From positions 28,013 through 92,012 of IMG/VR virus record IMGVR_UViG_3300037483_000742: DNA of 64,000 nucleotides, one strand, 5' to 3'. Positions within the stretch are counted from its first letter, which is position 1, and every line of letters starts with the position of its first letter. Below the pieces are notes generated by a model. That model was not told the DNA's origin. It did no database searches and saw only the letters and a list, made by a program, of their open reading frames with translations. This stretch comes from a virus. Below are positions 1 through 64,000 of this stretch, piece after piece. A program made the position numbers and the translations under genes.

Positions 1-437
1 GAAAACTCAATACCATCAACATTAAAAACTCCGTTTACTATTCTCCACTCAAAAGAACTCTTGTCAAACTCACTCTCTTCATACTCATCATCATGTTGTC
101 TAACATGAAGTTTTGCAGAAGCAGTTCCACATGGGTCTTTCTCCATAGTGACATAGGCTCTTAAAAAGTGCCAGTAGTCTTCAGGGAGAGAGCTAGTGTT
201 ATTAGTGATAGGAAGACACTCTTTTTTAACAAGTGTCCTAATATCATCTGTGTTTCTTTGGCTCATTTCAAAACCTAGTTGATCTCTCAATCTAGGTTCT
301 GCAACCATCTTAACAAATAATTCTTGTGCTTCATTTAATATCCAATCAATTTCAGGAATCAGCAAATTTCTATATTGCTGGCTATCCACCTTGTTGATCT
401 TCATCTTGAAGTCATAGTGCATTTCCTGAATTACCAT
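1..437 (-). CDS. crAss-like conserved structural protein (gene 74-like, neck/ring protein), runs off the window edge
   Basis: Not in the ORF track. Read by hand from ATG at 437: MVIQEMHYDFKMKINKVDSQQYRNLLIPEIDWILNEAQELFVKMVAEPRLRDQLGFEMSQRNTDDIRTLV...; lies two genes downstream of MCP, as in the crAss capsid block. Confidence 0.7.
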   Translation of the reverse strand, partial: MVIQEMHYDFKMKINKVDSQQYRNLLIPEIDWILNEAQELFVKMVAEPRLRDQLGFEMSQRNTDDIRTLVKKECLPITNNTSSLPEDYWHFLRAYVTMEKDPCGTASAKLHVRQHDDEYEESEFDKSSFEWRIVNGVFNVDGIEF

Positions 438-442
438 ATCAA

Positions 443-1237
443 TTAATTAACAGCAGCAGTTAATCTTATTCTCAATTCGTTATTCTCATCTTCATTGAGG
501 TAATCAATTACTTGATAAATATCACCTCCTAGATTTGAACCATTGTATTCAATTTTATGTCCTTTTTTAGTCAGAATGTTTTTCTGTAAACATTCAAGAA
601 CTAAAGCATGAATTTCCATTTTATCAGCATCCAGCTTCATGAAATTAAGAACTTCTTCAGCTTGTTCTTCTAACAATTCACTTATAGCAACTTCAACATG
701 ATTCTCTGATTTTCCTTTCACATTTTTTCCTCCAAGAATCATACACAGTTGTATTTTTTTCTCTAAAGGAAGTTTGGAAACTGCAATCACAGCTTGATTT
801 TTAATTGCTACTTTACTTGCTTTAATTTCCACTTGTTCAGATTCATCATGAATAATGTGTGTAGCATCAGGCCAAAGTCCTTCTTCAATTTCTTGTACTG
901 AGTTGGCTACATACTTTGAAGCTTTACAAATTTTTACTTTAATGAAATCTAACATAGATTTCTCTGGATCAAAGAAAATAGTTTTATTTTCTAATTTTAT
1001 TTGAGCCATTTTTGATTCCCAAAATGGATGTACTTTTCCATTTACAAAATCATCACTTAGATCATAAGAGCAACCTTCTTTTTTCAACTTTTCTATATCT
1101 TTTTCTTCTAGTCCAGTTGCATACTTCATTGTTTTAGGATCAACTAAAGCTTGAACAGTATGTGGTCTTGCAAAACTCTCTGATCCTTTTTTACCATGCC
1201 ATTTATTCTTGTCTATTGGCCTAATTTCTACTTTCAT
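443..1237 (-). CDS. crAss-like conserved capsid-block protein (gene 75-like)
   Basis: 264 aa ORF directly downstream of MCP; position and size match the crAss-like capsid module. Confidence 0.65.
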   Translation of the reverse strand: MKVEIRPIDKNKWHGKKGSESFARPHTVQALVDPKTMKYATGLEEKDIEKLKKEGCSYDLSDDFVNGKVHPFWESKMAQIKLENKTIFFDPEKSMLDFIKVKICKASKYVANSVQEIEEGLWPDATHIIHDESEQVEIKASKVAIKNQAVIAVSKLPLEKKIQLCMILGGKNVKGKSENHVEVAISELLEEQAEEVLNFMKLDADKMEIHALVLECLQKNILTKKGHKIEYNGSNLGGDIYQVIDYLNEDENNELRIRLTAAVN

Positions 1238-1256
1238 ATCTTTCTTTTTTTATGAA

Positions 1257-1290
1257 TATTTGTGGGGGATTTTTATCTCCCCCACAAATA
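1257..1290 (-). terminator. Hairpin downstream of MCP (attenuator or stabiliser)
   Basis: TATTTGTGGGGGAT-TTTT-ATCTCCCCACAAATA inverted repeat between MCP and the next gene; weak U-tract. Confidence 0.6.
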
Positions 1291-1307
1291 TAACATTTAT
1301 TTCAGAA

Positions 1308-2771
1308 TTATGCTCTAGAAAGAATCAATTCTCCACATTTGGTTACATCATGGATGTGAACACCACAAGATTTACCAACATGCATTTCATAGTAGTCACC
1401 AGCATGTGCTGCCATGTGACCTTTAGAAGGACCAAATGGACCTACTGCACCATGAACATAAGTGAAAGTTTCAGCATCTTTTTTCTTCATGTATTTAATG
1501 TTAGAAGAAGAGCTACCACCATCAGCAGAGAAATCTAAGAAAGTGATTCTTTGTGATTCTACAGGATAACCTGTAATTGGATCAATCTCAAAGTTAATCT
1601 CTCTATCATCATACAATGGATTATGCACCAATTCAAGTGTAGCACCATTTGCCATGTTGTATCTTACAAACTGATAACCTGCTTCTAAAGCATTAGTGTT
1701 AAGGTCAGATTTAACCTTGTTGGTAAACACTTCAACGTTTTTAATAAACCCTGATTTGTTCATCCAATCTTGGATAGCTCTGTGGAACATCAACATACCA
1801 TACTCTCCAGTATATCCCTTAACATTACGTCCTCTTCCTGGTTTAGTTCTAGAGTAGAAAATATCCATCAAGAACTCTTCAATCAGAGTTGCAGTTAAGT
1901 TAGAATAACGGTGAATATGTGAATCTTCAAGTTGTTCTTGAATACCTGGGCCAGAGCGCACTGGTCTACCATTAGCACCTTTTACAGTGTCTGTAGAACG
2001 TGTATACCATACACCTCTTTCCAGTTCTCTGTACCACTGTTGCCAGTATTCTACTTCGGCATATTTCATCCATGAAGTATGATACTGACCTTTGTTGTCA
2101 GGGATTGCTACTGCCAATACTTCTTGTGAAGCATAGTCAGTGATTTTGTATTTCTTTCTAAACTTAGACATTTTATTGCTAAGTGAAAGTGGTGTGCTGA
2201 ATTGGGTAGAACCTGATTGTTCAGCAGCCTCTTCATAGAGAGAATACAATTTAGCCCACTGTTGACCAGTAGTTAAATATGTTACTGGGATAAAATCAGC
2301 AGGATCATCAGACATCATCCTTACTTCATATACCCATCCATCTCCATGACGTTGAACTTCAGATTCAACACGTACCTGAAACTTCTTGTTAGAACTTCCT
2401 GGTGAGAGAACATCTCCTGGTACATACCAGTTTTCATCTAGTTTAAGTTTAAATGGTCTTTTAAACTTACCAGGAGTTACATTTGAAGCAGGCATAACAT
2501 TTTCCATTACAACTAATGGTCTTGTGTTAGCTCCTTTCAAATCCCACTCCCAACTAGTAGAGGTGATAGTTTCTTCGGTAGCTTTGTTACCCATCAACAT
2601 GGATAATAGTGGGTTGTCAGAATAGACATTTTGTGCTGAGAATAGCTGGTCCATTTTCCCACTAAATTTGTGTGGTTTTGCCAATAAAGCAGCTCCCAAA
2701 TGGGATTGCTCCGTCATATTAGCATTCCACTGCATTTCTTTAGTAATTAACTTACTTCCAAGTGTTGCCAT
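1308..2771 (-). CDS. Major capsid protein (crAss-like, HK97 fold)
   Basis: 487 aa; GPGIQEQLE, LVHNPLYDDRE and ESQRITFLDF segments resemble crAss-like MCPs; TerL-portal-scaffold-MCP gene order. Confidence 0.88.
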   Translation of the reverse strand: MATLGSKLITKEMQWNANMTEQSHLGAALLAKPHKFSGKMDQLFSAQNVYSDNPLLSMLMGNKATEETITSTSWEWDLKGANTRPLVVMENVMPASNVTPGKFKRPFKLKLDENWYVPGDVLSPGSSNKKFQVRVESEVQRHGDGWVYEVRMMSDDPADFIPVTYLTTGQQWAKLYSLYEEAAEQSGSTQFSTPLSLSNKMSKFRKKYKITDYASQEVLAVAIPDNKGQYHTSWMKYAEVEYWQQWYRELERGVWYTRSTDTVKGANGRPVRSGPGIQEQLEDSHIHRYSNLTATLIEEFLMDIFYSRTKPGRGRNVKGYTGEYGMLMFHRAIQDWMNKSGFIKNVEVFTNKVKSDLNTNALEAGYQFVRYNMANGATLELVHNPLYDDREINFEIDPITGYPVESQRITFLDFSADGGSSSSNIKYMKKKDAETFTYVHGAVGPFGPSKGHMAAHAGDYYEMHVGKSCGVHIHDVTKCGELILSRA

Positions 2772-2804
2772 AATTAGTGTTTAATTTATTTATTTTGTTT
2801 TTGT

Positions 2805-4025
2805 TTAGAAGAAATCAGCTAAAGAGCCACGCTTTTTAGGTGAACCTGATTTTCCTGATTTTGATGGTGTGTTTTTATGTCTTTGTAATTCTTCTTTTGT
2901 CTTCTTTGCAACCTTATCTTCTACAGCATTTTCTATTGCAGTAAAATCAAAATTGCTTTTTAAAAGTTTAGCAATCATAATTGCTTTGTTATCATCTTGC
3001 AGAGCTTCATATAAATCCTTTTGCATTGTGGTAATATGCGCTCCATTTTCTAACTTGACATTCTTTTCTGTCATGTAAGTTGGCAATTCTTTTTTCTCAT
3101 TTTTAGTGAGCTTCAAACTTCCAATGTTCTCTTTATCCTTTACAAGTTCAGCAACTTTTTCTCTAAGTTTTCTTGTGTTCTCTTTGTCTTGAAGGTTAGC
3201 ATTTCTTTGTTTGATTAAAAGAGCTTCTTTTTCTTCTTTGTCTTTTTTCTCCCAAAGTTTATATTTACTTGCTGCAAACGTTGACATTTTATTAGAGTCT
3301 TTCAAGAACTCTATCTGAGCATCAATTGCATCTTTATCATTTCCTTCAAGAGCAAGTTGTTCTCTGATTACTAATTCTTGATTAACTGGATTTTTTAAGT
3401 CAATATTTGCAGTAATTCTACTTGAAACAGATTGTTTAGCCAAGTTTATCAAATATTGTTGGACGTTTCCACCTTCTTTAATAAACTTGAAGAAATTACC
3501 AGCAACTTCTGGCATATCTTTAACTATCTCTTCAATTCTTGTATCTAATCTTGCATCAAAATCATCTTCAAGAATTTCTTCTGCTAATTCATCAGTCAAT
3601 TCTTGACCTTCTTCTAATTCAAATTCAATTAAACCCTTCTCTTTTAAGTAATTTAAAGTTTCTGCTGGTTTAACTTTAGATTTTCTTTCTTTCTTTTTAT
3701 CCTTATCTTTAGGATCATCACCTTCTTCTTCCTCTTCTTCCTCTTCTTCCTCTTCTTCTTGTTCTTCCTCTTCTTCTTCAGTTTCTTTTTCTTCTTTTTC
3801 TTTATTCTCAAAGAAGTCAATATCTGGTTCTTGTTCTTCTTCCTCTTCTTCAGTTTCTTTTTTTACTGGTTTTTCTTTGGCAGATTTGTTTTTATCTATT
3901 GGTAGCTCAATATCATCCTTAATAACTTTGTCTACCACAGACTCTTCTGTTTTGTTTTCTCCAAAAAAATCAATTTCGGGGGTATTCTTATCCCACTCAA
4001 AATTTACATCTTCATTGTCTTTCAT
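2805..4025 (-). CDS. Acidic scaffold-like protein (crAss gene 77-like)
   Basis: 406 aa, long Glu-rich disordered N-terminus plus helical C-terminus; lies between portal and MCP. Confidence 0.7.
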   Translation of the reverse strand: MKDNEDVNFEWDKNTPEIDFFGENKTEESVVDKVIKDDIELPIDKNKSAKEKPVKKETEEEEEEQEPDIDFFENKEKEEKETEEEEEEQEEEEEEEEEEEEGDDPKDKDKKKERKSKVKPAETLNYLKEKGLIEFELEEGQELTDELAEEILEDDFDARLDTRIEEIVKDMPEVAGNFFKFIKEGGNVQQYLINLAKQSVSSRITANIDLKNPVNQELVIREQLALEGNDKDAIDAQIEFLKDSNKMSTFAASKYKLWEKKDKEEKEALLIKQRNANLQDKENTRKLREKVAELVKDKENIGSLKLTKNEKKELPTYMTEKNVKLENGAHITTMQKDLYEALQDDNKAIMIAKLLKSNFDFTAIENAVEDKVAKKTKEELQRHKNTPSKSGKSGSPKKRGSLADFF

Positions 4026-4029
4026 TGTT

Positions 4030-4061
4030 CAAATTTAAGATTAAATATTAATAAAATTCAA
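4030..4061 (-). promoter_or_regulatory. Bacteroidota sigma70-type promoter for scaffold/MCP
   Basis: Minus strand TTG (4061-4059), 21 nt spacer, TAAATTTG (4037-4030); matches the TTG / TAnnTTTG consensus. Confidence 0.6.
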
Positions 4062-4102
4062 GTTTCAAACTTAAAGTTAAAAGTTATGTGTAATAGCTTT
4101 TT

Positions 4103-6517
4103 TTAACTTTTCTGCTTGTTTTTTGTTTGTGCCACTTTAAGTTTTTGTTTTTCCAGGCTTATTTTTTCTGCATCTATTACTTTACTATGTTCAAATTTTT
4201 CTCTTTCTAAGTTTACTTTGCTCTGCTTAATATCAGCATCCAGGCCATTCTTGGCTAGTTCTATGAAATCATTTTCTCCATCATCATCTTTATCTTGATC
4301 TGGATTGAAAGAAGCTCCCACTAGAGTTCCTTGAACAATAACTGTTTTTCTCTTTTCTTCCTCTTTGAGAATAACTAATTCTTTAGCTCTCTCATGTTCT
4401 TTTTCTTTTGCAGCTTCTGCCATTTGCTGCAATTCTTTAGCATGTTTAGCTTGATTTTCTTGTGACATCATTTCTGCGTCTCTTCTTTCTCTTTCAGCTC
4501 CTTTAAGAGTTTCTTCAGCTTCTACAACTCCTTCTTGTCTAATCACACTAATAATATCAGACAATTCTACTTTCTGATTTTGCAGTGCAGCATGAGCAAA
4601 TTGTTTGATCATATCTTTGATCTCAGAAGCTTTACTAGAATCATCTACAAACAATCCTATAGTACTTCCATCAAGTAGACCCATATCAAGATTTAAAACT
4701 TTTCTTGACATATCATCCAGTACATAACTTAATTGTACTACTTGCTTTCCATGATAAGCTACTTTAGCTGTTTCAATAAGTGCAGTTAAAACATTTCTTT
4801 TTACATGTGCATGTAATTCAAAATATGGTTCTAGAATATTTGATGAAGCTGCAATATTAGTTCTGTTGTTTCCTACAGATTCATAAGGAGAAGTTTGACC
4901 TTCTACACCTGGAGTAATACCTACACTTTCTCCAGCTTGTTTTTTAAGATATTCTGCAATTTCAATATATTTTCCAATATCAGAAATCAAAGAAAGGTCT
5001 AATACTTTTGCTACGTTATTAGCATCCATAGAACTTCCTTCTTCATCTGGATTATAATATACAAAAGGAGAACTTTCTAAAAAGTATTGCCACTTCTTCA
5101 CATCCATTCCATCAGTATCAGGAATAGCATTAATGTTCATCAAGATTTTTTTACCTTTATCTGAAGCTAACAACATCTCAAGTCTGTACATTACTATGTT
5201 GAAATAGTATTGATAAACTTTAAGTCTATCCATCAAACAAGTAGGTTCAGAGTTTAAGTTATCACAAATAGCACCATAATAAGATAATTTACAATGATAC
5301 AAATTTGATAAATCTTTAAACTGTCCTTCAACTGGCCCCATTCTTACATGATGGTCATTTATTTTCCAACCTTCATATACTTCAGGAATCCATTCTGTTT
5401 CAATTTTTATATCTCCAGCTTCTCTATTTAATTTATAGCTTTCATCAACTATTTTTTCTTTTTCTTCATCATTCTCATCTCTATAAGTTAAGAATTTTAT
5501 TGGCCTTAAAGATTTCCACTGACAATGTAGAACCCTTACTGTATTTGCATAATCTTGATCATTGTAAGAATCAAAACTAAACATGCTATCTCTTACAAAA
5601 TCTACATTCACTTTTGCCTGTAGACTGTAAATTTCATCAATTTGTCTAGCATTTAATTCTTTTCCAAAATAACTGATAACAGTTGAAGGAGTCATTCTAT
5701 ACTCACATGTAGCAAATTCTCCATCTTCAATGAAATCTAAATCTGGAGATAAATCAGAATTGAATCTTAATGAATTTACATTCCATACTTCAGGATGTCC
5801 ATTCATTATACCTACATACATAACTTCTTTTGCAGAAAGATGTAAGTGTTTGAAAGCTTTATTGAATTTCTTTTTTAGATCACAAGTTCTAGAGAGATAT
5901 TCAAGTAATTGATGTGCCATTACTTCAGCAGGGTCTTGATGTTCCCTCTCCATATAAGTTCTTACCTGTGCTGGAGTTTGTGATTGAATTTCACTCTCCA
6001 TTTGCTGTTGAAGTTGTCTTAATTCTTCTTCAGTTAATTGTCCTCCTTTTAGTTGCTCTTGATATTTGATCTCAATCTGTCTTCTGATTGGTTTCATTAT
6101 ATCATCTACAACAAACTTTTTTATTCTAGAAAATTCTTCTTGTTCTATTCTGGTTGTTGCTTCAGAATTTGTAGCAATCACTTTATACTGGAATGGTCTT
6201 TTAGCTTCCATTCCTAGCACTGATTTTATTTTTCCAGAAGAAATATCTCTGTTTACCATTTGTGCTGGAAGCTCTCCAGCTTCAGCTCCATAAGGTTTAC
6301 AGACATGGTTGAAATCAGAAAGATTCAATTTGTTGTTAAACAAGTCATAGTTAACTTGCATCCTTCTGTATTCAGAAATGTCACCACCAGCTTCACTATA
6401 AAGATCATAATGACCACTATCTAATTGATCCATTTTTTCTTTATACCACTGAAAATCATTAGCTTTTTTCTGAGCTAATGTTAATCTTTCAGTTTGCATA
6501 CCAGTGCCTTTTGCCAT
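4103..6517 (-). CDS. Portal protein
   Basis: About 804 aa from ATG 6517 (track starts at TTG 6541); adjacent to TerL; WIPEVYEGWKI and LMDRLKVYQYYFNIV segments; coiled-coil C-terminus typical of crAss portals. Confidence 0.85.
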   Translation of the reverse strand: MAKGTGMQTERLTLAQKKANDFQWYKEKMDQLDSGHYDLYSEAGGDISEYRRMQVNYDLFNNKLNLSDFNHVCKPYGAEAGELPAQMVNRDISSGKIKSVLGMEAKRPFQYKVIATNSEATTRIEQEEFSRIKKFVVDDIMKPIRRQIEIKYQEQLKGGQLTEEELRQLQQQMESEIQSQTPAQVRTYMEREHQDPAEVMAHQLLEYLSRTCDLKKKFNKAFKHLHLSAKEVMYVGIMNGHPEVWNVNSLRFNSDLSPDLDFIEDGEFATCEYRMTPSTVISYFGKELNARQIDEIYSLQAKVNVDFVRDSMFSFDSYNDQDYANTVRVLHCQWKSLRPIKFLTYRDENDEEKEKIVDESYKLNREAGDIKIETEWIPEVYEGWKINDHHVRMGPVEGQFKDLSNLYHCKLSYYGAICDNLNSEPTCLMDRLKVYQYYFNIVMYRLEMLLASDKGKKILMNINAIPDTDGMDVKKWQYFLESSPFVYYNPDEEGSSMDANNVAKVLDLSLISDIGKYIEIAEYLKKQAGESVGITPGVEGQTSPYESVGNNRTNIAASSNILEPYFELHAHVKRNVLTALIETAKVAYHGKQVVQLSYVLDDMSRKVLNLDMGLLDGSTIGLFVDDSSKASEIKDMIKQFAHAALQNQKVELSDIISVIRQEGVVEAEETLKGAERERRDAEMMSQENQAKHAKELQQMAEAAKEKEHERAKELVILKEEEKRKTVIVQGTLVGASFNPDQDKDDDGENDFIELAKNGLDADIKQSKVNLEREKFEHSKVIDAEKISLEKQKLKVAQTKNKQKS

Positions 6518-6547
6518 AATACCTGTACTTGTAAATAACAAATTTAG

Positions 6548-8692
6548 TTAATTCTGCAACAATTTCAGTAACTTTTTCATATTTTTATTCCCACTTCCAT
6601 CCTCATACACTTTATCTAAAGTTTCTTCCTGGACTTGGATCATGCACATTATTAATGCTGAAACTGCATCGAAGTTACCTTTTCTATTGTATGCTATTAA
6701 TTCTTCCAAAAGTCTGACAGAATATATTCTATCTAAATTTCTGATCTTATTTCCATCTTCATCATGATCTACTACTTCAAGTAACCATTCTTTAATATAT
6801 CTTTCTCCTGCATCTTTTAACTTGTCAGTCATGTGACATCCATAAACCCTTTTAACTTTAGAGTTTTGTATGTTTGCAGAAATAACTCTGTCAGGTTGAG
6901 CTGCTAATAAGTTAAGTCTTTTTATTCTTCTGAAGAAGTTCTTTACAGCAGTAACTTCATTCTCATGCATAATAGTTGTATTATAGAAGTCAGCTAACAT
7001 TTCTGCTATCCTATCCATATCTTCAGGTGTTTCCATCCTTCCAATATATTCTGCAACTATATTGCTATGTAAGAAAGAACCTTTATGTACTCCTTTATAA
7101 ACTATAATACCTGCTAATGATGTTCCTTTATCCTGTCTTACAGGGTCATAACCTATTTTGTATAACCCTTTTGGTGGATTTGCTATAGGTTGTTCATAGA
7201 TTACTACATGTCCTCTTTTGTCTGTAGGAAGATTATGATAACTTGTTATTGGTGTTGCTTTACCATTCAATATAGGTTTGCATTGAATCTGACCTTCATG
7301 ATAATAAAGCTCTACTGGAGTACCTTTTATGTTCTGCCAATCTCTAGCAATAACAAGTCTTAGTTGTGCTTTTAATTCTACTACAGGGAAGTTATTTACA
7401 GAGATGGAAGAGAAGGCTTCATTTGGCCCCATTGGTTTCTCCTGCATCCTTTGATTAATCTCTGTTGAGGTTGCACCATTTTTGATCAAATCTTCTCTGA
7501 TCTTTAACTCTAATTCTTTAGCACCTTTCTGATCTGAATTACCTTGTTCATCATAGTAACCTTCCATGTTCCAGGTTATAGGATGGAAGAAACCACATTT
7601 AGTATCTTGCATTCCTTCATCCCAAATATTGTTGAAAGGAAGTAATCCAAAAGCTTCAGGTCTTGAATGCATGTCAGCATAATCTGCTGTTCCACCTTCC
7701 ATATCTCCTGAAGTTCCAAACAATGTGATCATACCAGTTTTAATAGCTCCTGCCATTACACAATCCTGTGTTGCAGCATAAGAACCTTTTAGTAATCCTG
7801 GTGTTCCAAATGCTCCTGATTCTTCAAAGAAAATATCTTCAGCATCTTTCCCCCTGGCTGCATCTTCATTGTCTTTGAATGTTAAAGCTTGAATCTCTGA
7901 CATCAATCCAAGTTCTAATTCAATACCTGCGGAATTTGTTTCAGAGTATGAAGCTCTGATATGATCTTGTCTTCTGATAAAATCTGAGGGAGTTGCCCAG
8001 GCTGTATGTTCATTGATGAAGTTTATGTTAGCCATTGCCATTGTAAAAATACCTTTAGGATAAAGATATTTTTTCTCATAAGCTCCAAAGATTGTATAGG
8101 ATTCAGGTTTTGAGAAAAAGTTATTTGTAGCAATAGCTGCTGACTTTAGGGAATATCCTTTACGTCTAGATTTACCTACAATAATATTCCATCCACCTCT
8201 AAGATAATCAACTTCAATTTTAACTTCAAGATGTAGACTTTCATACAATCTTTTTAATTCTACAGCTTGACTTAAACTATCTAATTTTAAAGTTGCAGTT
8301 TTTATTTCATCATCTCCAATTGCATCAAGAAGACCTTCTTTAGCAATCATTCTTATCCAAAAGTAATTGTAATCTCCATCCCAAAAATCTGGAAATCCTT
8401 TTATCTTTTTTGATTTACCTTTTGATTTATCATCAACTTTCATTATTGGACAAAAGTTGAGATAGAAATAATGTTCTCCTGTTATTTTACTTCCTCCAAT
8501 TGTATAACCTTCAGTACATCTTTTTCTTTGTTCATACCAATAGTCATACCATGCTGGAGATTCCCAAGGATCATTACAATAATAACCTTGCTTAATAAAT
8601 CTTCTACCTTCTTCTCTGAATAATTGAGTATTAATCCAAATACCATCTGGATTTCTGATTGAATCTAATCTCCCGTCTTTATACTCATCCAT
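6548..8692 (-). CDS. terL: Terminase large subunit
   Basis: Walker A-like VGKSRRKGYS, Walker B IFFEESG, coupling motif FGTSG, RNase H-like nuclease GYDP...NFDAVSA. Confidence 0.92.
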   Translation of the reverse strand: MDEYKDGRLDSIRNPDGIWINTQLFREEGRRFIKQGYYCNDPWESPAWYDYWYEQRKRCTEGYTIGGSKITGEHYFYLNFCPIMKVDDKSKGKSKKIKGFPDFWDGDYNYFWIRMIAKEGLLDAIGDDEIKTATLKLDSLSQAVELKRLYESLHLEVKIEVDYLRGGWNIIVGKSRRKGYSLKSAAIATNNFFSKPESYTIFGAYEKKYLYPKGIFTMAMANINFINEHTAWATPSDFIRRQDHIRASYSETNSAGIELELGLMSEIQALTFKDNEDAARGKDAEDIFFEESGAFGTPGLLKGSYAATQDCVMAGAIKTGMITLFGTSGDMEGGTADYADMHSRPEAFGLLPFNNIWDEGMQDTKCGFFHPITWNMEGYYDEQGNSDQKGAKELELKIREDLIKNGATSTEINQRMQEKPMGPNEAFSSISVNNFPVVELKAQLRLVIARDWQNIKGTPVELYYHEGQIQCKPILNGKATPITSYHNLPTDKRGHVVIYEQPIANPPKGLYKIGYDPVRQDKGTSLAGIIVYKGVHKGSFLHSNIVAEYIGRMETPEDMDRIAEMLADFYNTTIMHENEVTAVKNFFRRIKRLNLLAAQPDRVISANIQNSKVKRVYGCHMTDKLKDAGERYIKEWLLEVVDHDEDGNKIRNLDRIYSVRLLEELIAYNRKGNFDAVSALIMCMIQVQEETLDKVYEDGSGNKNMKKLLKLLQN

Positions 8693-8694
8693 AA

Positions 8695-9273
8695 TTAAAT
8701 AGCTTTGAAGGAAGCTTTTTTAGCAAAAGGACTTACTTTTTTATCACTTCTCATTTTAGCTTTTGCATAAACTTCCTCTTCAACTTTTATCTTCAGTGAT
8801 TCAAAGTTTGTTAGAATTGCTTCTGTATCTTTCAAAGCATTAGTAACATCTTTAGGTTTCAACATTAGATTAAATGTCTTAGGATTTACTTGAGTAAGAT
8901 CAAAAGTATTATTGAAGTGTCTCATTTTTTCTACTGCTTTTTTAGCAGACAAATAATACTGATAACTTTCAGAAGCTTCTTTTTGAAATTTATGAATAGC
9001 AGCTATCCCTTCTTTCATTAAATCATCTATTGGTCTGTCTTCTGAAAAACCTATAGCATTTCTAATTTCAGTTTCTTTCCTGTCTCCACTATAACCTTTA
9101 TAAGGATTAGTTTTTAAAACAGAAGTCATGAACTCAATATATTTGAACTCAGCTCTTGCAATTTCTTTGTCTGCTGATGTATCTCTTTCCCAAATTTCTT
9201 TAAAGGGAGAAATCAACAGAGTTTCAGGAGTGGGGATAACCGCCACTCCCTCTACAATGAATAAGTATGACAT
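8695..9273 (-). CDS. Conserved protein upstream of TerL (terminase small subunit candidate)
   Basis: 192 aa, mainly helical, 2 nt from the TerL start; positional inference only. Confidence 0.45.
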   Translation of the reverse strand: MSYLFIVEGVAVIPTPETLLISPFKEIWERDTSADKEIARAEFKYIEFMTSVLKTNPYKGYSGDRKETEIRNAIGFSEDRPIDDLMKEGIAAIHKFQKEASESYQYYLSAKKAVEKMRHFNNTFDLTQVNPKTFNLMLKPKDVTNALKDTEAILTNFESLKIKVEEEVYAKAKMRSDKKVSPFAKKASFKAI

Positions 9274-9275
9274 AT

Positions 9276-9599
9276 CTATTTATATTTTTCTACTGTGACA
9301 GAGAAATTATCTGCTTCTCTTGCATACTTTAAAATACCATAACCTTTCATTTGTTTTTTTGGTATTTCATAGTAACCTTTTTCTCTAATGTATTTGTTCT
9401 TTACTTCACCACCTATATCATAAAATTTATCATCTATTCTGGTAATACAGTGATTGTCTCTATCTGACCAGTAGGCAATAGCTTCAGGATATATCAGTTT
9501 AAGTATTTTGTACAATCTAAAGCAAGAGCCTTCAGTAAAAATCTTATACTGCACATCAGCAGATTCTCTTAGTTCTTTTAAGAATAGTTCTATATCCAT
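9276..9599 (-). CDS. Small protein with papain/transglutaminase-like Cys-His-Asp spacing
   Basis: FTEGSC (C26), NHC (H50), YDIGG (D61). Confidence 0.4.
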   Translation of the reverse strand: MDIELFLKELRESADVQYKIFTEGSCFRLYKILKLIYPEAIAYWSDRDNHCITRIDDKFYDIGGEVKNKYIREKGYYEIPKKQMKGYGILKYAREADNFSVTVEKYK

Positions 9600-9601
9600 G
9601 T

Positions 9602-10195
9602 TTAAAATTCATCTATTAAACAATAAGTAAATTTCTTCTGTGGTCTTGTTGATCTCATTAAATTGTAATATTTTTCAGTATCATTAGGACACTGACAACC
9701 AGTACTCCATTGACCAATTAAACTTTTGATAATTTTTGCAGTAGCATCATAAGAAACAGTATGAAAGTTAAGTCCATTATTACTCTCTAAAGTCCAGTTA
9801 GTGTTATCTCCTGACTTTTTATTTTTGTTTCCGTCTCTGATTACTTTGAACTCTCCAACCTGACGAAGACATTCCATGTTCTTACCATTGTGTGTTAATG
9901 ATCTTTCCCATACACTATAGTACCATTCATCGGCCTTGATTACTGCTGCACCATTTCTATTCCATTTCATGAAATTAAGAAGACCATAAGTTCCAGGATT
10001 TGTAGTACCTGAAAGCATAGTCACAAATTCTTCATCTTTAAAGACATAAAATTTATCATCAAATTCATCAGGAGAATCTTCATTCGATCTTACTCCTAGA
10101 ATCCAAACTCCACCTGGAATTTTGATAAAACTTGGTAATGATTTTACTTTATTTAAAAGTTCTTCATTGGTGTACTCTCTTACATTTGTTTTCAT
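9602..10195 (-). CDS. Probable endolysin / peptidoglycan enzyme, YkuD (L,D-transpeptidase)-like fold
   Basis: ILGVR...FDD...GTTNPG, RDGNKN, GLNFH...WSTGCQ (H...SxGC catalytic motif). Confidence 0.6.
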   Translation of the reverse strand: MKTNVREYTNEELLNKVKSLPSFIKIPGGVWILGVRSNEDSPDEFDDKFYVFKDEEFVTMLSGTTNPGTYGLLNFMKWNRNGAAVIKADEWYYSVWERSLTHNGKNMECLRQVGEFKVIRDGNKNKKSGDNTNWTLESNNGLNFHTVSYDATAKIIKSLIGQWSTGCQCPNDTEKYYNLMRSTRPQKKFTYCLIDEF

Positions 10196-10494
10196 TTTCT
10201 TACAGTTGCTGTAAATGTGAGGGTTTGATTTGTACCATCATCATAATACAAGGTTATTGATTTTTTAGTTTTGTATTCTGTCTTGTTCTGTTGAATCAAA
10301 TGCAAAGGAATGTTGGCAGGGTTGTAGCTTACAGTTAATTTTTTTGATGGTTTATCCCAGGATGGTTCACTACATCCACATGAAGAACTCATATTCTTTA
10401 TTTCTTTGAAATCTCCTATAGCTTGAAAGATAACTTCTTTCTTGATCTTTGGTCTTACAACTCCTAAACTAATTTCTGTCTGTTCCCATTCCAT
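10192..10494 (-). CDS. DUF1573-like Ig-fold protein
   Basis: SSSCGCSEP motif in a 100 aa all-beta sequence, typical of Bacteroidota DUF1573. Confidence 0.55.
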   Translation of the reverse strand: MEWEQTEISLGVVRPKIKKEVIFQAIGDFKEIKNMSSSCGCSEPSWDKPSKKLTVSYNPANIPLHLIQQNKTEYKTKKSITLYYDDGTNQTLTFTATVRK

Positions 10495-10915
10495 ACTTTA
10501 TTTTTCTTTTATAATGAACTAAATCAGAATTTTTGTAAATGTAGTAAATTATTTCTGTACTACAACCTTCACTTCCTCTGCTTGTTCTGGTTTCTTTTAC
10601 TAACTTCCATTTATCTTTTTTGTAAGTTACTTCTTGCATTGATGCTAATTTTATCCAATTCTTTTTACTCAACATAGGAGGATAACAAGGTTTACTACAA
10701 GATTTATTTGCCATCTGTAAAGCTGTAGTTGTACATCCACACATCTGACAACTTCCTTGATCATAACAATCCGTGTTCATCACTTCTATTCTCATTTCAA
10801 TCTGATCTAAGATATGCCATCTTATTAACCATTGAAGTCTTGAGTAATAAAGTTTATACCTTAAATTACCAATCAAATAAGCTAAGATATTTTTAATTGT
10901 TTTCTTTTGTTCCAT
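10469..10915 (-). CDS. Cys-rich putative zinc-binding protein
   Basis: CYDQGSCQMCGC...KSCSKPC; likely start ATG 10915. Confidence 0.55.
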   Translation of the reverse strand: MEQKKTIKNILAYLIGNLRYKLYYSRLQWLIRWHILDQIEMRIEVMNTDCYDQGSCQMCGCTTTALQMANKSCSKPCYPPMLSKKNWIKLASMQEVTYKKDKWKLVKETRTSRGSEGCSTEIIYYIYKNSDLVHYKRKIKYGMGTDRN

Positions 10916-11186
10916 AGAAGATAGGCATACTTTTATTAACATCCACTTTACTTAAATCTACTACAGCCATCCTGTAACTTTCAACTGTTGCTCCATGTGC
11001 TTCATCAACTCTGTCAAATAAAGGATTTACTGCCATTGTAACTTCTACTTCAAATGGTTCTAGGTCTTGTAGTCCTTTAGGTTTAGGTATGTAGTTATCC
11101 CAATCTTCTTGAGTCCACCACTCTCTTTCAAAATCACCAACACCATTTGGATTAACTGTTAACTTTTGTGTTATAAAATCTGTCAT
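10893..11186 (-). CDS. Hypothetical protein
   Basis: 97 aa ORF tightly packed in the minus-strand operon. Confidence 0.55.
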   Translation of the reverse strand: MTDFITQKLTVNPNGVGDFEREWWTQEDWDNYIPKPKGLQDLEPFEVEVTMAVNPLFDRVDEAHGATVESYRMAVVDLSKVDVNKSMPIFYGTKENN

Positions 11187-11467
11187 ATCATATTATTTTG
11201 AAGTGATATAGTTATTTCTTTTACTCCATCAATCTTTATTTTTTCTGCCAGTTGTCTTTGGTATTCTAATATAAACTGATGCTTTATTTCTAATGCTAAT
11301 TCATATCCTCTACCATCATCCATTATCTTTATAGTCTTTCCTTTCTGCAATGCTAATACACCTTCTTTAACATTTTTCTCATATTGTTTTTGCTTCCAAT
11401 TATCTTCAAATTTTGGTTCAGGCATTATAACAGTTGGTTTTTGTCTTTTAAAAATTGTCCAATTCAT
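11183..11467 (-). CDS. Hypothetical protein
   Basis: Likely start ATG 11467 (MNWTIF); 4 nt overlap with the next gene. Confidence 0.55.
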   Translation of the reverse strand: MNWTIFKRQKPTVIMPEPKFEDNWKQKQYEKNVKEGVLALQKGKTIKIMDDGRGYELALEIKHQFILEYQRQLAEKIKIDGVKEITISLQNNMI

Positions 11468-11468
11468 A

Positions 11469-11774
11469 TTATTTAATATTAAGATATTTTTCAATCATTT
11501 CTTTAAACTCTTTGTGTTGCTCTGGAGTAATTAAATTCTTTTCTAATCTTTCATCCAATTGACTCAATTCAAACATTGCTTTCTTAGGATATACTTTGAA
11601 CTTACCAAAGAATTTTAATTTTATTTGAGGTAGTTCTCCTGACTCCATTTGCTGTTTTGTATACAGCCAGGGTGTAGATACTATCTCTTTGAATTGTTCA
11701 AAAGAAAGATGAGGATATTCATCTTTCTTCTTTAAATAGAAAGCTTCAAATAATTCTGGATTACTGAACTCCAT
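11469..11774 (-). CDS. IHF/HU-like DNA-binding protein
   Basis: Helix-helix then QIKLKFFGKFKV beta motif; IHF-like genes are a known part of the crAss capsid block. Confidence 0.65.
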   Translation of the reverse strand: MEFSNPELFEAFYLKKKDEYPHLSFEQFKEIVSTPWLYTKQQMESGELPQIKLKFFGKFKVYPKKAMFELSQLDERLEKNLITPEQHKEFKEMIEKYLNIK

Positions 11775-12075
11775 TCTTTACGAATTTAGGATCATCAATA
11801 AATATGGTAGTACCATTTACTTTAAAACTTTTATTGTATTCCATTTTATGTTCAAATTTTAATCTTCTCATTATACCTCTAAGAAGATTTGTTTGAACAG
11901 CAGAATGAGATTTCCAATCTGGATCAAGTATTAAAGTATTTCTATTCTTGGATTCAGAATTTAATCTTTCTATTTGTTTATTTGTAGGTACTTCAATAAT
12001 ACCTTCTGTAAAAAGAACTTGTATAGCATGATCTATAGTTCTTGTAGTTTTACCTGTCATTCTATTCTCTTCCAT
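11761..12075 (-). CDS. Hypothetical protein with N-terminal RMTGKTT P-loop-like motif
   Basis: 104 aa ORF in operon. Confidence 0.5.
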   Translation of the reverse strand: MEENRMTGKTTRTIDHAIQVLFTEGIIEVPTNKQIERLNSESKNRNTLILDPDWKSHSAVQTNLLRGIMRRLKFEHKMEYNKSFKVNGTTIFIDDPKFVKNGVQ

Positions 12076-12077
12076 AG

Positions 12078-12707
12078 TTAAGTCATTTTATGTGGTTTTT
12101 CATTAGCATCTTCTTGATCTTCGTCTCCTTCAAAATCATCTTCTGGATTTATTTTTGCAGCTTGATGAAATGCATTATCTGGAGTAACAGGATATTCTTG
12201 TTTATATTCTCTTGAAGATTTTGCATTTGGAACTACAAAATCTTCTTTGTTCAATTTTTCTTCTGCTAATTTATAAGCTTCTTCAGTTTGCTTATTAACT
12301 TGTTCTTGTAAAGGTTTCATTTTTTCTACAAGAGAAGTTTCTTCTACAGGTTTATATCCTATCTTAAATTCATATCCTTGTACATTACTTTTAGGTAACA
12401 TAAAATCTTTAATCTTTATTCTACCTGTAATTTTACTCTTAGATAAAAATCCTTTTTTTATCATTGATTTAAGATAATTACCTAAACCTCCTGCTGAAAG
12501 ATTATGTTTCTGCATAACCTTTTTTCTAACTACACTATTAAATCTATCATCTTCAACTAGCTTTTCATCTACTGACATAAAGCTTGCCAAAATAAGTATC
12601 TCTTTTTCTGTTAACTTATTTGGAAGAAGAGGATTAATAATAGCAAGATGTAATTCATAGAACTCTAGTCTAGATTTACATGGTATTGCCTTTCTAATTA
12701 CTTCCAT
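12078..12707 (-). CDS. Winged helix-turn-helix (MarR-like) regulator
   Basis: LTEKEILILA...LSAGGLGNYLKSMIKKGFL wHTH pattern, then a disordered tail. Confidence 0.6.
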   Translation of the reverse strand: MEVIRKAIPCKSRLEFYELHLAIINPLLPNKLTEKEILILASFMSVDEKLVEDDRFNSVVRKKVMQKHNLSAGGLGNYLKSMIKKGFLSKSKITGRIKIKDFMLPKSNVQGYEFKIGYKPVEETSLVEKMKPLQEQVNKQTEEAYKLAEEKLNKEDFVVPNAKSSREYKQEYPVTPDNAFHQAAKINPEDDFEGDEDQEDANEKPHKMT

Positions 12708-13093
12708 TATTTCTCTAATTTTTCTACTTTCTCCATTTGAATTTCATGCATAACTTGTGATGGAGTTTTAACTTTTAATTTGTTAACATATTCTATTAAT
12801 GTTTTAAAATCTTCTAGTTTATACAACAAATTTCTACTGTAATAACTAGCACCATCTTTATTAACAAATTCTGCATAAACACAACTCAATACTTGATCAT
12901 TAAAGTACACTGTACCTTCATCATAGCCAACAACTCTTGTCAAATCTATAGCAGAAACTCCCATGTAATCTTTGGTGTGGTAAAAGTTTGGGTCTATACC
13001 TAAATCTGAAGCTTTTTCCAATGCAAAATTTATCTCTGAAACTTCAATAGAGTCTGCATAAATTGATTGAAATTCTACTATATATTTTTCCAT
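12707..13093 (-). CDS. Hypothetical protein, first gene of the leftward operon
   Basis: 128 aa, AATTATG start, TAATG overlap with the next gene. Confidence 0.6.
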   Translation of the reverse strand: MEKYIVEFQSIYADSIEVSEINFALEKASDLGIDPNFYHTKDYMGVSAIDLTRVVGYDEGTVYFNDQVLSCVYAEFVNKDGASYYSRNLLYKLEDFKTLIEYVNKLKVKTPSQVMHEIQMEKVEKLEK

Positions 13094-13138
13094 AATTTTC
13101 TTTTAATTTACAATATTAAGAATTATTCTTAAACAATG

Positions 13139-13146
13139 CAAATATA
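13139..13146 (-). promoter_or_regulatory. Candidate -7 box (TATATTTG) for the leftward capsid/packaging operon
   Basis: TAnnTTTG match about 45 nt upstream of ATG 13093; no clear -33 element. Confidence 0.45.
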
Positions 13147-13206
13147 ATCTTTAATATACCACCAGAAATAAAAAATAATTATTTTACAAAATATTTTTAC
13201 AAAAGC

Positions 13207-13237
13207 TTGCAATTGTCATTTTTTTAGTATAACTTTG
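13207..13237 (+). promoter_or_regulatory. Bacteroidota sigma70-type promoter
   Basis: TTG (13207-13209), 20 nt spacer, TAACTTTG (13230-13237). Confidence 0.65.
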
Positions 13238-13240
13238 CCA

Positions 13241-13414
13241 AGTCTTGACTGGTCAAGGACAGACAAGTAAATATAAAAGGGAGCAGTGTGTAGATATTCT
13301 ATCTACTGAAGCCAAGTTTTCTTTGCTTACTTTCTTTTAGACTCTTGAAGACATAATTACTTGTGGGTGAGTAATTTATAGAAGTAAGAAGCTCTCTGTT
13401 CTGGAGGGCTTTTT
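13241..13414 (+). ncRNA. Candidate ~175 nt small RNA
   Basis: Bounded by the consensus promoter and a terminator (AAGCTCTCTG-TTC-TGGAGGGCTTTTT, 13389-13414); internal hairpins; no ATG ORF seen. Confidence 0.5.
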
Positions 13415-13592
13415 GCATTATATATGGCAAAATGTAATACTGGTAAAAATTTTAGCCAGGGCATACTTCTTTTGGAAAAAATTTTTTGAGGAAAATTTAT
13501 AAGAGTGTGATACTCCCTACACAAACACACCCCCTCACTTCACAGTTTTAAATACCCCCACCAAGTTTTAGTACTAACTAAATTTCCAAGCC

Positions 13593-13898
13593 ATGTATAA
13601 ATTCAAAAAGAATCTCTTCCCAATGATCTTGTTGTTCCTGCTTGCTCTCTCTGCTGTGACACTGTTCTTGGTGTCAACACCAGTGCAAGATGTTTCTGGT
13701 ATCATTGTGTCTCAGTCTGAGATGGAGGCAGCATTGCAAGATGCTTCTCAAACAATGTTGGTATTATGCATTGTTGTTGGCCTGTGTTACATGCACAGTA
13801 GTGCAGTAGCCAAGCAAGTAAGGAAGCCTAAGAAGGCAGCACCTACTAAAGAAAGGCAAGTAGAAAGGCATGTGTCCTATATGGGCATCAAAGTCTAA
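13593..13898 (+). CDS. Small two-TM membrane protein, first gene of the rightward region
   Basis: 101 aa, two hydrophobic segments, basic tail. Confidence 0.6.
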   Translation: MYKFKKNLFPMILLFLLALSAVTLFLVSTPVQDVSGIIVSQSEMEAALQDASQTMLVLCIVVGLCYMHSSAVAKQVRKPKKAAPTKERQVERHVSYMGIKV

Positions 13899-14060
13899 CA
13901 TGTCTGCAAAACCCCCTCTTATCTTTAGTAGTTCTACACCACATTTGGTACATATTCCCAGTGCAACAGTAAAGGGTACATCTGCTTGGCGAGGCCATTG
14001 CTGTTGCCGGAATATTCCAAAACCAATTCACCTATTTATTAACATCTAAAACCTTACAGC

Positions 14061-14132
14061 ATGAAGAAAGCAATGATCATCCACAATGGTTGCATTACAC
14101 ATCCTGATTGGCTCCACAATCCTAATGCATAA
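14061..14132 (+). CDS. 23 aa peptide MKKAMIIHNGCITHPDWLHNPNA
   Basis: Read by hand; lies between repeat copy 2 and a terminator. Confidence 0.35.
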   Translation: MKKAMIIHNGCITHPDWLHNPNA

Positions 14133-14141
14133 TTCCAACTG

Positions 14142-14183
14142 AAGCTGGCAACCTGAATGGTTGCTGGCTTTATCTTTATTTTT
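14142..14183 (+). terminator. Rho-independent terminator
   Basis: AAGCTGGCAACC-TGAAT-GGTTGCTGGCTT then a T-rich tract. Confidence 0.65.
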
Positions 14184-14258
14184 ACCTACCTGCAAAACCC
14201 CCTCTAAGTTTAGATATAAATCAATTTCACAAATTACTCACAATTAAATCAATTCATT

Positions 14259-14543
14259 ATGTTAGAATTAACCGTAGAGTCTTCAACCAAGACTAAAAAT
14301 GACAACTTCTGCAACAAGTTGGTGTCAAAAACCATTGCCAAAGTAGAGACTGATTTTGGTACTGTTGAATCAGAGCGCACTGTAGCCTATTACCTGTTCA
14401 CCAACAAGGAGAACCCAAAAGGTATGAAGGCAAAGATGAACCTGGAGCTTTTCGATGTGGTAGAGAAATCTTACCCATTCATTGATGAGCAAGGAGAGGC
14501 GCAAGAAGCTACCTTGAAATACCTTTATCCTAAACGAGGATAA
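14259..14543 (+). CDS. Hypothetical early protein (beta-rich)
   Basis: 94 aa, between repeat copy 3 and a terminator. Confidence 0.7.
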   Translation: MLELTVESSTKTKNDNFCNKLVSKTIAKVETDFGTVESERTVAYYLFTNKENPKGMKAKMNLELFDVVEKSYPFIDEQGEAQEATLKYLYPKRG

Positions 14544-14552
14544 TTAGGATTG

Positions 14553-14587
14553 AGCCAGTGACCCATTAGGGTTGCTGGCTTTATTTA
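14553..14587 (+). terminator. Rho-independent terminator
   Basis: AGCCAGTGACCC-ATTA-GGGTTGCTGGCT-TTATTT; shares its 3' arm with the 14142 terminator. Confidence 0.65.
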
Positions 14588-15001
14588 ATCACTTAATATG
14601 TTAGCCAGCCCCAACATTGAAATATGATTAGGCTACAGGATTGAATATATTAATGAATCTTAAATTGAGTATGATATAATGAATAGGATGAGCCAGGATC
14701 ATTTGGCTCTCTGCTTAATTTGTATTACCTACAGGCAATACCCCCACTAATTTTAAGCTGTTAAACTTAGCAGAGATATGTTTAATGTATTATATATTGA
14801 TGAATTGAAATCAGTAAGATGTTTTTGATTGATTAAATGATTACATTAGCCGAAATTGATTAGGATTGAGAGATTAATTTAGTGTTCATGATTGTGCCAC
14901 TACACCTCATCAACCAAATTGATTCATTTTAGCCTTGCATAAAATATTAATCTATTACCAATATAGCCCTATTTTATTAATCCATTCTAAACTCCACATT
15001 T

Positions 15002-15442
15002 ATGAATACTTATATCTATCCACAATTTAAAGACTTACCTGCAACTCAAGTTGCATTAGATAAGATCGAAAAGCTTAAAGAAATTCATCAATTAGCTATG
15101 GATGCTATTAAAGCAGAATTAAAAGTAGCAGAAGATAAATTCATTGCTGAAAGAGCTAAAAGAAGAGAAGAAGTTATTTGGGATTTCACAATGTCAGAAC
15201 CTACAATTAATGAGTTTGGAAAACATTATCATATTAGCAGAATGGCATTAAATCCATTAGCAGGAGATGATGAGTTTTATAAAACTATTAATTATCAATC
15301 ATTCAAAATTGTTAATAATGTATTCATAGCAACTGGAGGGGGATATATACTTCCAGTTAATTCAGGACACATATTAACTAAAGAAGAGATTGATATGTTA
15401 GATAATAACATTGTACCTGAAGTTCTTAAAAGAACAAAATAA
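15002..15442 (+). CDS. Hypothetical protein
   Basis: 146 aa ORF followed by a terminator. Confidence 0.7.
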   Translation: MNTYIYPQFKDLPATQVALDKIEKLKEIHQLAMDAIKAELKVAEDKFIAERAKRREEVIWDFTMSEPTINEFGKHYHISRMALNPLAGDDEFYKTINYQSFKIVNNVFIATGGGYILPVNSGHILTKEEIDMLDNNIVPEVLKRTK

Positions 15443-15449
15443 AACTAAT

Positions 15450-15481
15450 AAGAATGGGAGCATAATAACTCCCATTCTTTT
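15450..15481 (+). terminator. Rho-independent terminator
   Basis: AAGAATGGGAG-CATAATAA-CTCCCATTCTTTT. Confidence 0.7.
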
Positions 15482-15492
15482 ACACTAATATT

Positions 15493-15642
15493 ATGGAAGA
15501 AGAGAGAGAAAAGAAAGAACTATTACAATCAATGTATAAAGTCCTATTAGCCTGGCAACTTGATGAAGAATGTTGTATTACTGAATATAAAGCTTCAGTT
15601 GGAGCTATGGAAGATATTAAACAAGTATTTCAATTAACCTAA
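15493..15642 (+). CDS. Hypothetical 49 aa protein
   Basis: Read by hand: MEEEREKRKELLQSMYKVLLAWQLDEECC... Confidence 0.45.
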   Translation: MEEEREKKELLQSMYKVLLAWQLDEECCITEYKASVGAMEDIKQVFQLT

Positions 15643-15647
15643 CTATT

Positions 15648-16043
15648 ATGAACTTATCTAAAGCAATTAAAGTATTTGGGATATTGTATATACTTATCTC
15701 CTTATTCAATTTAGGTGTAGTTATCATGTATGTTATTACAGACAATATGATTATTGCAATTCCTATAACTATTTGTTGGATCATCTTAACAACAATCTTT
15801 GTTATATTCATACTAAATCAACCACCTATATTCAGATTCATAGGTAAGTATGATAATATTACAAGACCTCAATTACCTTATAAAAGACCACTAACAGAAG
15901 ATGAAATGATTACATTAAGAACCTATTATCCTGAATTTGGATGGACTACTCATGTTGATAACAGAGGACACATCCTATTAAATGGAGGAATGGATAATAG
16001 TGCAATACATTACACAACTCCTGAACACTTAGCAAAATATTAA
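15648..16043 (+). CDS. Membrane protein (2 TM)
   Basis: 131 aa, two N-terminal hydrophobic helices. Confidence 0.6.
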   Translation: MNLSKAIKVFGILYILISLFNLGVVIMYVITDNMIIAIPITICWIILTTIFVIFILNQPPIFRFIGKYDNITRPQLPYKRPLTEDEMITLRTYYPEFGWTTHVDNRGHILLNGGMDNSAIHYTTPEHLAKY

Positions 16044-16064
16044 CCCTTAAAAACATCCACAATT

Positions 16065-16379
16065 ATGGTAACAACAATTTTAGTATTATGTGCATCCTTC
16101 ATATTAGGTTGTATCTTAACTCTTGCATTTAGCTGGATATTCACACCACATAAAAATCATGTGAATCCTGCTTTATTTATGGTTCAATCTGTATCATTTA
16201 TGATTATTGCAATCTTAATGTATTATTGGCCTGAACAACAAGAAGCTCCTCTACCTTCAGATTACATTATCAATCTTGAACAAGATAGTGTTCATATTGA
16301 TACAGAAGATGGAAGATGTTTGATGTTTCATGCAGACAGTATAGATATTGATGAATTTATTATTCAAGATAATCTCTAA
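16065..16379 (+). CDS. Membrane protein (2 TM)
   Basis: 104 aa, two hydrophobic helices, acidic C-terminal domain. Confidence 0.6.
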   Translation: MVTTILVLCASFILGCILTLAFSWIFTPHKNHVNPALFMVQSVSFMIIAILMYYWPEQQEAPLPSDYIINLEQDSVHIDTEDGRCLMFHADSIDIDEFIIQDNL

Positions 16380-16518
16380 ACCTATGAAAAAACCATCCCA
16401 CAAAAAACAACCTTTATTACCAATAATCTTAAAACAATTATTGCTACTAAAGAAGAAACAACCATCTATAGGAAATATAGATATTCGTTTAGCAAGATCA
16501 TTATCACTTTAAAATCCT

Positions 16519-16644
16519 AAACTCTTATCCAATTGCAGACGCATTAGCTAATTACTAATGATAATGGGTGTAAAGCTAAATGACTATCAACTTAGCTCAG
16601 ATTCTGTATAATAGCCAGATTAAGGTGCAACCTTATAAGAGTTT
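16519..16644 (+). ncRNA. Candidate tRNA-like structured RNA
   Basis: AAACTCTTA/TAAGAGTTT closing stem, internal hairpins, TAAGG-TGCAA-CCTTA T-arm-like hairpin next to the 3' strand. Confidence 0.35.
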
Positions 16645-17039
16645 ATTTTTAATTTATCCACCTAAAACCTATCATCATGCAAATCCACATTGTATTTATC
16701 AATGTTCACGCATGTAGTGTCTTTCCTTCATTTTACCCTCAATCTTATATCTCCATATATAGTATTCTCGTAAGAGAAATTATACCAGTGTGGTGGGCAT
16801 ATCTTTTTCCAATTATCTACAAAATGATTGGAATTGGAGCCTGGGATTCAAGGTTAGTTCCTTGGATTCATGTATACAGTCAAGGTATAAATACGGTAGC
16901 CTGAAAGTTAAAATATCAGATTTCTGAAGATTATGTATTCTGAAAACTAAATAAGCTCATTATGGATTTAACTCTAAATACACCGAGCTAGTATTTTAAT
17001 GAATAAGAGACCTACATTGAACATAGTCAATCTTATAGA

Positions 17040-17080
17040 AAGGTTCCTGTTGCTCTAGATAGTAACAGGAACCTTGTTTT
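17040..17080 (+). terminator. Rho-independent terminator
   Basis: AAGGTTCCTGTTGCT-CTAGAT-AGTAACAGGAACCTT-GTTTT. Confidence 0.7.
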
Positions 17081-17102
17081 ATTAACCCTCACAATCCAAA
17101 GT

Positions 17103-17495
17103 ATGAAAAGACCTAACATCAAAGTATACTATTGTATTACTAGACATGGTATTATTCAATTTCCTAAAGAATTAGCATCAAGTAATCAATGTGTAATTGA
17201 AGGTCATGATAAATACTATTACACCTGTAAAATCCACACCGACAATAAAAAATTAGATTCACAAGGATTCATTATTGATCATAATGATATTGATTCAACA
17301 ATCACTAAAGAACTTATCAGAAAGCAATTCACAGGTTCATGTGAATTGATGGCTGAAGCAATGATTGCTTTAGTTATCAAAATGCTCAAAAAGAAAAAGC
17401 AAAGATTCAAATCTATTGAAATTATCTTAAAAGGTAAACTTAATGATAGTCCTGCTTTTATTACAGCAAACTACATCAATAAAAACTTTAAATAA
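17103..17495 (+). CDS. QueD/PTPS-like T-fold protein (divergent)
   Basis: QCVIEGHDKY resembles CxxxHGHxY; LDSQGFIIDHNDI resembles GxVxDFxxL; GSCELMAEA resembles TxExLA. Confidence 0.5.
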   Translation: MKRPNIKVYYCITRHGIIQFPKELASSNQCVIEGHDKYYYTCKIHTDNKKLDSQGFIIDHNDIDSTITKELIRKQFTGSCELMAEAMIALVIKMLKKKKQRFKSIEIILKGKLNDSPAFITANYINKNFK

Positions 17496-17502
17496 AAACG
17501 TT

Positions 17503-18183
17503 ATGACAACTAAAGCGAACAGCACAGTAAGTCTAAAAACATCTCAAGGAGATGTAAGAGTCAAAAAAGGAAAACTAATACTTATTAAAAAAGATTTATT
17601 TCCTGAAATAGGTATGATTGGTAGTAATGAAGTTCATCCATTATTTATATGGACCAACCAACACAAACAAAATTGTTTGAAATTAGTTGAATACAAACAT
17701 TCTCAATTAATGTTAACAATTATCATATCTGAAACAGATCAGATTGAAAATGGTCACATGATGTGGGATTCTATCAATAATCATATTGTGAAATGCACTG
17801 ATGCAGAACTGAAAGAAAATGTTTTATCTGATGAGACAAGAATGGCTTATCATAGAAGTTCTACATTCAAAATATTAGCAATGCCTACAAACTTTTCACC
17901 TAAACAATTACAAGCAATTGTAGATGGTAAGATGAAAAATGGTGATGAAGTATACGTTCAATGTAAGAGAGTAGGTTATCAGCATATGTCAGCAGATTTT
18001 GTTGACCTGGATTCTAACAATCATATTACTCTTCATAAAGTTGAACAAAAAATGTATACTAAAGAAGAAATTGAATCTAAATGCAAAGACTATCTAAATG
18101 CTTATCTTGCAAATATAGCAGGTAATAAGTCTACAATAATTGATACATTCAACAGTGATGAATGGTTTCAAAAACATCTATAA
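17503..18183 (+). CDS. Hypothetical protein
   Basis: Likely start ATG 17503 (track 17443); about 226 aa. Confidence 0.65.
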   Translation: MTTKANSTVSLKTSQGDVRVKKGKLILIKKDLFPEIGMIGSNEVHPLFIWTNQHKQNCLKLVEYKHSQLMLTIIISETDQIENGHMMWDSINNHIVKCTDAELKENVLSDETRMAYHRSSTFKILAMPTNFSPKQLQAIVDGKMKNGDEVYVQCKRVGYQHMSADFVDLDSNNHITLHKVEQKMYTKEEIESKCKDYLNAYLANIAGNKSTIIDTFNSDEWFQKHL

Positions 18184-18193
18184 AAATATTCCC

Positions 18194-18428
18194 ATAAGCT
18201 TTGCGAATCTGATGAAGGTACTGAAGCAACGAGGGCTAACTCGGAGAACCTGAATTAACAGGATGGGTGTATCATTTAATTACAATAACAGGTGTCACAT
18301 TCCAGCCCTGAAAGAATCCATTTGAAGCTATGGATAAATACATGGACTGCCTTCTATGTATTGAATGATAAGTTAAACTAAAAGCCTTTAATGCTTATCA
18401 ATTTTAAGACTAACAGTGTAGAGCTTAT
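18194..18428 (+). ncRNA. Candidate ~235 nt multi-branch structured RNA
   Basis: 11 bp closing stem and at least five internal helices filling the intergenic gap. Confidence 0.5.
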
Positions 18429-18458
18429 TGTAATTGAATAACCTTTAAAAATTTAATT

Positions 18459-18716
18459 ATGCAATGCAAACATATACCTGACAAACCAATATTAGAGTTT
18501 CTGTTACAACATAAACCTAAATGGTGTAATTGGTATTTCGGAGATGAAAGAGATGTACATAAAGCAATGCCAGAAAATATTCCAAATAAACTTGTTATTA
18601 ATAAAATGAGACAACTTATAAGAAGAGGAATAGTTACAGGATGTGGTTGCGGATGTAGAGGAGACTTTGAAATAACACCAAAAGGTGAAGAATTACTTAA
18701 AACTTTGGTCTCATAG
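18459..18716 (+). CDS. Small wHTH-like protein with GCGCGCRGD motif
   Basis: 85 aa; KMRQLIRRGIVTGCGCGCRGDFEITPKGEE; stop codon lies inside tRNA-Arg. Confidence 0.65.
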   Translation: MQCKHIPDKPILEFLLQHKPKWCNWYFGDERDVHKAMPENIPNKLVINKMRQLIRRGIVTGCGCGCRGDFEITPKGEELLKTLVS

Positions 18717-18780
18717 CTCAACTGAATAGAGCATCACCCTTCTAAGGTGAGGGTTCTTGGTTTGAATCCAAGTGGGATCA
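18707..18780 (+). tRNA. tRNA-Arg (anticodon TCT)
   Basis: GGTCTCA/TGGGATC acceptor stem, GCTC/GAGC D-stem with A20, TCACC-CTTCTAA-GGTGA anticodon arm, CTTGG-TTTGAAT-CCAAG T-arm; no encoded CCA. Confidence 0.88.
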
Positions 18781-18807
18781 CAATTAACTTAATCAAAAAA
18801 TATTTCC

Positions 18808-19047
18808 ATGAGAAAAATGATATACATTATGATAGGATTATTTGTTCTGTACATAATTTTGGTAACTGTAGTTTACAACAGTAACGAACATTTTATTACT
18901 ATCAGATATTTTGACAATAACAATGAAAACTTTCAAATGGCAACTGAAATTATATCACAAGATGCTAATTGTATTAAATTCAAAAACGAATTTGGTATGA
19001 CACAAACAATTTGTGCTGAAAATATTTCTGTTACAGAATACAAATAA
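18808..19047 (+). CDS. Small membrane-anchored protein
   Basis: 79 aa, N-terminal TM helix. Confidence 0.6.
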   Translation: MRKMIYIMIGLFVLYIILVTVVYNSNEHFITIRYFDNNNENFQMATEIISQDANCIKFKNEFGMTQTICAENISVTEYK

Positions 19048-19055
19048 CAAATCTT

Positions 19056-19280
19056 ATGATAAATCCAGCAACAATTAAAGTAGGTGACAAAGTTTACTAT
19101 CAACCTGATCATTACAAAGCAGAAGATAAATATGAAAATGGTATTGTAAAAGAAGTACCAGAACATAGCACTGATTCTATTCGTGTAGTTTATAATTGTG
19201 CTGGTGATTGGAAGAATTATCAAAACTATACTTCTGCACTTACACATGTAAGAGATTTACATTTAGGTTGGAAACATTAA
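19056..19280 (+). CDS. Small SH3/KOW-like protein
   Basis: IKVGDKVYY...ENGIVKEV...IRVVY pattern. Confidence 0.6.
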   Translation: MINPATIKVGDKVYYQPDHYKAEDKYENGIVKEVPEHSTDSIRVVYNCAGDWKNYQNYTSALTHVRDLHLGWKH

Positions 19281-19295
19281 TTAAAAACTAAAGTT

Positions 19296-19814
19296 ATGAA
19301 AGTAATATTCTTAGACATTGATGGAGTACTTAATTTATGCTATGATTATTTACTTTCACAACAAGGTTTACCATCTCAAAGAGATGATTATGGTAGTTCT
19401 TTTCATCCACATTTTGTAGAAAATCTTAAAAGATTAATTGAAGAAACAGATGCTAAAATTGTTATCAGTAGTACTTGGAGGTTATCAGGTTTAAGTATCA
19501 TGAAAGAAATGTGGAAACATAGAAATCTTCCTGGAGAAATAATTGATATTACTCCTTGTTTTATGAGAACCAGAAATACTTCTCTTTGTAGAGGGGATGA
19601 AATTCAAGAATGGTTAAATAATCATATTGAAGTAACAAATTATGTTTACATTGATGATGATCATGTTGATGTAAATGAAAATCAATTACCATATTTTATT
19701 AAGACTGCTGATAATTGTGATCACATAGATCATGTTCAAGGTTATGGTCTTACTAAAGAATGTACTGAAAAAGCAATTCAAATATTAAAAACATTGCCGT
19801 ATAGTAGAGCGTAA
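19296..19814 (+). CDS. HAD-superfamily phosphatase (Swiss Army Knife RNA-repair-like HAD)
   Basis: KVIFLDIDGVLN, KIVISSTWR, RGDEIQEWL, YVYIDDD. Confidence 0.85.
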   Translation: MKVIFLDIDGVLNLCYDYLLSQQGLPSQRDDYGSSFHPHFVENLKRLIEETDAKIVISSTWRLSGLSIMKEMWKHRNLPGEIIDITPCFMRTRNTSLCRGDEIQEWLNNHIEVTNYVYIDDDHVDVNENQLPYFIKTADNCDHIDHVQGYGLTKECTEKAIQILKTLPYSRA

Positions 19815-19902
19815 AAGGTAGAGGAGTAATGTCCATTGTATACAAGTTAGCATGGTAATGGCTTGTACAAGATACCACCATGAGCTTCTGTTATACGGCA
19901 GT
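19793..19902 (+). ncRNA. Candidate pseudoknotted RNA
   Basis: 18 bp closing stem, three internal helices, loop CATGGT (19851-19856) complementary to ACCATG (19877-19882). Confidence 0.5.
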
Positions 19903-19943
19903 ACCATTGTTCTCCCTGGCTTACAGGTGTAGTCCAATAACAC

Positions 19944-19977
19944 AAAAACCCTTTGAGAGAAATCTCAAGGGGTTTTT
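19944..19977 (+). terminator. Rho-independent terminator
   Basis: AAAAACCCTTTGAGA-GAAA-TCTCAAGGGGTTTTT. Confidence 0.7.
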
Positions 19978-19982
19978 ATATT

Positions 19983-20056
19983 TCCTTCTTAGCTCAGTTG
20001 GTTAGAGCATCGCACTGTTAATGCGAGGGTCACTGGTTCAAGTCCAGTAGGGGGAG
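19983..20056 (+). tRNA. tRNA-Asn (anticodon GTT)
   Basis: TCCTTCT/AGGGGGA acceptor stem, AGCTCAGTTGGTTAGAGC D-arm, TCGCA-CTGTTAA-TGCGA, ACTGG-TTCAAGT-CCAGT, discriminator G; no CCA. Confidence 0.92.
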
Positions 20057-20070
20057 CAAAAATCAATATT

Positions 20071-20244
20071 ATGACAAAAGCTAAATTTAAAACATTCAAA
20101 GAGATAACAAACTATCATACTTTCTTGTATGGAAATCTTTGGCATTTTGTAACACCGACAAAGACAACTAAGAAAGTATTAAGTAGAATTTTAGCATTCA
20201 GACAAATGAATACTACTAAGCTTACTGAATATGGAAAGAATTAA
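20071..20244 (+). CDS. Hypothetical 57 aa basic protein
   Basis: Read by hand: MTKAKFKTFKEITNYHTFLYGNLWHF... Confidence 0.45.
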   Translation: MTKAKFKTFKEITNYHTFLYGNLWHFVTPTKTTKKVLSRILAFRQMNTTKLTEYGKN

Positions 20245-20396
20245 ATATTTCTGAAGGACAAACAATTAAAAACTGAGAACCAGTTCAGAAATTTATTCTT
20301 ACATACACAACTATAATTTTTCCGAGGCTGGAGATTAATTGGATGAAAGACCTATTCCTATTATGGTTGTGTATGTAATAATTTATTAAACATGTT

Positions 20397-20540
20397 ATGA
20401 AATCACCTAAACAAATTGTTGAAGAATTAAATGATCTTAAAGAACATATCTATGCTTTAGGTTCAGAATACTCTGATGCTTATTCTAGTGTCGATGATGC
20501 AGTTGACATTATCAATAAAGTAAAAGAAGAGGAAGAATAA
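20397..20540 (+). CDS. Hypothetical 47 aa acidic helical protein
   Basis: Read by hand: MKSPKQIVEELNDLKEHIYALGSEYSDAYSSVDDAVDIINKVKEEEE. Confidence 0.5.
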   Translation: MKSPKQIVEELNDLKEHIYALGSEYSDAYSSVDDAVDIINKVKEEEE

Positions 20541-20546
20541 AAACTA

Positions 20547-20750
20547 GCCCTGAATAATGATCATGTTTTATCTTGCATAAAAGATGAATCCTCTTGTTGT
20601 ATATAGAGTCCATTGCTTGAAGAGGCAAACTGTATACTGACTGAATTACAATTGCAACAGCCTAACATGGAAGGTGTGTTAAAGGTATGAAAGTTTCAGG
20701 CATAAGTCAGAGAGATAGAAGGTAACCGCCTGTATTATCTCTCTGACTTT
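20547..20750 (+). ncRNA. Candidate multi-branch RNA followed by a long hairpin
   Basis: CCTGAA/TTCAGG closing stem around several hairpins, then AAGTCAGAGAGATAG...TTATCTCTCTGACTT. Confidence 0.35.
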
Positions 20751-20781
20751 CATTTTAACCTATTTTAAATCCACCCACATT

Positions 20782-21585
20782 ATGCCACAACCAGTAAAAT
20801 TATTTTGTGTTAGTTGTTTAAATCATACACAACACATGCCAGGAGGAAATCCATTAGCTATGAATTGTGGCTGTGGTCAAATTTTTGTTGATCAATCTAA
20901 AAATACAATTCACAGAAATTTAGAAGCTATTGTAATGGTTGCAAAACATGAAGCTAAAGAGCATAATTGCAACTATAATATCATCTTAATGAATCCTGTT
21001 GAAGGAGAATTAGGTGAAAGTAGTACTTATGAAATGGTTGCTGATTCTTATTTTGAAAAAGAAAGACCAAATGTAAAATTAATAGCAACTACATTACAAT
21101 TAGGTGTTATTGTTTATGATGAATGGTTGAAATATACTGAATATGAAAAAGCAGAATGTGATATTAAATTACATGATGGTACAATAATTTATCATTGTTA
21201 TCCTAATGCAGGAAAGTTTAATCCTATGTGTGCTGATTCAATTCAAGAAATTCCAGAAGATCAAGTTAAAGAAATAATGTATCGTAAATATTACTTAGAA
21301 GGTTTGTGTAAGAGTAATAAATACAATTGCAATAAAATCGAAGGGAATGACAAAGAAGCTAGAAATCAACTTGGTGATCCAGGTGAACAGTTTGCTCATT
21401 ATGATCATGAAGTTAACAAAATCATAGATCATTTTAGTAATACAAGACATTATTCGGATGGAGGTAGAGCTATGAAAGCAGATATGACCAGAAGATTTGT
21501 TTCTGTAAGAACTGAACCTAAGATTGGAAGAAATGAACCATGTACTTGTGGTTCTGGTAAAAAATATAAGAAGTGTTGCATGTAG
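20782..21585 (+). CDS. SEC-C motif (zinc-binding) protein
   Basis: C-terminal KIGRNEPCTCGSGKKYKKCC; N-terminal CxxC...CxC. Confidence 0.8.
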   Translation: MPQPVKLFCVSCLNHTQHMPGGNPLAMNCGCGQIFVDQSKNTIHRNLEAIVMVAKHEAKEHNCNYNIILMNPVEGELGESSTYEMVADSYFEKERPNVKLIATTLQLGVIVYDEWLKYTEYEKAECDIKLHDGTIIYHCYPNAGKFNPMCADSIQEIPEDQVKEIMYRKYYLEGLCKSNKYNCNKIEGNDKEARNQLGDPGEQFAHYDHEVNKIIDHFSNTRHYSDGGRAMKADMTRRFVSVRTEPKIGRNEPCTCGSGKKYKKCCM

Positions 21586-21612
21586 CAACACTTCTTTTTT
21601 AAAACATTAATT

Positions 21613-23874
21613 ATGGGAATGTATAAATCAGTTTGTAAACTGTGTGACAAACCTTTTATGTGGCACAGTTCAACAGGTTTCAGTGACATTTGCTATGATT
21701 GTAGAAAAATAAACCTTCAGATACGAAATGATAGTAGTACTGAATTAAATCAAAAAAATAAAATGATAGAATTAAACAAACAACTTGCAATACAATTTGA
21801 AAAAATGTGTGCAACTGGTAAATTATTTAGGTCTGAAATTACCGGACAACAGATATGGGATTTGTATATCTCATCTTTTCCTAAAGAACAGAATCCTATT
21901 TTCAGAGACCCAAACAGCTCACAACATAATTGTAATCTGTGTAATAACTTTTTACGTAGATATGGCAATATTGTAGCTATTGATGAGAATTTGAAGATAA
22001 TGACAATTTTTGATATTGAAGTTGATGAAGAATATTCAGCAACTATTCAAACTTTAAGTACAAAATTAAAGAAAGCAAAAATTGCTGAAATATTCCTTGA
22101 AACATTTCAAGAGCTTAATTCATTACCGTATGAATCTTGCACTAAAACAAATACAGTTTTTCAATTAGGAACAGCTAAAAATCATAAACGTTATACAAAA
22201 GAAGAAGCTGAAAAATTTGGTGTAGTAAAACCAGATGAAATTCGTTCTTTTCATCACATGCATTTATTTTTACCTAAAATGTTTGTTGATATAACTGGTA
22301 ATTCTGTTGAATCAATTATGGCTGGTTACAGAGATGCTAAGAATGTATTTCAAAGAGCAATGGAAGAAATCTCTTTAGACACTTTAAAATTGGTGCGTGA
22401 CCTTATTAATCAAGGATCACTTCTTAATGGAGAAGCACATTTAAAGAAAATAGAAGAGATTATACCACTCAAAGAACAATATGATTCTTTAGCAGCTAAA
22501 GACCACAATAACTGGTGTTGGATTGTCAGCTACAGATTGCCTTATGCTAAATTCAAGAATGAACTTATTGGTGTTTTATGTTCAGAATTATCTGAAGGTA
22601 AAGAGTTGAATGAAGCTTGTCAAGCTTGGAACAAAAGAGTTGATCCAGCTAATTATATGAAAGCAACAGCTCCTATTACTAAAAAACAAATTGAAGAAGC
22701 AAAAACTTTTGTTGAAGAAAATGGTTATTCTGAATCATTTGATAGAAGATGCGCAACACTTACAGACATTAAGGTTGATGAAATAAAACATATCAATGCT
22801 GGTGATGGTAAAGTAAAATCAGTATCTGTATTTGACAGTGTTAAAGCAACTAGTACACGTCATAAGAGAAGCGAATTTGATGGTCTTGAAGAAGTTACTA
22901 TTGATAAATTCATGAAAGATATTCTTCCAACATGTACTTCTGTCGAAGCTTATTTAAGTAATCGTCATGAAAAGAATATGGTCACAATGACCACTACTAA
23001 CAGACCAGAAAGTAAACCTATTTTCAAATGGGATAATAATTACTCCTGGACATTTAATGGCAATCTTGCTGGTAAATCAGAAATCAAAGAAGCTGTTAAA
23101 TCTGAAGGTGGTAAAATAGATGGTGTTCTAAGATTCTCTATTATCTGGAATCAAGATGGTAAAGATATTCTTGATTTTGATGCTCATTGTAAAGAGCCTA
23201 GTGGAAGTGAAATCTACTTTAGCAATAAAGTAAGCAGAATCAGCGGGGGAACCTTAGATGTAGATATGATCAGACCTTCAAAATTAGGTGTTGAAAATAT
23301 TACATGGCAATCTTTATCAAAGATGAAAGAAGGAGTCTATAAATTCTGGATTAGAAACTTTGATGGAGGTTCAAATAAAGGTTTTAAAGCTGAAATTGAA
23401 TTTGATGGACAGATATTTTTATATGAGTATAATACTCCAGTGTCAGGTAGTAAAAAAGATATAATTATCGCTGAAGTAACTCTTAAAGATGGTCAATTTT
23501 CAATTAAGCATATAACTCCTGAATCAGCAGTTTCTTCTAAAGATATTTATGCTTTAGAATCAAATCAATTTCATAAAGTAAACCTAGTTTGCTTATCTCC
23601 GAATCATTGGGGAAAAAATGAAATTGGTAATAAGCATTATTTCTTTATGCTTGAAGGTTGTAAATCACCTGTATCATTACGTAGTTTTCATAACGAGAAT
23701 CTTAATGCAGAATTACTTGGTCACAGAAAAGTGATGGAAGTATTAGGCAATACAACTCATATTGAATCTATAGATAATCAATTATCAGGTCTTGGTTTCA
23801 ATGCAACTGTAAGAGATGAGGTAATCGTTAAACTTGGCGGTACTCATAAAAGAATGATCAAAATCAAGTTTTAA
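21613..23874 (+). CDS. Large phage protein with YfaP/DUF2135- or TerD-like beta domain
   Basis: 753 aa; HNCNLC metal motif; LRFSIIWN...DFDAHCKEPSG.EIYF...GTLDVD...VENITW; alternative start 21763. Confidence 0.7.
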   Translation: MGMYKSVCKLCDKPFMWHSSTGFSDICYDCRKINLQIRNDSSTELNQKNKMIELNKQLAIQFEKMCATGKLFRSEITGQQIWDLYISSFPKEQNPIFRDPNSSQHNCNLCNNFLRRYGNIVAIDENLKIMTIFDIEVDEEYSATIQTLSTKLKKAKIAEIFLETFQELNSLPYESCTKTNTVFQLGTAKNHKRYTKEEAEKFGVVKPDEIRSFHHMHLFLPKMFVDITGNSVESIMAGYRDAKNVFQRAMEEISLDTLKLVRDLINQGSLLNGEAHLKKIEEIIPLKEQYDSLAAKDHNNWCWIVSYRLPYAKFKNELIGVLCSELSEGKELNEACQAWNKRVDPANYMKATAPITKKQIEEAKTFVEENGYSESFDRRCATLTDIKVDEIKHINAGDGKVKSVSVFDSVKATSTRHKRSEFDGLEEVTIDKFMKDILPTCTSVEAYLSNRHEKNMVTMTTTNRPESKPIFKWDNNYSWTFNGNLAGKSEIKEAVKSEGGKIDGVLRFSIIWNQDGKDILDFDAHCKEPSGSEIYFSNKVSRISGGTLDVDMIRPSKLGVENITWQSLSKMKEGVYKFWIRNFDGGSNKGFKAEIEFDGQIFLYEYNTPVSGSKKDIIIAEVTLKDGQFSIKHITPESAVSSKDIYALESNQFHKVNLVCLSPNHWGKNEIGNKHYFFMLEGCKSPVSLRSFHNENLNAELLGHRKVMEVLGNTTHIESIDNQLSGLGFNATVRDEVIVKLGGTHKRMIKIKF

Positions 23875-23893
23875 ACTAACTAAATAAAAAATC

Positions 23894-24268
23894 ATGGCAA
23901 ATAATTTTAAAGAGGCAGTAGTAAATAAAACTCGTGTCCAAACTCCAAAAGGAGCATTAAGTGCAGAACAATTATGTGAACTATCTATTCCAGAATTAGA
24001 TGGTTTAGCTGTTGAATTGGAAGAAGCTTATAAAGAATCAGGTAAGAAGTCTTTTGTAACTAAAAGTTCTGCTAAAAGCAAAGAAGCTAAACATAAGTTT
24101 GATTTAGTTCTTGAAATTCTGCAAATGAAAGTTGAAGAGCAAGAAATTGCTGCTGAGAAATTAGAAAACAAACAGCACAATGAAAGAATCCTTGAACTCA
24201 TTGCAGGTAAACAAGATGAAGAGCTGAAAGGTTTATCTATTGCTGAATTGAAGAAAAAACTTAAATAA
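23894..24268 (+). CDS. Coiled-coil partner protein of the preceding gene
   Basis: 124 aa, TPKGALSAEQLCELS motif then a long coiled coil. Confidence 0.7.
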   Translation: MANNFKEAVVNKTRVQTPKGALSAEQLCELSIPELDGLAVELEEAYKESGKKSFVTKSSAKSKEAKHKFDLVLEILQMKVEEQEIAAEKLENKQHNERILELIAGKQDEELKGLSIAELKKKLK

Positions 24269-24279
24269 CATTTAAGATA

Positions 24280-24350
24280 TGTCTCATCGTCTAGGGGTAG
24301 GACGCAAGCTTTTGGTGCTTGAAACTCAGGTTCGATTCCTGGTGAGACAT
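24280..24350 (+). tRNA. tRNA-Gln (anticodon TTG)
   Basis: TGTCTCA/TGAGACA acceptor stem, GTC/GAC D-stem, CAAGC-TTTTGGT-GCTTG, TCAGG-TTCGATT-CCTGG; no CCA. Confidence 0.9.
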
Positions 24351-24369
24351 CACAAACCATCAACAAATT

Positions 24370-25098
24370 ATGAGATCAGACTTACAACTATTCATTAGAA
24401 GAACTAAAACCAGTTTAGTGCCAGAGAAAGATAATGTTGTTAAAGAAACTATGAGATATGTTTCCCAATTCTTTTTTGAAAGACAACAACATCAAATAAC
24501 ATTTCTTACTTTACCTAGTGCATGGTGGAAATTTGAAATGAATATGCAGAATCATATTAGTGGAGTGTATGGAGGAAATAATTTAACACCACCTTATCTA
24601 AGATTTATTGGATTTGAAAGAGAGTGGAAAATATTTCAACTAGCAAGTATCAATATTCCAAAAGATACTTATAACAGACCATTACAATGTAAAAGAGATG
24701 AAGAGCTAAATTGTTCTATAGTCACAAACAGTAACAAACATGTATTGTATAATTGTGATGTATTTGAATATCTAAAATTAGCAAAAAGCAGAAAAGTTGA
24801 AGATGATCATAGATGTGATGTTGTATGGTTAGACCTTACAGTAGCTATTACACATGTAGCAGAAAAATTACATCATATCAAAAATGTAATGAAGAAAGAT
24901 TCTATTGTTATATTAACCTTAATGAAAGCCAGGGAGCATTTAAAATTACCTTTGGAAAGAGAGGAATATATTGATAGTATTATGCTTCCATTAGGTCTTG
25001 AAAAGATAAAAACATTTGTCTATAAAGATACCACACCAATGATTCATATTATTTACAAACAATCAGATCAAACTGTATACAAACAGGATGTTCTTTAA
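24370..25098 (+). CDS. Putative Rossmann-fold SAM-dependent methyltransferase-like protein
   Basis: ITFLTLPS, FIGFERE, NCDVFEY, DVVWLDLT, IVILTL and YKDTTPM strand order. Confidence 0.5.
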   Translation: MRSDLQLFIRRTKTSLVPEKDNVVKETMRYVSQFFFERQQHQITFLTLPSAWWKFEMNMQNHISGVYGGNNLTPPYLRFIGFEREWKIFQLASINIPKDTYNRPLQCKRDEELNCSIVTNSNKHVLYNCDVFEYLKLAKSRKVEDDHRCDVVWLDLTVAITHVAEKLHHIKNVMKKDSIVILTLMKAREHLKLPLEREEYIDSIMLPLGLEKIKTFVYKDTTPMIHIIYKQSDQTVYKQDVL

Positions 25099-25108
25099 AA
25101 CAAAAACT

Positions 25109-25345
25109 ATGCTGAAAATTGAAATAACTGGTAAAACTAAACCTAGATTAGATTTTCCAAAATTAATGATATTTGAAGAAGAGGGAGAAAAAACTATCAT
25201 TCTTGCTTTTAAACAAGAAAGTGGGAACATCTGGGGAACAGTTATAGAATCCACTAATGAAGATGAAAAAATTGGTTATCATAGTCAACGTTGGAATAGT
25301 GATAAATTTAAAGACTTTGTTGGAACAGTAACTATCAAAAGTTAA
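25109..25345 (+). CDS. Hypothetical protein
   Basis: Likely start 25109 (track 25088). Confidence 0.55.
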   Translation: MLKIEITGKTKPRLDFPKLMIFEEEGEKTIILAFKQESGNIWGTVIESTNEDEKIGYHSQRWNSDKFKDFVGTVTIKS

Positions 25346-25475
25346 AACCTATTAGACTGTCTTATTCATTAAGACACGACAGATGAAAATGAGAGAGATA
25401 GTGAGTAATTCATAATTATGAAAGTAACATGATTATCTCTCTCATTTATTTAAAAACCTATTAAACACAAAAAAC

Positions 25476-25805
25476 ATGAATACTACAAATTTCAGTTTTA
25501 CAGTAATAGCTAAGTTGGATTTATCTCATACAAATGGAGATAAAACATCTAAGCATGAAGGATTATCTTTTCTATTAGAACCGAGTGAAAATCTTTTTGC
25601 TCCTCAATACATAGACAAAGAAGGATTACCAACTAAAGAAGGTAGTGAAGTAATTATGAAAGTTCTTGTTTCTGCTTTAGCAGCTAATATTCATACCTCA
25701 CATCAAAGTGTGTTCAAAGATAAAGAAGAACACTTAAAAGAAGTTATCAAAAGATTAGAAGAACAAGTTGCTTTAGAAGCTATAGCAAAAAAATCTATGA
25801 TGTAG
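25476..25805 (+). CDS. Hypothetical protein
   Basis: 109 aa ORF. Confidence 0.65.
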   Translation: MNTTNFSFTVIAKLDLSHTNGDKTSKHEGLSFLLEPSENLFAPQYIDKEGLPTKEGSEVIMKVLVSALAANIHTSHQSVFKDKEEHLKEVIKRLEEQVALEAIAKKSMM

Positions 25806-25806
25806 T

Positions 25807-26241
25807 ATGGAAGATGTATTGATTTCATTTGAAACTGCACAATTGGCTAAAGAGAAAAAATTTGATCTTGAAGTTCAAGCTATGACAGTTGGAAAAGATT
25901 ATCCAATTGTGTTTAATCCACAAGAAGAATCACCATACAATTGGAATAGTAAAGCAGGATATTCTATACCTACACAATCTTTATTACAAAAGTGGTTAAG
26001 AGAAAAGCATAAAATAATACTTTTTGTGCAACATGAAATTATTGATTCTTCTGAATCTGCTTATACTTGGGCTATAAAAATTTATATTCCAGATGGAATT
26101 GAAGGTACAAGTAAAAAAAGAGAATCTGATTTTTGGAAACGTATGGATTCTTTTAATCATGAACAAGCTTGGTGGAAGAGTTATGAAGAAGCTTTAGAAA
26201 AAGGATTACAAAAAAGTTTGAAATTATGCAAGAACAATTAA
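25807..26241 (+). CDS. Hypothetical protein, paralog 1 (ISFETA...PTQ..LQKWLR...YEEALE)
   Basis: Shares three motifs with the next ORF. Confidence 0.7.
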   Translation: MEDVLISFETAQLAKEKKFDLEVQAMTVGKDYPIVFNPQEESPYNWNSKAGYSIPTQSLLQKWLREKHKIILFVQHEIIDSSESAYTWAIKIYIPDGIEGTSKKRESDFWKRMDSFNHEQAWWKSYEEALEKGLQKSLKLCKNN

Positions 26242-26585
26242 TATCATTTGAAACAGCAATATTAGCTAAACAGAAAGGATTTAATTTAATGGTACAGTTT
26301 GCTTATGATCTTAAAGGAGAAATAACTACTGCTACTAATTTAAAATATTTTGCTCCTACACAACCTTTTTTACAGAAATGGCTCAGAGATGCTAAAGGAA
26401 TAGAAATAACAATCATTCCTAATTACATTTATATTGTCTTCCCTTTAAAAAGAATGACAGATGCATTAGATAAATTAGAAAAAGATCAAACAATTGATCT
26501 TTTAGATTTAGCTAGTGAAATTGAATACAAAACTTATGAAGAAGCACTTGAAGTAGCATTAGTTGAAGCATTAAAACTTATTTAA
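26226..26585 (+). CDS. Hypothetical protein, paralog 2
   Basis: Shares three motifs with the previous ORF. Confidence 0.7.
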   Translation: MQEQLISFETAILAKQKGFNLMVQFAYDLKGEITTATNLKYFAPTQPFLQKWLRDAKGIEITIIPNYIYIVFPLKRMTDALDKLEKDQTIDLLDLASEIEYKTYEEALEVALVEALKLI

Positions 26586-26586
26586 C

Positions 26587-26844
26587 ATGAAAAAAGGAGA
26601 TATAGTTAAATGTATTGATGATAAAAATCAACCTGAAGGAGCATGTGTTGTTGAAGGACAAGATTATGTTGTAATCTCAAGCAGGATGAATGATTATGGT
26701 CAAAGAATTGTATTTCTTGAAGGTGTTCCTAATAATGGTAGAACCAGTAAAGGATTAGAATGGAATGGCTATAATGCCAAAAGATTTGGTACTCCAATTA
26801 ATTCTTCAGTTGAAGTAGAAGAAACAGAATTTGCTACAGCTTAA
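26587..26844 (+). CDS. Small SH3-like protein
   Basis: MKKGDIVKCIDD...GQDYVV...YNAKRF. Confidence 0.6.
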   Translation: MKKGDIVKCIDDKNQPEGACVVEGQDYVVISSRMNDYGQRIVFLEGVPNNGRTSKGLEWNGYNAKRFGTPINSSVEVEETEFATA

Positions 26845-26906
26845 AAATCTTACAGTTAGAGTGTTTCCAATTGAAAAATATTGGTACAAATATTCTATTG
26901 TTTGAA

Positions 26907-27084
26907 AGCTTATAGAGTATGCTGCACACAAATCTGGGAAGGCAGCACTAAGCTATTCCAGGACCACTGAGCATTGTTTTGACATCATTTAACTGGACTT
27001 TATACTTTTAAATGTTGTAGAATGGCTGACGAGATTCAGAAACAATGTGGATAGAAGGGATAAACAAGGCTTTATAAGTTTTTT
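26907..27084 (+). ncRNA. Candidate structured RNA
   Basis: AGCTTATAGAGT/GCTTTATAAGTT closing stem, TGCTGC/GCAGCA and GCATTGTTTTGA/TCAGAAACAATGT helices, T-run after. Confidence 0.45.
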
Positions 27085-27089
27085 GAAAT

Positions 27090-27299
27090 ATGGAAGCAAA
27101 AATAAAAGGAGAATGGACTTCTTACAATTATGCAATTGATTGTAGTCATACAGCTTTAGAAATAGTCAAACAAGGACTGAAAGAAGAAGGATATGAAGTA
27201 CAATATTTAGGAAAATCCAAAGCAATTAAAATTGGTGGAGAAGTACAACAACTCAAAAAGAGAAGTTTATTCTTCAACATTCATAAACCTGAAATTTAA
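27090..27299 (+). CDS. Hypothetical protein
   Basis: 69 aa ORF. Confidence 0.5.
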   Translation: MEAKIKGEWTSYNYAIDCSHTALEIVKQGLKEEGYEVQYLGKSKAIKIGGEVQQLKKRSLFFNIHKPEI

Positions 27300-27303
27300 T
27301 TTT

Positions 27304-27480
27304 ATGTCAAAACCAGAAGTAAGAGCAGTATTTCCGTACATAATATTGCTTTTAGCAATGTCCACAGTATCTTTTTTGTTTGGAGTTTTCTATCAAAATA
27401 GTAAAGAAACAAACCACAAAATACAAATCATTCATCAAGATAGCATACCAAACTTTGAAGAAGAGTTTCAAAACTTTTAG
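27304..27480 (+). CDS. Small membrane protein
   Basis: Likely start ATG 27304; one TM helix. Confidence 0.5.
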   Translation: MSKPEVRAVFPYIILLLAMSTVSFLFGVFYQNSKETNHKIQIIHQDSIPNFEEEFQNF

Positions 27481-27501
27481 ATGTGGATGGTCTAAATAGG
27501 T

Positions 27502-27544
27502 AGAGCCTTGATTCTGTTTTAGGACAGGATCAAGGTTCTTTTTT
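27502..27544 (+). terminator. Rho-independent terminator
   Basis: AGAGCCTTGATTCTGT-TTTAGG-ACAGGATCAAGGTTCT-TTTTT. Confidence 0.75.
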
Positions 27545-27578
27545 ACATCCAATTATTAATCACTAAAAATCATCCACT

Positions 27579-27986
27579 ATGAAAAATTTATTTTTAATTA
27601 TGATACTTTTAGTAGTATCAATTGTACAAGGACAAGAGACTTTAAACAGACCTTATCATACAACTTCAGAAATCTATAAACCTAATTCAGAAGGTGAATA
27701 TGTATTTCATAAAGTAGAAGCAAATGTAGGAGCTTTAAGATTTGTTATCAATGATAGTCTTCTTATTAGAAAACTATCTGATGCTGATGGTAATCTTATT
27801 GAAACTACAATCTATGATGTGATTAGCATTGAAGAAGTTGTAGGTAAGAGAACTTATAAACTCATGTATAATAATGAGATTTATTATTTTGAAGTCTATG
27901 ATGAAAACTACAATGAAATATTGTGGAAACTTCCATCAGATATTGTAAAAATCATTTCAGGAGATATAGTTATTGATATTGACTAA
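27579..27986 (+). CDS. Secreted/periplasmic beta-rich protein
   Basis: Signal peptide MKNLFLIMILLVVSIVQG|Q (Bacteroidota-type Gln at +1). Confidence 0.65.
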   Translation: MKNLFLIMILLVVSIVQGQETLNRPYHTTSEIYKPNSEGEYVFHKVEANVGALRFVINDSLLIRKLSDADGNLIETTIYDVISIEEVVGKRTYKLMYNNEIYYFEVYDENYNEILWKLPSDIVKIISGDIVIDID

Positions 27987-27996
27987 TTCTTCTGTT

Positions 27997-28200
27997 ATGG
28001 AAAAATTAAAATTTGTAAAGATTACCACAACTAGAACTGAAGTTCATTATGAAACCTGTGGTAATATGTTATGCGAGTATTGCGAATACCACCAACAAAC
28101 TTTAGGAACATTATTTATATCTGGCTACCAACAAAAAATGATTGGACCTTATCAAGCTATTGTTCCTATTGGAAAAAGAATGTATACTAATTTAAACTAA
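27997..28200 (+). CDS. Small Cys-containing protein
   Basis: Likely start 27997; CGNMLCEYC. Confidence 0.45.
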   Translation: MEKLKFVKITTTRTEVHYETCGNMLCEYCEYHQQTLGTLFISGYQQKMIGPYQAIVPIGKRMYTNLN

Positions 28201-28296
28201 TCAAAATGAGCCAAGAAAGAAAAAGATTCTTAGCACATGTTGAAATTAACATGGCATTGAATCAAATTAAAAACAACGTTTTCAATTTTTAAAACT

Positions 28297-28671
28297 ATGA
28301 GAAAAGCAATTTTTATGTTAACTTTGCTAGTATTAACTACAGCATGTAACAAAGAGAAAATCAATATGAAAGAATACAACGGTGATCCAGTAAGTGTAAT
28401 TTTTGACTGTCCTGAAATTGATGGAAGTTTGAAAATTGAAATGACTGTGGAGTACAAAGATGTCCAGGGAGGAACAAGTGATGTAACTCTTACAACTGTT
28501 TCTGGAAGTTCATTTGCAACCAATGCAGATGTTAAGAAGATTGTAATTGATCTTACTGCTACAGGTACAGCAAAAGTATCACATAGAGTCAACATAAACG
28601 GAGTAGATGAAGAAACAAGTCCTCTTATTACTGTCAGTAATTCTTCTGCACAGTTTATTTACACTTTCTAG
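28297..28671 (+). CDS. Lipoprotein
   Basis: MRKAIFMLTLLVLTTA-C lipobox; beta-rich mature domain. Confidence 0.7.
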   Translation: MRKAIFMLTLLVLTTACNKEKINMKEYNGDPVSVIFDCPEIDGSLKIEMTVEYKDVQGGTSDVTLTTVSGSSFATNADVKKIVIDLTATGTAKVSHRVNINGVDEETSPLITVSNSSAQFIYTF

Positions 28672-29122
28672 TTGCAAAAAATCACAGACTACAATATTTG
28701 TCATAGGCAGTGAAAAATCTGCCTATGACACTATTTATTTAGATACAGCTACAACCTATAATGCTGTATCAAGTCAGTGTGACAGTACTCCATTAAATAC
28801 AGCAGATGGTTCTTTAATAAATTTATGGAAACTCAAAAACAAAGAAATTAGATGGGTAGCGTTAAGCAGAGATTTAATTTATTGTGAGTTAAGACAAACT
28901 TTATTTAAAGATACAAATCATTGGAGAGGACCATTTAGATTTGGAGACACTATAAATGTTTCTAGTAAATTGCGTCCTGATTTTAATGGTAAGTGGGTAG
29001 TACATGATTGTAAAGCTGCAAAGTATCGAAATCATATAGACTTTCTATTTGATCCTCAAAACAACAAACCTAAATTAGGTATAGGTAAAGATTTCATAAT
29101 AACATATTCAAATGACAACTAA
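28607..29122 (+). CDS. 3D-domain (double-psi beta-barrel) lytic transglycosylase-like lipoprotein
   Basis: LSS-C lipobox; TATTYNA...QCDSTP..TADG, WVALSRDL, FGDTI, WVVHD, IDFL. Confidence 0.75.
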   Translation: MKKQVLLLLSVILLHSLFTLSSCKKSQTTIFVIGSEKSAYDTIYLDTATTYNAVSSQCDSTPLNTADGSLINLWKLKNKEIRWVALSRDLIYCELRQTLFKDTNHWRGPFRFGDTINVSSKLRPDFNGKWVVHDCKAAKYRNHIDFLFDPQNNKPKLGIGKDFIITYSNDN

Positions 29123-29477
29123 GAAAGAAGAAAAGAAAACTCCTAAGAAAAAACCAGGAGTTAAAAAGATTAAAGTAGAAGAAAAAGAAGCTAAAGTAAA
29201 AATTCCTAAACCAAAACATCAAGGTGCTGTTCTTATGACAGATATTGAAGTTGCTGAACATAGGATGATGAAAAGTAAGTTTCCTTCTTATCCAAGTTTT
29301 CCAAGAGTTATGAATGGAGATCATTACAACTTAAAGAAAGCTAGTTATAATGATGGTCTTTTAGCTTCTGTTTTAAGAGGTTTCAGAAAAAGAGTTTCTA
29401 ATTGGAAAAATGCTAATATTCAATTAATGGTTGAAACAATTGGCAACATGTTAGAAGAAAAATATTCAAAAGCATAG
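29112..29477 (+). CDS. Hypothetical basic protein
   Basis: 121 aa, Lys-rich N-terminus. Confidence 0.55.
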   Translation: MTTKKEEKKTPKKKPGVKKIKVEEKEAKVKIPKPKHQGAVLMTDIEVAEHRMMKSKFPSYPSFPRVMNGDHYNLKKASYNDGLLASVLRGFRKRVSNWKNANIQLMVETIGNMLEEKYSKA

Positions 29478-29552
29478 GTAGCTGTACACTGCCTTTAGAA
29501 CTAAAGTACAAAACTTTCCAACCAATATATCACAATTCAAATTTTTAAGATT

Positions 29553-30185
29553 ATGACTACAAAACAAGATTCAATCCGTAAAGAGACAGCTAAATCTCCA
29601 CTTTCAGTATCAAGAGTATACAAAGGAGATTTCCAGAAATCTGGAACTTTGACTGCTGAGATCAAACAGACTGTGGAAACTATCAGCCATTATCCTGCAC
29701 AAGTTGTTGTAGACAGCTTGCAAGATAACATCTTCTCAACTAAAGACTTCAAATTTGAAGAAAAAAAATTTGAGAATAAAGAAGTACGTGTAGCCTGGAT
29801 TGATGTTCCAGAAGGTTTGAATGAAGAACAAGTACGTGAAAAACTTGCTTCTTTTAAAGCTGCAAACCTGTACCGTATTTTGTCTAACAGACCAATTTTG
29901 TCTGACAGACAACAACATGCAATTGATAATCCAGAATTACCACAAGTAACTATGGACACTTTTGCAAATGCACAAGCAGTAAGATACCCTGAAAATCATC
30001 CAAATGCAGGAGCTTTAGCTCTTGACAAAAATGGTAAAATCCAGTACAGAGGTATTTTCTTTGCTTCACAAGGTTCTGAAGATAAAGATATGAGAACAGC
30101 AGACCTTGCTGATTTCTACGCTTCAGAAGCTCTTACAGCAGAATTGACAGGTTCTGCTCATGTAGTAGGAGGTCAACAAATCTAA
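29553..30185 (+). CDS. Hypothetical protein, probably highly expressed
   Basis: 210 aa, CGT and C-ending codon use as in MCP; followed by a terminator. Confidence 0.7.
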   Translation: MTTKQDSIRKETAKSPLSVSRVYKGDFQKSGTLTAEIKQTVETISHYPAQVVVDSLQDNIFSTKDFKFEEKKFENKEVRVAWIDVPEGLNEEQVREKLASFKAANLYRILSNRPILSDRQQHAIDNPELPQVTMDTFANAQAVRYPENHPNAGALALDKNGKIQYRGIFFASQGSEDKDMRTADLADFYASEALTAELTGSAHVVGGQQI

Positions 30186-30192
30186 TCATATT

Positions 30193-30228
30193 ACAGGATG
30201 TTCAAATTCTTTGGACATCCTGTTTTTT
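30193..30228 (+). terminator. Rho-independent terminator
   Basis: ACAGGATGTTCAA-ATTC-TTGGACATCCTGT-TTTTT. Confidence 0.7.
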
Positions 30229-30263
30229 ATTTTCTATCTTTTTCAACCTTAAATAAAAAATTT

Positions 30264-31556
30264 ATGTTAACACCACATCAACAAGATGTTCACCAGCAGT
30301 CTTTGAATATATTACAAGAATCAGATAGATTATTAATCAAAGGTTCAGCAGGAGTAGGAAAAACCTTTTTAGTAAATGAATTAATTAACCATCTGCCTCC
30401 AGGAAGAGTTATTTGTTCTGCTCCTACCAACAAAGCTGTTAGAGTTTTAATGGAAAAAGTTCCTTCTAAAAGAGCAGAATTTGCTACTACACATTCTGCT
30501 TTAAAATTGAAAAGAAAAATACATCCTAAAACAGGAGTAATATCTTTTGTGCCTGAATACAGGGATGATGATCCACCTTTAAGAGGAGTAAGTTATATGG
30601 TTATTGATGAAGCATCAATGCTAAATACTGAGCTTCTAAAATATCTTGAAGAACATGCAGCAGGTGATCCATTTAAGAAAGCAGTTAAATTGATTTTTAT
30701 TGGTGATCCTAAACAATTACCACCAGTAAAAGAAAAGGTATCACCTGTTTTTACAGCTAATTATCCTACAGTAGAGCTGACTGAAATTATCAGACAAAAA
30801 GGAGGAAATCCAGTTATTGATTTAAGTAGAGATATTTATCCTAAACTGAGAGCAAAGCAAGATAGTTATAATCCAGAAAGTATGGAAGGCTATCTTTTTT
30901 CAAATGATCTACCAAAAATTATTGCTACTCTAGCAAGTGTTAATGGAACTGATGAAGTCAAATATTTAGCCTGGACAAATAAAGAAGTAGATGAAATCAA
31001 TAAGAGAGTAAGAAATACAATTTATGGTACTCCTGCAAAAGTTGAATTAGGAGAAACACTTGTATTTAATGCTCCTTATGGAGATAAATATTTTACCAAT
31101 GAAGAAGTAGTTGTCAAAGAAATTCAATTAGGAGAAGTAAAAGTTTATCATACATTTGCTACTAGTGGTTTTGGAGCTGGAGATAGTCAGACAATTATGT
31201 TGAAGGTTTACAGAATTAATCCAGGAGATTATACTCTAAGTGCAATTCATCCTTCAGGTATTCTTGTAATTCATGAAGATTCTCAGGAGATATATGACAA
31301 CATCATAAAAGATTTTGCAAAACAATGCACTCTTAGAACTCTTTATTGGAAAGATTATTATCAATTCATGGAACAGTTTGCAGATATGAAATACAATCAT
31401 GCAATCACAGTACATAAAAGTCAAGGTAGTAGTTATGAAAAAACTATTGTCAATGTTGCAAATATCTCTTTAAACAGAGATATAGAAGAAAAACAAAAGA
31501 TGTTATATACAGCTATAACAAGAACCTCTAACCTTTTAATTTTATACAATGCCTAA
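30264..31556 (+). CDS. Dda/RecD-like SF1B DNA helicase
   Basis: GSAGVGKT, SAPTNKA, IDEASM, IGDPKQLPPV, LTEIIRQ, AITVHKSQGS, YTAITR; start moved to ATG 30264. Confidence 0.9.
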   Translation: MLTPHQQDVHQQSLNILQESDRLLIKGSAGVGKTFLVNELINHLPPGRVICSAPTNKAVRVLMEKVPSKRAEFATTHSALKLKRKIHPKTGVISFVPEYRDDDPPLRGVSYMVIDEASMLNTELLKYLEEHAAGDPFKKAVKLIFIGDPKQLPPVKEKVSPVFTANYPTVELTEIIRQKGGNPVIDLSRDIYPKLRAKQDSYNPESMEGYLFSNDLPKIIATLASVNGTDEVKYLAWTNKEVDEINKRVRNTIYGTPAKVELGETLVFNAPYGDKYFTNEEVVVKEIQLGEVKVYHTFATSGFGAGDSQTIMLKVYRINPGDYTLSAIHPSGILVIHEDSQEIYDNIIKDFAKQCTLRTLYWKDYYQFMEQFADMKYNHAITVHKSQGSSYEKTIVNVANISLNRDIEEKQKMLYTAITRTSNLLILYNA

Positions 31557-31854
31557 CAACACTATTAAAAACCAAAAACCCTTTGAAGTAGAGGTAGTTG
31601 TTCACGATATTTCAGAGTTAATCACCATTGAAAGGAAAGATAACAGAGACATGAAGAAAATCATGGTTACTCTAGAAACTACAGATGGTCAAGTACTATT
31701 TGCAGAATTAAGAAATAACAAAATTGATTTGATGAATAAAGTAAAATTAGCTGTAAAGGATAAAGTTACTGTGTCTTTCACTTTTCAAGGTTCTCAAAAA
31801 AAGGACAAAAAATACAACAACATTTACATTGTAGACATTAAAAAGCAAAAATAA
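31549..31854 (+). CDS. DUF3127-like OB-fold ssDNA-binding protein
   Basis: 101 aa; DKVTVSFTFQGS...KYNNIYIVDI pattern. Confidence 0.55.
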   Translation: MPNNTIKNQKPFEVEVVVHDISELITIERKDNRDMKKIMVTLETTDGQVLFAELRNNKIDLMNKVKLAVKDKVTVSFTFQGSQKKDKKYNNIYIVDIKKQK

Positions 31855-32219
31855 TGAACGTTATATTAAGTCCAAAAGAAAAAGAAAGATTTCAAGCCAT
31901 GTCTGAGCCAGAAAAACAAATTTTCATGCAAGATAAAGCAGACAAATTGGAGAAACTATCAATAAAAACAGCAGTATTGACTATGTTGTTGGTAGAATCT
32001 TTAGATGAAATTGAAATGTACAATTTGTTCAGACACAAATTAAAGAAGACTAGTAAGATGTACAAATCAGAACTAGAATCTTATATGAATGAATTATTCA
32101 AAACTGACACACTTACTGACAATGAAGAACGTAGAGTAAACACATCAGATTTTATAATGCATTCATCTAAAGCTGTAGATGAAGAAGTTGAAAAAGTATT
32201 AACCCTTTTAATGCAATAA
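31854..32219 (+). CDS. Hypothetical helical protein
   Basis: 121 aa ORF, TAATG coupling with the previous gene. Confidence 0.6.
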   Translation: MNVILSPKEKERFQAMSEPEKQIFMQDKADKLEKLSIKTAVLTMLLVESLDEIEMYNLFRHKLKKTSKMYKSELESYMNELFKTDTLTDNEERRVNTSDFIMHSSKAVDEEVEKVLTLLMQ

Positions 32220-32223
32220 AATT

Positions 32224-32622
32224 ATGGAAGGAAAAGAATATCAAGAAAAAGCTTTAAGAACAGAATCAAATGATTTTGAAGCTATTAGACAAAGATTACA
32301 TGATGAAAAAACTATCAGGTTATTGCATGTAGGAATTGGAATGGCAACAGAAGCTGCTGAAATTTTAGATGCTTTGAAGAAACATATCTTCTATGGAAAA
32401 CCTTTAGATGAAGTAAATATTTCTGAAGAGATTGGAGATAGTCAATGGTATGCTGCAATTGGAGCTGATGCTTTAGGTACAACATTACCTAATATCCAGG
32501 AAACTAATATCAATAAATTGATAGCAAGATACCCTGCAAAATTCACAGAAGAAAAAGCTGAAAACAGAGATTTAGCTCAAGAAAGAAAAGTTCTTGAAGA
32601 AGGGAAGAAAAATGAAAGTTAA
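32224..32622 (+). CDS. mazG: MazG-like nucleoside triphosphate pyrophosphohydrolase
   Basis: GMATEAAEILD..KKH.FYG...EEIGDSQWY...NINKLIARYP. Confidence 0.85.
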   Translation: MEGKEYQEKALRTESNDFEAIRQRLHDEKTIRLLHVGIGMATEAAEILDALKKHIFYGKPLDEVNISEEIGDSQWYAAIGADALGTTLPNIQETNINKLIARYPAKFTEEKAENRDLAQERKVLEEGKKNES

Positions 32623-32812
32623 GAAAATTTTTATCAGTATAATTGATGGATTAATGTCAGTTTTAGTAGTAATTGCTTTATTAATAGTAGCTACTTACAT
32701 TTCTCTTAAAATAAAACACGAATTTGAACTGCAACCAATTGAAAACCTTATTTTAAATATAGGTTTAGGGTTTGTTGTTTACAGGATGCATAAATTATTG
32801 AATAAATCTTAA
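32612..32812 (+). CDS. Small two-TM membrane protein
   Basis: Likely start 32612; two hydrophobic helices. Confidence 0.5.
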   Translation: MKVKKIFISIIDGLMSVLVVIALLIVATYISLKIKHEFELQPIENLILNIGLGFVVYRMHKLLNKS

Positions 32813-32822
32813 AAGATTAGTT

Positions 32823-34724
32823 ATGAAGTACACAGTATTCGATTTAGAGAGTGATGGTTTATTAGATATAGTAACAAAGATACATTGTCTGAGTTACAGA
32901 ATTTTTGATAGTAAACAGTTACTATATTCTGGTACTATAACTGATTATGAAGAAATGAAGAAATTTATTATGGCTCAAGAAATTCTTGTGGGCCATAATA
33001 TAATTCTTTATGATGTTCCTGTGATCAGAAAGATACTTCATATAGACCCCCTGGCTGAATTAATTGACTCTTTGGGATTGTCCTGGTACTTATCCCCAAT
33101 TAAAGGCTTTAAGCATGGTTTAGAAGCTTGGGGAGAAAGGTTTGGTATTCCTAAACCAGTTATTAAGGATTGGAATAATCTGACTATTCAGGAATATATT
33201 CATAGATGTGAAGAGGATGTTAAGATAAATTCTAGACTTATCCATGAAACTTTAGACTACATGATGGAAATCTATGGAGATTTTGATCAAGTTAAGAGAG
33301 CAATAGCTTACAATAGATTTAAATTGGAATGTTTGAAAGAGCAACAAGAAAATGGTATAACTTTAGATCAAAGACTTGCAGAAGAAAGCAGAATGAATTT
33401 AGAGTTTGAAATTGAAGAGAAAGTTTCAAAACTCTCTAAAATGATGCCAGCTATTGAAGATAAAAAAGCTCCTAAAAAAATGTACAAGAAAGATGGAACT
33501 TTATCTGCACATGGAGAAAAATGGAAAGTTTACACTGAATCAAAAGGTCTTACTGTTGAAGCTGAGAAAACATATTTGCCAGGAAATCCTGGCTCTAATG
33601 ATCAACTTAAAAATTGGTTGTTTTCTTATGGCTGGAAACCTCAAACTTTCAAAGTATCAAAAGCTACAAAGAAAAGATTAGCACAAGTTTCTCTTCCTTT
33701 TGGAGGGGGTTTATGCCCAAGTGTAATTGAATTAATTGAACAACATCCTGAATTGAAAGAGTTAGAAGGCTTCTTTGTTGCAAGACATAGAGCAGGTCTT
33801 TTTAAATCATTCTTAGAAAATATGGATGATAAAGGTTTGATTTATTCTACAGCACAAGGATTTACTAATACTTACAGAATGCAGCATTCTAAGCCAATTG
33901 CTAATTTGCCAGGAGTAGATAAATTCTATGGTAAAGAAGTGAGAGGTTGTATTGCAGTTCCTGATGAAAGTTATGAGATGGTTGGAAGTGATATTTCTGG
34001 ATTGGAGGATAATACTAAACAACATTACATGTATTTCTACGATCCTGACTATGTTAATGAAATGAGAATCCCAGGATTTGATCCTCACATAGATATTGCT
34101 GTTTTTGCTGGTCTAATGACAGAAGAACAAGCTAGTAGGTTCAAAGAATTAAATGCTAAAGTAGAAAATGAAGAAACTTTAACTCCTGAAGAAAAAACAG
34201 AATTTAAAGCACTCAAATTAATCAGAGGAAATGCAAAGGTAGTAAACTTCTCAGGAGTATATGGAGCAGGACCACCTAAGATGGCAGAGACTTTGAAGAG
34301 TGATTTAGCATTTGCAGAAAAACTACATACTGCTTACTGGAAAAGAAATTCCTCAGTGAAAAAAGTAGCTAAGAATTGTAAAGTTGCTAAAGTTAGAAAT
34401 CAAGCTTGGTTATACAATCCTGTTTCTGGTCTTTGGATGTTTCTAAAAGAAGATAAAGATAGATTTAGTACTTTGAATCAGAGTACTGGAGTTTATGTTT
34501 TTGACACTTGGATGAAATATGTTAGAAGAAGATTGAATCCAATGGGAATTAAAATTCTACTACAATATCATGATGAACTTTTGATACAGTACAAAAAGGA
34601 ATTTAAAACTGTAGTAGCTATGCATTTAAAAGAAGCTATGATTGAAGCTAATGAAGAACTTCAATTGAATGTGAAAATAGAAATTAGTAGCAACTTTGGT
34701 AAAAATTATGCAGAATGCCATTAG
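32823..34724 (+). CDS. polA: DNA polymerase family A with 3'-5' exonuclease
   Basis: ExoI FDLESDG, ExoII GHNIILYD, ExoIII RCEEDV; motif A GSDISGLE, motif B RGNAKVVNFSGVYG (Phe at the E. coli 762-equivalent), motif C QYHDE. Confidence 0.93.
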   Translation: MKYTVFDLESDGLLDIVTKIHCLSYRIFDSKQLLYSGTITDYEEMKKFIMAQEILVGHNIILYDVPVIRKILHIDPLAELIDSLGLSWYLSPIKGFKHGLEAWGERFGIPKPVIKDWNNLTIQEYIHRCEEDVKINSRLIHETLDYMMEIYGDFDQVKRAIAYNRFKLECLKEQQENGITLDQRLAEESRMNLEFEIEEKVSKLSKMMPAIEDKKAPKKMYKKDGTLSAHGEKWKVYTESKGLTVEAEKTYLPGNPGSNDQLKNWLFSYGWKPQTFKVSKATKKRLAQVSLPFGGGLCPSVIELIEQHPELKELEGFFVARHRAGLFKSFLENMDDKGLIYSTAQGFTNTYRMQHSKPIANLPGVDKFYGKEVRGCIAVPDESYEMVGSDISGLEDNTKQHYMYFYDPDYVNEMRIPGFDPHIDIAVFAGLMTEEQASRFKELNAKVENEETLTPEEKTEFKALKLIRGNAKVVNFSGVYGAGPPKMAETLKSDLAFAEKLHTAYWKRNSSVKKVAKNCKVAKVRNQAWLYNPVSGLWMFLKEDKDRFSTLNQSTGVYVFDTWMKYVRRRLNPMGIKILLQYHDELLIQYKKEFKTVVAMHLKEAMIEANEELQLNVKIEISSNFGKNYAECH

Positions 34725-34951
34725 ACAACTTCTTTACAGAAATTGCTGCAATAGCAGCTCCAGTAGGTCATACTATTCCTGACCTTAATGAAATATATGA
34801 TAGATTCTTAGATCAAGGTAAGATTCCTCATGTATTACTAAATGAAGGAAATGAACTTTTTGATTCTATGTATAAAACAAAACCTCAAGGAATTGTGTTA
34901 TATCATGTATTAATAGTATTAGTATATAACCCTGAAAATTTTAAGTCATGA
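34715..34951 (+). CDS. Hypothetical protein
   Basis: 78 aa, overlapping both neighbours. Confidence 0.5.
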   Translation: MPLDNFFTEIAAIAAPVGHTIPDLNEIYDRFLDQGKIPHVLLNEGNELFDSMYKTKPQGIVLYHVLIVLVYNPENFKS

Positions 34952-36072
34952 CAAATGCAGAGAAATCCCAATTACAAAAAGAAGTGTTAGATTTTCTTCC
35001 ACCTCAACCTTCAGGTAGATTATTATTAGCTCCAAGAATAGGTAAAACTAAAATTGGAATTGATTTGATCAAAAGAGAAGAGCCAAATTCTATTCTATGG
35101 GTTACACCTTCTGCTGAGTTAGCTACAGTGGATATTCCTGAAGAATTTGAAAAATGGGGAGCAAAAAAATACCTCAACAAATTGACTACTGTAACTTGGA
35201 AAAGTTTAGATACTATTACAGGAACTTATAATATGATCATCTTAGATGAAGATCAACATGCAACTCCTAATAATGTTGTGAACTTATTCAACAAAAGTTT
35301 AGTTGGACATACTATTATCAGTATGACAGGTACAGCTTCAAAAGACAGATTGAAAAATCAAATATTTACTCTTTTAAAACTGGAAGTTATTTATGAATTG
35401 AGTTTAGGACAAGCAGTAGATTTAGGTTTACTTGCCAATTACAAGATCAATGTTATAACTACCAGAATGAGTACCACCAGAAATTTAACAGCAGGTACTA
35501 AGGAGAAGCCATTTTTGACCTCAGAAGTTTCTAACTATGAGTATTTGACTAAAGCTGTTGATAAAGCTACTGGTAAAAACAAACAATTTAAGATACTTAA
35601 TAGAATGAGAGCAATAAAAAATTCTCCTGCAAAACTTGCAGTTGCTCAACAGCTACTAGGTATTTTAGGAGGAAGAAGATTGATATTTTCTGCAACTATT
35701 GAACAGTCAAAAAAGTTATCTCAATTCACTTATAACAGTAAAACAGATAATAAAGATTTGATATTGTTTAAGGAAGGAAAAATTAACAGTCTTGCTCTAG
35801 TTAATAGTGGTGGAACAGGATTTACTTACAAAGCAATAGATCATTTAGTTGTAGTGCAAGGAGATTCTGATAATAATGGATTGACATCTCAAAAAATCGC
35901 CAGGACATTGTTAGATCAGCCTGATTACAAAGCTACAATTTGGATGATTTGTTTATTAGGAACACAAGATGTGAAATGGATAGAATCTACTTTGCAGAGA
36001 TTTGATAAAAGTAAAATTGAGTTTTTAGATTTTGATGAATTTAAAAAAACTTGGAATGGAAATAAATCCTAA
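34948..36072 (+). CDS. Superfamily 2 helicase (UvsW/RAD25-like, divergent)
   Basis: APRIGKT, IILDEDQH, SMTGT, GTGFT, QKIART. Confidence 0.75.
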   Translation: MTNAEKSQLQKEVLDFLPPQPSGRLLLAPRIGKTKIGIDLIKREEPNSILWVTPSAELATVDIPEEFEKWGAKKYLNKLTTVTWKSLDTITGTYNMIILDEDQHATPNNVVNLFNKSLVGHTIISMTGTASKDRLKNQIFTLLKLEVIYELSLGQAVDLGLLANYKINVITTRMSTTRNLTAGTKEKPFLTSEVSNYEYLTKAVDKATGKNKQFKILNRMRAIKNSPAKLAVAQQLLGILGGRRLIFSATIEQSKKLSQFTYNSKTDNKDLILFKEGKINSLALVNSGGTGFTYKAIDHLVVVQGDSDNNGLTSQKIARTLLDQPDYKATIWMICLLGTQDVKWIESTLQRFDKSKIEFLDFDEFKKTWNGNKS

Positions 36073-36589
36073 AATAATTGAAATCCTCAAAGAATTTAAA
36101 ATTTTACCTGATGATGGTTTAGGTTATCTTCTTGCTGTATATTATGGTCACAGACCTACATATATTCCTGAAGGTATTAGATTGAGAGTTAATGCTACTA
36201 AAATAGTAGAGTATTCGGAAACAGAGGGATATAAATGGAACATCCCTCTGTACAAAGGTGCTGAAGTTGCTTTTGATTGGGTTAAGACAGAATTTATTCC
36301 TTTGTTCAGTGCTGTAAACTCTACTAGAAGTGGTAAAGTAAAAGAAACTACAGCTAGAATGAAGAAATTTTTTGCTAATAATCCTCACAGGAGAAAAGAG
36401 GATGTGATAGAGGCTACAAAAATGTACCTGTTAAATACAGATGCAAAATACATAAAGTTTCCTCATTATTTTATTGAAAAAGGAAGTGGAGCTGTAAAGG
36501 AATCAACTTTAGAAGATTGGTTAGAAAAATATGATATTAGTCTAACAGCTTCTGAAGGAAGAAATAGTGTACAAAATACTATGCAATAA
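36056..36589 (+). CDS. Putative replication initiator / helicase-loader-like protein
   Basis: Likely start 36056; EDVIEATKMYL...YIKFPHYFI; directly upstream of DnaB. Confidence 0.45.
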   Translation: MEINPKIIEILKEFKILPDDGLGYLLAVYYGHRPTYIPEGIRLRVNATKIVEYSETEGYKWNIPLYKGAEVAFDWVKTEFIPLFSAVNSTRSGKVKETTARMKKFFANNPHRRKEDVIEATKMYLLNTDAKYIKFPHYFIEKGSGAVKESTLEDWLEKYDISLTASEGRNSVQNTMQ

Positions 36590-37713
36590 TGAATTTAATC
36601 GAAGAGTACAAAAAAGGCCAATCAGGAGCAAATAGAGGTCTTTCAATGGGTCCAGGTTTGATGAATGTATCAAATGCTATCAATGGAGTGCAAAGATCAA
36701 GAATATATGGTCTTGCTGCTAAGTCTAAAGCAGGTAAATCTACTTTTGCAGATTATAGCTTTGTTATAAATCCTATTTTAGATGCTTACAAAAAAGATAT
36801 TCCAATTGAAGTTATTTATTTTTCTTTTGAGTTAGATAGAGTCAGTAAAGAATTTGATTTTCTAGCTTATTTTTTGTATCTTGATAAAGGAATTGAAACT
36901 ATTAAATTAGATGAAGGAGTCTTTAAAGATGGAAAAAATGTAGTATCTTTAACTCCCGATTATTTAAGAGGAAGATTACAGGATGATAATGGAAATACAA
37001 TCAAAGTCAAAGATTCTGTCTTTGAAGCTATCAAAGAGTTGTATCAAAATAGAATCATTCCTTTTTTTGGAGAATTTGATGAGAAGGGAATAAGAATTAA
37101 GAAAGGTTATATTACTTTTGTAGATCAGAAAGATAATCCAACAGGTTTGTATAAGTATTTGAAAAGACATGCAATGAAGTATGGCAATTTTCTTACTATA
37201 CCTACAGTAGATAAAAAAGAAAGAATAATTGGTTACAAGCCAAGTAATCCCAACAAATATACTATTGTTATTACAGACCATTTAAGAAAATTACTACCTG
37301 AAAGAGGATTTACATTGAAACAAACAGTGGATAAATACATTGAATATCAAGTTGAATTGAGAAACTGGTGTGGTTTTACTTTTGTTGATATTATTCACAC
37401 AAACAGAAGTATGGCAGATCAAGACAGATTAAGATTTGCTAAAGATATGTTGTACCCTACTTCAGATGATATTAAAGACACAGGAAATTTATCTGAAGAT
37501 GCTGATTTTGTATTTACGATGATGAATCCTAATGATGATATTTACAACCTCAAAAAACATTTTGGTTTAGATATTAAGGATTCAAAAGATAACCTGATCT
37601 ACCCTGGATTAAGAACTATTCATTTAGTAGAAAGTAGGCATTGTGAATTTCCTCAACATTTCAGAACAAACATGATGGGAGGACTGAAGAATTTTAAACC
37701 TTTTAAACAATAG
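36589..37713 (+). CDS. dnaB: DnaB-like replicative helicase
   Basis: AKSKAGKS, IYFSFE, IVITDH, DIKDTGNLSEDAD, VESRH. Confidence 0.85.
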   Translation: MNLIEEYKKGQSGANRGLSMGPGLMNVSNAINGVQRSRIYGLAAKSKAGKSTFADYSFVINPILDAYKKDIPIEVIYFSFELDRVSKEFDFLAYFLYLDKGIETIKLDEGVFKDGKNVVSLTPDYLRGRLQDDNGNTIKVKDSVFEAIKELYQNRIIPFFGEFDEKGIRIKKGYITFVDQKDNPTGLYKYLKRHAMKYGNFLTIPTVDKKERIIGYKPSNPNKYTIVITDHLRKLLPERGFTLKQTVDKYIEYQVELRNWCGFTFVDIIHTNRSMADQDRLRFAKDMLYPTSDDIKDTGNLSEDADFVFTMMNPNDDIYNLKKHFGLDIKDSKDNLIYPGLRTIHLVESRHCEFPQHFRTNMMGGLKNFKPFKQ

Positions 37714-37728
37714 CAAAAACAAATTACA

Positions 37729-38415
37729 ATGGGTGAAATAATAAAAGTCAAGTCAATTTGTGTAGACACCTTAACAGGTATTCAGACTATACAATATATG
37801 ACAGACAAAAAGAAGCCAGGACATGATAAATGGAAGGATTATGGTCAAGCCATTTATACTTTTATGGATGATCTTATTAACTTAGGATTTGAAATAGTTC
37901 TGATATTAGGTGATCCAGGTACAGGAAAATCTTCTGGTATGAGAACATTAGAAACAGGTACAAATATCTGGTTTAATGCTGATGCTAAGAATCCTGTTTG
38001 GATAGGTGGTAGAGAAGAATATGGCAAGAAAACTGAACCAAAACTTCCTTATCATTTAATACCTAAAACTTACAAAGAAATTCTAGATCACATCAAACTA
38101 GGTATTGAAAAAGACATGTTTGAAAAAGATAGAATAGCTTTTCTAACTGGACACACTGAAACATACAAAGATGGTAATGAAGTAAAATCTAGATTAAAAA
38201 CTCTAGGTAATATGGCTACCAATATGCAGCTTGAAGGAAGACTTGAAACTGTTATGTATGCTAGAGTAGAAACTAAAGGAGAATCTGGAGAGAGAGAATA
38301 TCTACTCCATACTCAAAATGATGGCAATAATACTGCAAGAAGTCCTATGGGATTGTTTGAAGGTAAGATTCCAAATGATTACAAATTAATCAGAGACGCT
38401 ATTTTAAACTATTAA
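37729..38415 (+). CDS. AAA_24/Sak4-like P-loop ATPase with permuted motif order
   Basis: GDPGTGKS at aa 61-68, SICVDT Walker B-like strand at aa 9-14, FLTGH, C-terminal TQNDG..TARSPMGLF...IPND. Confidence 0.8.
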   Translation: MGEIIKVKSICVDTLTGIQTIQYMTDKKKPGHDKWKDYGQAIYTFMDDLINLGFEIVLILGDPGTGKSSGMRTLETGTNIWFNADAKNPVWIGGREEYGKKTEPKLPYHLIPKTYKEILDHIKLGIEKDMFEKDRIAFLTGHTETYKDGNEVKSRLKTLGNMATNMQLEGRLETVMYARVETKGESGEREYLLHTQNDGNNTARSPMGLFEGKIPNDYKLIRDAILNY

Positions 38416-38417
38416 TT

Positions 38418-38594
38418 ATGGAATACACTGGTGCAATATTACTTGGAGTGATAGGTACTCTTGTAGCTGTCACTTGTTTTTATCTCTTTGGAGGTAAAAT
38501 TGCAGAAAGAAGAGCCTACAAAAAAGAAGAACAAAAGAGATTAAAGGATAAGGAAGATGCTCTTAAAAAACAGCATGATGAATTATTTGATTGA
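38418..38594 (+). CDS. 58 aa membrane-anchored protein
   Basis: Read by hand: MEYTGAILLGVIGTLVAVTCFYLFGG then a charged coiled coil. Confidence 0.5.
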   Translation: MEYTGAILLGVIGTLVAVTCFYLFGGKIAERRAYKKEEQKRLKDKEDALKKQHDELFD

Positions 38595-38632
38595 GTTTTA
38601 TATTTTATAATGTTAATGTTAACAAACAAATT

Positions 38633-38992
38633 ATGTCAGACAAAGAACAAGAATTGAAGATTGATATTGAAGCTGTGAAAGCAATGGTAGCTGCTGGAAA
38701 AGACAGAAAAGAAATTGCTAAAGAGTTAGGAATCACTTTGAAAGAATGCAGAGAAGTTGTTTTTCAAAATGAAGAACTAAAAGGTATCAGAAAACCTCAA
38801 TCAAGAAAACAAAAAAGAAAAATTGTTTTAGTTAAAGGAGAAGCTGAAGTTGCAACTGCTACTAACACAACTTCAAATTCAAATGAAGCTGAAGAGGAAG
38901 AAGAGCAAGAAGAAACTGCAAATGCAGTTGAAGAAACTCCAGCAACAGAAGAAAAGAAAGCTGGAGAGAAACCATCTAAGGTTCAGTGGTAA
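38633..38992 (+). CDS. HTH-containing protein with acidic tail
   Basis: Likely start ATG 38633; AGKDRKEIAKELGIT HTH. Confidence 0.6.
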   Translation: MSDKEQELKIDIEAVKAMVAAGKDRKEIAKELGITLKECREVVFQNEELKGIRKPQSRKQKRKIVLVKGEAEVATATNTTSNSNEAEEEEEQEETANAVEETPATEEKKAGEKPSKVQW

Positions 38993-39046
38993 TTTTTATT
39001 ACTTAGACGAGTTTTTAAATTGAATAAGATATAAAATATAATTACT

Positions 39047-39820
39047 ATGACAGAGAAATTAGGATTTGGTTATGTAAGTGATAACGATGAAAGCTTACAA
39101 ACCAAAACTGGTGGTAGATTTGGATTAAATCAGGCATTTATCACCGTCTTTGAATATAACCCTACTGCTGGAGCTGATGGAGCAGCAGCAGATGCTGTAG
39201 ATATTACAGTAATGGTTGAACAAAAAGAGTTCAGAAGAAGAATCTATGACATCACTGGAGATTTGTATAACAAAAACAATGAAAAAGTTTCTCCAGATCA
39301 AGAAGGTTATGCAGAACTTTACAATGCAGAATTGAAACAAAGAATGGCAGTTGTTACACATGCTGCAAAAGCTTTAGGTGTTACTGATGATCAGATCAAA
39401 ACTGCTTTAGCTACACCTCCATCATCATTTGCAGCTTGGGCTAAAATTATGACATCTTTACCTTCTGATAATTTCAGAACAAAACCTGTAGATGTATTCC
39501 TTGAATGGGAATGGCAAATTGGAGAAGGAAATACTCAAACTTTCTTGATCCTTGCTAAAAATATGAAAGGTGGTAGATTCCTTTGTCCTCATGTTAAACC
39601 ACAAGGAGCTTGGACTGCTAAAAATGAAAAAGGTTTAACTTATGTTGATGCTGCTGGTAATGAACATCCTTTTACTAGAAGTGAAGATTACATGAAATCT
39701 AACAAAGCTAAACAACAGAAAGAAGGTCAAGAAGATGCTCCTTCAGGAGGAATGAATAATAACACCGATGATCTTCCTTTCAAAGAAAATGGTGCTGCTG
39801 CAAAAAAATCCACTTGGTAA
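39047..39820 (+). CDS. Putative single-stranded DNA-binding protein
   Basis: 257 aa, between the ATPase and the primase; flexible tail with DDLPF motif. Confidence 0.5.
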   Translation: MTEKLGFGYVSDNDESLQTKTGGRFGLNQAFITVFEYNPTAGADGAAADAVDITVMVEQKEFRRRIYDITGDLYNKNNEKVSPDQEGYAELYNAELKQRMAVVTHAAKALGVTDDQIKTALATPPSSFAAWAKIMTSLPSDNFRTKPVDVFLEWEWQIGEGNTQTFLILAKNMKGGRFLCPHVKPQGAWTAKNEKGLTYVDAAGNEHPFTRSEDYMKSNKAKQQKEGQEDAPSGGMNNNTDDLPFKENGAAAKKSTW

Positions 39821-39849
39821 AATAATCTGAAACCCAATTCTTTAATTCT

Positions 39850-40896
39850 ATGAGTAAATTTGCACATACTACTGATGATATTGAAGAATTGGGTTTTATT
39901 AGTAAGCAGAAATTACTAGAGTATGTTACTGAAGAAGATATTTTTGAACTAGTTTTTAAATTTAAGCCTGTAGAATTTGAATATATAACGTCACCACTGA
40001 GGATAGATACTAATCCTGGTTGCTGGTTTGAAACTGATATTACTACAGGTAAACTAATGTTCAGAGATTTTGGAAGAGGTGACAGACCTCTAGATTGTTT
40101 TGATGTTGTTCAACAGTATTTCAATTTACCTAATTTTTACAAGACTCTTGATTTTGTTAAGAAAACATTACTTGATAAAGTAGGAATACAACATGATATA
40201 AAAACCTATGTTGCTGTTTCTAAAAGAAAAGTAGTTGTAAAAAATAAAATTAAGATTTTAGTAAAGACAAAGCCATTCACTGATAGTGATAGGAAATTTT
40301 GGCAACCTCTTGAAATAACAAAAGAACAATTAATTGAAGATAAAGTTTTTCCAATAAGCATGTTCAAAATGCTAGGTACTAAGAAAGGAGATATTACCAT
40401 TAAGGTAAATAAACCTACTTATGCTTATACAGATTTTGAAGATGGTCAAAAGAAAATTTATCAGCCTTACAAAAAAAAGAAATTTAGGTTTTCTACTAAT
40501 TGCGATGAAAATGCTGTTGGAGGAATCAACAAACTTGTACCTTATGGTAGACAATTGTTGATTACTAAATCTTACAAAGATTATAGAGTTTTGAAGAATC
40601 AAGGACTAAATGTAGTTTGGTTCCAGAATGAAGGTATGATACCTTCATTGAAAATTCTTTCTAACTTGATTGAAAGATTTGATAAAATTATTGTCTTTTT
40701 TGACAATGATAATACAGGCATTGAAGCAGCAAATAAAGTAGTTAATTTGATTAATAGCCAGGTTTTAAATAAAGCAAGACAAGTTCATTTAGATGTTGAA
40801 TTAGTTAAGAAGGATATAACTGATCCAGCAGACTTAATGAAGCAAATGGGAAAAAGTACACTTATTGAGTTTTTGAAATTTCAAAACATTAAATGA
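39850..40896 (+). CDS. dnaG: DNA primase (TOPRIM)
   Basis: SPLRIDTNPGC...FRDFG...DCF, LITKSYKD, FFDNDNTG, DPAD. Confidence 0.85.
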   Translation: MSKFAHTTDDIEELGFISKQKLLEYVTEEDIFELVFKFKPVEFEYITSPLRIDTNPGCWFETDITTGKLMFRDFGRGDRPLDCFDVVQQYFNLPNFYKTLDFVKKTLLDKVGIQHDIKTYVAVSKRKVVVKNKIKILVKTKPFTDSDRKFWQPLEITKEQLIEDKVFPISMFKMLGTKKGDITIKVNKPTYAYTDFEDGQKKIYQPYKKKKFRFSTNCDENAVGGINKLVPYGRQLLITKSYKDYRVLKNQGLNVVWFQNEGMIPSLKILSNLIERFDKIIVFFDNDNTGIEAANKVVNLINSQVLNKARQVHLDVELVKKDITDPADLMKQMGKSTLIEFLKFQNIK

Positions 40897-40935
40897 TGAG
40901 AAAAAGCTATCTCATCGAAAAACATTAAAAAAATT

Positions 40936-41637
40936 ATGAGCGATCAAAGAGTTATTACTATTTACTCCACCAAAGGAGGAATGAAAGAAATCACAACCAC
41001 AGCAACAACCTGGGGAGAACTAAAACCACAAGTAGAAAAAGCTGGTTATGATCTCAGAAATCTTGCTGCAACTTGTGGTAATACAAGAAACAGTCTTGAC
41101 AGAGATGATGCTATTCTTCAAACTGGAGATTATACCATCTTCTTGAGACCAGTAAAAACAAAATCTGGAGCAACTTTAAAAGCAGATGCAAAAAGAAGTG
41201 ATGTAAATGCTGTTGTTAAAGAAATGACTGAAAAGCATGGAGAAGATTTCAGAACTCATATCAATTCAAAAGGGAATTGGACAAGAGTTACTACACCAGA
41301 AATTGTAGAGTTGATTAACTCTTATAAACCATCAGGAAAGAAAACAGATAATGGTGTAGGCAAAGTTGTTAAGACTGTTGCCGAATCTAAAAAAGCTGAA
41401 AAAAAGACTTCCACAACAGAAAAAGTTAAAGCAACAGAAGTAAGTGATGATGCATTTGCTGATGCAAGACAAGTTCTTGAAGATGCAGGAGTATCTTCTG
41501 AAGTTCTTGCTGGTTATGACAAATTTGCAGCAGAATTTTCTCCAGAAGCATTAGAAGCAAAATCTAGTGAAGATGCAGAAGCACAAAGACTTCGTGAAAA
41601 AGAAGAAAAATTAGCTAGAGAGTTTAATGATTTCTAG
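40936..41637 (+). CDS. Ubiquitin-like (beta-grasp) precursor with C-terminal extension
   Basis: aa 1-78 show a beta-beta-alpha-beta-beta pattern ending KTKSG, followed by a 155 aa extension; first gene before E2, JAB and E1 genes. Confidence 0.65.
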   Translation: MSDQRVITIYSTKGGMKEITTTATTWGELKPQVEKAGYDLRNLAATCGNTRNSLDRDDAILQTGDYTIFLRPVKTKSGATLKADAKRSDVNAVVKEMTEKHGEDFRTHINSKGNWTRVTTPEIVELINSYKPSGKKTDNGVGKVVKTVAESKKAEKKTSTTEKVKATEVSDDAFADARQVLEDAGVSSEVLAGYDKFAAEFSPEALEAKSSEDAEAQRLREKEEKLAREFNDF

Positions 41638-41657
41638 TAGTCCATTATTTTAAACCT

Positions 41658-41692
41658 AAAAAGCTCTGTACTTAATTGTACAGAGCTTTTTT
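41658..41692 (+). terminator. Rho-independent terminator between Ubl and E2-like genes
   Basis: AAAAAGCTCTGTAC-TTAATT-GTACAGAGCTTTTT, perfect 14 bp stem. Confidence 0.75.
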
Positions 41693-41704
41693 AATTTAGT
41701 AACT

Positions 41705-42991
41705 ATGAGTAATAATACAATAAAAACCAGTAGTCTGTTAGAAACAGGCTGTCCTCACAGAAGGTACTTAGGAAGATGTGTTAAGAATGGCTTAACCAGA
41801 AACCTTGATTGGTGGACAAAAATGTTTCTAAAAGGTAAAGTAGAAAATAATGGTGTACCACCAGAATATATTCTAGGAGATGATATTAATTTATTCATTA
41901 ACACAATGAATGGAATAATGGCTTCTCTTGAATTTAATTTTCCAGGAAATTGGGAAGTTCATTTAGAATATGAAATAGGAGATGATTGGGATGAAGAAGA
42001 AGAAAGAGATGTGCGTCGTATAATAGCTATAAAACCTTTATTTTTAATTAGATTTCCAGAAGTCAATATTACAAATAGTCAAAATGGTTCTCATTTGATT
42101 AAAGAGTTGTTCTATGTTTTTAGATTGTATCATACTGAGAGTAGTGATATAGTACAAAATTATTATAGGATAAAATCTTATTGGCCTGGAACACCTATGG
42201 GAACTAGAGGACAATTAACTGCTGTAGAACATCATTGTCAGTATCTTCATTCACATTTAAGTAGTACTTATGTAAATTCTTACAATGAAACTTATAAACT
42301 TAAAGAATTTTGTACAGGTAGTAATGAATTAAATGATTTGCAAGCTATATTAAGAGAAGGATTTGATGCAAGTGTATTCAATTTGTATCTACTTACTGTA
42401 GAGAGTTTCGTTAAATGGGAATCTATTGAAGGAAGACCTTATATGTACATCAGTAATATCACTGAAAGTAATAGTTCAGAAATACCTTTAGAATGGAATC
42501 CTGAAATTATGGAGAATTACAAAGCTGCAATAAAAGAAGCTATGAATAATTACTATCGTATAGAAGCAAATTTCAACTTTATGGTAGATAGATTTATTAT
42601 AAAGGTTGATGAAAAATTTATTCAATTTGTAAAAAATCTTTTAATAACTTCTAGAAAGAAAAATCTACTATCAACTTTTCTTGTACAAAGACATGAAAAT
42701 CATTACAGAGGCTATGGTCAAATGACTATCTACACACAAAAGGAATTAAATTCAATGCTTAGTCACTCTGAGGGTTTTCTACCTTATACTTACATAAGAG
42801 GAGAACAAATAACATTTAAGATAATTGCACATAGGGGGAAGGCAGTTGATCCTAATGATTTTACAGTACACCCTTCTTTATTAAATCACGTTAAAAAACA
42901 ATTTGAAAATGAATTATACAAAAAACAAGTTCAAAGAAGTGCAATTGAATCTTCAATCAAAGGTAATTATGCCAAAAAATGTATTGCATAA
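41705..42991 (+). CDS. Prokaryotic E2-like (UBC fold) conjugating protein
   Basis: YLHSHL followed about 20 aa later by EFC203TG, then helix and WESIEGRPY; sits among Ubl, JAB and E1 genes. Confidence 0.6.
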   Translation: MSNNTIKTSSLLETGCPHRRYLGRCVKNGLTRNLDWWTKMFLKGKVENNGVPPEYILGDDINLFINTMNGIMASLEFNFPGNWEVHLEYEIGDDWDEEEERDVRRIIAIKPLFLIRFPEVNITNSQNGSHLIKELFYVFRLYHTESSDIVQNYYRIKSYWPGTPMGTRGQLTAVEHHCQYLHSHLSSTYVNSYNETYKLKEFCTGSNELNDLQAILREGFDASVFNLYLLTVESFVKWESIEGRPYMYISNITESNSSEIPLEWNPEIMENYKAAIKEAMNNYYRIEANFNFMVDRFIIKVDEKFIQFVKNLLITSRKKNLLSTFLVQRHENHYRGYGQMTIYTQKELNSMLSHSEGFLPYTYIRGEQITFKIIAHRGKAVDPNDFTVHPSLLNHVKKQFENELYKKQVQRSAIESSIKGNYAKKCIA

Positions 42992-44117
42992 AATACAATA
43001 CCTGTGCAAAAATATTGTTGAAGTAGAATGGTCTGGTATTATTCTTTATGAAGTTGTAGGTAGTATCAAAAAACTTGATACTCTGCAATTAATTTTGAAA
43101 GATATTATTCCAATGAACAAAGGGAATAAAACTTTCACAAGCTATTCTTTTAATGAACCTAAAAGAGACAATTCAGGTTATGAAGATGCTCACATAGATT
43201 ATATGCAAGCTAATCCACATGCAATGAAATGGAAAATAGGACATATTCATAGTCACAATAGTATGAATGTTTTCTTTTCAGGAACAGATATGGAAGAGTT
43301 ACATGATAATGCTCCTTCACATGATTTTTATTTCTCAATCATTGTAAATAATTACATGGATTTCATGGCTAAAATAGCCTTTGTAGCAAGAGCGCAAACT
43401 ACAACTAAAAAAATACCATATATTGCTTTTGATGAAAAAGGAAAGCCCTATACTATTGAAGAAATGGCTTTTAAAATTGACAATGAAAAATTATTTTTAA
43501 TTGACTGTAAAATAGATTCTCCAAAAGAAGAAATTACAGTTGATGAAAGTTTTGCAGCTCAAGTAGCTTATATCATCGACAAAGAAAAAAGAGCAGAAGA
43601 AGCCAGAAAAGTAGAACATGAAAACAAATGGAAAACTCCTGGACATAATGGTAATGGTAAGGTATGGCAACATCCTAGTAAACAAACTGCTTTAGATAAA
43701 GCAATTGCTAAAAGTACTACTTGGTTTGGAGGTCATATTGAAGATACACCTGGATTTGGAAAAGGTTTTTCTGATACTTCTACTGATATTGAAATGTTTA
43801 TTGTCAGTTTATTAAGAGGTGGAAATATTGCAGACTTAGAAGTTTTAAGTTTGGAAGGCACTTTAGAAGAAATTGAAGCATTAAAAGAAACAGTAGTTGA
43901 TGGAGTAGAACTTGCTGAAATAGCAATGACCAAATTTGGAGATTGTTTCAAAATGATCTTTGGAGAAGGTAAAGGAGAAGATCATTTATTTAGTATTCTG
44001 GAAGAAACTCTTGAAGTATTAGAGAATGAAGAAGTAGGTTTTCCTTGGTTAGCTCCAATGGTTTCAAGTTTTAAAAAAATGATTTTAACATTAGAGAAAG
44101 ATGAACACACAGTCTAG
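42909..44117 (+). CDS. JAB/MPN+ metalloprotease (deubiquitinase-like)
   Basis: VEWSG Glu plus GHIHSHNSMNVFFSGTD (HxH-x7-SxxD). Confidence 0.88.
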   Translation: MNYTKNKFKEVQLNLQSKVIMPKNVLHKIQYLCKNIVEVEWSGIILYEVVGSIKKLDTLQLILKDIIPMNKGNKTFTSYSFNEPKRDNSGYEDAHIDYMQANPHAMKWKIGHIHSHNSMNVFFSGTDMEELHDNAPSHDFYFSIIVNNYMDFMAKIAFVARAQTTTKKIPYIAFDEKGKPYTIEEMAFKIDNEKLFLIDCKIDSPKEEITVDESFAAQVAYIIDKEKRAEEARKVEHENKWKTPGHNGNGKVWQHPSKQTALDKAIAKSTTWFGGHIEDTPGFGKGFSDTSTDIEMFIVSLLRGGNIADLEVLSLEGTLEEIEALKETVVDGVELAEIAMTKFGDCFKMIFGEGKGEDHLFSILEETLEVLENEEVGFPWLAPMVSSFKKMILTLEKDEHTV

Positions 44118-44796
44118 TATTATACAATCAAGTAGATTTAAAGATGCTCCCTGGTTTAACGAAACTGCTGAAAGAGTAATAGTAGGTGGAGCAGGAGGAA
44201 TTGGAAGTTGGTTAAGTTTCTTTTTAGTGAGAGCTGGTTTTGAACCTATAGTTTATGACTTTGATAAAGTAGAAGAGCATAATTTAGGAGGACAGCTTTT
44301 TAGACAGAAAGATATTGGTAGATTTAAAGTAGAAGCTACAGCAGATATTATCAATACTTTTTCTAATAAAAATATTTCTGGATTTGTTCTTCCTGTAGAT
44401 GGCACTACTCCACATCATCATTTTGCTTTTTCTGCTTTTGATAACATGAAAGCCAGAAGAGATTTATTTGAAGTTTGGAAGAAAAGTCATGCTGGAGCTT
44501 CAGTTACACCATTATTGATTGATGGTAGACTTACTATGGAGCAAGTACAAATTCTTTGTGTAACTCCTGAAAACATGGATAGATATGAACAAGAATATTT
44601 ATTTGATGATTCAGAAGTTGAAGATGCAGCTTGTACTTTAAGATCAACTACTCATTCAGCAGCTTTAATAGCTTCCTTAATGACAGGATTTTTCACTAAC
44701 CATATTTCTAACATCAATGAAAGAAAGTTAATTAGGACAGTTCCTTTTTACTATGAATTTTTCATACCTCAAGTACTAACAGATTTAATAACTTAA
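44101..44796 (+). CDS. E1-like / ThiF-family adenylating enzyme
   Basis: VGGAGGIGS, YDFDKVEEHNLGGQ, FDNMKAR, IDGR, DAAC178T candidate catalytic Cys; no CxxC zinc motifs. Confidence 0.9.
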   Translation: MNTQSSIIQSSRFKDAPWFNETAERVIVGGAGGIGSWLSFFLVRAGFEPIVYDFDKVEEHNLGGQLFRQKDIGRFKVEATADIINTFSNKNISGFVLPVDGTTPHHHFAFSAFDNMKARRDLFEVWKKSHAGASVTPLLIDGRLTMEQVQILCVTPENMDRYEQEYLFDDSEVEDAACTLRSTTHSAALIASLMTGFFTNHISNINERKLIRTVPFYYEFFIPQVLTDLIT

Positions 44797-44799
44797 TTT

Positions 44800-45882
44800 A
44801 TGGTATTTTTTAGGACAGAAACTTACAGAAAAAAAGATTACTATTCTAATGGACATAAACTTGATTATTTGATTTTTTTCAAAGATGAGTATTTTCCTAT
44901 CAGTTTTCTTTCAGAAGAATATTTGAGAGAAGATGTAGTCTATCTACCTGATGGTGGGTTTGTGATTCAAAATCATATTCCCACTAATGGAGAAGCTAAA
45001 GTTTATAATAGTATTGGAAGATTTGCAGATTTCTTAGCTAATTTTAAGTACTATGATATGCTTTGTCAGTATTTTTTCAAAGTAAAAAAAGTTGAACATT
45101 CTATATTTTTCAGAAAGGGAGAAATTTATAGTTCTACAGGAGAAATTCTGTTAACTTTGACCACTAATTCTAAGAGAATATTCCTTAGAGGAAAGAATCT
45201 TGATTTGAAAGTTTTGAAGCTATACATAGCAGTAGAATTTCAAAATAATCCTATCTACAAGACTATTTACACTAAGTTAAAAGAAGAGTTCATAGATTTG
45301 GTAGCAGGAGAGATAGATATTGTGATTACTAAATCTGAAAAAATCTTCAGTGAACTTTACAGAAGAAGCTTTAAATTAACTTTTGAAGATGTGAAAAGTT
45401 TGGGAAATATGTTTGATGAAAGTGTGCAAAACTTTTATAATACATTTGATCCTGAAGCTTACAAGCAGCAAGTTTTAGAACAAAATCCTAATGTTGAAAT
45501 TAGAGTTATTGAAGTTGAGAGAATTAAAGAAGAACCAGTTACTATTAAAAGAAAAGTAGTAAGAGGATCAGCATCTCCTTATGATTTAGATCAACAAACT
45601 GTATTGGATTCAGTTATTAATACTGCTGTTGACAATTTTGTTTCACAAAATTTATATGGCAGTGGAGGAATTGTAACTTCATCAAATACTACTACTAATT
45701 CATTTATGATAACTGATTCAATAGGTTCAACAAGAGCAGTTACAATGGATTCTGGAATGTTGAATTTACAAGAAATGGATGGTCAGAATAATTTTGACAA
45801 TTCATTAGGTACAATGCCTTTACAAGAATTTAATTCAACTCCAGAAGAAAGTAATTCTGAAGATCAGGATTTAGAGTTTTAG
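44800..45882 (+). CDS. Hypothetical protein (globular N-terminus, disordered acidic tail)
   Basis: 360 aa, 3 nt after the E1 stop. Confidence 0.65.
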   Translation: MVFFRTETYRKKDYYSNGHKLDYLIFFKDEYFPISFLSEEYLREDVVYLPDGGFVIQNHIPTNGEAKVYNSIGRFADFLANFKYYDMLCQYFFKVKKVEHSIFFRKGEIYSSTGEILLTLTTNSKRIFLRGKNLDLKVLKLYIAVEFQNNPIYKTIYTKLKEEFIDLVAGEIDIVITKSEKIFSELYRRSFKLTFEDVKSLGNMFDESVQNFYNTFDPEAYKQQVLEQNPNVEIRVIEVERIKEEPVTIKRKVVRGSASPYDLDQQTVLDSVINTAVDNFVSQNLYGSGGIVTSSNTTTNSFMITDSIGSTRAVTMDSGMLNLQEMDGQNNFDNSLGTMPLQEFNSTPEESNSEDQDLEF

Positions 45883-45911
45883 AGTATTTATCTAAAAATT
45901 AATTGACCTAA

Positions 45912-46316
45912 ATGGCAAAGAGAAGCGTAGGTGCTACTAATAAACGTAAAGGTTCAAATGCAGAGAGGGAGTATGCCAAGTTCTTTAGGGAGCTTGGCTT
46001 CACTCACTGTATTACAGCCAGACAAGGAAGTAGGTATCATGATGATGCTGGTATTGATCTTATTAATTTACCCTTTAATGTGCAAATTAAAGCAGGTAAA
46101 CATAAGGGGATGAATGTCAGTAAAGTTTTGTATGAGATCAAGGAAACTATTACATTGAAGTTTCCTAAAGAAGCATCAGAACACAATAACCCATTAATCC
46201 TAATTCATAGGAAAGAAATGGAACAAGGAAAAAGAACACGCAATGATTATGATGAAATTGTGTCCATGAGTATTCAAGATTTTAAAAAACTAATAAACAA
46301 AATAAAATGGGAATAA
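45912..46316 (+). CDS. Holliday junction resolvase-like PD-(D/E)xK nuclease
   Basis: KGSNAERE...GIDL...VQIK. Confidence 0.75.
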   Translation: MAKRSVGATNKRKGSNAEREYAKFFRELGFTHCITARQGSRYHDDAGIDLINLPFNVQIKAGKHKGMNVSKVLYEIKETITLKFPKEASEHNNPLILIHRKEMEQGKRTRNDYDEIVSMSIQDFKKLINKIKWE

Positions 46317-47458
46317 ATATAACTCCTCAGCCACAAATTAAAGCTTATTTTGAATCTCCAAGATTAGGACAATCAACATTAAAAGGATTATTAAAGGGCT
46401 TTGACAGCTTTTTGAGTAACCAGGACAAAGATGAAAAAGAACTCCATTATGAAGAAAAAGAACACTTTATAATTGGCTCTGCTGTAGATTGCATACTAAC
46501 AGGAGAAGCAGGAGAATTTAAAAAGCAGTACTACACTTCACAACTGGATAAAAAACCTTCAGATGTAGAGATGAGTATGACACAGCAAGTTTATGACGAA
46601 TTAGCTGGCAATGGTATTTTTGAGAAATCAGAAAATACAATTGAATTGAAAGATTGTGAAGACATGATAAAGATAGCAATTGAAAATCATGATTGGCAAA
46701 GAAATTGGAAAATGGAAACTAAAGTTGCTAAGATAATTGATGCTTGCAGTAATTATTTTAATGATCTAAAAGCTAGTTATGGTAAACAAATTTTGTCTTC
46801 AGAACAGAATGCAAAAATTCATAACATAGTTAATAGTTTAAGATTAAACAGAAGAACAAAAAGATTTTTTGACAGAGAAAGTCAAGCTGCAATGGGTACT
46901 AACATTGAGTTTTATTATCAACTTCCTATTTACTTTGAGTATGAAGGAATTGATTGTAAAGCTTTATTGGATTTAGTAGTAGTTGTAAGAAATGAAGAAG
47001 GAAATATTGTTGAAATCTTTCCTTATGATTTGAAAACAATGGCAGGAACTACAAAATATTTCTTGTCAAGTTTGAAAGCAAGAAGATATGACATTCAAGC
47101 TGTATGGTATACAAATGCTTTAATGAGTCATTTTAATGTCACCAGAGAAGTTGTAAAACAATTTAGTTTTATAGTTGAATCTTCTACAAATCCAGGTAAA
47201 CCTTTGATATTTGTAGTTAATGATCAATTGTACAAAATTGGTCAACAAGGAAGACCAGCAGTAAAATTAATTGACACTAACTTCTTCCATCCCGAAATGA
47301 CTGCTGATATTAATATCCAGCATGAAATCATGGGAATTAATCAATTGATTGCTGACTATAAATTCTACGAAGAACAAGGATGGCAAGAAGATAAAGAGAT
47401 TGCTGAAAGAGATGGTATCATGGAAATAACTTGGGAAGGATTAACACCATGCAACTAG
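46307..47458 (+). CDS. PD-(D/E)xK exonuclease (ExoVIII/RecB-like)
   Basis: IGSAVD, CKALLD, YDLKT, YDIQAVWY, FIVES. Confidence 0.8.
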   Translation: MGINITPQPQIKAYFESPRLGQSTLKGLLKGFDSFLSNQDKDEKELHYEEKEHFIIGSAVDCILTGEAGEFKKQYYTSQLDKKPSDVEMSMTQQVYDELAGNGIFEKSENTIELKDCEDMIKIAIENHDWQRNWKMETKVAKIIDACSNYFNDLKASYGKQILSSEQNAKIHNIVNSLRLNRRTKRFFDRESQAAMGTNIEFYYQLPIYFEYEGIDCKALLDLVVVVRNEEGNIVEIFPYDLKTMAGTTKYFLSSLKARRYDIQAVWYTNALMSHFNVTREVVKQFSFIVESSTNPGKPLIFVVNDQLYKIGQQGRPAVKLIDTNFFHPEMTADINIQHEIMGINQLIADYKFYEEQGWQEDKEIAERDGIMEITWEGLTPCN

Positions 47459-48099
47459 AGGTAGGTAAATTCTATGAAAATAAAACAAAGATTTATTTAC
47501 TACCTTGTCTAACAGCTTATGGAGAAACTTTCATTAATAAGTTTAACCAATTGTACAAATTTGCTGTAGGAATCCATGATGCAAATCTTCATGGACATGT
47601 AATGACAGAACAATCTTTGTTTTATATTATGTTTGATAAGGTTTACAGTAAACCATATTTTCAACCTTTTCTAAATTGGCTGAAAAATGAGCCTTATTAT
47701 GTAACAGATTATGTGTCAGGAATTGAACTTGACAGTAGGAAACACATGGTAGTATTGAAGTTTCCAGAAAAGTATGAAGTGGCTTATTCAAATTTTTTAA
47801 AGGGCCATTTTTCAAAAATGTTTACTAATGAAGATAAAGAATTACTGTTTAAAGAAGAGCATAGAAAGAAAGCATTAAGAGTTTTGGATAAAACTGAAGA
47901 TGCACTCTTAGACTATGTAGCTTACATAAACAGAGAATTTGAATATTCTTTAACAAAAGAGGAATGTAAAAGTCATGGAGAATATAGTTTTCCATGTTTT
48001 CCGATTCAAGAGATTTTTAATTATTCAAAAACTTCTTCAAAGGAGTTTAACACAAAATATAACAAGTCATGGATAGAAATATCAAGCACAATCTCATAG
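47449..48099 (+). CDS. Conserved hypothetical protein
   Basis: Likely start 47449; NKTKIYLLP...FLKGHFSKMF. Confidence 0.6.
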   Translation: MQLEVGKFYENKTKIYLLPCLTAYGETFINKFNQLYKFAVGIHDANLHGHVMTEQSLFYIMFDKVYSKPYFQPFLNWLKNEPYYVTDYVSGIELDSRKHMVVLKFPEKYEVAYSNFLKGHFSKMFTNEDKELLFKEEHRKKALRVLDKTEDALLDYVAYINREFEYSLTKEECKSHGEYSFPCFPIQEIFNYSKTSSKEFNTKYNKSWIEISSTIS

Positions 48100-48938
48100 G
48101 GATTAGTGGTAAGATAGGTTCTGGAAAAGATACAGTAGGTGAGATCATAAGGATTCTCACCTACTGTAAACTACAGGCAGATACACCTTTTTGCAGAACA
48201 CCAGAAATTCTTTGCAATAAAGTTATTAAAGGTGAAGCAAGAATAGGTGATTCAGAATATACTTATGAAATCAAAAAATGTGCTGATAAACTCAAACAAA
48301 CAGTTTCTTTATTAACTGGTGTTCCTGTTGAAAATTTTGAAAGTCAAGATTTCAAAAAACAACCTTTACCTGATGAATGGAGAAGAGGAGGTTGGCAACA
48401 AAAAGGATTTATTACTTTGAAAGAAGGTGAAAGTGTTAGTTATAGACATTTACTACAAGTCATAGGTACTAATGTAATGAGAGATGTATTACATCCTAAT
48501 GTTTGGGTAAATGCTTTATTTGCTGATTATAAAACCCATAATCAAAATTACATAGAAGGTAGAGGAACTGTATTAGATAAAGAAAATCCAGAAGCTTACC
48601 CAAATTGGATAATAACTGATTGTAGATTTCATAATGAAGCTAAAGCTATTAAAGATAGAGGTGGAATTTTGATCAGAGTCAATAGAGAGTATTATAGTTG
48701 GGATGAAGAGAGATATGCTCATGTTTGGAGTAATACTAATGATGGATTAGGCACAATTATATATATTTCAGGAAGTCAAACTAAAGAAGATTCTCAAAGA
48801 ATTTTTAGAGAAGAATTAATGGTAGATGCTCATCCTTCTGAAACTGGTCTTGATAATTATGAATTTGATTATGTAATTGATAACAATGGAACTATTGATG
48901 AATTAATTGAAAAAATTAAACAACTAAATATTATCTAA
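48069..48938 (+). CDS. Deoxynucleoside monophosphate kinase
   Basis: GISGKIGSGKDT, ADKLK, RHLLQVIGT, IITDCRFHNE, HPSE. Confidence 0.88.
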   Translation: MDRNIKHNLIGISGKIGSGKDTVGEIIRILTYCKLQADTPFCRTPEILCNKVIKGEARIGDSEYTYEIKKCADKLKQTVSLLTGVPVENFESQDFKKQPLPDEWRRGGWQQKGFITLKEGESVSYRHLLQVIGTNVMRDVLHPNVWVNALFADYKTHNQNYIEGRGTVLDKENPEAYPNWIITDCRFHNEAKAIKDRGGILIRVNREYYSWDEERYAHVWSNTNDGLGTIIYISGSQTKEDSQRIFREELMVDAHPSETGLDNYEFDYVIDNNGTIDELIEKIKQLNII

Positions 48939-50395
48939 TGACAACAAGTATAAGACAACAAGCTATCTATGACTGTTGGGAAAATGAGAATTGTAACATA
49001 CTTGCTAATGCTGTAGCTGGTAGTGGAAAAACCACTACCATCTTAGGCATTTTAAGAAGGTGTGAATATAGAACTCTTTTCCTGGCTTTTAATAAATCTA
49101 TCCAGGAAGAAATTCAGGCAAAACTTGAAGCTGAAAATTTAGCTCAAGGAAAAGCTATGACTATTCATTCTTTGGGTTTATCTGCAATAAAAAGTAGACA
49201 TAAATTCAAGATTGTAAAAAGTAAGAATTGGGATTTGTGGAAAGACCTTGAAGTTAAATGTAAAGCTATCATCTCCAAGATAGATTATACAGATAAACTT
49301 AGATTAGGTTATACTCTGATGGATATGAATGATATTTCAAGATTGTTCTTAACCAATGATCTTAAAGAAATTGAAATTCACATGATAGGTATGGATAAAT
49401 CTATGCTTAAAATAGATCAGCTTCAAGAGCTTTGGGATAATTTTGTCAAGATCAGAGAGAAAAGTTATGAAGGAAGATTCATAGACATTGATTTTATTGA
49501 TATGATTTATTTACCTGTCATAGAAGATTTATCTATTCCAGTTAGACCTACTTATTTGATGATTGATGAGTGCCAGGATTTGAATTTATGTCAACACAAA
49601 TTGATTGATAAACTTATTTCACAAGGAGTTGAAAAATGGGTTGCTGTAGGTGATAGAAATCAAGCTATTTATGGTTTTTCAGGAGCTTCAGGAAATTCAT
49701 TTGATCTTTTCTTGGAGAAAGGAAATGTGAAAGAATTACCTTTAGATGTTTGTTACAGATGTCCTCCAAATATTGTTGAAGAAGCTAATGAAGTTTACAA
49801 TATTATGCAAGCTTTTAAAGAGCAGGATGGTATAGTAGAAGAGACAGAATGGGTTCAAGGTATTAAACCTAATTCAATGATCATTTGCAGAAACTCTGGC
49901 CCTCTCATCAAATTATTTTTTGAACTTATTAGTCTTGGAAAATCAGCTTACATTAAGGGTGATGATATAATTGGTTCAATTACCAGATTTTTATCTCCTT
50001 ACAAAAAGATGAGTTTAACCAGAGCTAAAATGGAGATGGAAGATAAGATGATGGCATTAAGACAAAAAGGAGAAGAAGAAAGTTATCAGTTATTCAAGTT
50101 TAAAGAGAACTATGATAATTTTTGTTTGACTGCAATGAATCTTTGTGATGATGAAGGAACTGTAGATGGATTATTACTTCAAATTAACAAGATATTTGAA
50201 TCTAAGAATAATGCAATTATGTTATGTACAATCCATAAATCTAAAGGATTGGAATCTGATGTAGTGTATATCTTAAATGAAGATTTGATACCTAGTAGAT
50301 TTGCCTCTTCTACACAACAACTTACCCAGGAACGCAACTTAAAATATGTTGCAAGAACAAGAGCAAAAAAAGAACTTTACTATTTAAAAAACTAA
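48938..50395 (+). CDS. UvrD/Rep-like SF1A helicase
   Basis: AVAGSGKTT, LAFNK, IDECQD, VGDRNQAIYGFSGA, TIHKSKGLE, YVARTRAK. Confidence 0.9.
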   Translation: MTTSIRQQAIYDCWENENCNILANAVAGSGKTTTILGILRRCEYRTLFLAFNKSIQEEIQAKLEAENLAQGKAMTIHSLGLSAIKSRHKFKIVKSKNWDLWKDLEVKCKAIISKIDYTDKLRLGYTLMDMNDISRLFLTNDLKEIEIHMIGMDKSMLKIDQLQELWDNFVKIREKSYEGRFIDIDFIDMIYLPVIEDLSIPVRPTYLMIDECQDLNLCQHKLIDKLISQGVEKWVAVGDRNQAIYGFSGASGNSFDLFLEKGNVKELPLDVCYRCPPNIVEEANEVYNIMQAFKEQDGIVEETEWVQGIKPNSMIICRNSGPLIKLFFELISLGKSAYIKGDDIIGSITRFLSPYKKMSLTRAKMEMEDKMMALRQKGEEESYQLFKFKENYDNFCLTAMNLCDDEGTVDGLLLQINKIFESKNNAIMLCTIHKSKGLESDVVYILNEDLIPSRFASSTQQLTQERNLKYVARTRAKKELYYLKN

Positions 50396-50399
50396 AACT

Positions 50400-50771
50400 A
50401 TGAGATTAGACAGAGATTGGTATCAAGCAGCATCAAGAGAAATAAGGGCTGAATTACTTGAACTGAAACAAAAGAAAGAAAACATTTTAAAAGATCAATT
50501 TGAAGAAAAATTTTGGAAATCAAAAGATGGGAAAGTAATAACTGCTTTAAAAGAAAAGTATAATACCTCTTGCAATAATCCTATTCTAAGATTTGATATT
50601 ATTAATTACAGAATAGCTTCAGAAAATAGTAAAGTTTACACTATACCTTCAGATACTATGATACAAGATCAACTAAGATTGAAATCTATACATGCTGATG
50701 ATGCAAATAATCTTTTAAAATTTGTAAGAGATACTTTTGTAGGTAAATTAGAAAAAGCTTATGCAAAATAG
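50400..50771 (+). CDS. Hypothetical protein
   Basis: 123 aa ORF. Confidence 0.6.
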   Translation: MRLDRDWYQAASREIRAELLELKQKKENILKDQFEEKFWKSKDGKVITALKEKYNTSCNNPILRFDIINYRIASENSKVYTIPSDTMIQDQLRLKSIHADDANNLLKFVRDTFVGKLEKAYAK

Positions 50772-51267
50772 TATAAGAACTTTTTCAGGAGCTACATTTG
50801 ACTATTTAGTTATGAATCCTGATTCTATTTTGATAGAAGATATTGCAAATGCTTTAGCCAGGATTCCTAGATGGGGAGGTCATTCTTACATACCTTATTC
50901 TGTAGCTCAACATTGTTGTTGGTGTCATGATAGGTTGATAGATGAACCAGAAAAATCTTTTGAAGCTTTAATGCATGATTCACCTGAAGCTTATTTAGGA
51001 GATTGTCCAAAACCTTTGAAATCTTTATTACCTGACTATCAAAAAATAGAAGATAGATTGAGTCATATACTTGCTAAGAAATTTGATTATCCATATCCTC
51101 ATTCTTCAATCATAAAAGATGTAGATAAATTGGCATTAGATTTTGAATGGTATAATGTCAAATTAGAATCTAAAATTGAATGTTGGAGTTATGAAAGAGC
51201 TACACAAGAATTTTTAAATAGGTACTACATGTATGTTGCTCCAAATGTAACACAAAAACAAAAGTAA
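50761..51267 (+). CDS. HD-domain 5'-deoxynucleotidase (YfbR/YfdR-like)
   Basis: IEDIANALA..RWGGH..YSVAQH, LMHD..EAYLGD...PLK, KDVD. Confidence 0.85.
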   Translation: MQNSIRTFSGATFDYLVMNPDSILIEDIANALARIPRWGGHSYIPYSVAQHCCWCHDRLIDEPEKSFEALMHDSPEAYLGDCPKPLKSLLPDYQKIEDRLSHILAKKFDYPYPHSSIIKDVDKLALDFEWYNVKLESKIECWSYERATQEFLNRYYMYVAPNVTQKQK

Positions 51268-51416
51268 TGGATGTAATTTTTACTAATACTTTAATATTTA
51301 GTAACCTTATTCTTGTTTATTTAGTGAGAGATTTGTACAAATCCAATAAAAGAAAAAATCAAATAATTAGATTACAAGAAAAGTTATTAAAACAAAAAGA
51401 AACAAACAAAGATTGA
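51267..51416 (+). CDS. 49 aa membrane-anchored peptide
   Basis: Read by hand; TAATG-coupled to the previous gene. Confidence 0.4.
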   Translation: MDVIFTNTLIFSNLILVYLVRDLYKSNKRKNQIIRLQEKLLKQKETNKD

Positions 51417-51417
51417 T

Positions 51418-52500
51418 ATGATAAAAGCAGAAACAGTAGCTCATTCTCTTTCACCACAAAGAGATGAGTTGATTAGTATTTTAGCAACTTTTCCAAGAAT
51501 TATTTTGGCAGAAGTTAACACACACAGAATGTTAAGTAAAAACACTTCTAGCAGTAGGGCAATACCATTTAGTAAAATGGTACAAACTATTAAAGACAAT
51601 CCATTTATACCTATTGCTTGGCAAGAAGATCATTCAGGAATGCAAGGAACAAAATATCTTGATCCTGGCTATTCTATACAAGCTACTACAGAATGGTTAA
51701 AAGCAAGAGATTATGCAGTTGCAATGGCTGAACAAATGAACTCTTCTACTCATGTTACAAAGCAACTTTGTAATAGACCTTTAGAAACTTATATGTGGAC
51801 TACTATGCTTATTACAGGTCCAAGAGAAGGTTGGGAAAATTTCTTTGCATTGAGATGTCCAGCTTATGATTTAGGAGATGGAGTTATCCATAGAAGCAAA
51901 AAAGATGCTTTAAAATATATTTTGGATAACAAACTTGATAAATTTGAGGGATTATTCATTACTGAATTAGATTGGCTTTTAGCAAATAAAGGTCAAGCTG
52001 AAATTCACATGATGGCTTTAGCTGAATGTATTTGGGATTCAATTAATGAATCTACACCTAAAGAATTGTTAGCTGGAGAATGGCATTTACCTTTCAAAGA
52101 TAAGATTGATAATCTTAATATTGAAGCTACAATAAAAAGTGTAAATAGTAATGAACACTATAACAGTATTCCATTATATGCAAAAATTTCTACTGCTATG
52201 GCAGCAAGGACTTCTTATACTATTGTAGGAGAAGAAAAAGAAATTGATTACACTAAAATGATTGAACTCCATGACAGATTAATTGCTCAAAATCCACCTC
52301 ATTCAAGTCCTATGGAACATTGTGCTAAAGCTATGAATGATATAGATTATGAAACACATGTAAAAGGTTTAGTTCCATCTACAGTAAGAACTGGAAGTTT
52401 GAAAGGATTAACTTCAATACCACTTGCAGCAAAAGGTTGGTGTAGAAATTTCAGAGGTTTTATTCCTTATAGACATATTGTTGAATCTAAAAATAATTAA
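51418..52500 (+). CDS. thyX: Flavin-dependent thymidylate synthase
   Basis: AEVNTHRMLSKNTSSSRAIP, KQLCNR, NFFALR, AQAEI-like GQAEI, ARTSY, HSSPMEH. Confidence 0.85.
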   Translation: MIKAETVAHSLSPQRDELISILATFPRIILAEVNTHRMLSKNTSSSRAIPFSKMVQTIKDNPFIPIAWQEDHSGMQGTKYLDPGYSIQATTEWLKARDYAVAMAEQMNSSTHVTKQLCNRPLETYMWTTMLITGPREGWENFFALRCPAYDLGDGVIHRSKKDALKYILDNKLDKFEGLFITELDWLLANKGQAEIHMMALAECIWDSINESTPKELLAGEWHLPFKDKIDNLNIEATIKSVNSNEHYNSIPLYAKISTAMAARTSYTIVGEEKEIDYTKMIELHDRLIAQNPPHSSPMEHCAKAMNDIDYETHVKGLVPSTVRTGSLKGLTSIPLAAKGWCRNFRGFIPYRHIVESKNN

Positions 52501-52502
52501 TC

Positions 52503-52697
52503 ATGGCAGATGTAAGAGAAGACCTTGAAATTGTAAGAGCTAAAGTCAAAGAAGTTGAAAAACTCTCCAGGGAATTACTGGAAAATCATAAAATAAAACT
52601 TAATTTTACAATTGGAACAGACAAGAAAACTGTAAATGTGGAAGCAAATACATTTATAGAAATGAGTGTCAGTGGTCAAATTGAAGAAACAATTTAA
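52503..52697 (+). CDS. Hypothetical protein
   Basis: 64 aa ORF. Confidence 0.5.
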   Translation: MADVREDLEIVRAKVKEVEKLSRELLENHKIKLNFTIGTDKKTVNVEANTFIEMSVSGQIEETI

Positions 52698-52706
52698 AAT
52701 TTAATC

Positions 52707-53024
52707 ATGAAAGCAATTGGAAAAAGAGTAGTAGTTCAAAAAACTGAAACACAAATTAAAAGAGCAGTTATTGTTCAAGGAGAACCTGAATATAATTATT
52801 CTACTGAAATTGTTGTAAAACAATTAGGAGAAGAATGTCCTCCAAATGTTCTTACTATTGGAGATAAAGTTCTTTTAGGAGAGCATACTAGACCCAGTGG
52901 AATGAAATTGATCAGTCCCGAGAAAGACAAAGAGAAAAGAGTTTTTCTTGGAATTGTTTGGTATGATGAAATTGTGGGAATTGATGATAATGCTGAAGAA
53001 GAAAGAGGAGAGGTTAAGAAATAA
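52707..53024 (+). CDS. GroES-like co-chaperonin
   Basis: MKAIGKRVVVQ...VVKQLG...LTIGDKVL...DEIVGI follows the GroES strand pattern. Confidence 0.65.
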   Translation: MKAIGKRVVVQKTETQIKRAVIVQGEPEYNYSTEIVVKQLGEECPPNVLTIGDKVLLGEHTRPSGMKLISPEKDKEKRVFLGIVWYDEIVGIDDNAEEERGEVKK

Positions 53025-53072
53025 TAATATAAGGATTGAGAACAAAATCTCAACCCTTATTTAATTTTTACT

Positions 53073-53771
53073 ATGGAAAAGAAACTGAAAATTACAATAG
53101 GTGTGCTGATTGTACTACTTATTTTCTCTGTACTAACTTGTACTAGTCATTCAATAAAATCTTCTGAGGATGAAGAATTGATTGAAGCTTTAAATGATAC
53201 AATGGAAACTTGGAGAGATGAGAATAATTTGAGTCATTCAAAAATTCAGATCATTGAAACAACTAATCCAAAAGATTTTTTGAAACTTAAATTACAGGAT
53301 AAGGAAATTATTGAACTTCAGAAGGAGGTTGAAAAATATAAGTCCTGGCTATCAAATCAAGGTAGTGTAACTATCTTCAAAAACATCACAAAGTTTGATA
53401 CAGTTTATCAGACTAAATTAATACCATCAGAATTTAATGACAGTACCTTCATTGCCGAAATTCATAATGAGTGGATTCAAACTAAATTTGGTTACAGAAA
53501 TGATAGTACATTTTATAATTTGATGGTCTATAATAAGTATTCAGTAGTCCTAGGAGAAGATAAAGAAGGATTTTTTAAGAAGAGTAAATCCTTTGTAGAA
53601 ATAACAAATCATAATCCTTATAGTGAAACTACTTCTTTGAGAACTTATCAAGTTACACAGAAGAAAAAACATTTTAGTATTGGCCCTCAATTAGGGTTAG
53701 GTGTTACAAGTGATGTTCAGTTTAATTTTTATGTAGGAGTTGGAATACAATATTCTTTAATTAAATTTTAA
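53073..53771 (+). CDS. Membrane-anchored coiled-coil protein with OM-type C-terminal beta strands (spanin-like)
   Basis: N-terminal TM helix, coiled coil, C-terminus FSIGPQLGLG...YVGVGIQYSLIKF. Confidence 0.55.
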   Translation: MEKKLKITIGVLIVLLIFSVLTCTSHSIKSSEDEELIEALNDTMETWRDENNLSHSKIQIIETTNPKDFLKLKLQDKEIIELQKEVEKYKSWLSNQGSVTIFKNITKFDTVYQTKLIPSEFNDSTFIAEIHNEWIQTKFGYRNDSTFYNLMVYNKYSVVLGEDKEGFFKKSKSFVEITNHNPYSETTSLRTYQVTQKKKHFSIGPQLGLGVTSDVQFNFYVGVGIQYSLIKF

Positions 53772-53774
53772 ATT

Positions 53775-53978
53775 ATGGAAGAAGAGTTATTATGTTTTGA
53801 AAGTAATTGTCTACAATGTTTACAAAACAAAATGACTGAAGAATTAAAAAAGCAATTCAATAATGAATTTGTTTTTGCTGAAGGATTTTGTACTTCTTGT
53901 GGAAGACGATTACCAGTATTTGATTTACACGGAGTAAAAAAGAATTTGATAAAAAGTGATTTTAGTAAGCCCTCTTAA
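53775..53978 (+). CDS. Small zinc-ribbon protein
   Basis: CLQC...CTSC. Confidence 0.5.
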   Translation: MEEELLCFESNCLQCLQNKMTEELKKQFNNEFVFAEGFCTSCGRRLPVFDLHGVKKNLIKSDFSKPS

Positions 53979-53998
53979 TAATAAAGGGCTTACTAAAA
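53960..53998. terminator. Bidirectional terminator between convergent modules
   Basis: TTTTAGTAAGCCCT...AGGGCTTACTAAAA between converging stop codons. Confidence 0.75.
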
Positions 53999-54001
53999 AT
54001 T

Positions 54002-57000
54002 TTACTCTACCAAACTATATTGTTCCAATAGTTCTAGATAAGTCTGATCTTCTTTCTTAGGTGGATATTTATCATTTACCCTCTTAGTTAATTCTTCTTC
54101 AGGTACACCTTGTTCTTTCAATTCATCTCTGTATATTGATCTGAACACTTTTACTTCTTCTTCAGCTAGTACCTCATCTCCTTTGAAATATTTATCATAG
54201 TAAGATTTTTCAAACTGTTTATCCATTTGTGAGCTGAAACCTAATCCTGGTTTTAAAACAGAAGGAACAAATGTTTTTTCAAATTGTTTCATCCATTTAG
54301 ATTGACCTGCATAAGGGCCAGAAGTGTAAGTATCATTTCCAGTAATTAAGCCCACAGTTTCTTCTGCAAATTTTATTACATCTGCTGCAAATTTGATTCC
54401 AGCAAAATCTCCAGCAGTAGATTTCCAAGCTTCTACAGGATTAATGTACATTGAAGATTGTCCTGAAAGTTGCATGGCTCTATTTGCTAAAAGATTGTGC
54501 ATTCTTCTTCTTGTATCTCCTTCTTCATCTTCATCATCCCATAATAAAGCTTTCACAAATAACAACATTGCTAAAAATCCTAACATAACTGCAAGATCAA
54601 CCATATTGGCTTTCATGTTCCTAATATCTCTATCAGTTACATCTCCATTTTTTAGTTTCTCATAATCATTGTGTTTTATGAGGTCTTTACCCATTATAGA
54701 GTTAACAGGCATTCTTAATAAAGTAAGACCTAATTCTTTCACATTAAAGGCTAGTTCTTGTATGAAACCTAATTCTGTCCTGGAGCCATAGAAATTTGCT
54801 ATTCCTGCTCCTGCTAAACCACCTCCTAAAGCTCCTAGTGGACCCAAAACTGTTCCACCTATAATTGCTCCATGAAGGAAACCTGAAGACTTTGTATGTG
54901 ATCTATATCTGCCTTTGTAATTTTTGATTCCAACCTCAATATCAGTTTGACCTTTTTCTGAAGCAAATCTTTGGTAGAATTGTCTAGCCATCCATCTTTT
55001 AAACATCAAGAGAGCTTTACCTAAACTTGATTCAGTAGCCATGTTACCTCTTAATGCATCATAATCTCCATGTGCATTAACAATCATTTTTTTCATAGTT
55101 GAAGCAAAGTCTTGATAATCTGCTCCATTTGCATCTTCCCAATTCTTTTTGTTTTCTTCAGTTGCAAAGTTTTCTGATAAATTACCATCAGGTTGCATTG
55201 CATCCCAAACACTTTTCTGAGTACCATCTTTACCTGTAATCATTATGTCCATTAACTTTGCAATCATTAATGGTGTCTGATTTAAGTACTCTATTCTTTT
55301 TGTTAGTGTATAAGGTGCAAATGCTTCTACTTTAGAGAAGGCAGATTTACTGGAAGCTTTTTGAAGTTCATTGGAGGCATCCTGTAAAATTCTGTACTTC
55401 TCCATTAAAGCAGCAGCCTTTCTAGCTTTAGGTGTAACTACTTTACCAAAAGTTGCATTCTTTAAGAATGATTCTTTAATGATAGTATTCGCTGCATATA
55501 TGTTTTCAGGTTTAAAATAGTCTCCTGAAGCTGCAATTGTAAAGTTTGCAATTTGACCTTCCATGAAGTTGGTGACACCAGAAGAGACATTCCATCCTAA
55601 TCCTTTCAATCTGATGAAATTGAAGATTGCATCCATTGTAGCTACCCTGGAAAAATCTTTACCCAATTTACTTAACTGAGCTTCAACATTGGATTTAATA
55701 GTTAAGATGTGTGTCTTGTCTTCATCTGAACTTGAAGCTAATTCTTTATTGATATTACCTAATAATACTTCTAATTTCTTCTTTAATACCTTTTCTTCAG
55801 AATCTAATATCTTTCCAGTTAAAGTAGGTCTAAATTTTTTAGTTAGTCTATCTACTTTATCAATTCCTGTTGCTCCAACTTCCATAGCTCTTTTTACTCT
55901 AGGATCAGTTAGAATATCTCTACTAGCATAATTACCTAAAACAACTCTTTCAAACCAAGAGTTCATTTGTTTGTTAGCATTAGTTCTTACACCATTTAAT
56001 CTTGTATCTTTATTTAATGCATTTGTAACTACACCTCCAGTATTAGTTCCAACAGGTTGTTTTATTTCTTCATAATGTCTTTTTGTCATTTCTATGAATG
56101 GTAAAACTTCTTGTCTAGCAGCATACTCCATAGTTAAGTAAGAGTATAACTTCATGATTTTTGGTAAATCCAAAGAATTTTCTGCTACAATTTGATGTGT
56201 TATACCATTTTTCAAATATTTTCCTAATTCAAATTCTTTGGCATTTGCACTAGGAAGTCTTTTCATTATTGCAGAAATAGTTGGTTCTACATTTAATGCT
56301 TCAACCAGGACTTGAATAGCTTCAGGAGTTAATTTATTCAAATCAAAAGTGTCAAACTTACTGATAGGAGTAGTAGCTAACATGCCATTGGCATACTTGA
56401 ATCTCAGTAATTCTTGTTGATACCTTTCATTTATGTTTTCTTTATTACCTTGAAGAAATTGAGAATTTATTTTATACTCTGGCATACCTGTAATAGGATC
56501 AACAGAAGCATAACTCAAATTGTTTTGAGCATTCATACCAAACAATGCTCTGATTCTATCATATATCTCCCTGGCTGCTTTAGCTATCCTTTGAAACAAG
56601 TTAGCATTAGGATCAAATAATATTTCAATGAGACTCTTCTGAAGAGCTGGAATAGAGTTTGCACTAAATTTCTTTCTCATCTCTGGAGGCATAGTATCAA
56701 AAATCTTTTGATTTACTTCCATTAAGAGATTGTGAAACTCTTTTAATACAGGGTTAGCTTCAATGATTTTAAATCTCTCATCATAATAGCCTGTAGGTTC
56801 TTGTGTGTCTGTAATTTTTGCTCCTTCAGGAGTAAGTGCAATATGAGTTTTAAATTTTCTAGGAACAGCATAATTGTACTGCATAGTAGAATGAAGTTTC
56901 AAATTGCCCTTCATAATAGATGTACCTTTTCTGAAATTTTCTACCATTTCAAAAGGACTGTTTCTTTTTTCCCAAAGAAGAATTTTATCTAAATGATTCT

Positions 57001-58651
57001 TATCTAAGTCTGAATAGTTTGCAACACCAGCTTCTGCAATAACACTGTCAGTATACACTTCCAGCATTGTTGTATATTCTTTAAGAAGTTTTAATTGCTT
57101 ATCAATTTCTTCTTTATAACCTTGCTCACCTAAAAGTTCTTTCAAGTTGGCAACATAAGCTTCTGAATTTTCAGTATCAAAAAACTGTTTGTATTTTGCC
57201 ATTGAAGGATCATTGATAACTTCAGGAAGTTTTCTAGGATCAATTATAATAGTATGTTTTCTGTGCCAGTTATCTCTGATAGAGTAAGCTTCTACAATAG
57301 CTTGCGCTCTTTGATCTGGATTATCTATCAATTGAGCTTCTTTGATTTTTTTGTTGAAATCATAAAGCATTCTTGATTTAGCTTCAGCAAATTCAGCAGT
57401 GTATCTTTGTGTTACACCATCTTGGAATTGATTGTCTTTATCTACAGCTCTGAAAATATCATAAGATACTCCTTTAAGTCCTGGAATATTAATTCCATAA
57501 CCCATTTTTTTGAGTTCATCTTCAACTTGTTTTTGAATTAATGCTACTCTTTCTTCAACAGATTTTGCATAAACTAGATTATCCTCAAAAGCATTTTGAA
57601 TAGTGTTCATCATTACTTGAGGTATGATTCCATTATGTGACATTATTCCATTTGTAATGTCCATAACAAACATATCTACCCAGGCTGCATCTCTTAAACC
57701 TTCTTCTTTAAAAAATAATTCTTCATGGGTAAATTCTTTCTCTCCATACAAAGCTTTTATTTTTCTGTTATTGTTTACAGCATCAGTGACAGCAATTTTT
57801 TCTTTCTGGTAGATTTTATTCTCAAAAGATTTTGCTCTCTCTTTTAAAGCTTCCAGTGATTTAATTACTTGAGGGTCTAAAACATTTACACCATCAGAAT
57901 TAAAAATATCTTCAAGCTCAAAAACAGGATGAGATTCCTTGACATCAAAAGTTCCTAAAGCATTGTAGAATCTGATAATCACTCTAGCTTCAGCTAAATC
58001 TTCTTCATTGGTTGATTCAGCTAATTTTTCTAATCTAGTCAAATCTCTTTCAGCATAAAAAGTCAATTTGTCAAGAGTATTAGCATTTTCCAATTCAGAA
58101 ATTTCTTCTCTTAGTCCTGTTAGTTTTAGCTCTTCAGAACCTTCAAGTCTATTCTTCAAATCATTTTCCATTTTTACCAGAATTTTAAGTCTGGTAGAAT
58201 CTGAAGCATATTTTTGTTTATCAGCTTTGATCTTATTTAATCTGCTTTCAATCCTGTATTTCAAATTCTTTTTGTAGAGAACATATTTTTCATAGTTTGG
58301 GATCAGAGAACTAGGAATAGCTTCATAATCTTCCATATAATCAATTGACTCTGCATTATCTTCTTCAATTATTCTTTGTTGTTCTTCAAAGATAACTTTG
58401 TCAATCATCTCAAACATTTTTTCATTTGGATGAACTCTGTAAATAGTTTCTCCTGTAAGATTTTCTTTTCTTTCAATAGTAAATAATTTTTCACCTGTGT
58501 TCACATTGTATGTATCATTTGCATACTTTGTGTAAACATTATTTAGTCTATCAAATTCATCAGAATTTCCTTTGGTGATAACTCTCTTATCATCTATGAT
58601 TCCTTTGTCTCTTAAATATTTGAGAGTATTGATTTTACTATCACATGCCAT
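54002..58651 (-). CDS. Giant virion/ejection (cargo) protein adjacent to the RNA polymerase
   Basis: 1549 aa, helical; C-terminal Gly-rich and hydrophobic segments; LLMFKRW motif; position typical of crAss-like cargo proteins. Confidence 0.7.
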   Translation of the reverse strand: MACDSKINTLKYLRDKGIIDDKRVITKGNSDEFDRLNNVYTKYANDTYNVNTGEKLFTIERKENLTGETIYRVHPNEKMFEMIDKVIFEEQQRIIEEDNAESIDYMEDYEAIPSSLIPNYEKYVLYKKNLKYRIESRLNKIKADKQKYASDSTRLKILVKMENDLKNRLEGSEELKLTGLREEISELENANTLDKLTFYAERDLTRLEKLAESTNEEDLAEARVIIRFYNALGTFDVKESHPVFELEDIFNSDGVNVLDPQVIKSLEALKERAKSFENKIYQKEKIAVTDAVNNNRKIKALYGEKEFTHEELFFKEEGLRDAAWVDMFVMDITNGIMSHNGIIPQVMMNTIQNAFEDNLVYAKSVEERVALIQKQVEDELKKMGYGINIPGLKGVSYDIFRAVDKDNQFQDGVTQRYTAEFAEAKSRMLYDFNKKIKEAQLIDNPDQRAQAIVEAYSIRDNWHRKHTIIIDPRKLPEVINDPSMAKYKQFFDTENSEAYVANLKELLGEQGYKEEIDKQLKLLKEYTTMLEVYTDSVIAEAGVANYSDLDKNHLDKILLWEKRNSPFEMVENFRKGTSIMKGNLKLHSTMQYNYAVPRKFKTHIALTPEGAKITDTQEPTGYYDERFKIIEANPVLKEFHNLLMEVNQKIFDTMPPEMRKKFSANSIPALQKSLIEILFDPNANLFQRIAKAAREIYDRIRALFGMNAQNNLSYASVDPITGMPEYKINSQFLQGNKENINERYQQELLRFKYANGMLATTPISKFDTFDLNKLTPEAIQVLVEALNVEPTISAIMKRLPSANAKEFELGKYLKNGITHQIVAENSLDLPKIMKLYSYLTMEYAARQEVLPFIEMTKRHYEEIKQPVGTNTGGVVTNALNKDTRLNGVRTNANKQMNSWFERVVLGNYASRDILTDPRVKRAMEVGATGIDKVDRLTKKFRPTLTGKILDSEEKVLKKKLEVLLGNINKELASSSDEDKTHILTIKSNVEAQLSKLGKDFSRVATMDAIFNFIRLKGLGWNVSSGVTNFMEGQIANFTIAASGDYFKPENIYAANTIIKESFLKNATFGKVVTPKARKAAALMEKYRILQDASNELQKASSKSAFSKVEAFAPYTLTKRIEYLNQTPLMIAKLMDIMITGKDGTQKSVWDAMQPDGNLSENFATEENKKNWEDANGADYQDFASTMKKMIVNAHGDYDALRGNMATESSLGKALLMFKRWMARQFYQRFASEKGQTDIEVGIKNYKGRYRSHTKSSGFLHGAIIGGTVLGPLGALGGGLAGAGIANFYGSRTELGFIQELAFNVKELGLTLLRMPVNSIMGKDLIKHNDYEKLKNGDVTDRDIRNMKANMVDLAVMLGFLAMLLFVKALLWDDEDEEGDTRRRMHNLLANRAMQLSGQSSMYINPVEAWKSTAGDFAGIKFAADVIKFAEETVGLITGNDTYTSGPYAGQSKWMKQFEKTFVPSVLKPGLGFSSQMDKQFEKSYYDKYFKGDEVLAEEEVKVFRSIYRDELKEQGVPEEELTKRVNDKYPPKKEDQTYLELLEQYSLVE

Positions 58652-58657
58652 AATTTT

Positions 58658-61600
58658 CTATTTACATTTGAAGGGGTCTTCAAAATTAGGATTATTATCT
58701 GGTTCTTCCAAATTATTTAGTTCTTCATCTGTAGGAAGAACTACATCACCAAAAGGAGTACTTAACAAATCTTCTGCTAATCTATCATTTGCTTCCATAG
58801 CTTCTATTTTAGACTTCTCTTTCATTTCAGCTTGTTTGTCTATCAATGTCAAAGCTACTTCAATTCCTTTAGCAGTAATTCCATTTTGATCATAATCAAA
58901 ACCAAATATCTTAATCATTATATCATTCACAATAGAAACAAATTTGTCATACAAAGACATATTAGTATCTTTAAACTTGACATTCTTCATTTCTTCCTGG
59001 AAATTAGGTTCTGTCATAACAAGTGTTATAAACTCTCTGACATTAGTTCCAGCATAAGCTACTGTTGTTTCTCTTTCAGTACTCTTCTCCTTAGTTTGTC
59101 CTGATAATTGTTTTGCTCTTTTTTGTTTGTAAGCTTCAATTTCTGGACCTAATTTTTCTTTTGTTTGATTAAACAATCTTACTAAATTGATAATTTCTTT
59201 AGGAGTATTTTCAGTAATATAATTTCCTTCATTATCTACATACTTGCTAACATAATCAGTAGTTAATCCATGAATCACTTCATGCAAAATTGTTTTAGCA
59301 AGTTCTTCATTAGAAGCTGTGTTGTAGTAAAAAGTATCAATATCTATTTTTCCTTTATTATGTCTTCCTTTAGCAATTCTATCACCTCTTTCATTAACTA
59401 AATCTGTAATAGATATTGTCAAGTCTCCATCAACATAACCTTTAATCGTTTCTGCAATTTGTTTTAATTGTGGATTCTCTTTGAAATCATATTTTGAAAT
59501 TCTCTCAATAACTTCTGTTACAGTTTCAGTTTCAATACCAAATATGTCAGCATTAGCTCTAGCTTCAGTACTGATACCTTTTGAAGGTAGAGGAGCTTTG
59601 AAATTATCATTCACAATAGAGTATACATTCTCATCTTTCAAAGAGTATTCTGACATTCCAAATATTCCTAAACTTGATATTCTTACATATCTATCTCCTA
59701 CTTTTTCGTAAACCTGGAATTTCTTCAATCCTTTTTTAACAACAGGATTATAGATGGCTACAAAATCAGAACCACCAATAGCATTTATTTGAGCTAAATC
59801 TAAACTATCTCTGTTTATTTCAAAACTGATCAAGTCTTTTACATTATTTGATTTATTAGCGTACTCTGCATTGATGATATTTTTAGTTGGATCAATTTTG
59901 CCAAGTCTTTGTGGATTGTGCTGAATATACTGTCTTGTAAATCTACTTGTACTATTGTCTTCTTTTATACCTAGTATGTTTCCAAAAATATTATTTGCAT
60001 AATCATTGTTCCATTTTCTTGAAGCTTCAGCAAAAGGAATTACATTCAAATAAGAGACAGGAATATATTTAGCAAACTGTACAGCTTCTTGAATACCTCC
60101 CTCTAAATAATTATAAGCAATCAACTCTTGAGCTAAATCTCTAGTAGTATATGGCTTTCCATTTTTATCAGGAAGGATTCTATTCTCTTCCAAAAGTTCA
60201 ATTAATGATATGTACAAATAATCTTCATCAAAGTTTTCTCCTTTAGTATTATCAAATTTGATAGTTGAAGGCAAACCATTTGTATTAATATCAAATTGGA
60301 ATCTTGATAAAAGTTTGTTACTCTTTAAGAAATCTAATTTCAAATCTTTTGAGTTCAATATTTCTCTAGTATAGTTAGCTAAAGATTTATTTTCTTTTGT
60401 ATCAATGAATAATTCTTTTCTTCTTACTTGTGGGTTTCCTTCAAATACTCCTAGTCTTTCAGAAGATACAACATATTTTTTAAGTTCTTTGAATATGTCT
60501 TGTTGCAGTTGTACTAATTTTTGTTCTGAAGTAGATTCACTAGAAATAGCTCCAAGAATTTGGTTTGTAGCAATTCTAATGTTTCTATCTCCATAAGGGA
60601 AATAACGTTTCCATAGATCATATCCAGTTTGAACTGAATGAACTAACATTGAACCTACAGGATTATTAGGTTTGATTAAATATATACCAACTCTAACAGC
60701 ACCTTCAGCTATTAAATTGTTGATCTGTGCTTCTGATAAATCTTCAATCAAGAAATATTCACCTACTAATGAATTTACTCCTTCAATAATATTTTCAGGT
60801 AAATTTTGAACAGCATTGTATTTGTCAATAGTCTCAAAGAAACTGATACCAAGACCATTTTTATTAATGTTCAATCTACTTTGTACAGCACTAATTGTAG
60901 TAGCATAATTTCTAATATCTAAGAAAGTATTCAACACTGCTTGCTGTATTGCAGGATTTGCATTGGTAAGATTAGAAAATAGATTTTGACCAGTAAGCAA
61001 TTTTTTGCTTTCATCCATATCAAATTCTCCTAAAACTTCATACTTAGCTATCAATTTAGCAATTACTTTGCTTTCAGCAGCTCCGTCATATTGAACAGTA
61101 TTAGATTTAGTTTTTCTGATCTCTTTGACAAATTCTTTGATTATTGGTTGTGATAATAAAAGATAAGGTATAGAAACTTCAGTACCATCATCTAAAACAT
61201 CTTTATCAAAGCCCAGGGCAGTCATTAATGAATCTACATTAATTGTAACTTCATTGACATTTAATCTACCCATAATTTGTTCTTTCTCATTATCAGTAGC
61301 TGTATTCTGTCTTTCTGAAAAAGCTTCTGCAATGTTTCTTTGATATTTTGCAGGAGCTAAAGAGAATTGTCTTCCTAATAGTCCTTTAGAAGTTTGATTA
61401 CCTATAACAAAAGTTTTAGCAATCTTTTCACCTTCTTCATTTAAGGTAGTTAATTGAATAGGTCTAGGAGCTTGTTGTACCATTGAATGAAACACAACAT
61501 AATTTGAATAAACTCCAATTCCTAATTTACCTGATGCTCCTAAGAACATTTTATTTTTTTGGAAGTTATCAGACAACATTGAGAAGTAAGTTGTATCTAC

Positions 61601-64000
61601 ATTTTCTTCAGTTGTTTTTTGCACTAACTCTGCTTGAGATTTTGCAAATTCCATTGATAGAACTTTGTTGATCTTCTTTTGAACTTCTCTATTTGGATTT
61701 GAAAGAACAGAACTATGTACTCTAACAAAACTATTCTCCATTAACTTTTGAGAAATCTTTTCATTGATAATATCTAGCTTACTTCCTTCTTCAATATCTT
61801 CTAAAATAAAATCAGGGTCTTCACCAAAGATAGCTTTAAGCAAATTACTTTCTGGACTATTATCATTCCAACTTTCTGTATTTTTAGCATCTGCGATCTT
61901 TAAAAGCTTTTGTCTATCTTCTTCGTTAATAGGTCTGATTTTTCCATCTTCTCCAATAAAAGTATTTAATTGATAAGTGTTTTCTTTATCAACGTCAAAA
62001 TCCAAACCTTTTTGTTTAGTTAAGTTTCTTGGTATGATCATTAAGTCACCAACTTCAGTAAGAAGTATTCCTACAATTTCTAATTGAGACATAGAAACGT
62101 GAGCAGAAGTAGGAATACGAAAAGAAGTTAGATTCAGTAATTCTGAATCTATCATGTCAGCTTTTAATTTCAGAGTTCCTGATTCAGTTTTTTCTACATA
62201 TAAAGGATTAGGTATACCTTTATCATCAATAAACTGAATTAATTTACCATTGTTATCTCTGAATTTTGAAGGCAACATTATTTGTGCTTTTTTCAAATTT
62301 CCATTTTCATAAAATTCAGCAGCTTTAAGTTCTCCTTCAAATTTATCTGTGAAAATTATTCTTGACTGATTTACTTTTGATAGATCAGCAGTCATTTTAA
62401 ATCCAGCTTCTGAACCTACAACAAAAGCATTTCCAGGTATTTTAAGATTCACTAATTTGTTAGATACAATTGCATTTAATAATGCTTCATATCTATTTGA
62501 ATTAGGAGACAACCATAATGGTATGCTGAATTGCAAATCTACAATTTTACCCTGGCTATCTAAAGTAGGAGATAATCTAAGAGCTTCAATGTCTTGTTTT
62601 GGATAACCTCTTTCAATAGCCTCTCTTTTCAGTAAGTCTTGAAGCTTTGTCATTGTAGTTTCAATATCAATTGGATAGCCATCTTTATCTACACCAATTT
62701 GATTGAATAAACTTTTTTTCTTGCTTACAATGTAATCATTGAAGTTATCATTGAATTTTTTATGAAGCTCTCTACCATTTAATGTTTTTCCTTCAAATTC
62801 AAATCCATTGATGTCTAACATTCCATCACCAAATAAAAGTTTCAAGGTTTGTGTACCAATTGAAATTTTATCTTCTTTTCTTTTATCTGATTTGAAAGGT
62901 ACATCTTGTTGTATTCTAAAATTATCTCTATCTAAAGTCAATGAAGCTGCTAGGATTTGTTCCATTCCTATTTTATCATTGAAAGTACCATCAGGATTAA
63001 AAGGAGCTATAGACTGAGTTACTGAGCCAACTTTGTTTGCAGTTTCATAAGATGCTCTAACATGTTTACCAGTTACCTTTTCAAAGTTCTCTAACATTCT
63101 TCTAACCTTATCCAATTCAGTACCTAATGTTACTTGAGGAATTAAAGGGAAAGCTGAAGACTTAACATAAACCATTCTCATGGTGTCATATCTATCTTCA
63201 TTTTTAAATCCAGTATGCACAGGTTTGAAAGGTTGTAATACAATTGCAAGTTCATTATAATTCAACATTGCAGATTCAGGAATCTTTTTTCCTTCTTGTT
63301 CTGTGTCTAATTGAACTTTGATTTTGTCAGAGATAGTTTTATACTGCTCTGAAGATAATCTTCCTTGTCCATAAAGAACATGAATATGTTCAGAAAGTGT
63401 AGTATATTCTTGTGCATCTGTTGCTTCAATATCAAAGTAATCTGCTATCTCTGGATATTTAACAGAAAGTTCTTTAGCTATACTCTGTCTTCCTGTAGAA
63501 GTTTTGTCAGCATTGTACTGCTTGATCTTTTTTCTTACATAACTAATATCTTCATTCTCATAAAATAATCCTACCAAAGTTTCAATGTTGGAAGAAATAT
63601 CAATATGATCATTGAAAAATACCTGAGTATATTTTTCTCCTTTGGAATTTGCAATTTTATTTCCTGGAGCAAGCATTAATGCCAGACGTTTACCAACATT
63701 GACACTGATTACTTCTTTAACAGCCTTTGCATAAGCTGTGTTTCCATATTCTTCTTTTGGTAAATACACTTTACCATCTTGAAAATATTTGCTGATTTTA
63801 TCTTGAGAATATAAAGCTATATCTCCTGCAATCATCATGTAGACATTTGCATTAGTCAGCATGTTGTTAATAACAAAATCATTGGCAGCTAATTTAACTT
63901 TTGTCAAAGTATCTCCTTGAAGTCTGTCTAAGTATTTTTGACTAAGGAACATTGTTTTAGTCAAACTTCCTTCTTTACCTTGTTCAAAGAATCCACTTTC
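58658..64000 (-). CDS. Virion-packaged single-chain RNA polymerase (phi14:2 gp66-like) with C-terminal zincin-like domain, 5'-truncated
   Basis: FRIPTSAH..S and QKGLDFDVDK (DxDxD catalytic loop); HEVIH...EF zincin motif; frame stays open to 64000. Confidence 0.88.
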   Translation of the reverse strand, partial: ESGFFEQGKEGSLTKTMFLSQKYLDRLQGDTLTKVKLAANDFVINNMLTNANVYMMIAGDIALYSQDKISKYFQDGKVYLPKEEYGNTAYAKAVKEVISVNVGKRLALMLAPGNKIANSKGEKYTQVFFNDHIDISSNIETLVGLFYENEDISYVRKKIKQYNADKTSTGRQSIAKELSVKYPEIADYFDIEATDAQEYTTLSEHIHVLYGQGRLSSEQYKTISDKIKVQLDTEQEGKKIPESAMLNYNELAIVLQPFKPVHTGFKNEDRYDTMRMVYVKSSAFPLIPQVTLGTELDKVRRMLENFEKVTGKHVRASYETANKVGSVTQSIAPFNPDGTFNDKIGMEQILAASLTLDRDNFRIQQDVPFKSDKRKEDKISIGTQTLKLLFGDGMLDINGFEFEGKTLNGRELHKKFNDNFNDYIVSKKKSLFNQIGVDKDGYPIDIETTMTKLQDLLKREAIERGYPKQDIEALRLSPTLDSQGKIVDLQFSIPLWLSPNSNRYEALLNAIVSNKLVNLKIPGNAFVVGSEAGFKMTADLSKVNQSRIIFTDKFEGELKAAEFYENGNLKKAQIMLPSKFRDNNGKLIQFIDDKGIPNPLYVEKTESGTLKLKADMIDSELLNLTSFRIPTSAHVSMSQLEIVGILLTEVGDLMIIPRNLTKQKGLDFDVDKENTYQLNTFIGEDGKIRPINEEDRQKLLKIADAKNTESWNDNSPESNLLKAIFGEDPDFILEDIEEGSKLDIINEKISQKLMENSFVRVHSSVLSNPNREVQKKINKVLSMEFAKSQAELVQKTTEENVDTTYFSMLSDNFQKNKMFLGASGKLGIGVYSNYVVFHSMVQQAPRPIQLTTLNEEGEKIAKTFVIGNQTSKGLLGRQFSLAPAKYQRNIAEAFSERQNTATDNEKEQIMGRLNVNEVTINVDSLMTALGFDKDVLDDGTEVSIPYLLLSQPIIKEFVKEIRKTKSNTVQYDGAAESKVIAKLIAKYEVLGEFDMDESKKLLTGQNLFSNLTNANPAIQQAVLNTFLDIRNYATTISAVQSRLNINKNGLGISFFETIDKYNAVQNLPENIIEGVNSLVGEYFLIEDLSEAQINNLIAEGAVRVGIYLIKPNNPVGSMLVHSVQTGYDLWKRYFPYGDRNIRIATNQILGAISSESTSEQKLVQLQQDIFKELKKYVVSSERLGVFEGNPQVRRKELFIDTKENKSLANYTREILNSKDLKLDFLKSNKLLSRFQFDINTNGLPSTIKFDNTKGENFDEDYLYISLIELLEENRILPDKNGKPYTTRDLAQELIAYNYLEGGIQEAVQFAKYIPVSYLNVIPFAEASRKWNNDYANNIFGNILGIKEDNSTSRFTRQYIQHNPQRLGKIDPTKNIINAEYANKSNNVKDLISFEINRDSLDLAQINAIGGSDFVAIYNPVVKKGLKKFQVYEKVGDRYVRISSLGIFGMSEYSLKDENVYSIVNDNFKAPLPSKGISTEARANADIFGIETETVTEVIERISKYDFKENPQLKQIAETIKGYVDGDLTISITDLVNERGDRIAKGRHNKGKIDIDTFYYNTASNEELAKTILHEVIHGLTTDYVSKYVDNEGNYITENTPKEIINLVRLFNQTKEKLGPEIEAYKQKRAKQLSGQTKEKSTERETTVAYAGTNVREFITLVMTEPNFQEEMKNVKFKDTNMSLYDKFVSIVNDIMIKIFGFDYDQNGITAKGIEVALTLIDKQAEMKEKSKIEAMEANDRLAEDLLSTPFGDVVLPTDEELNNLEEPDNNPNFEDPFKCK

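Follow-up and report, generated by a model that had tools for sequence, protein, structure and literature searches.

A gene cassette in the replication module of crAss-like phages that looks like a phage-borne ubiquitin-like conjugation system

The prokaryotic E1/E2/JAB/Ubl systems characterised so far, namely type II CBASS, Bil and Bub, are all bacterial and all anti-phage. Bil has no E3, and its E2 is thought to choose the targets. Bub uses serine oxyesters and a DUF6527 protease, and in type I Bub the JAB and the E1 are fused. In the tail-assembly genes of lambdoid and T1 phages, the Ubl TAPI occurs with TAPK, a JAB plus NlpC/P60 protein, and release by the JAB has been predicted (Iyer et al. 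2006). Published maps of ΦcrAss001 and crAss-like phages label only a 'ThiF family' and an 'MPN' gene (GenBank; Yutin et al. 2021, Supplementary file 1). Both sources leave the ΦcrAss001 Ubl (AXQ62722) and E2-like protein (AXQ62721) 'uncharacterized' and propose no conjugation pathway, and in a 2026 preprint the sole mention is of a gut-phage protein family that matches UBA5 in structure.

We analysed a 64,000-nucleotide stretch of viral DNA (the window) from the complete 92-kb genome of a crAss-like, Flavobacterium-type phage, whose nearest relatives are FpV4-like phages that are not formally in Crassvirales (NCBI taxonomy). An interpretation made earlier from the letters alone (the sequence-only reading) had proposed a Ubl-E2-JAB-E1 operon of four consecutive co-oriented genes between a primase and nucleases, and had noted ThiF-like annotations in crAss-like phages. 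The four ORFs and their motifs were all found at the stated coordinates (Table 1). All four domain assignments held up, that of the E2 with the limits given below, and the remark on ThiF was correct, the MPN gene being annotated as well. A RusA-like resolvase and an exonuclease VIII-like nuclease form the other flank of the cassette. The genes from that of the E2-like protein (E2c) through X5 are tightly packed or overlapping, with the start of the E1 gene overlapping the JAB stop by 17 nt. The listed start of the JAB gene is a TTG at 42903; ATG codons at 42909 and 42969 are equally possible.

Table 1. Coordinates within the window of the cassette genes, key codons and adjoining features
Feature	Coordinates	Strand	Remarks
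DNA primase	39850-40896		upstream flank of the cassette; PHROG DNA primase, 1.6e-87
Ubl precursor	40936-41637	+	233 aa
β-grasp domain of Ubl	40936-41169	+	residues 1-78 (predicted)
Gly78 codon of Ubl	41167-41169	+	
Intrinsic-terminator-like hairpin	41658-41692	+	between the Ubl and E2-like genes
Core stem of hairpin	41663-41671 / 41678-41686	+	9 bp, GC-rich
E2-like protein (E2c)	41705-42991	+	428 aa; predicted UBC/UEV-fold domain, residues ~29-242
His184 codon of E2c	42254-42256	+	
Cys203 codon of E2c	42311-42313	+	
JAB/MPN+ (JAMM)	42903-44117	+	404 aa; metalloprotease domain, residues ~25-160
Minimal E1	44101-44796	+	231 aa; single ThiF/MoeB/UBA5-type adenylation domain
Cys178 codon of E1	44632-44634	+	
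X5	44800-45882	+	starts 3 nt past the E1 stop

The order Ubl-E2c-JAB-E1 was kept in 74/74 viral loci, a count restricted to those extending far enough among 80 viral contigs in all. The same cassette was found in ΦcrAss001, family Steigviridae. Even in phages that are distant from one another, it occupies a constant position within the replication module and not in a variable accessory region. As judged from aligned homologues, residue conservation in the four ORFs is far above chance expectation.

The Ubl precursor consists of a 78-aa domain, in which KTKSG ends at Gly78, and a 155-aa tail in which a disordered Lys/Glu/Ala-rich linker accompanies two helical segments. In the AF2 model (pLDDT 80), residues 5-72 formed a ββαββ arrangement, and Foldseek against the PDB returned ubiquitin, UBX, SUMO, NEDD8 and ISG15 with a probability of 1.0 (TM 0.6-0.7, rmsd 2-3 Å, 75-79 columns), in support of the β-grasp domain that the sequence-only reading had proposed. 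The top fold matches were ubiquitin, UBX, SUMO and NEDD8 rather than the sulfur carriers ThiS and MoaD. Gly78 was invariant in 70/70 distinct homologues, while the length of the tail after it differed between relatives, from a single residue to about 290. Stand-alone homologues of 77-90 aa have a C-terminus of KSG plus 1-3 residues; such ends, together with the invariant Gly78, are the pattern of modifier precursors and therefore support the conjugation reading. These results support a ubiquitin-like β-grasp modifier precursor, whose cleavage and attachment to lysine are inferred.

Downstream of the Ubl gene lies an intrinsic-terminator-like hairpin, with an A-run on one side of its core stem and a T-run on the other. 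The predicted RNA fold had an energy of -25 kcal/mol (z = -4.8), and a hairpin with a U-run was present in 52/62 distinct Ubl-E2c intergenic regions of relatives versus 10/1240 shuffles. Placed 3′ of the Ubl gene, this element may ensure that more Ubl is made than of the enzymes acting on it.

The E1 carries the motifs GGAGGIGS and YDFDKVEEHNLGGQ as well as Cys178. It matched Pfam ThiF (PF00899) at 3.9e-17 (62.7 bits versus a cut-off of 28.1), and its best PDB profile match was UBA5 (1e-17), with MccB and PaaA also among its PDB relatives. When aligned to E. coli ThiF by hhalign (98% probability), C178 fell on C184 of ThiF, in the crossover loop; neither the translation nor this alignment revealed CxxC pairs, i.e. 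the enzyme is without a zinc site. These results bear out the ThiF/E1 assignment, including the lack of zinc motifs, made by the sequence-only reading. Cys178 was present in 58/59 distinct homologues, with one gap, and G30, G32, D53, D55, N61, K76, D114 and R143 were present in 59/59.

Enzymes of this minimal ThiF/MoeB type, with Cys178 on ThiF C184, also serve sulfur transfer. The best NCBIfam matches of the E1 were ThiF models, all under cut-off (ThiF equivalog, 53.6 bits versus 159), and GenBank records label the gene as a thiamine biosynthesis protein. These points favour a sulfur-carrier pathway, in which the adenylated Ubl would be turned into a C-terminal thiocarboxylate, the sulfur donor for some small molecule or nucleic acid, and the JAB would only trim the precursor or free the adduct, roles known from the CysO/Mec+ and QbsE/QbsD systems. 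We consider this pathway quite unlikely. A search of the complete 92-kb genome gave no match to PP-loop ATPases, rhodaneses or the ThiS/MoaD family and no thiazole or molybdopterin genes, extending beyond the window the earlier statement that thiamine, molybdopterin and tRNA-thiolation genes are missing, although host enzymes might still provide the sulfur. In addition, the Ubl is nearer to ubiquitin, UBX and SUMO than to ThiS and MoaD and has Lys-Ser before a single terminal Gly, and a linked UBC-fold protein with an invariant Cys would have no role in known sulfur relays.

The second of the four genes encodes the E2-like protein, whose translation contains H182-S-H184 and C203. The AF2 model (pLDDT 94.8) showed a helix, a four-strand meander, a His loop, the Cys and then helices, which is the E2 layout; a C-terminal domain of ~180 aa remained without an assigned fold. 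VIA-align matched the model best to the Tsg101 UEV, aligning 135/144 residues at an rmsd of 4.0 (Z 5.7), and UBC, UEV or RWD domains made up at least 36 of the 50 leading matches in a wide structure search. The Z-scores (4-5.7) were below 8, in a range that the tool terms common, and Foldseek gave no PDB match. Sequence profiles found nothing in Pfam, NCBIfam or PADLOC, with UQ_con, Prok-E2_A-E and Cap2 E2 all unmatched, and hhalign of the family against five Cap2 E2 domains detected no similarity (probability 0.7%). Because it matches no known E2 sequence family, E2c is E2-like in fold only and belongs to no named E2 family. The earlier E2 claim is supported within limits: a modelled fold resembling UBC/UEV, the HSH motif and an invariant C203 were found, whereas an E2 sequence profile and a Foldseek match were not. 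The E2 assignment relies on topology and on a similarity of modelled fold whose Z is modest (about 5-5.7), without profile support, and the equivalence of C203 to the E2 cysteine is inferred only from the order of secondary structures, with no superposition.

The best structural matches of E2c are the non-catalytic UEV and RWD domains. This fact, the absence of a sequence tie to any E2 family and the presence of MccB and PaaA among the relatives of the E1 would all fit a locus without E2 catalysis. E2c would then be a UEV-like scaffold that binds the Ubl non-covalently, its Cys, His and Glu would be structural or serve another reaction, and activation of the Ubl C-terminus by the E1 would lead straight to ligation or cyclisation, by analogy with MccB and PaaA. 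Conservation makes this very unlikely in our judgement. C203 was present in 223/223 family members, H184 in 222/223, and E239, S240 and P245 each in 223/223, which for the Cys, His and E239/S240 is conservation of active-site grade. H182 was replaced by Gln in 25/223 members, which speaks against a structural HxH metal site, and the Cys comes after the β-meander and His loop and before the next helices, an order shared with E2 enzymes. Lack of conservation of G78 or C203 in homologues would have refuted the original proposal, and the invariance of both leaves it unrefuted.

The JAB protein has the motif E42-W-S-G and H116-S-H118-x7-S126-G-T-D129, followed by a helical C-terminal region of ~240 aa. 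E42, H116, H118, S126 and D129 were each conserved in 62/62 distinct homologues. In an hhalign comparison with 30 Prok-JAB segments from Bacteroidota (111 columns, E about 1e-3), the five catalytic residues were all in register, and the JAB/MPN+ motif described previously is indeed intact. The scores against Pfam Prok-JAB were under the cut-off of 25 bits both for this protein (13.4 bits) and for ΦcrAss001 gp77 (20.4 bits, 4.9e-4). By its motif and the profile-profile alignment, the protein is a divergent member of the family.

The same biochemistry could be aimed at host Ubl immunity, i.e. Bil, type II CBASS Cap2/Cap3 or Bub, either by a JAB that strips host Ubl or CD-NTase conjugates or by phage Ubl, E1 and E2 that tag and block host defence proteins. 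Every characterised bacterial system with these components acts in phage defence, the phage E1 weakly matches Cap2-type E1-E2 models, and Cap2 and Prok-JAB genes are present in the host phylum, Bacteroidota. Nevertheless, counter-defence would need no more than a deconjugating JAB, whereas the four genes are strictly linked, and their position in the replication module is constant among distant phages, unlike that of a variable accessory region. A Cap2 was detected in only 5/401 sampled Bacteroidota genomes, a low frequency given how conserved the countermeasure would be. We regard counter-defence as unlikely.

A single protein family follows the E1 gene in 54/66 loci, and X5 is a member of it (E 2.3e-28). 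The family is weakly conserved (mean column identity 14%), and X5 had no recognisable domain, with no match in Pfam, NCBIfam, PADLOC, PDB or Atlas. It is a candidate fifth component of the cassette, as an adaptor or a substrate.

We favour, with somewhat better than even confidence, a phage-encoded Ubl conjugation module that is expressed alongside the genes for replication. The analysis itself shows the modelled folds, the motifs, the conservation of residues, the strict linkage of the genes and the hairpin, and cleavage, adenylation, thioesters, conjugation, targets and role are all inferred. The Ubl would be synthesised as a precursor, from which the JAB would cut off the variable tail just past Gly78. 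The small ThiF/UBA5-type E1, probably a homodimer, would adenylate Gly78 and probably also hold the Ubl as a Cys178 thioester. The Ubl may then be handed to Cys203 of the UBC/UEV-fold protein, with the help of the invariant His184, and moved by that protein onto lysines of phage or host proteins. Target choice might lie with the C-terminal domain of E2c itself or with the conserved downstream protein, and the JAB could reverse the modification as well.

A broader statement, to which we give barely better than even confidence, is that lytic crAss-like phages, including the cultured gut phage ΦcrAss001 and phages of the fish-pathogen FpV4 group, own a complete Ubl pathway fixed in the replication module, with an unrecognised E2 family and a pro-Ubl of variable tail, and use it to tag host or phage proteins during infection. 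If true, this would be the first Ubl conjugation system owned by a virus of bacteria, and a complete, conserved cassette on the phage side would mean that bacteria and phages alike make use of Ubl tagging. It would also add a large E2-like family unseen by sequence profiles (3181 representatives at 50% identity) and give a function to four or five genes of an abundant gut and aquatic phage lineage that are now 'hypothetical' or mis-named as 'thiamine biosynthesis'. The hypothesis is directly testable, since both ΦcrAss001 and FpV4 are in culture together with their hosts.

Among known systems, Bil (BilABCD) has the same four parts, an E2, a JAB, an E1 and a Ubl processed C-terminally by a JAB peptidase, and the phage cassette shares with it the lack of an E3. 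The phage cassette does not meet the Bil architecture, since its E1 is a single ThiF-like domain; moreover, its E2-like protein has no detectable sequence kinship to known E2 families, and it lies in the replication module of lytic-type phages, whereas Bil lies in bacterial defence loci. Bub (6E/DUF6527) and type II CBASS Cap2/Cap3 share the prokaryotic E1, E2 and JAB chemistry and adjacent JAB and E1 genes. In contrast to the serine oxyester type of Bub, the two catalytic positions of the phage cassette are the conserved cysteines of E2c and E1, and Cap2 differs in that its E2 and E1 are fused and in that it conjugates a CD-NTase instead of a dedicated Ubl. ThiF-ThiS and MoeB-MoaD are nearest to the phage E1 in size and layout, with an aligned crossover-loop Cys and a β-grasp carrier with a Gly end, but the phage E1 lacks the CxxC zinc site and is linked to a UBC-fold protein and a JAB. 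The thiamine ThiF/ThiS pathway itself was rejected, as ThiS-family, rhodanese and PP-loop matches were absent genome-wide and the ThiF equivalog score was far too low. A PRTRC cassette was likewise rejected (NCBIfam PRTRC_A, 14.3 versus 101.8 bits; PRTRC_ThiF, 38 versus 144.75; no ParB gene in the cassette). The phage Ubl resembles TAPI, in which a further domain likewise comes after a conserved C-terminal Gly, but the TAPI/TAPK system has no E1 or E2 and is located among tail genes, whereas the present cassette is located among replication genes. In ΦcrAss001 this cassette corresponds to gp79-gp76, which follow the primase in identical order. Only two of the four parts had been annotated before. 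Taken together, the cassette looks like a phage-borne form of the bacterial Ubl conjugation systems, with conjugation, targets and role as inferences.

The virus record is a complete genome of 92,012 bp with direct terminal repeats at its ends; the window covers its bases 28013-92012, and the GC content of the window is about 31%. The closest named relatives of this phage belong to the FpV4 group, which infects Flavobacterium psychrophilum (~90 kb each), to which DNA identity was ~72% and confined to the JAB-E1 genes. Translation recovered the four cassette ORFs as the sequence-only reading had described them, namely a ubiquitin-like precursor (Ubl), an E2-like protein (E2c), a JAB protease-type protein and an E1, and each motif it had quoted fell on the residue it had assigned. 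From E2c through the gene following E1 (X5) the genes are densely packed, with overlaps or 3-nt spacing. The best-supported reading, which we regard as reasonably probable, is a JAB-primed Ubl-E1-E2 conjugation pathway, conjugation itself being inferred; JAB would prime Ubl, which would then be relayed from E1 to E2c.

Features of the cassette (+ strand, window coordinates) and coordinates in related loci (L-numbers)
Feature	Position	Remark
Genes upstream		SNF2-type helicase, DnaB-like helicase, Sak4-like ATPase, primase
Ubl	40936-41637	
Ubl tail	41170-41634	
Hairpin and U-run	41658-41692	directly after the Ubl gene
E2c	41705-42991	
JAB	42903-44117	start TTG 42903, or ATG 42909, or ATG 42969; overlaps end of E2c
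E1	44101-44796	start overlaps JAB stop by 17 nt
X5	44800-45882	begins 3 nt past E1 stop
Genes downstream		RusA-like resolvase, exonuclease VIII-like nuclease, dNMP kinase, SF1 helicase
Long E2c forms	L007:4794-6854; L008:4779-6809; L009:4704-6860	also P0005, P0008 and others
Long E1 forms	L019:8155-9303; L057:8007-9257; L095:8013-9152	L019 is ΦcrAss001 gp76
Distant E1-type loci	L011:7313-7936 with 7893-8585; L012:455-1333 with 1308-2003; L013:1668-2348 and 8925-9581	

Ubl had no match in Pfam, NCBIfam or PADLOC. The β-grasp proposed for it was supported by an AF2 model (pLDDT 80), which contained a ββαββ β-grasp at residues 5-72 with a flexible K-T-K-S-G tail, and by Foldseek matches of residues 1-78 to ubiquitin, UBX, SUMO, NEDD8 and ISG15 (probability 1.0, TM 0.6-0.7, rmsd 2-3 Å). 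Absence of a conserved G78, the presumed modifier end, had been named beforehand as a refuting point, and this residue was kept in all 70 distinct homologues taken from viral loci. G78 and L61 were invariant, and K76 and S77 nearly so, in an 80-sequence alignment. The region past G78 was the most variable part of the aligned homologues, and in several phages (L067, L079, L082 and L096) the Ubl gene encodes just 77-90 residues and ends in KSG plus 1-3 residues. Modifier precursors in which a protease exposes the glycine follow this pattern, cleavage being inferred here. That some phages encode only the 77-90-residue form shows that the system can do without the 155-aa tail of the window Ubl.

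Past K-T-K-S-G, the Ubl model contained two helical segments separated by a disordered linker. These segments (residues 87-129 and 172-232) were modelled with pLDDT near 90, and R91, G109, L226 and E229 are nearly invariant among the long forms. Since the helices are well modelled and a few positions are nearly invariant, the tail is more than filler and, once released, may have a function of its own.

E2c also lacked any match in the Pfam, NCBIfam and PADLOC profile libraries, and its family is large (3181 representatives at E ≤ 1e-3 in a profile search). An AF2 model built from a 127-sequence alignment (pLDDT 94.8) placed a helix at 58-78, four long antiparallel strands at 83-161, a loop Y180-x-H182-S-H184, a strand at 200-202, C203 and helices at 208-236, which is the order of elements in the UBC fold. 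Foldseek found no match to this model in the PDB, and its matches in BFVD were limited to uncharacterised crAss-like and podovirus proteins. Exhaustive VIA-align comparison gave modest Z scores of 4-5; E2 enzymes, UEV or RWD domains made up at least 36 of the 50 highest-ranked chains, as counted from entry titles. In a second look, model residues 29-239 aligned with the Tsg101 UEV at Z 5.7 (135 of 144 residues, rmsd 4.0 Å), and the UBC-superfamily matches stood clear of the remainder, which reached Z ≤ 3.1. That E2c is a non-catalytic, UEV-like scaffold we judge very unlikely; C203, whose lack of conservation would have counted against an E2, is invariant across 223 family members, as are E239, S240 and P245, and H184 is present in 222 of them. 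An HxH zinc site was considered and dropped, H182 being Gln in 25 of the 223. No similarity was detected by hhalign between the E2c family and five Bacteroidota Cap2 E2 domains. When the alignments of Ubl, E2c and JAB were run as profiles against PDB sequences, the only matches were spurious, helical or low-complexity ones. We take E2c for a divergent UBC-fold enzyme that is probably catalytic, and on profile evidence it is outside every named E2 sequence family.

Residues ~250-428 of E2c form a further domain without a convincing match; an MCM N-terminal-like assignment was dropped because the resemblance was weak (Z 3 or less). Some E2c proteins are 650-765 aa long, with N-terminal extensions of 250-320 aa in which no Pfam domain was found; such an extension may serve as a further module for recognising targets. 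Searching the ESM Atlas for E2c and X5 gave no useful information, the Atlas's own models being of low confidence.

The claim of an intact JAB/MPN+ motif held: E42, H116, H118, S126 and D129 were each present in 62 of 62 homologues, in register with Prok-JAB domains of 30 Bacteroidota genomes. Pfam scores were under threshold, and we therefore regard JAB as a divergent family member. A JAB-family profile scan of 185,579 prokaryote species, one genome per species, matched only two MAG contigs (L104 and L105; 2.9 and 3.1 kb), one from a Gracilibacteria MAG and one from a Sediminibacterium MAG. Both probably derive from phages and were binned with the MAGs, so the family looks virus-restricted.

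Judged by its sequence, E1 is a bona fide ThiF-family domain, and its nearest solved relatives are UBA5, UBA1, MccB, MoeB and ThiF. Alignment with E. coli ThiF by hhalign (98% probability) put C178 on ThiF C184 and non-cysteine residues at the CxxC positions, in agreement with the predicted E1 with C178 and without zinc motifs. A sulfur-carrier role for the cassette is quite unlikely, and the absence of rhodanese, PP-loop and ThiS-family genes from the complete genome weakens it. Some cassette E1s are 380-417 aa long and extend beyond the ThiF domain, at the N or C terminus, by ~150-200 aa of unknown function.

The conjugation reading involves all four genes, and these were consistently linked. 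Nine loci found via E1 contained all four in order. At 80 further viral loci found via E2c, Ubl lay immediately upstream in every case, and JAB and E1 followed E2c in all 74 that extended far enough; the other six stop at a contig edge and were excluded from this count. Distant small ThiF-like E1 genes also occur in unrelated large phage contigs of up to 188 kb, where some are immediately preceded by a JAB-like gene and two E1 copies share one contig; neither Ubl nor E2c was detected near those in L011-L013 with our profiles.

The cassette lies in the replication and recombination module of the phage, and its fixed position there suggests, as an inference from position, a role in the replication phase; a dedicated counter-defence role we consider unlikely. 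In the intergenic regions of L020-L099, the strong terminator-like hairpin with U-run between Ubl and E2c was present in 52 of the 62 distinct relatives, compared with 0.8% of shuffles, and its sequence differs between relatives. Conservation of this hairpin after the Ubl gene suggests attenuation, with Ubl made in excess over its enzymes, although there are no expression data. The X5 family occupies the slot after E1 in 54 of 66 related loci and is weakly conserved, with no PDB or Pfam relative, recognisable domain or conserved catalytic residues found; X5 may be a substrate or adaptor of the cassette.

The sequence-only reading knew of no functional description of such a phage system, and we likewise found none of a complete phage Ubl pathway in the open-access literature, nor any open-access source in which a Ubl pathway is connected with crAss-like phages; most subscription journals were outside the search. 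The gut phage ΦcrAss001 has the same order, with primase gp80 followed by gp79, gp78, gp77 (annotated metalloprotease) and gp76 (annotated ThiF), and gp75 at the X5 position; the cassette genes go undiscussed in the ΦcrAss001 paper. Two of the four cassette genes carry labels, ThiF and MPN, in GenBank and in Yutin et al. 2021 (Supplementary file 1), which bears out the statement that ThiF-like genes are annotated in crAss-like phages; the remaining two are listed there as 'uncharacterized'. A 2026 preprint mentions a gut-phage protein family that resembles UBA5.
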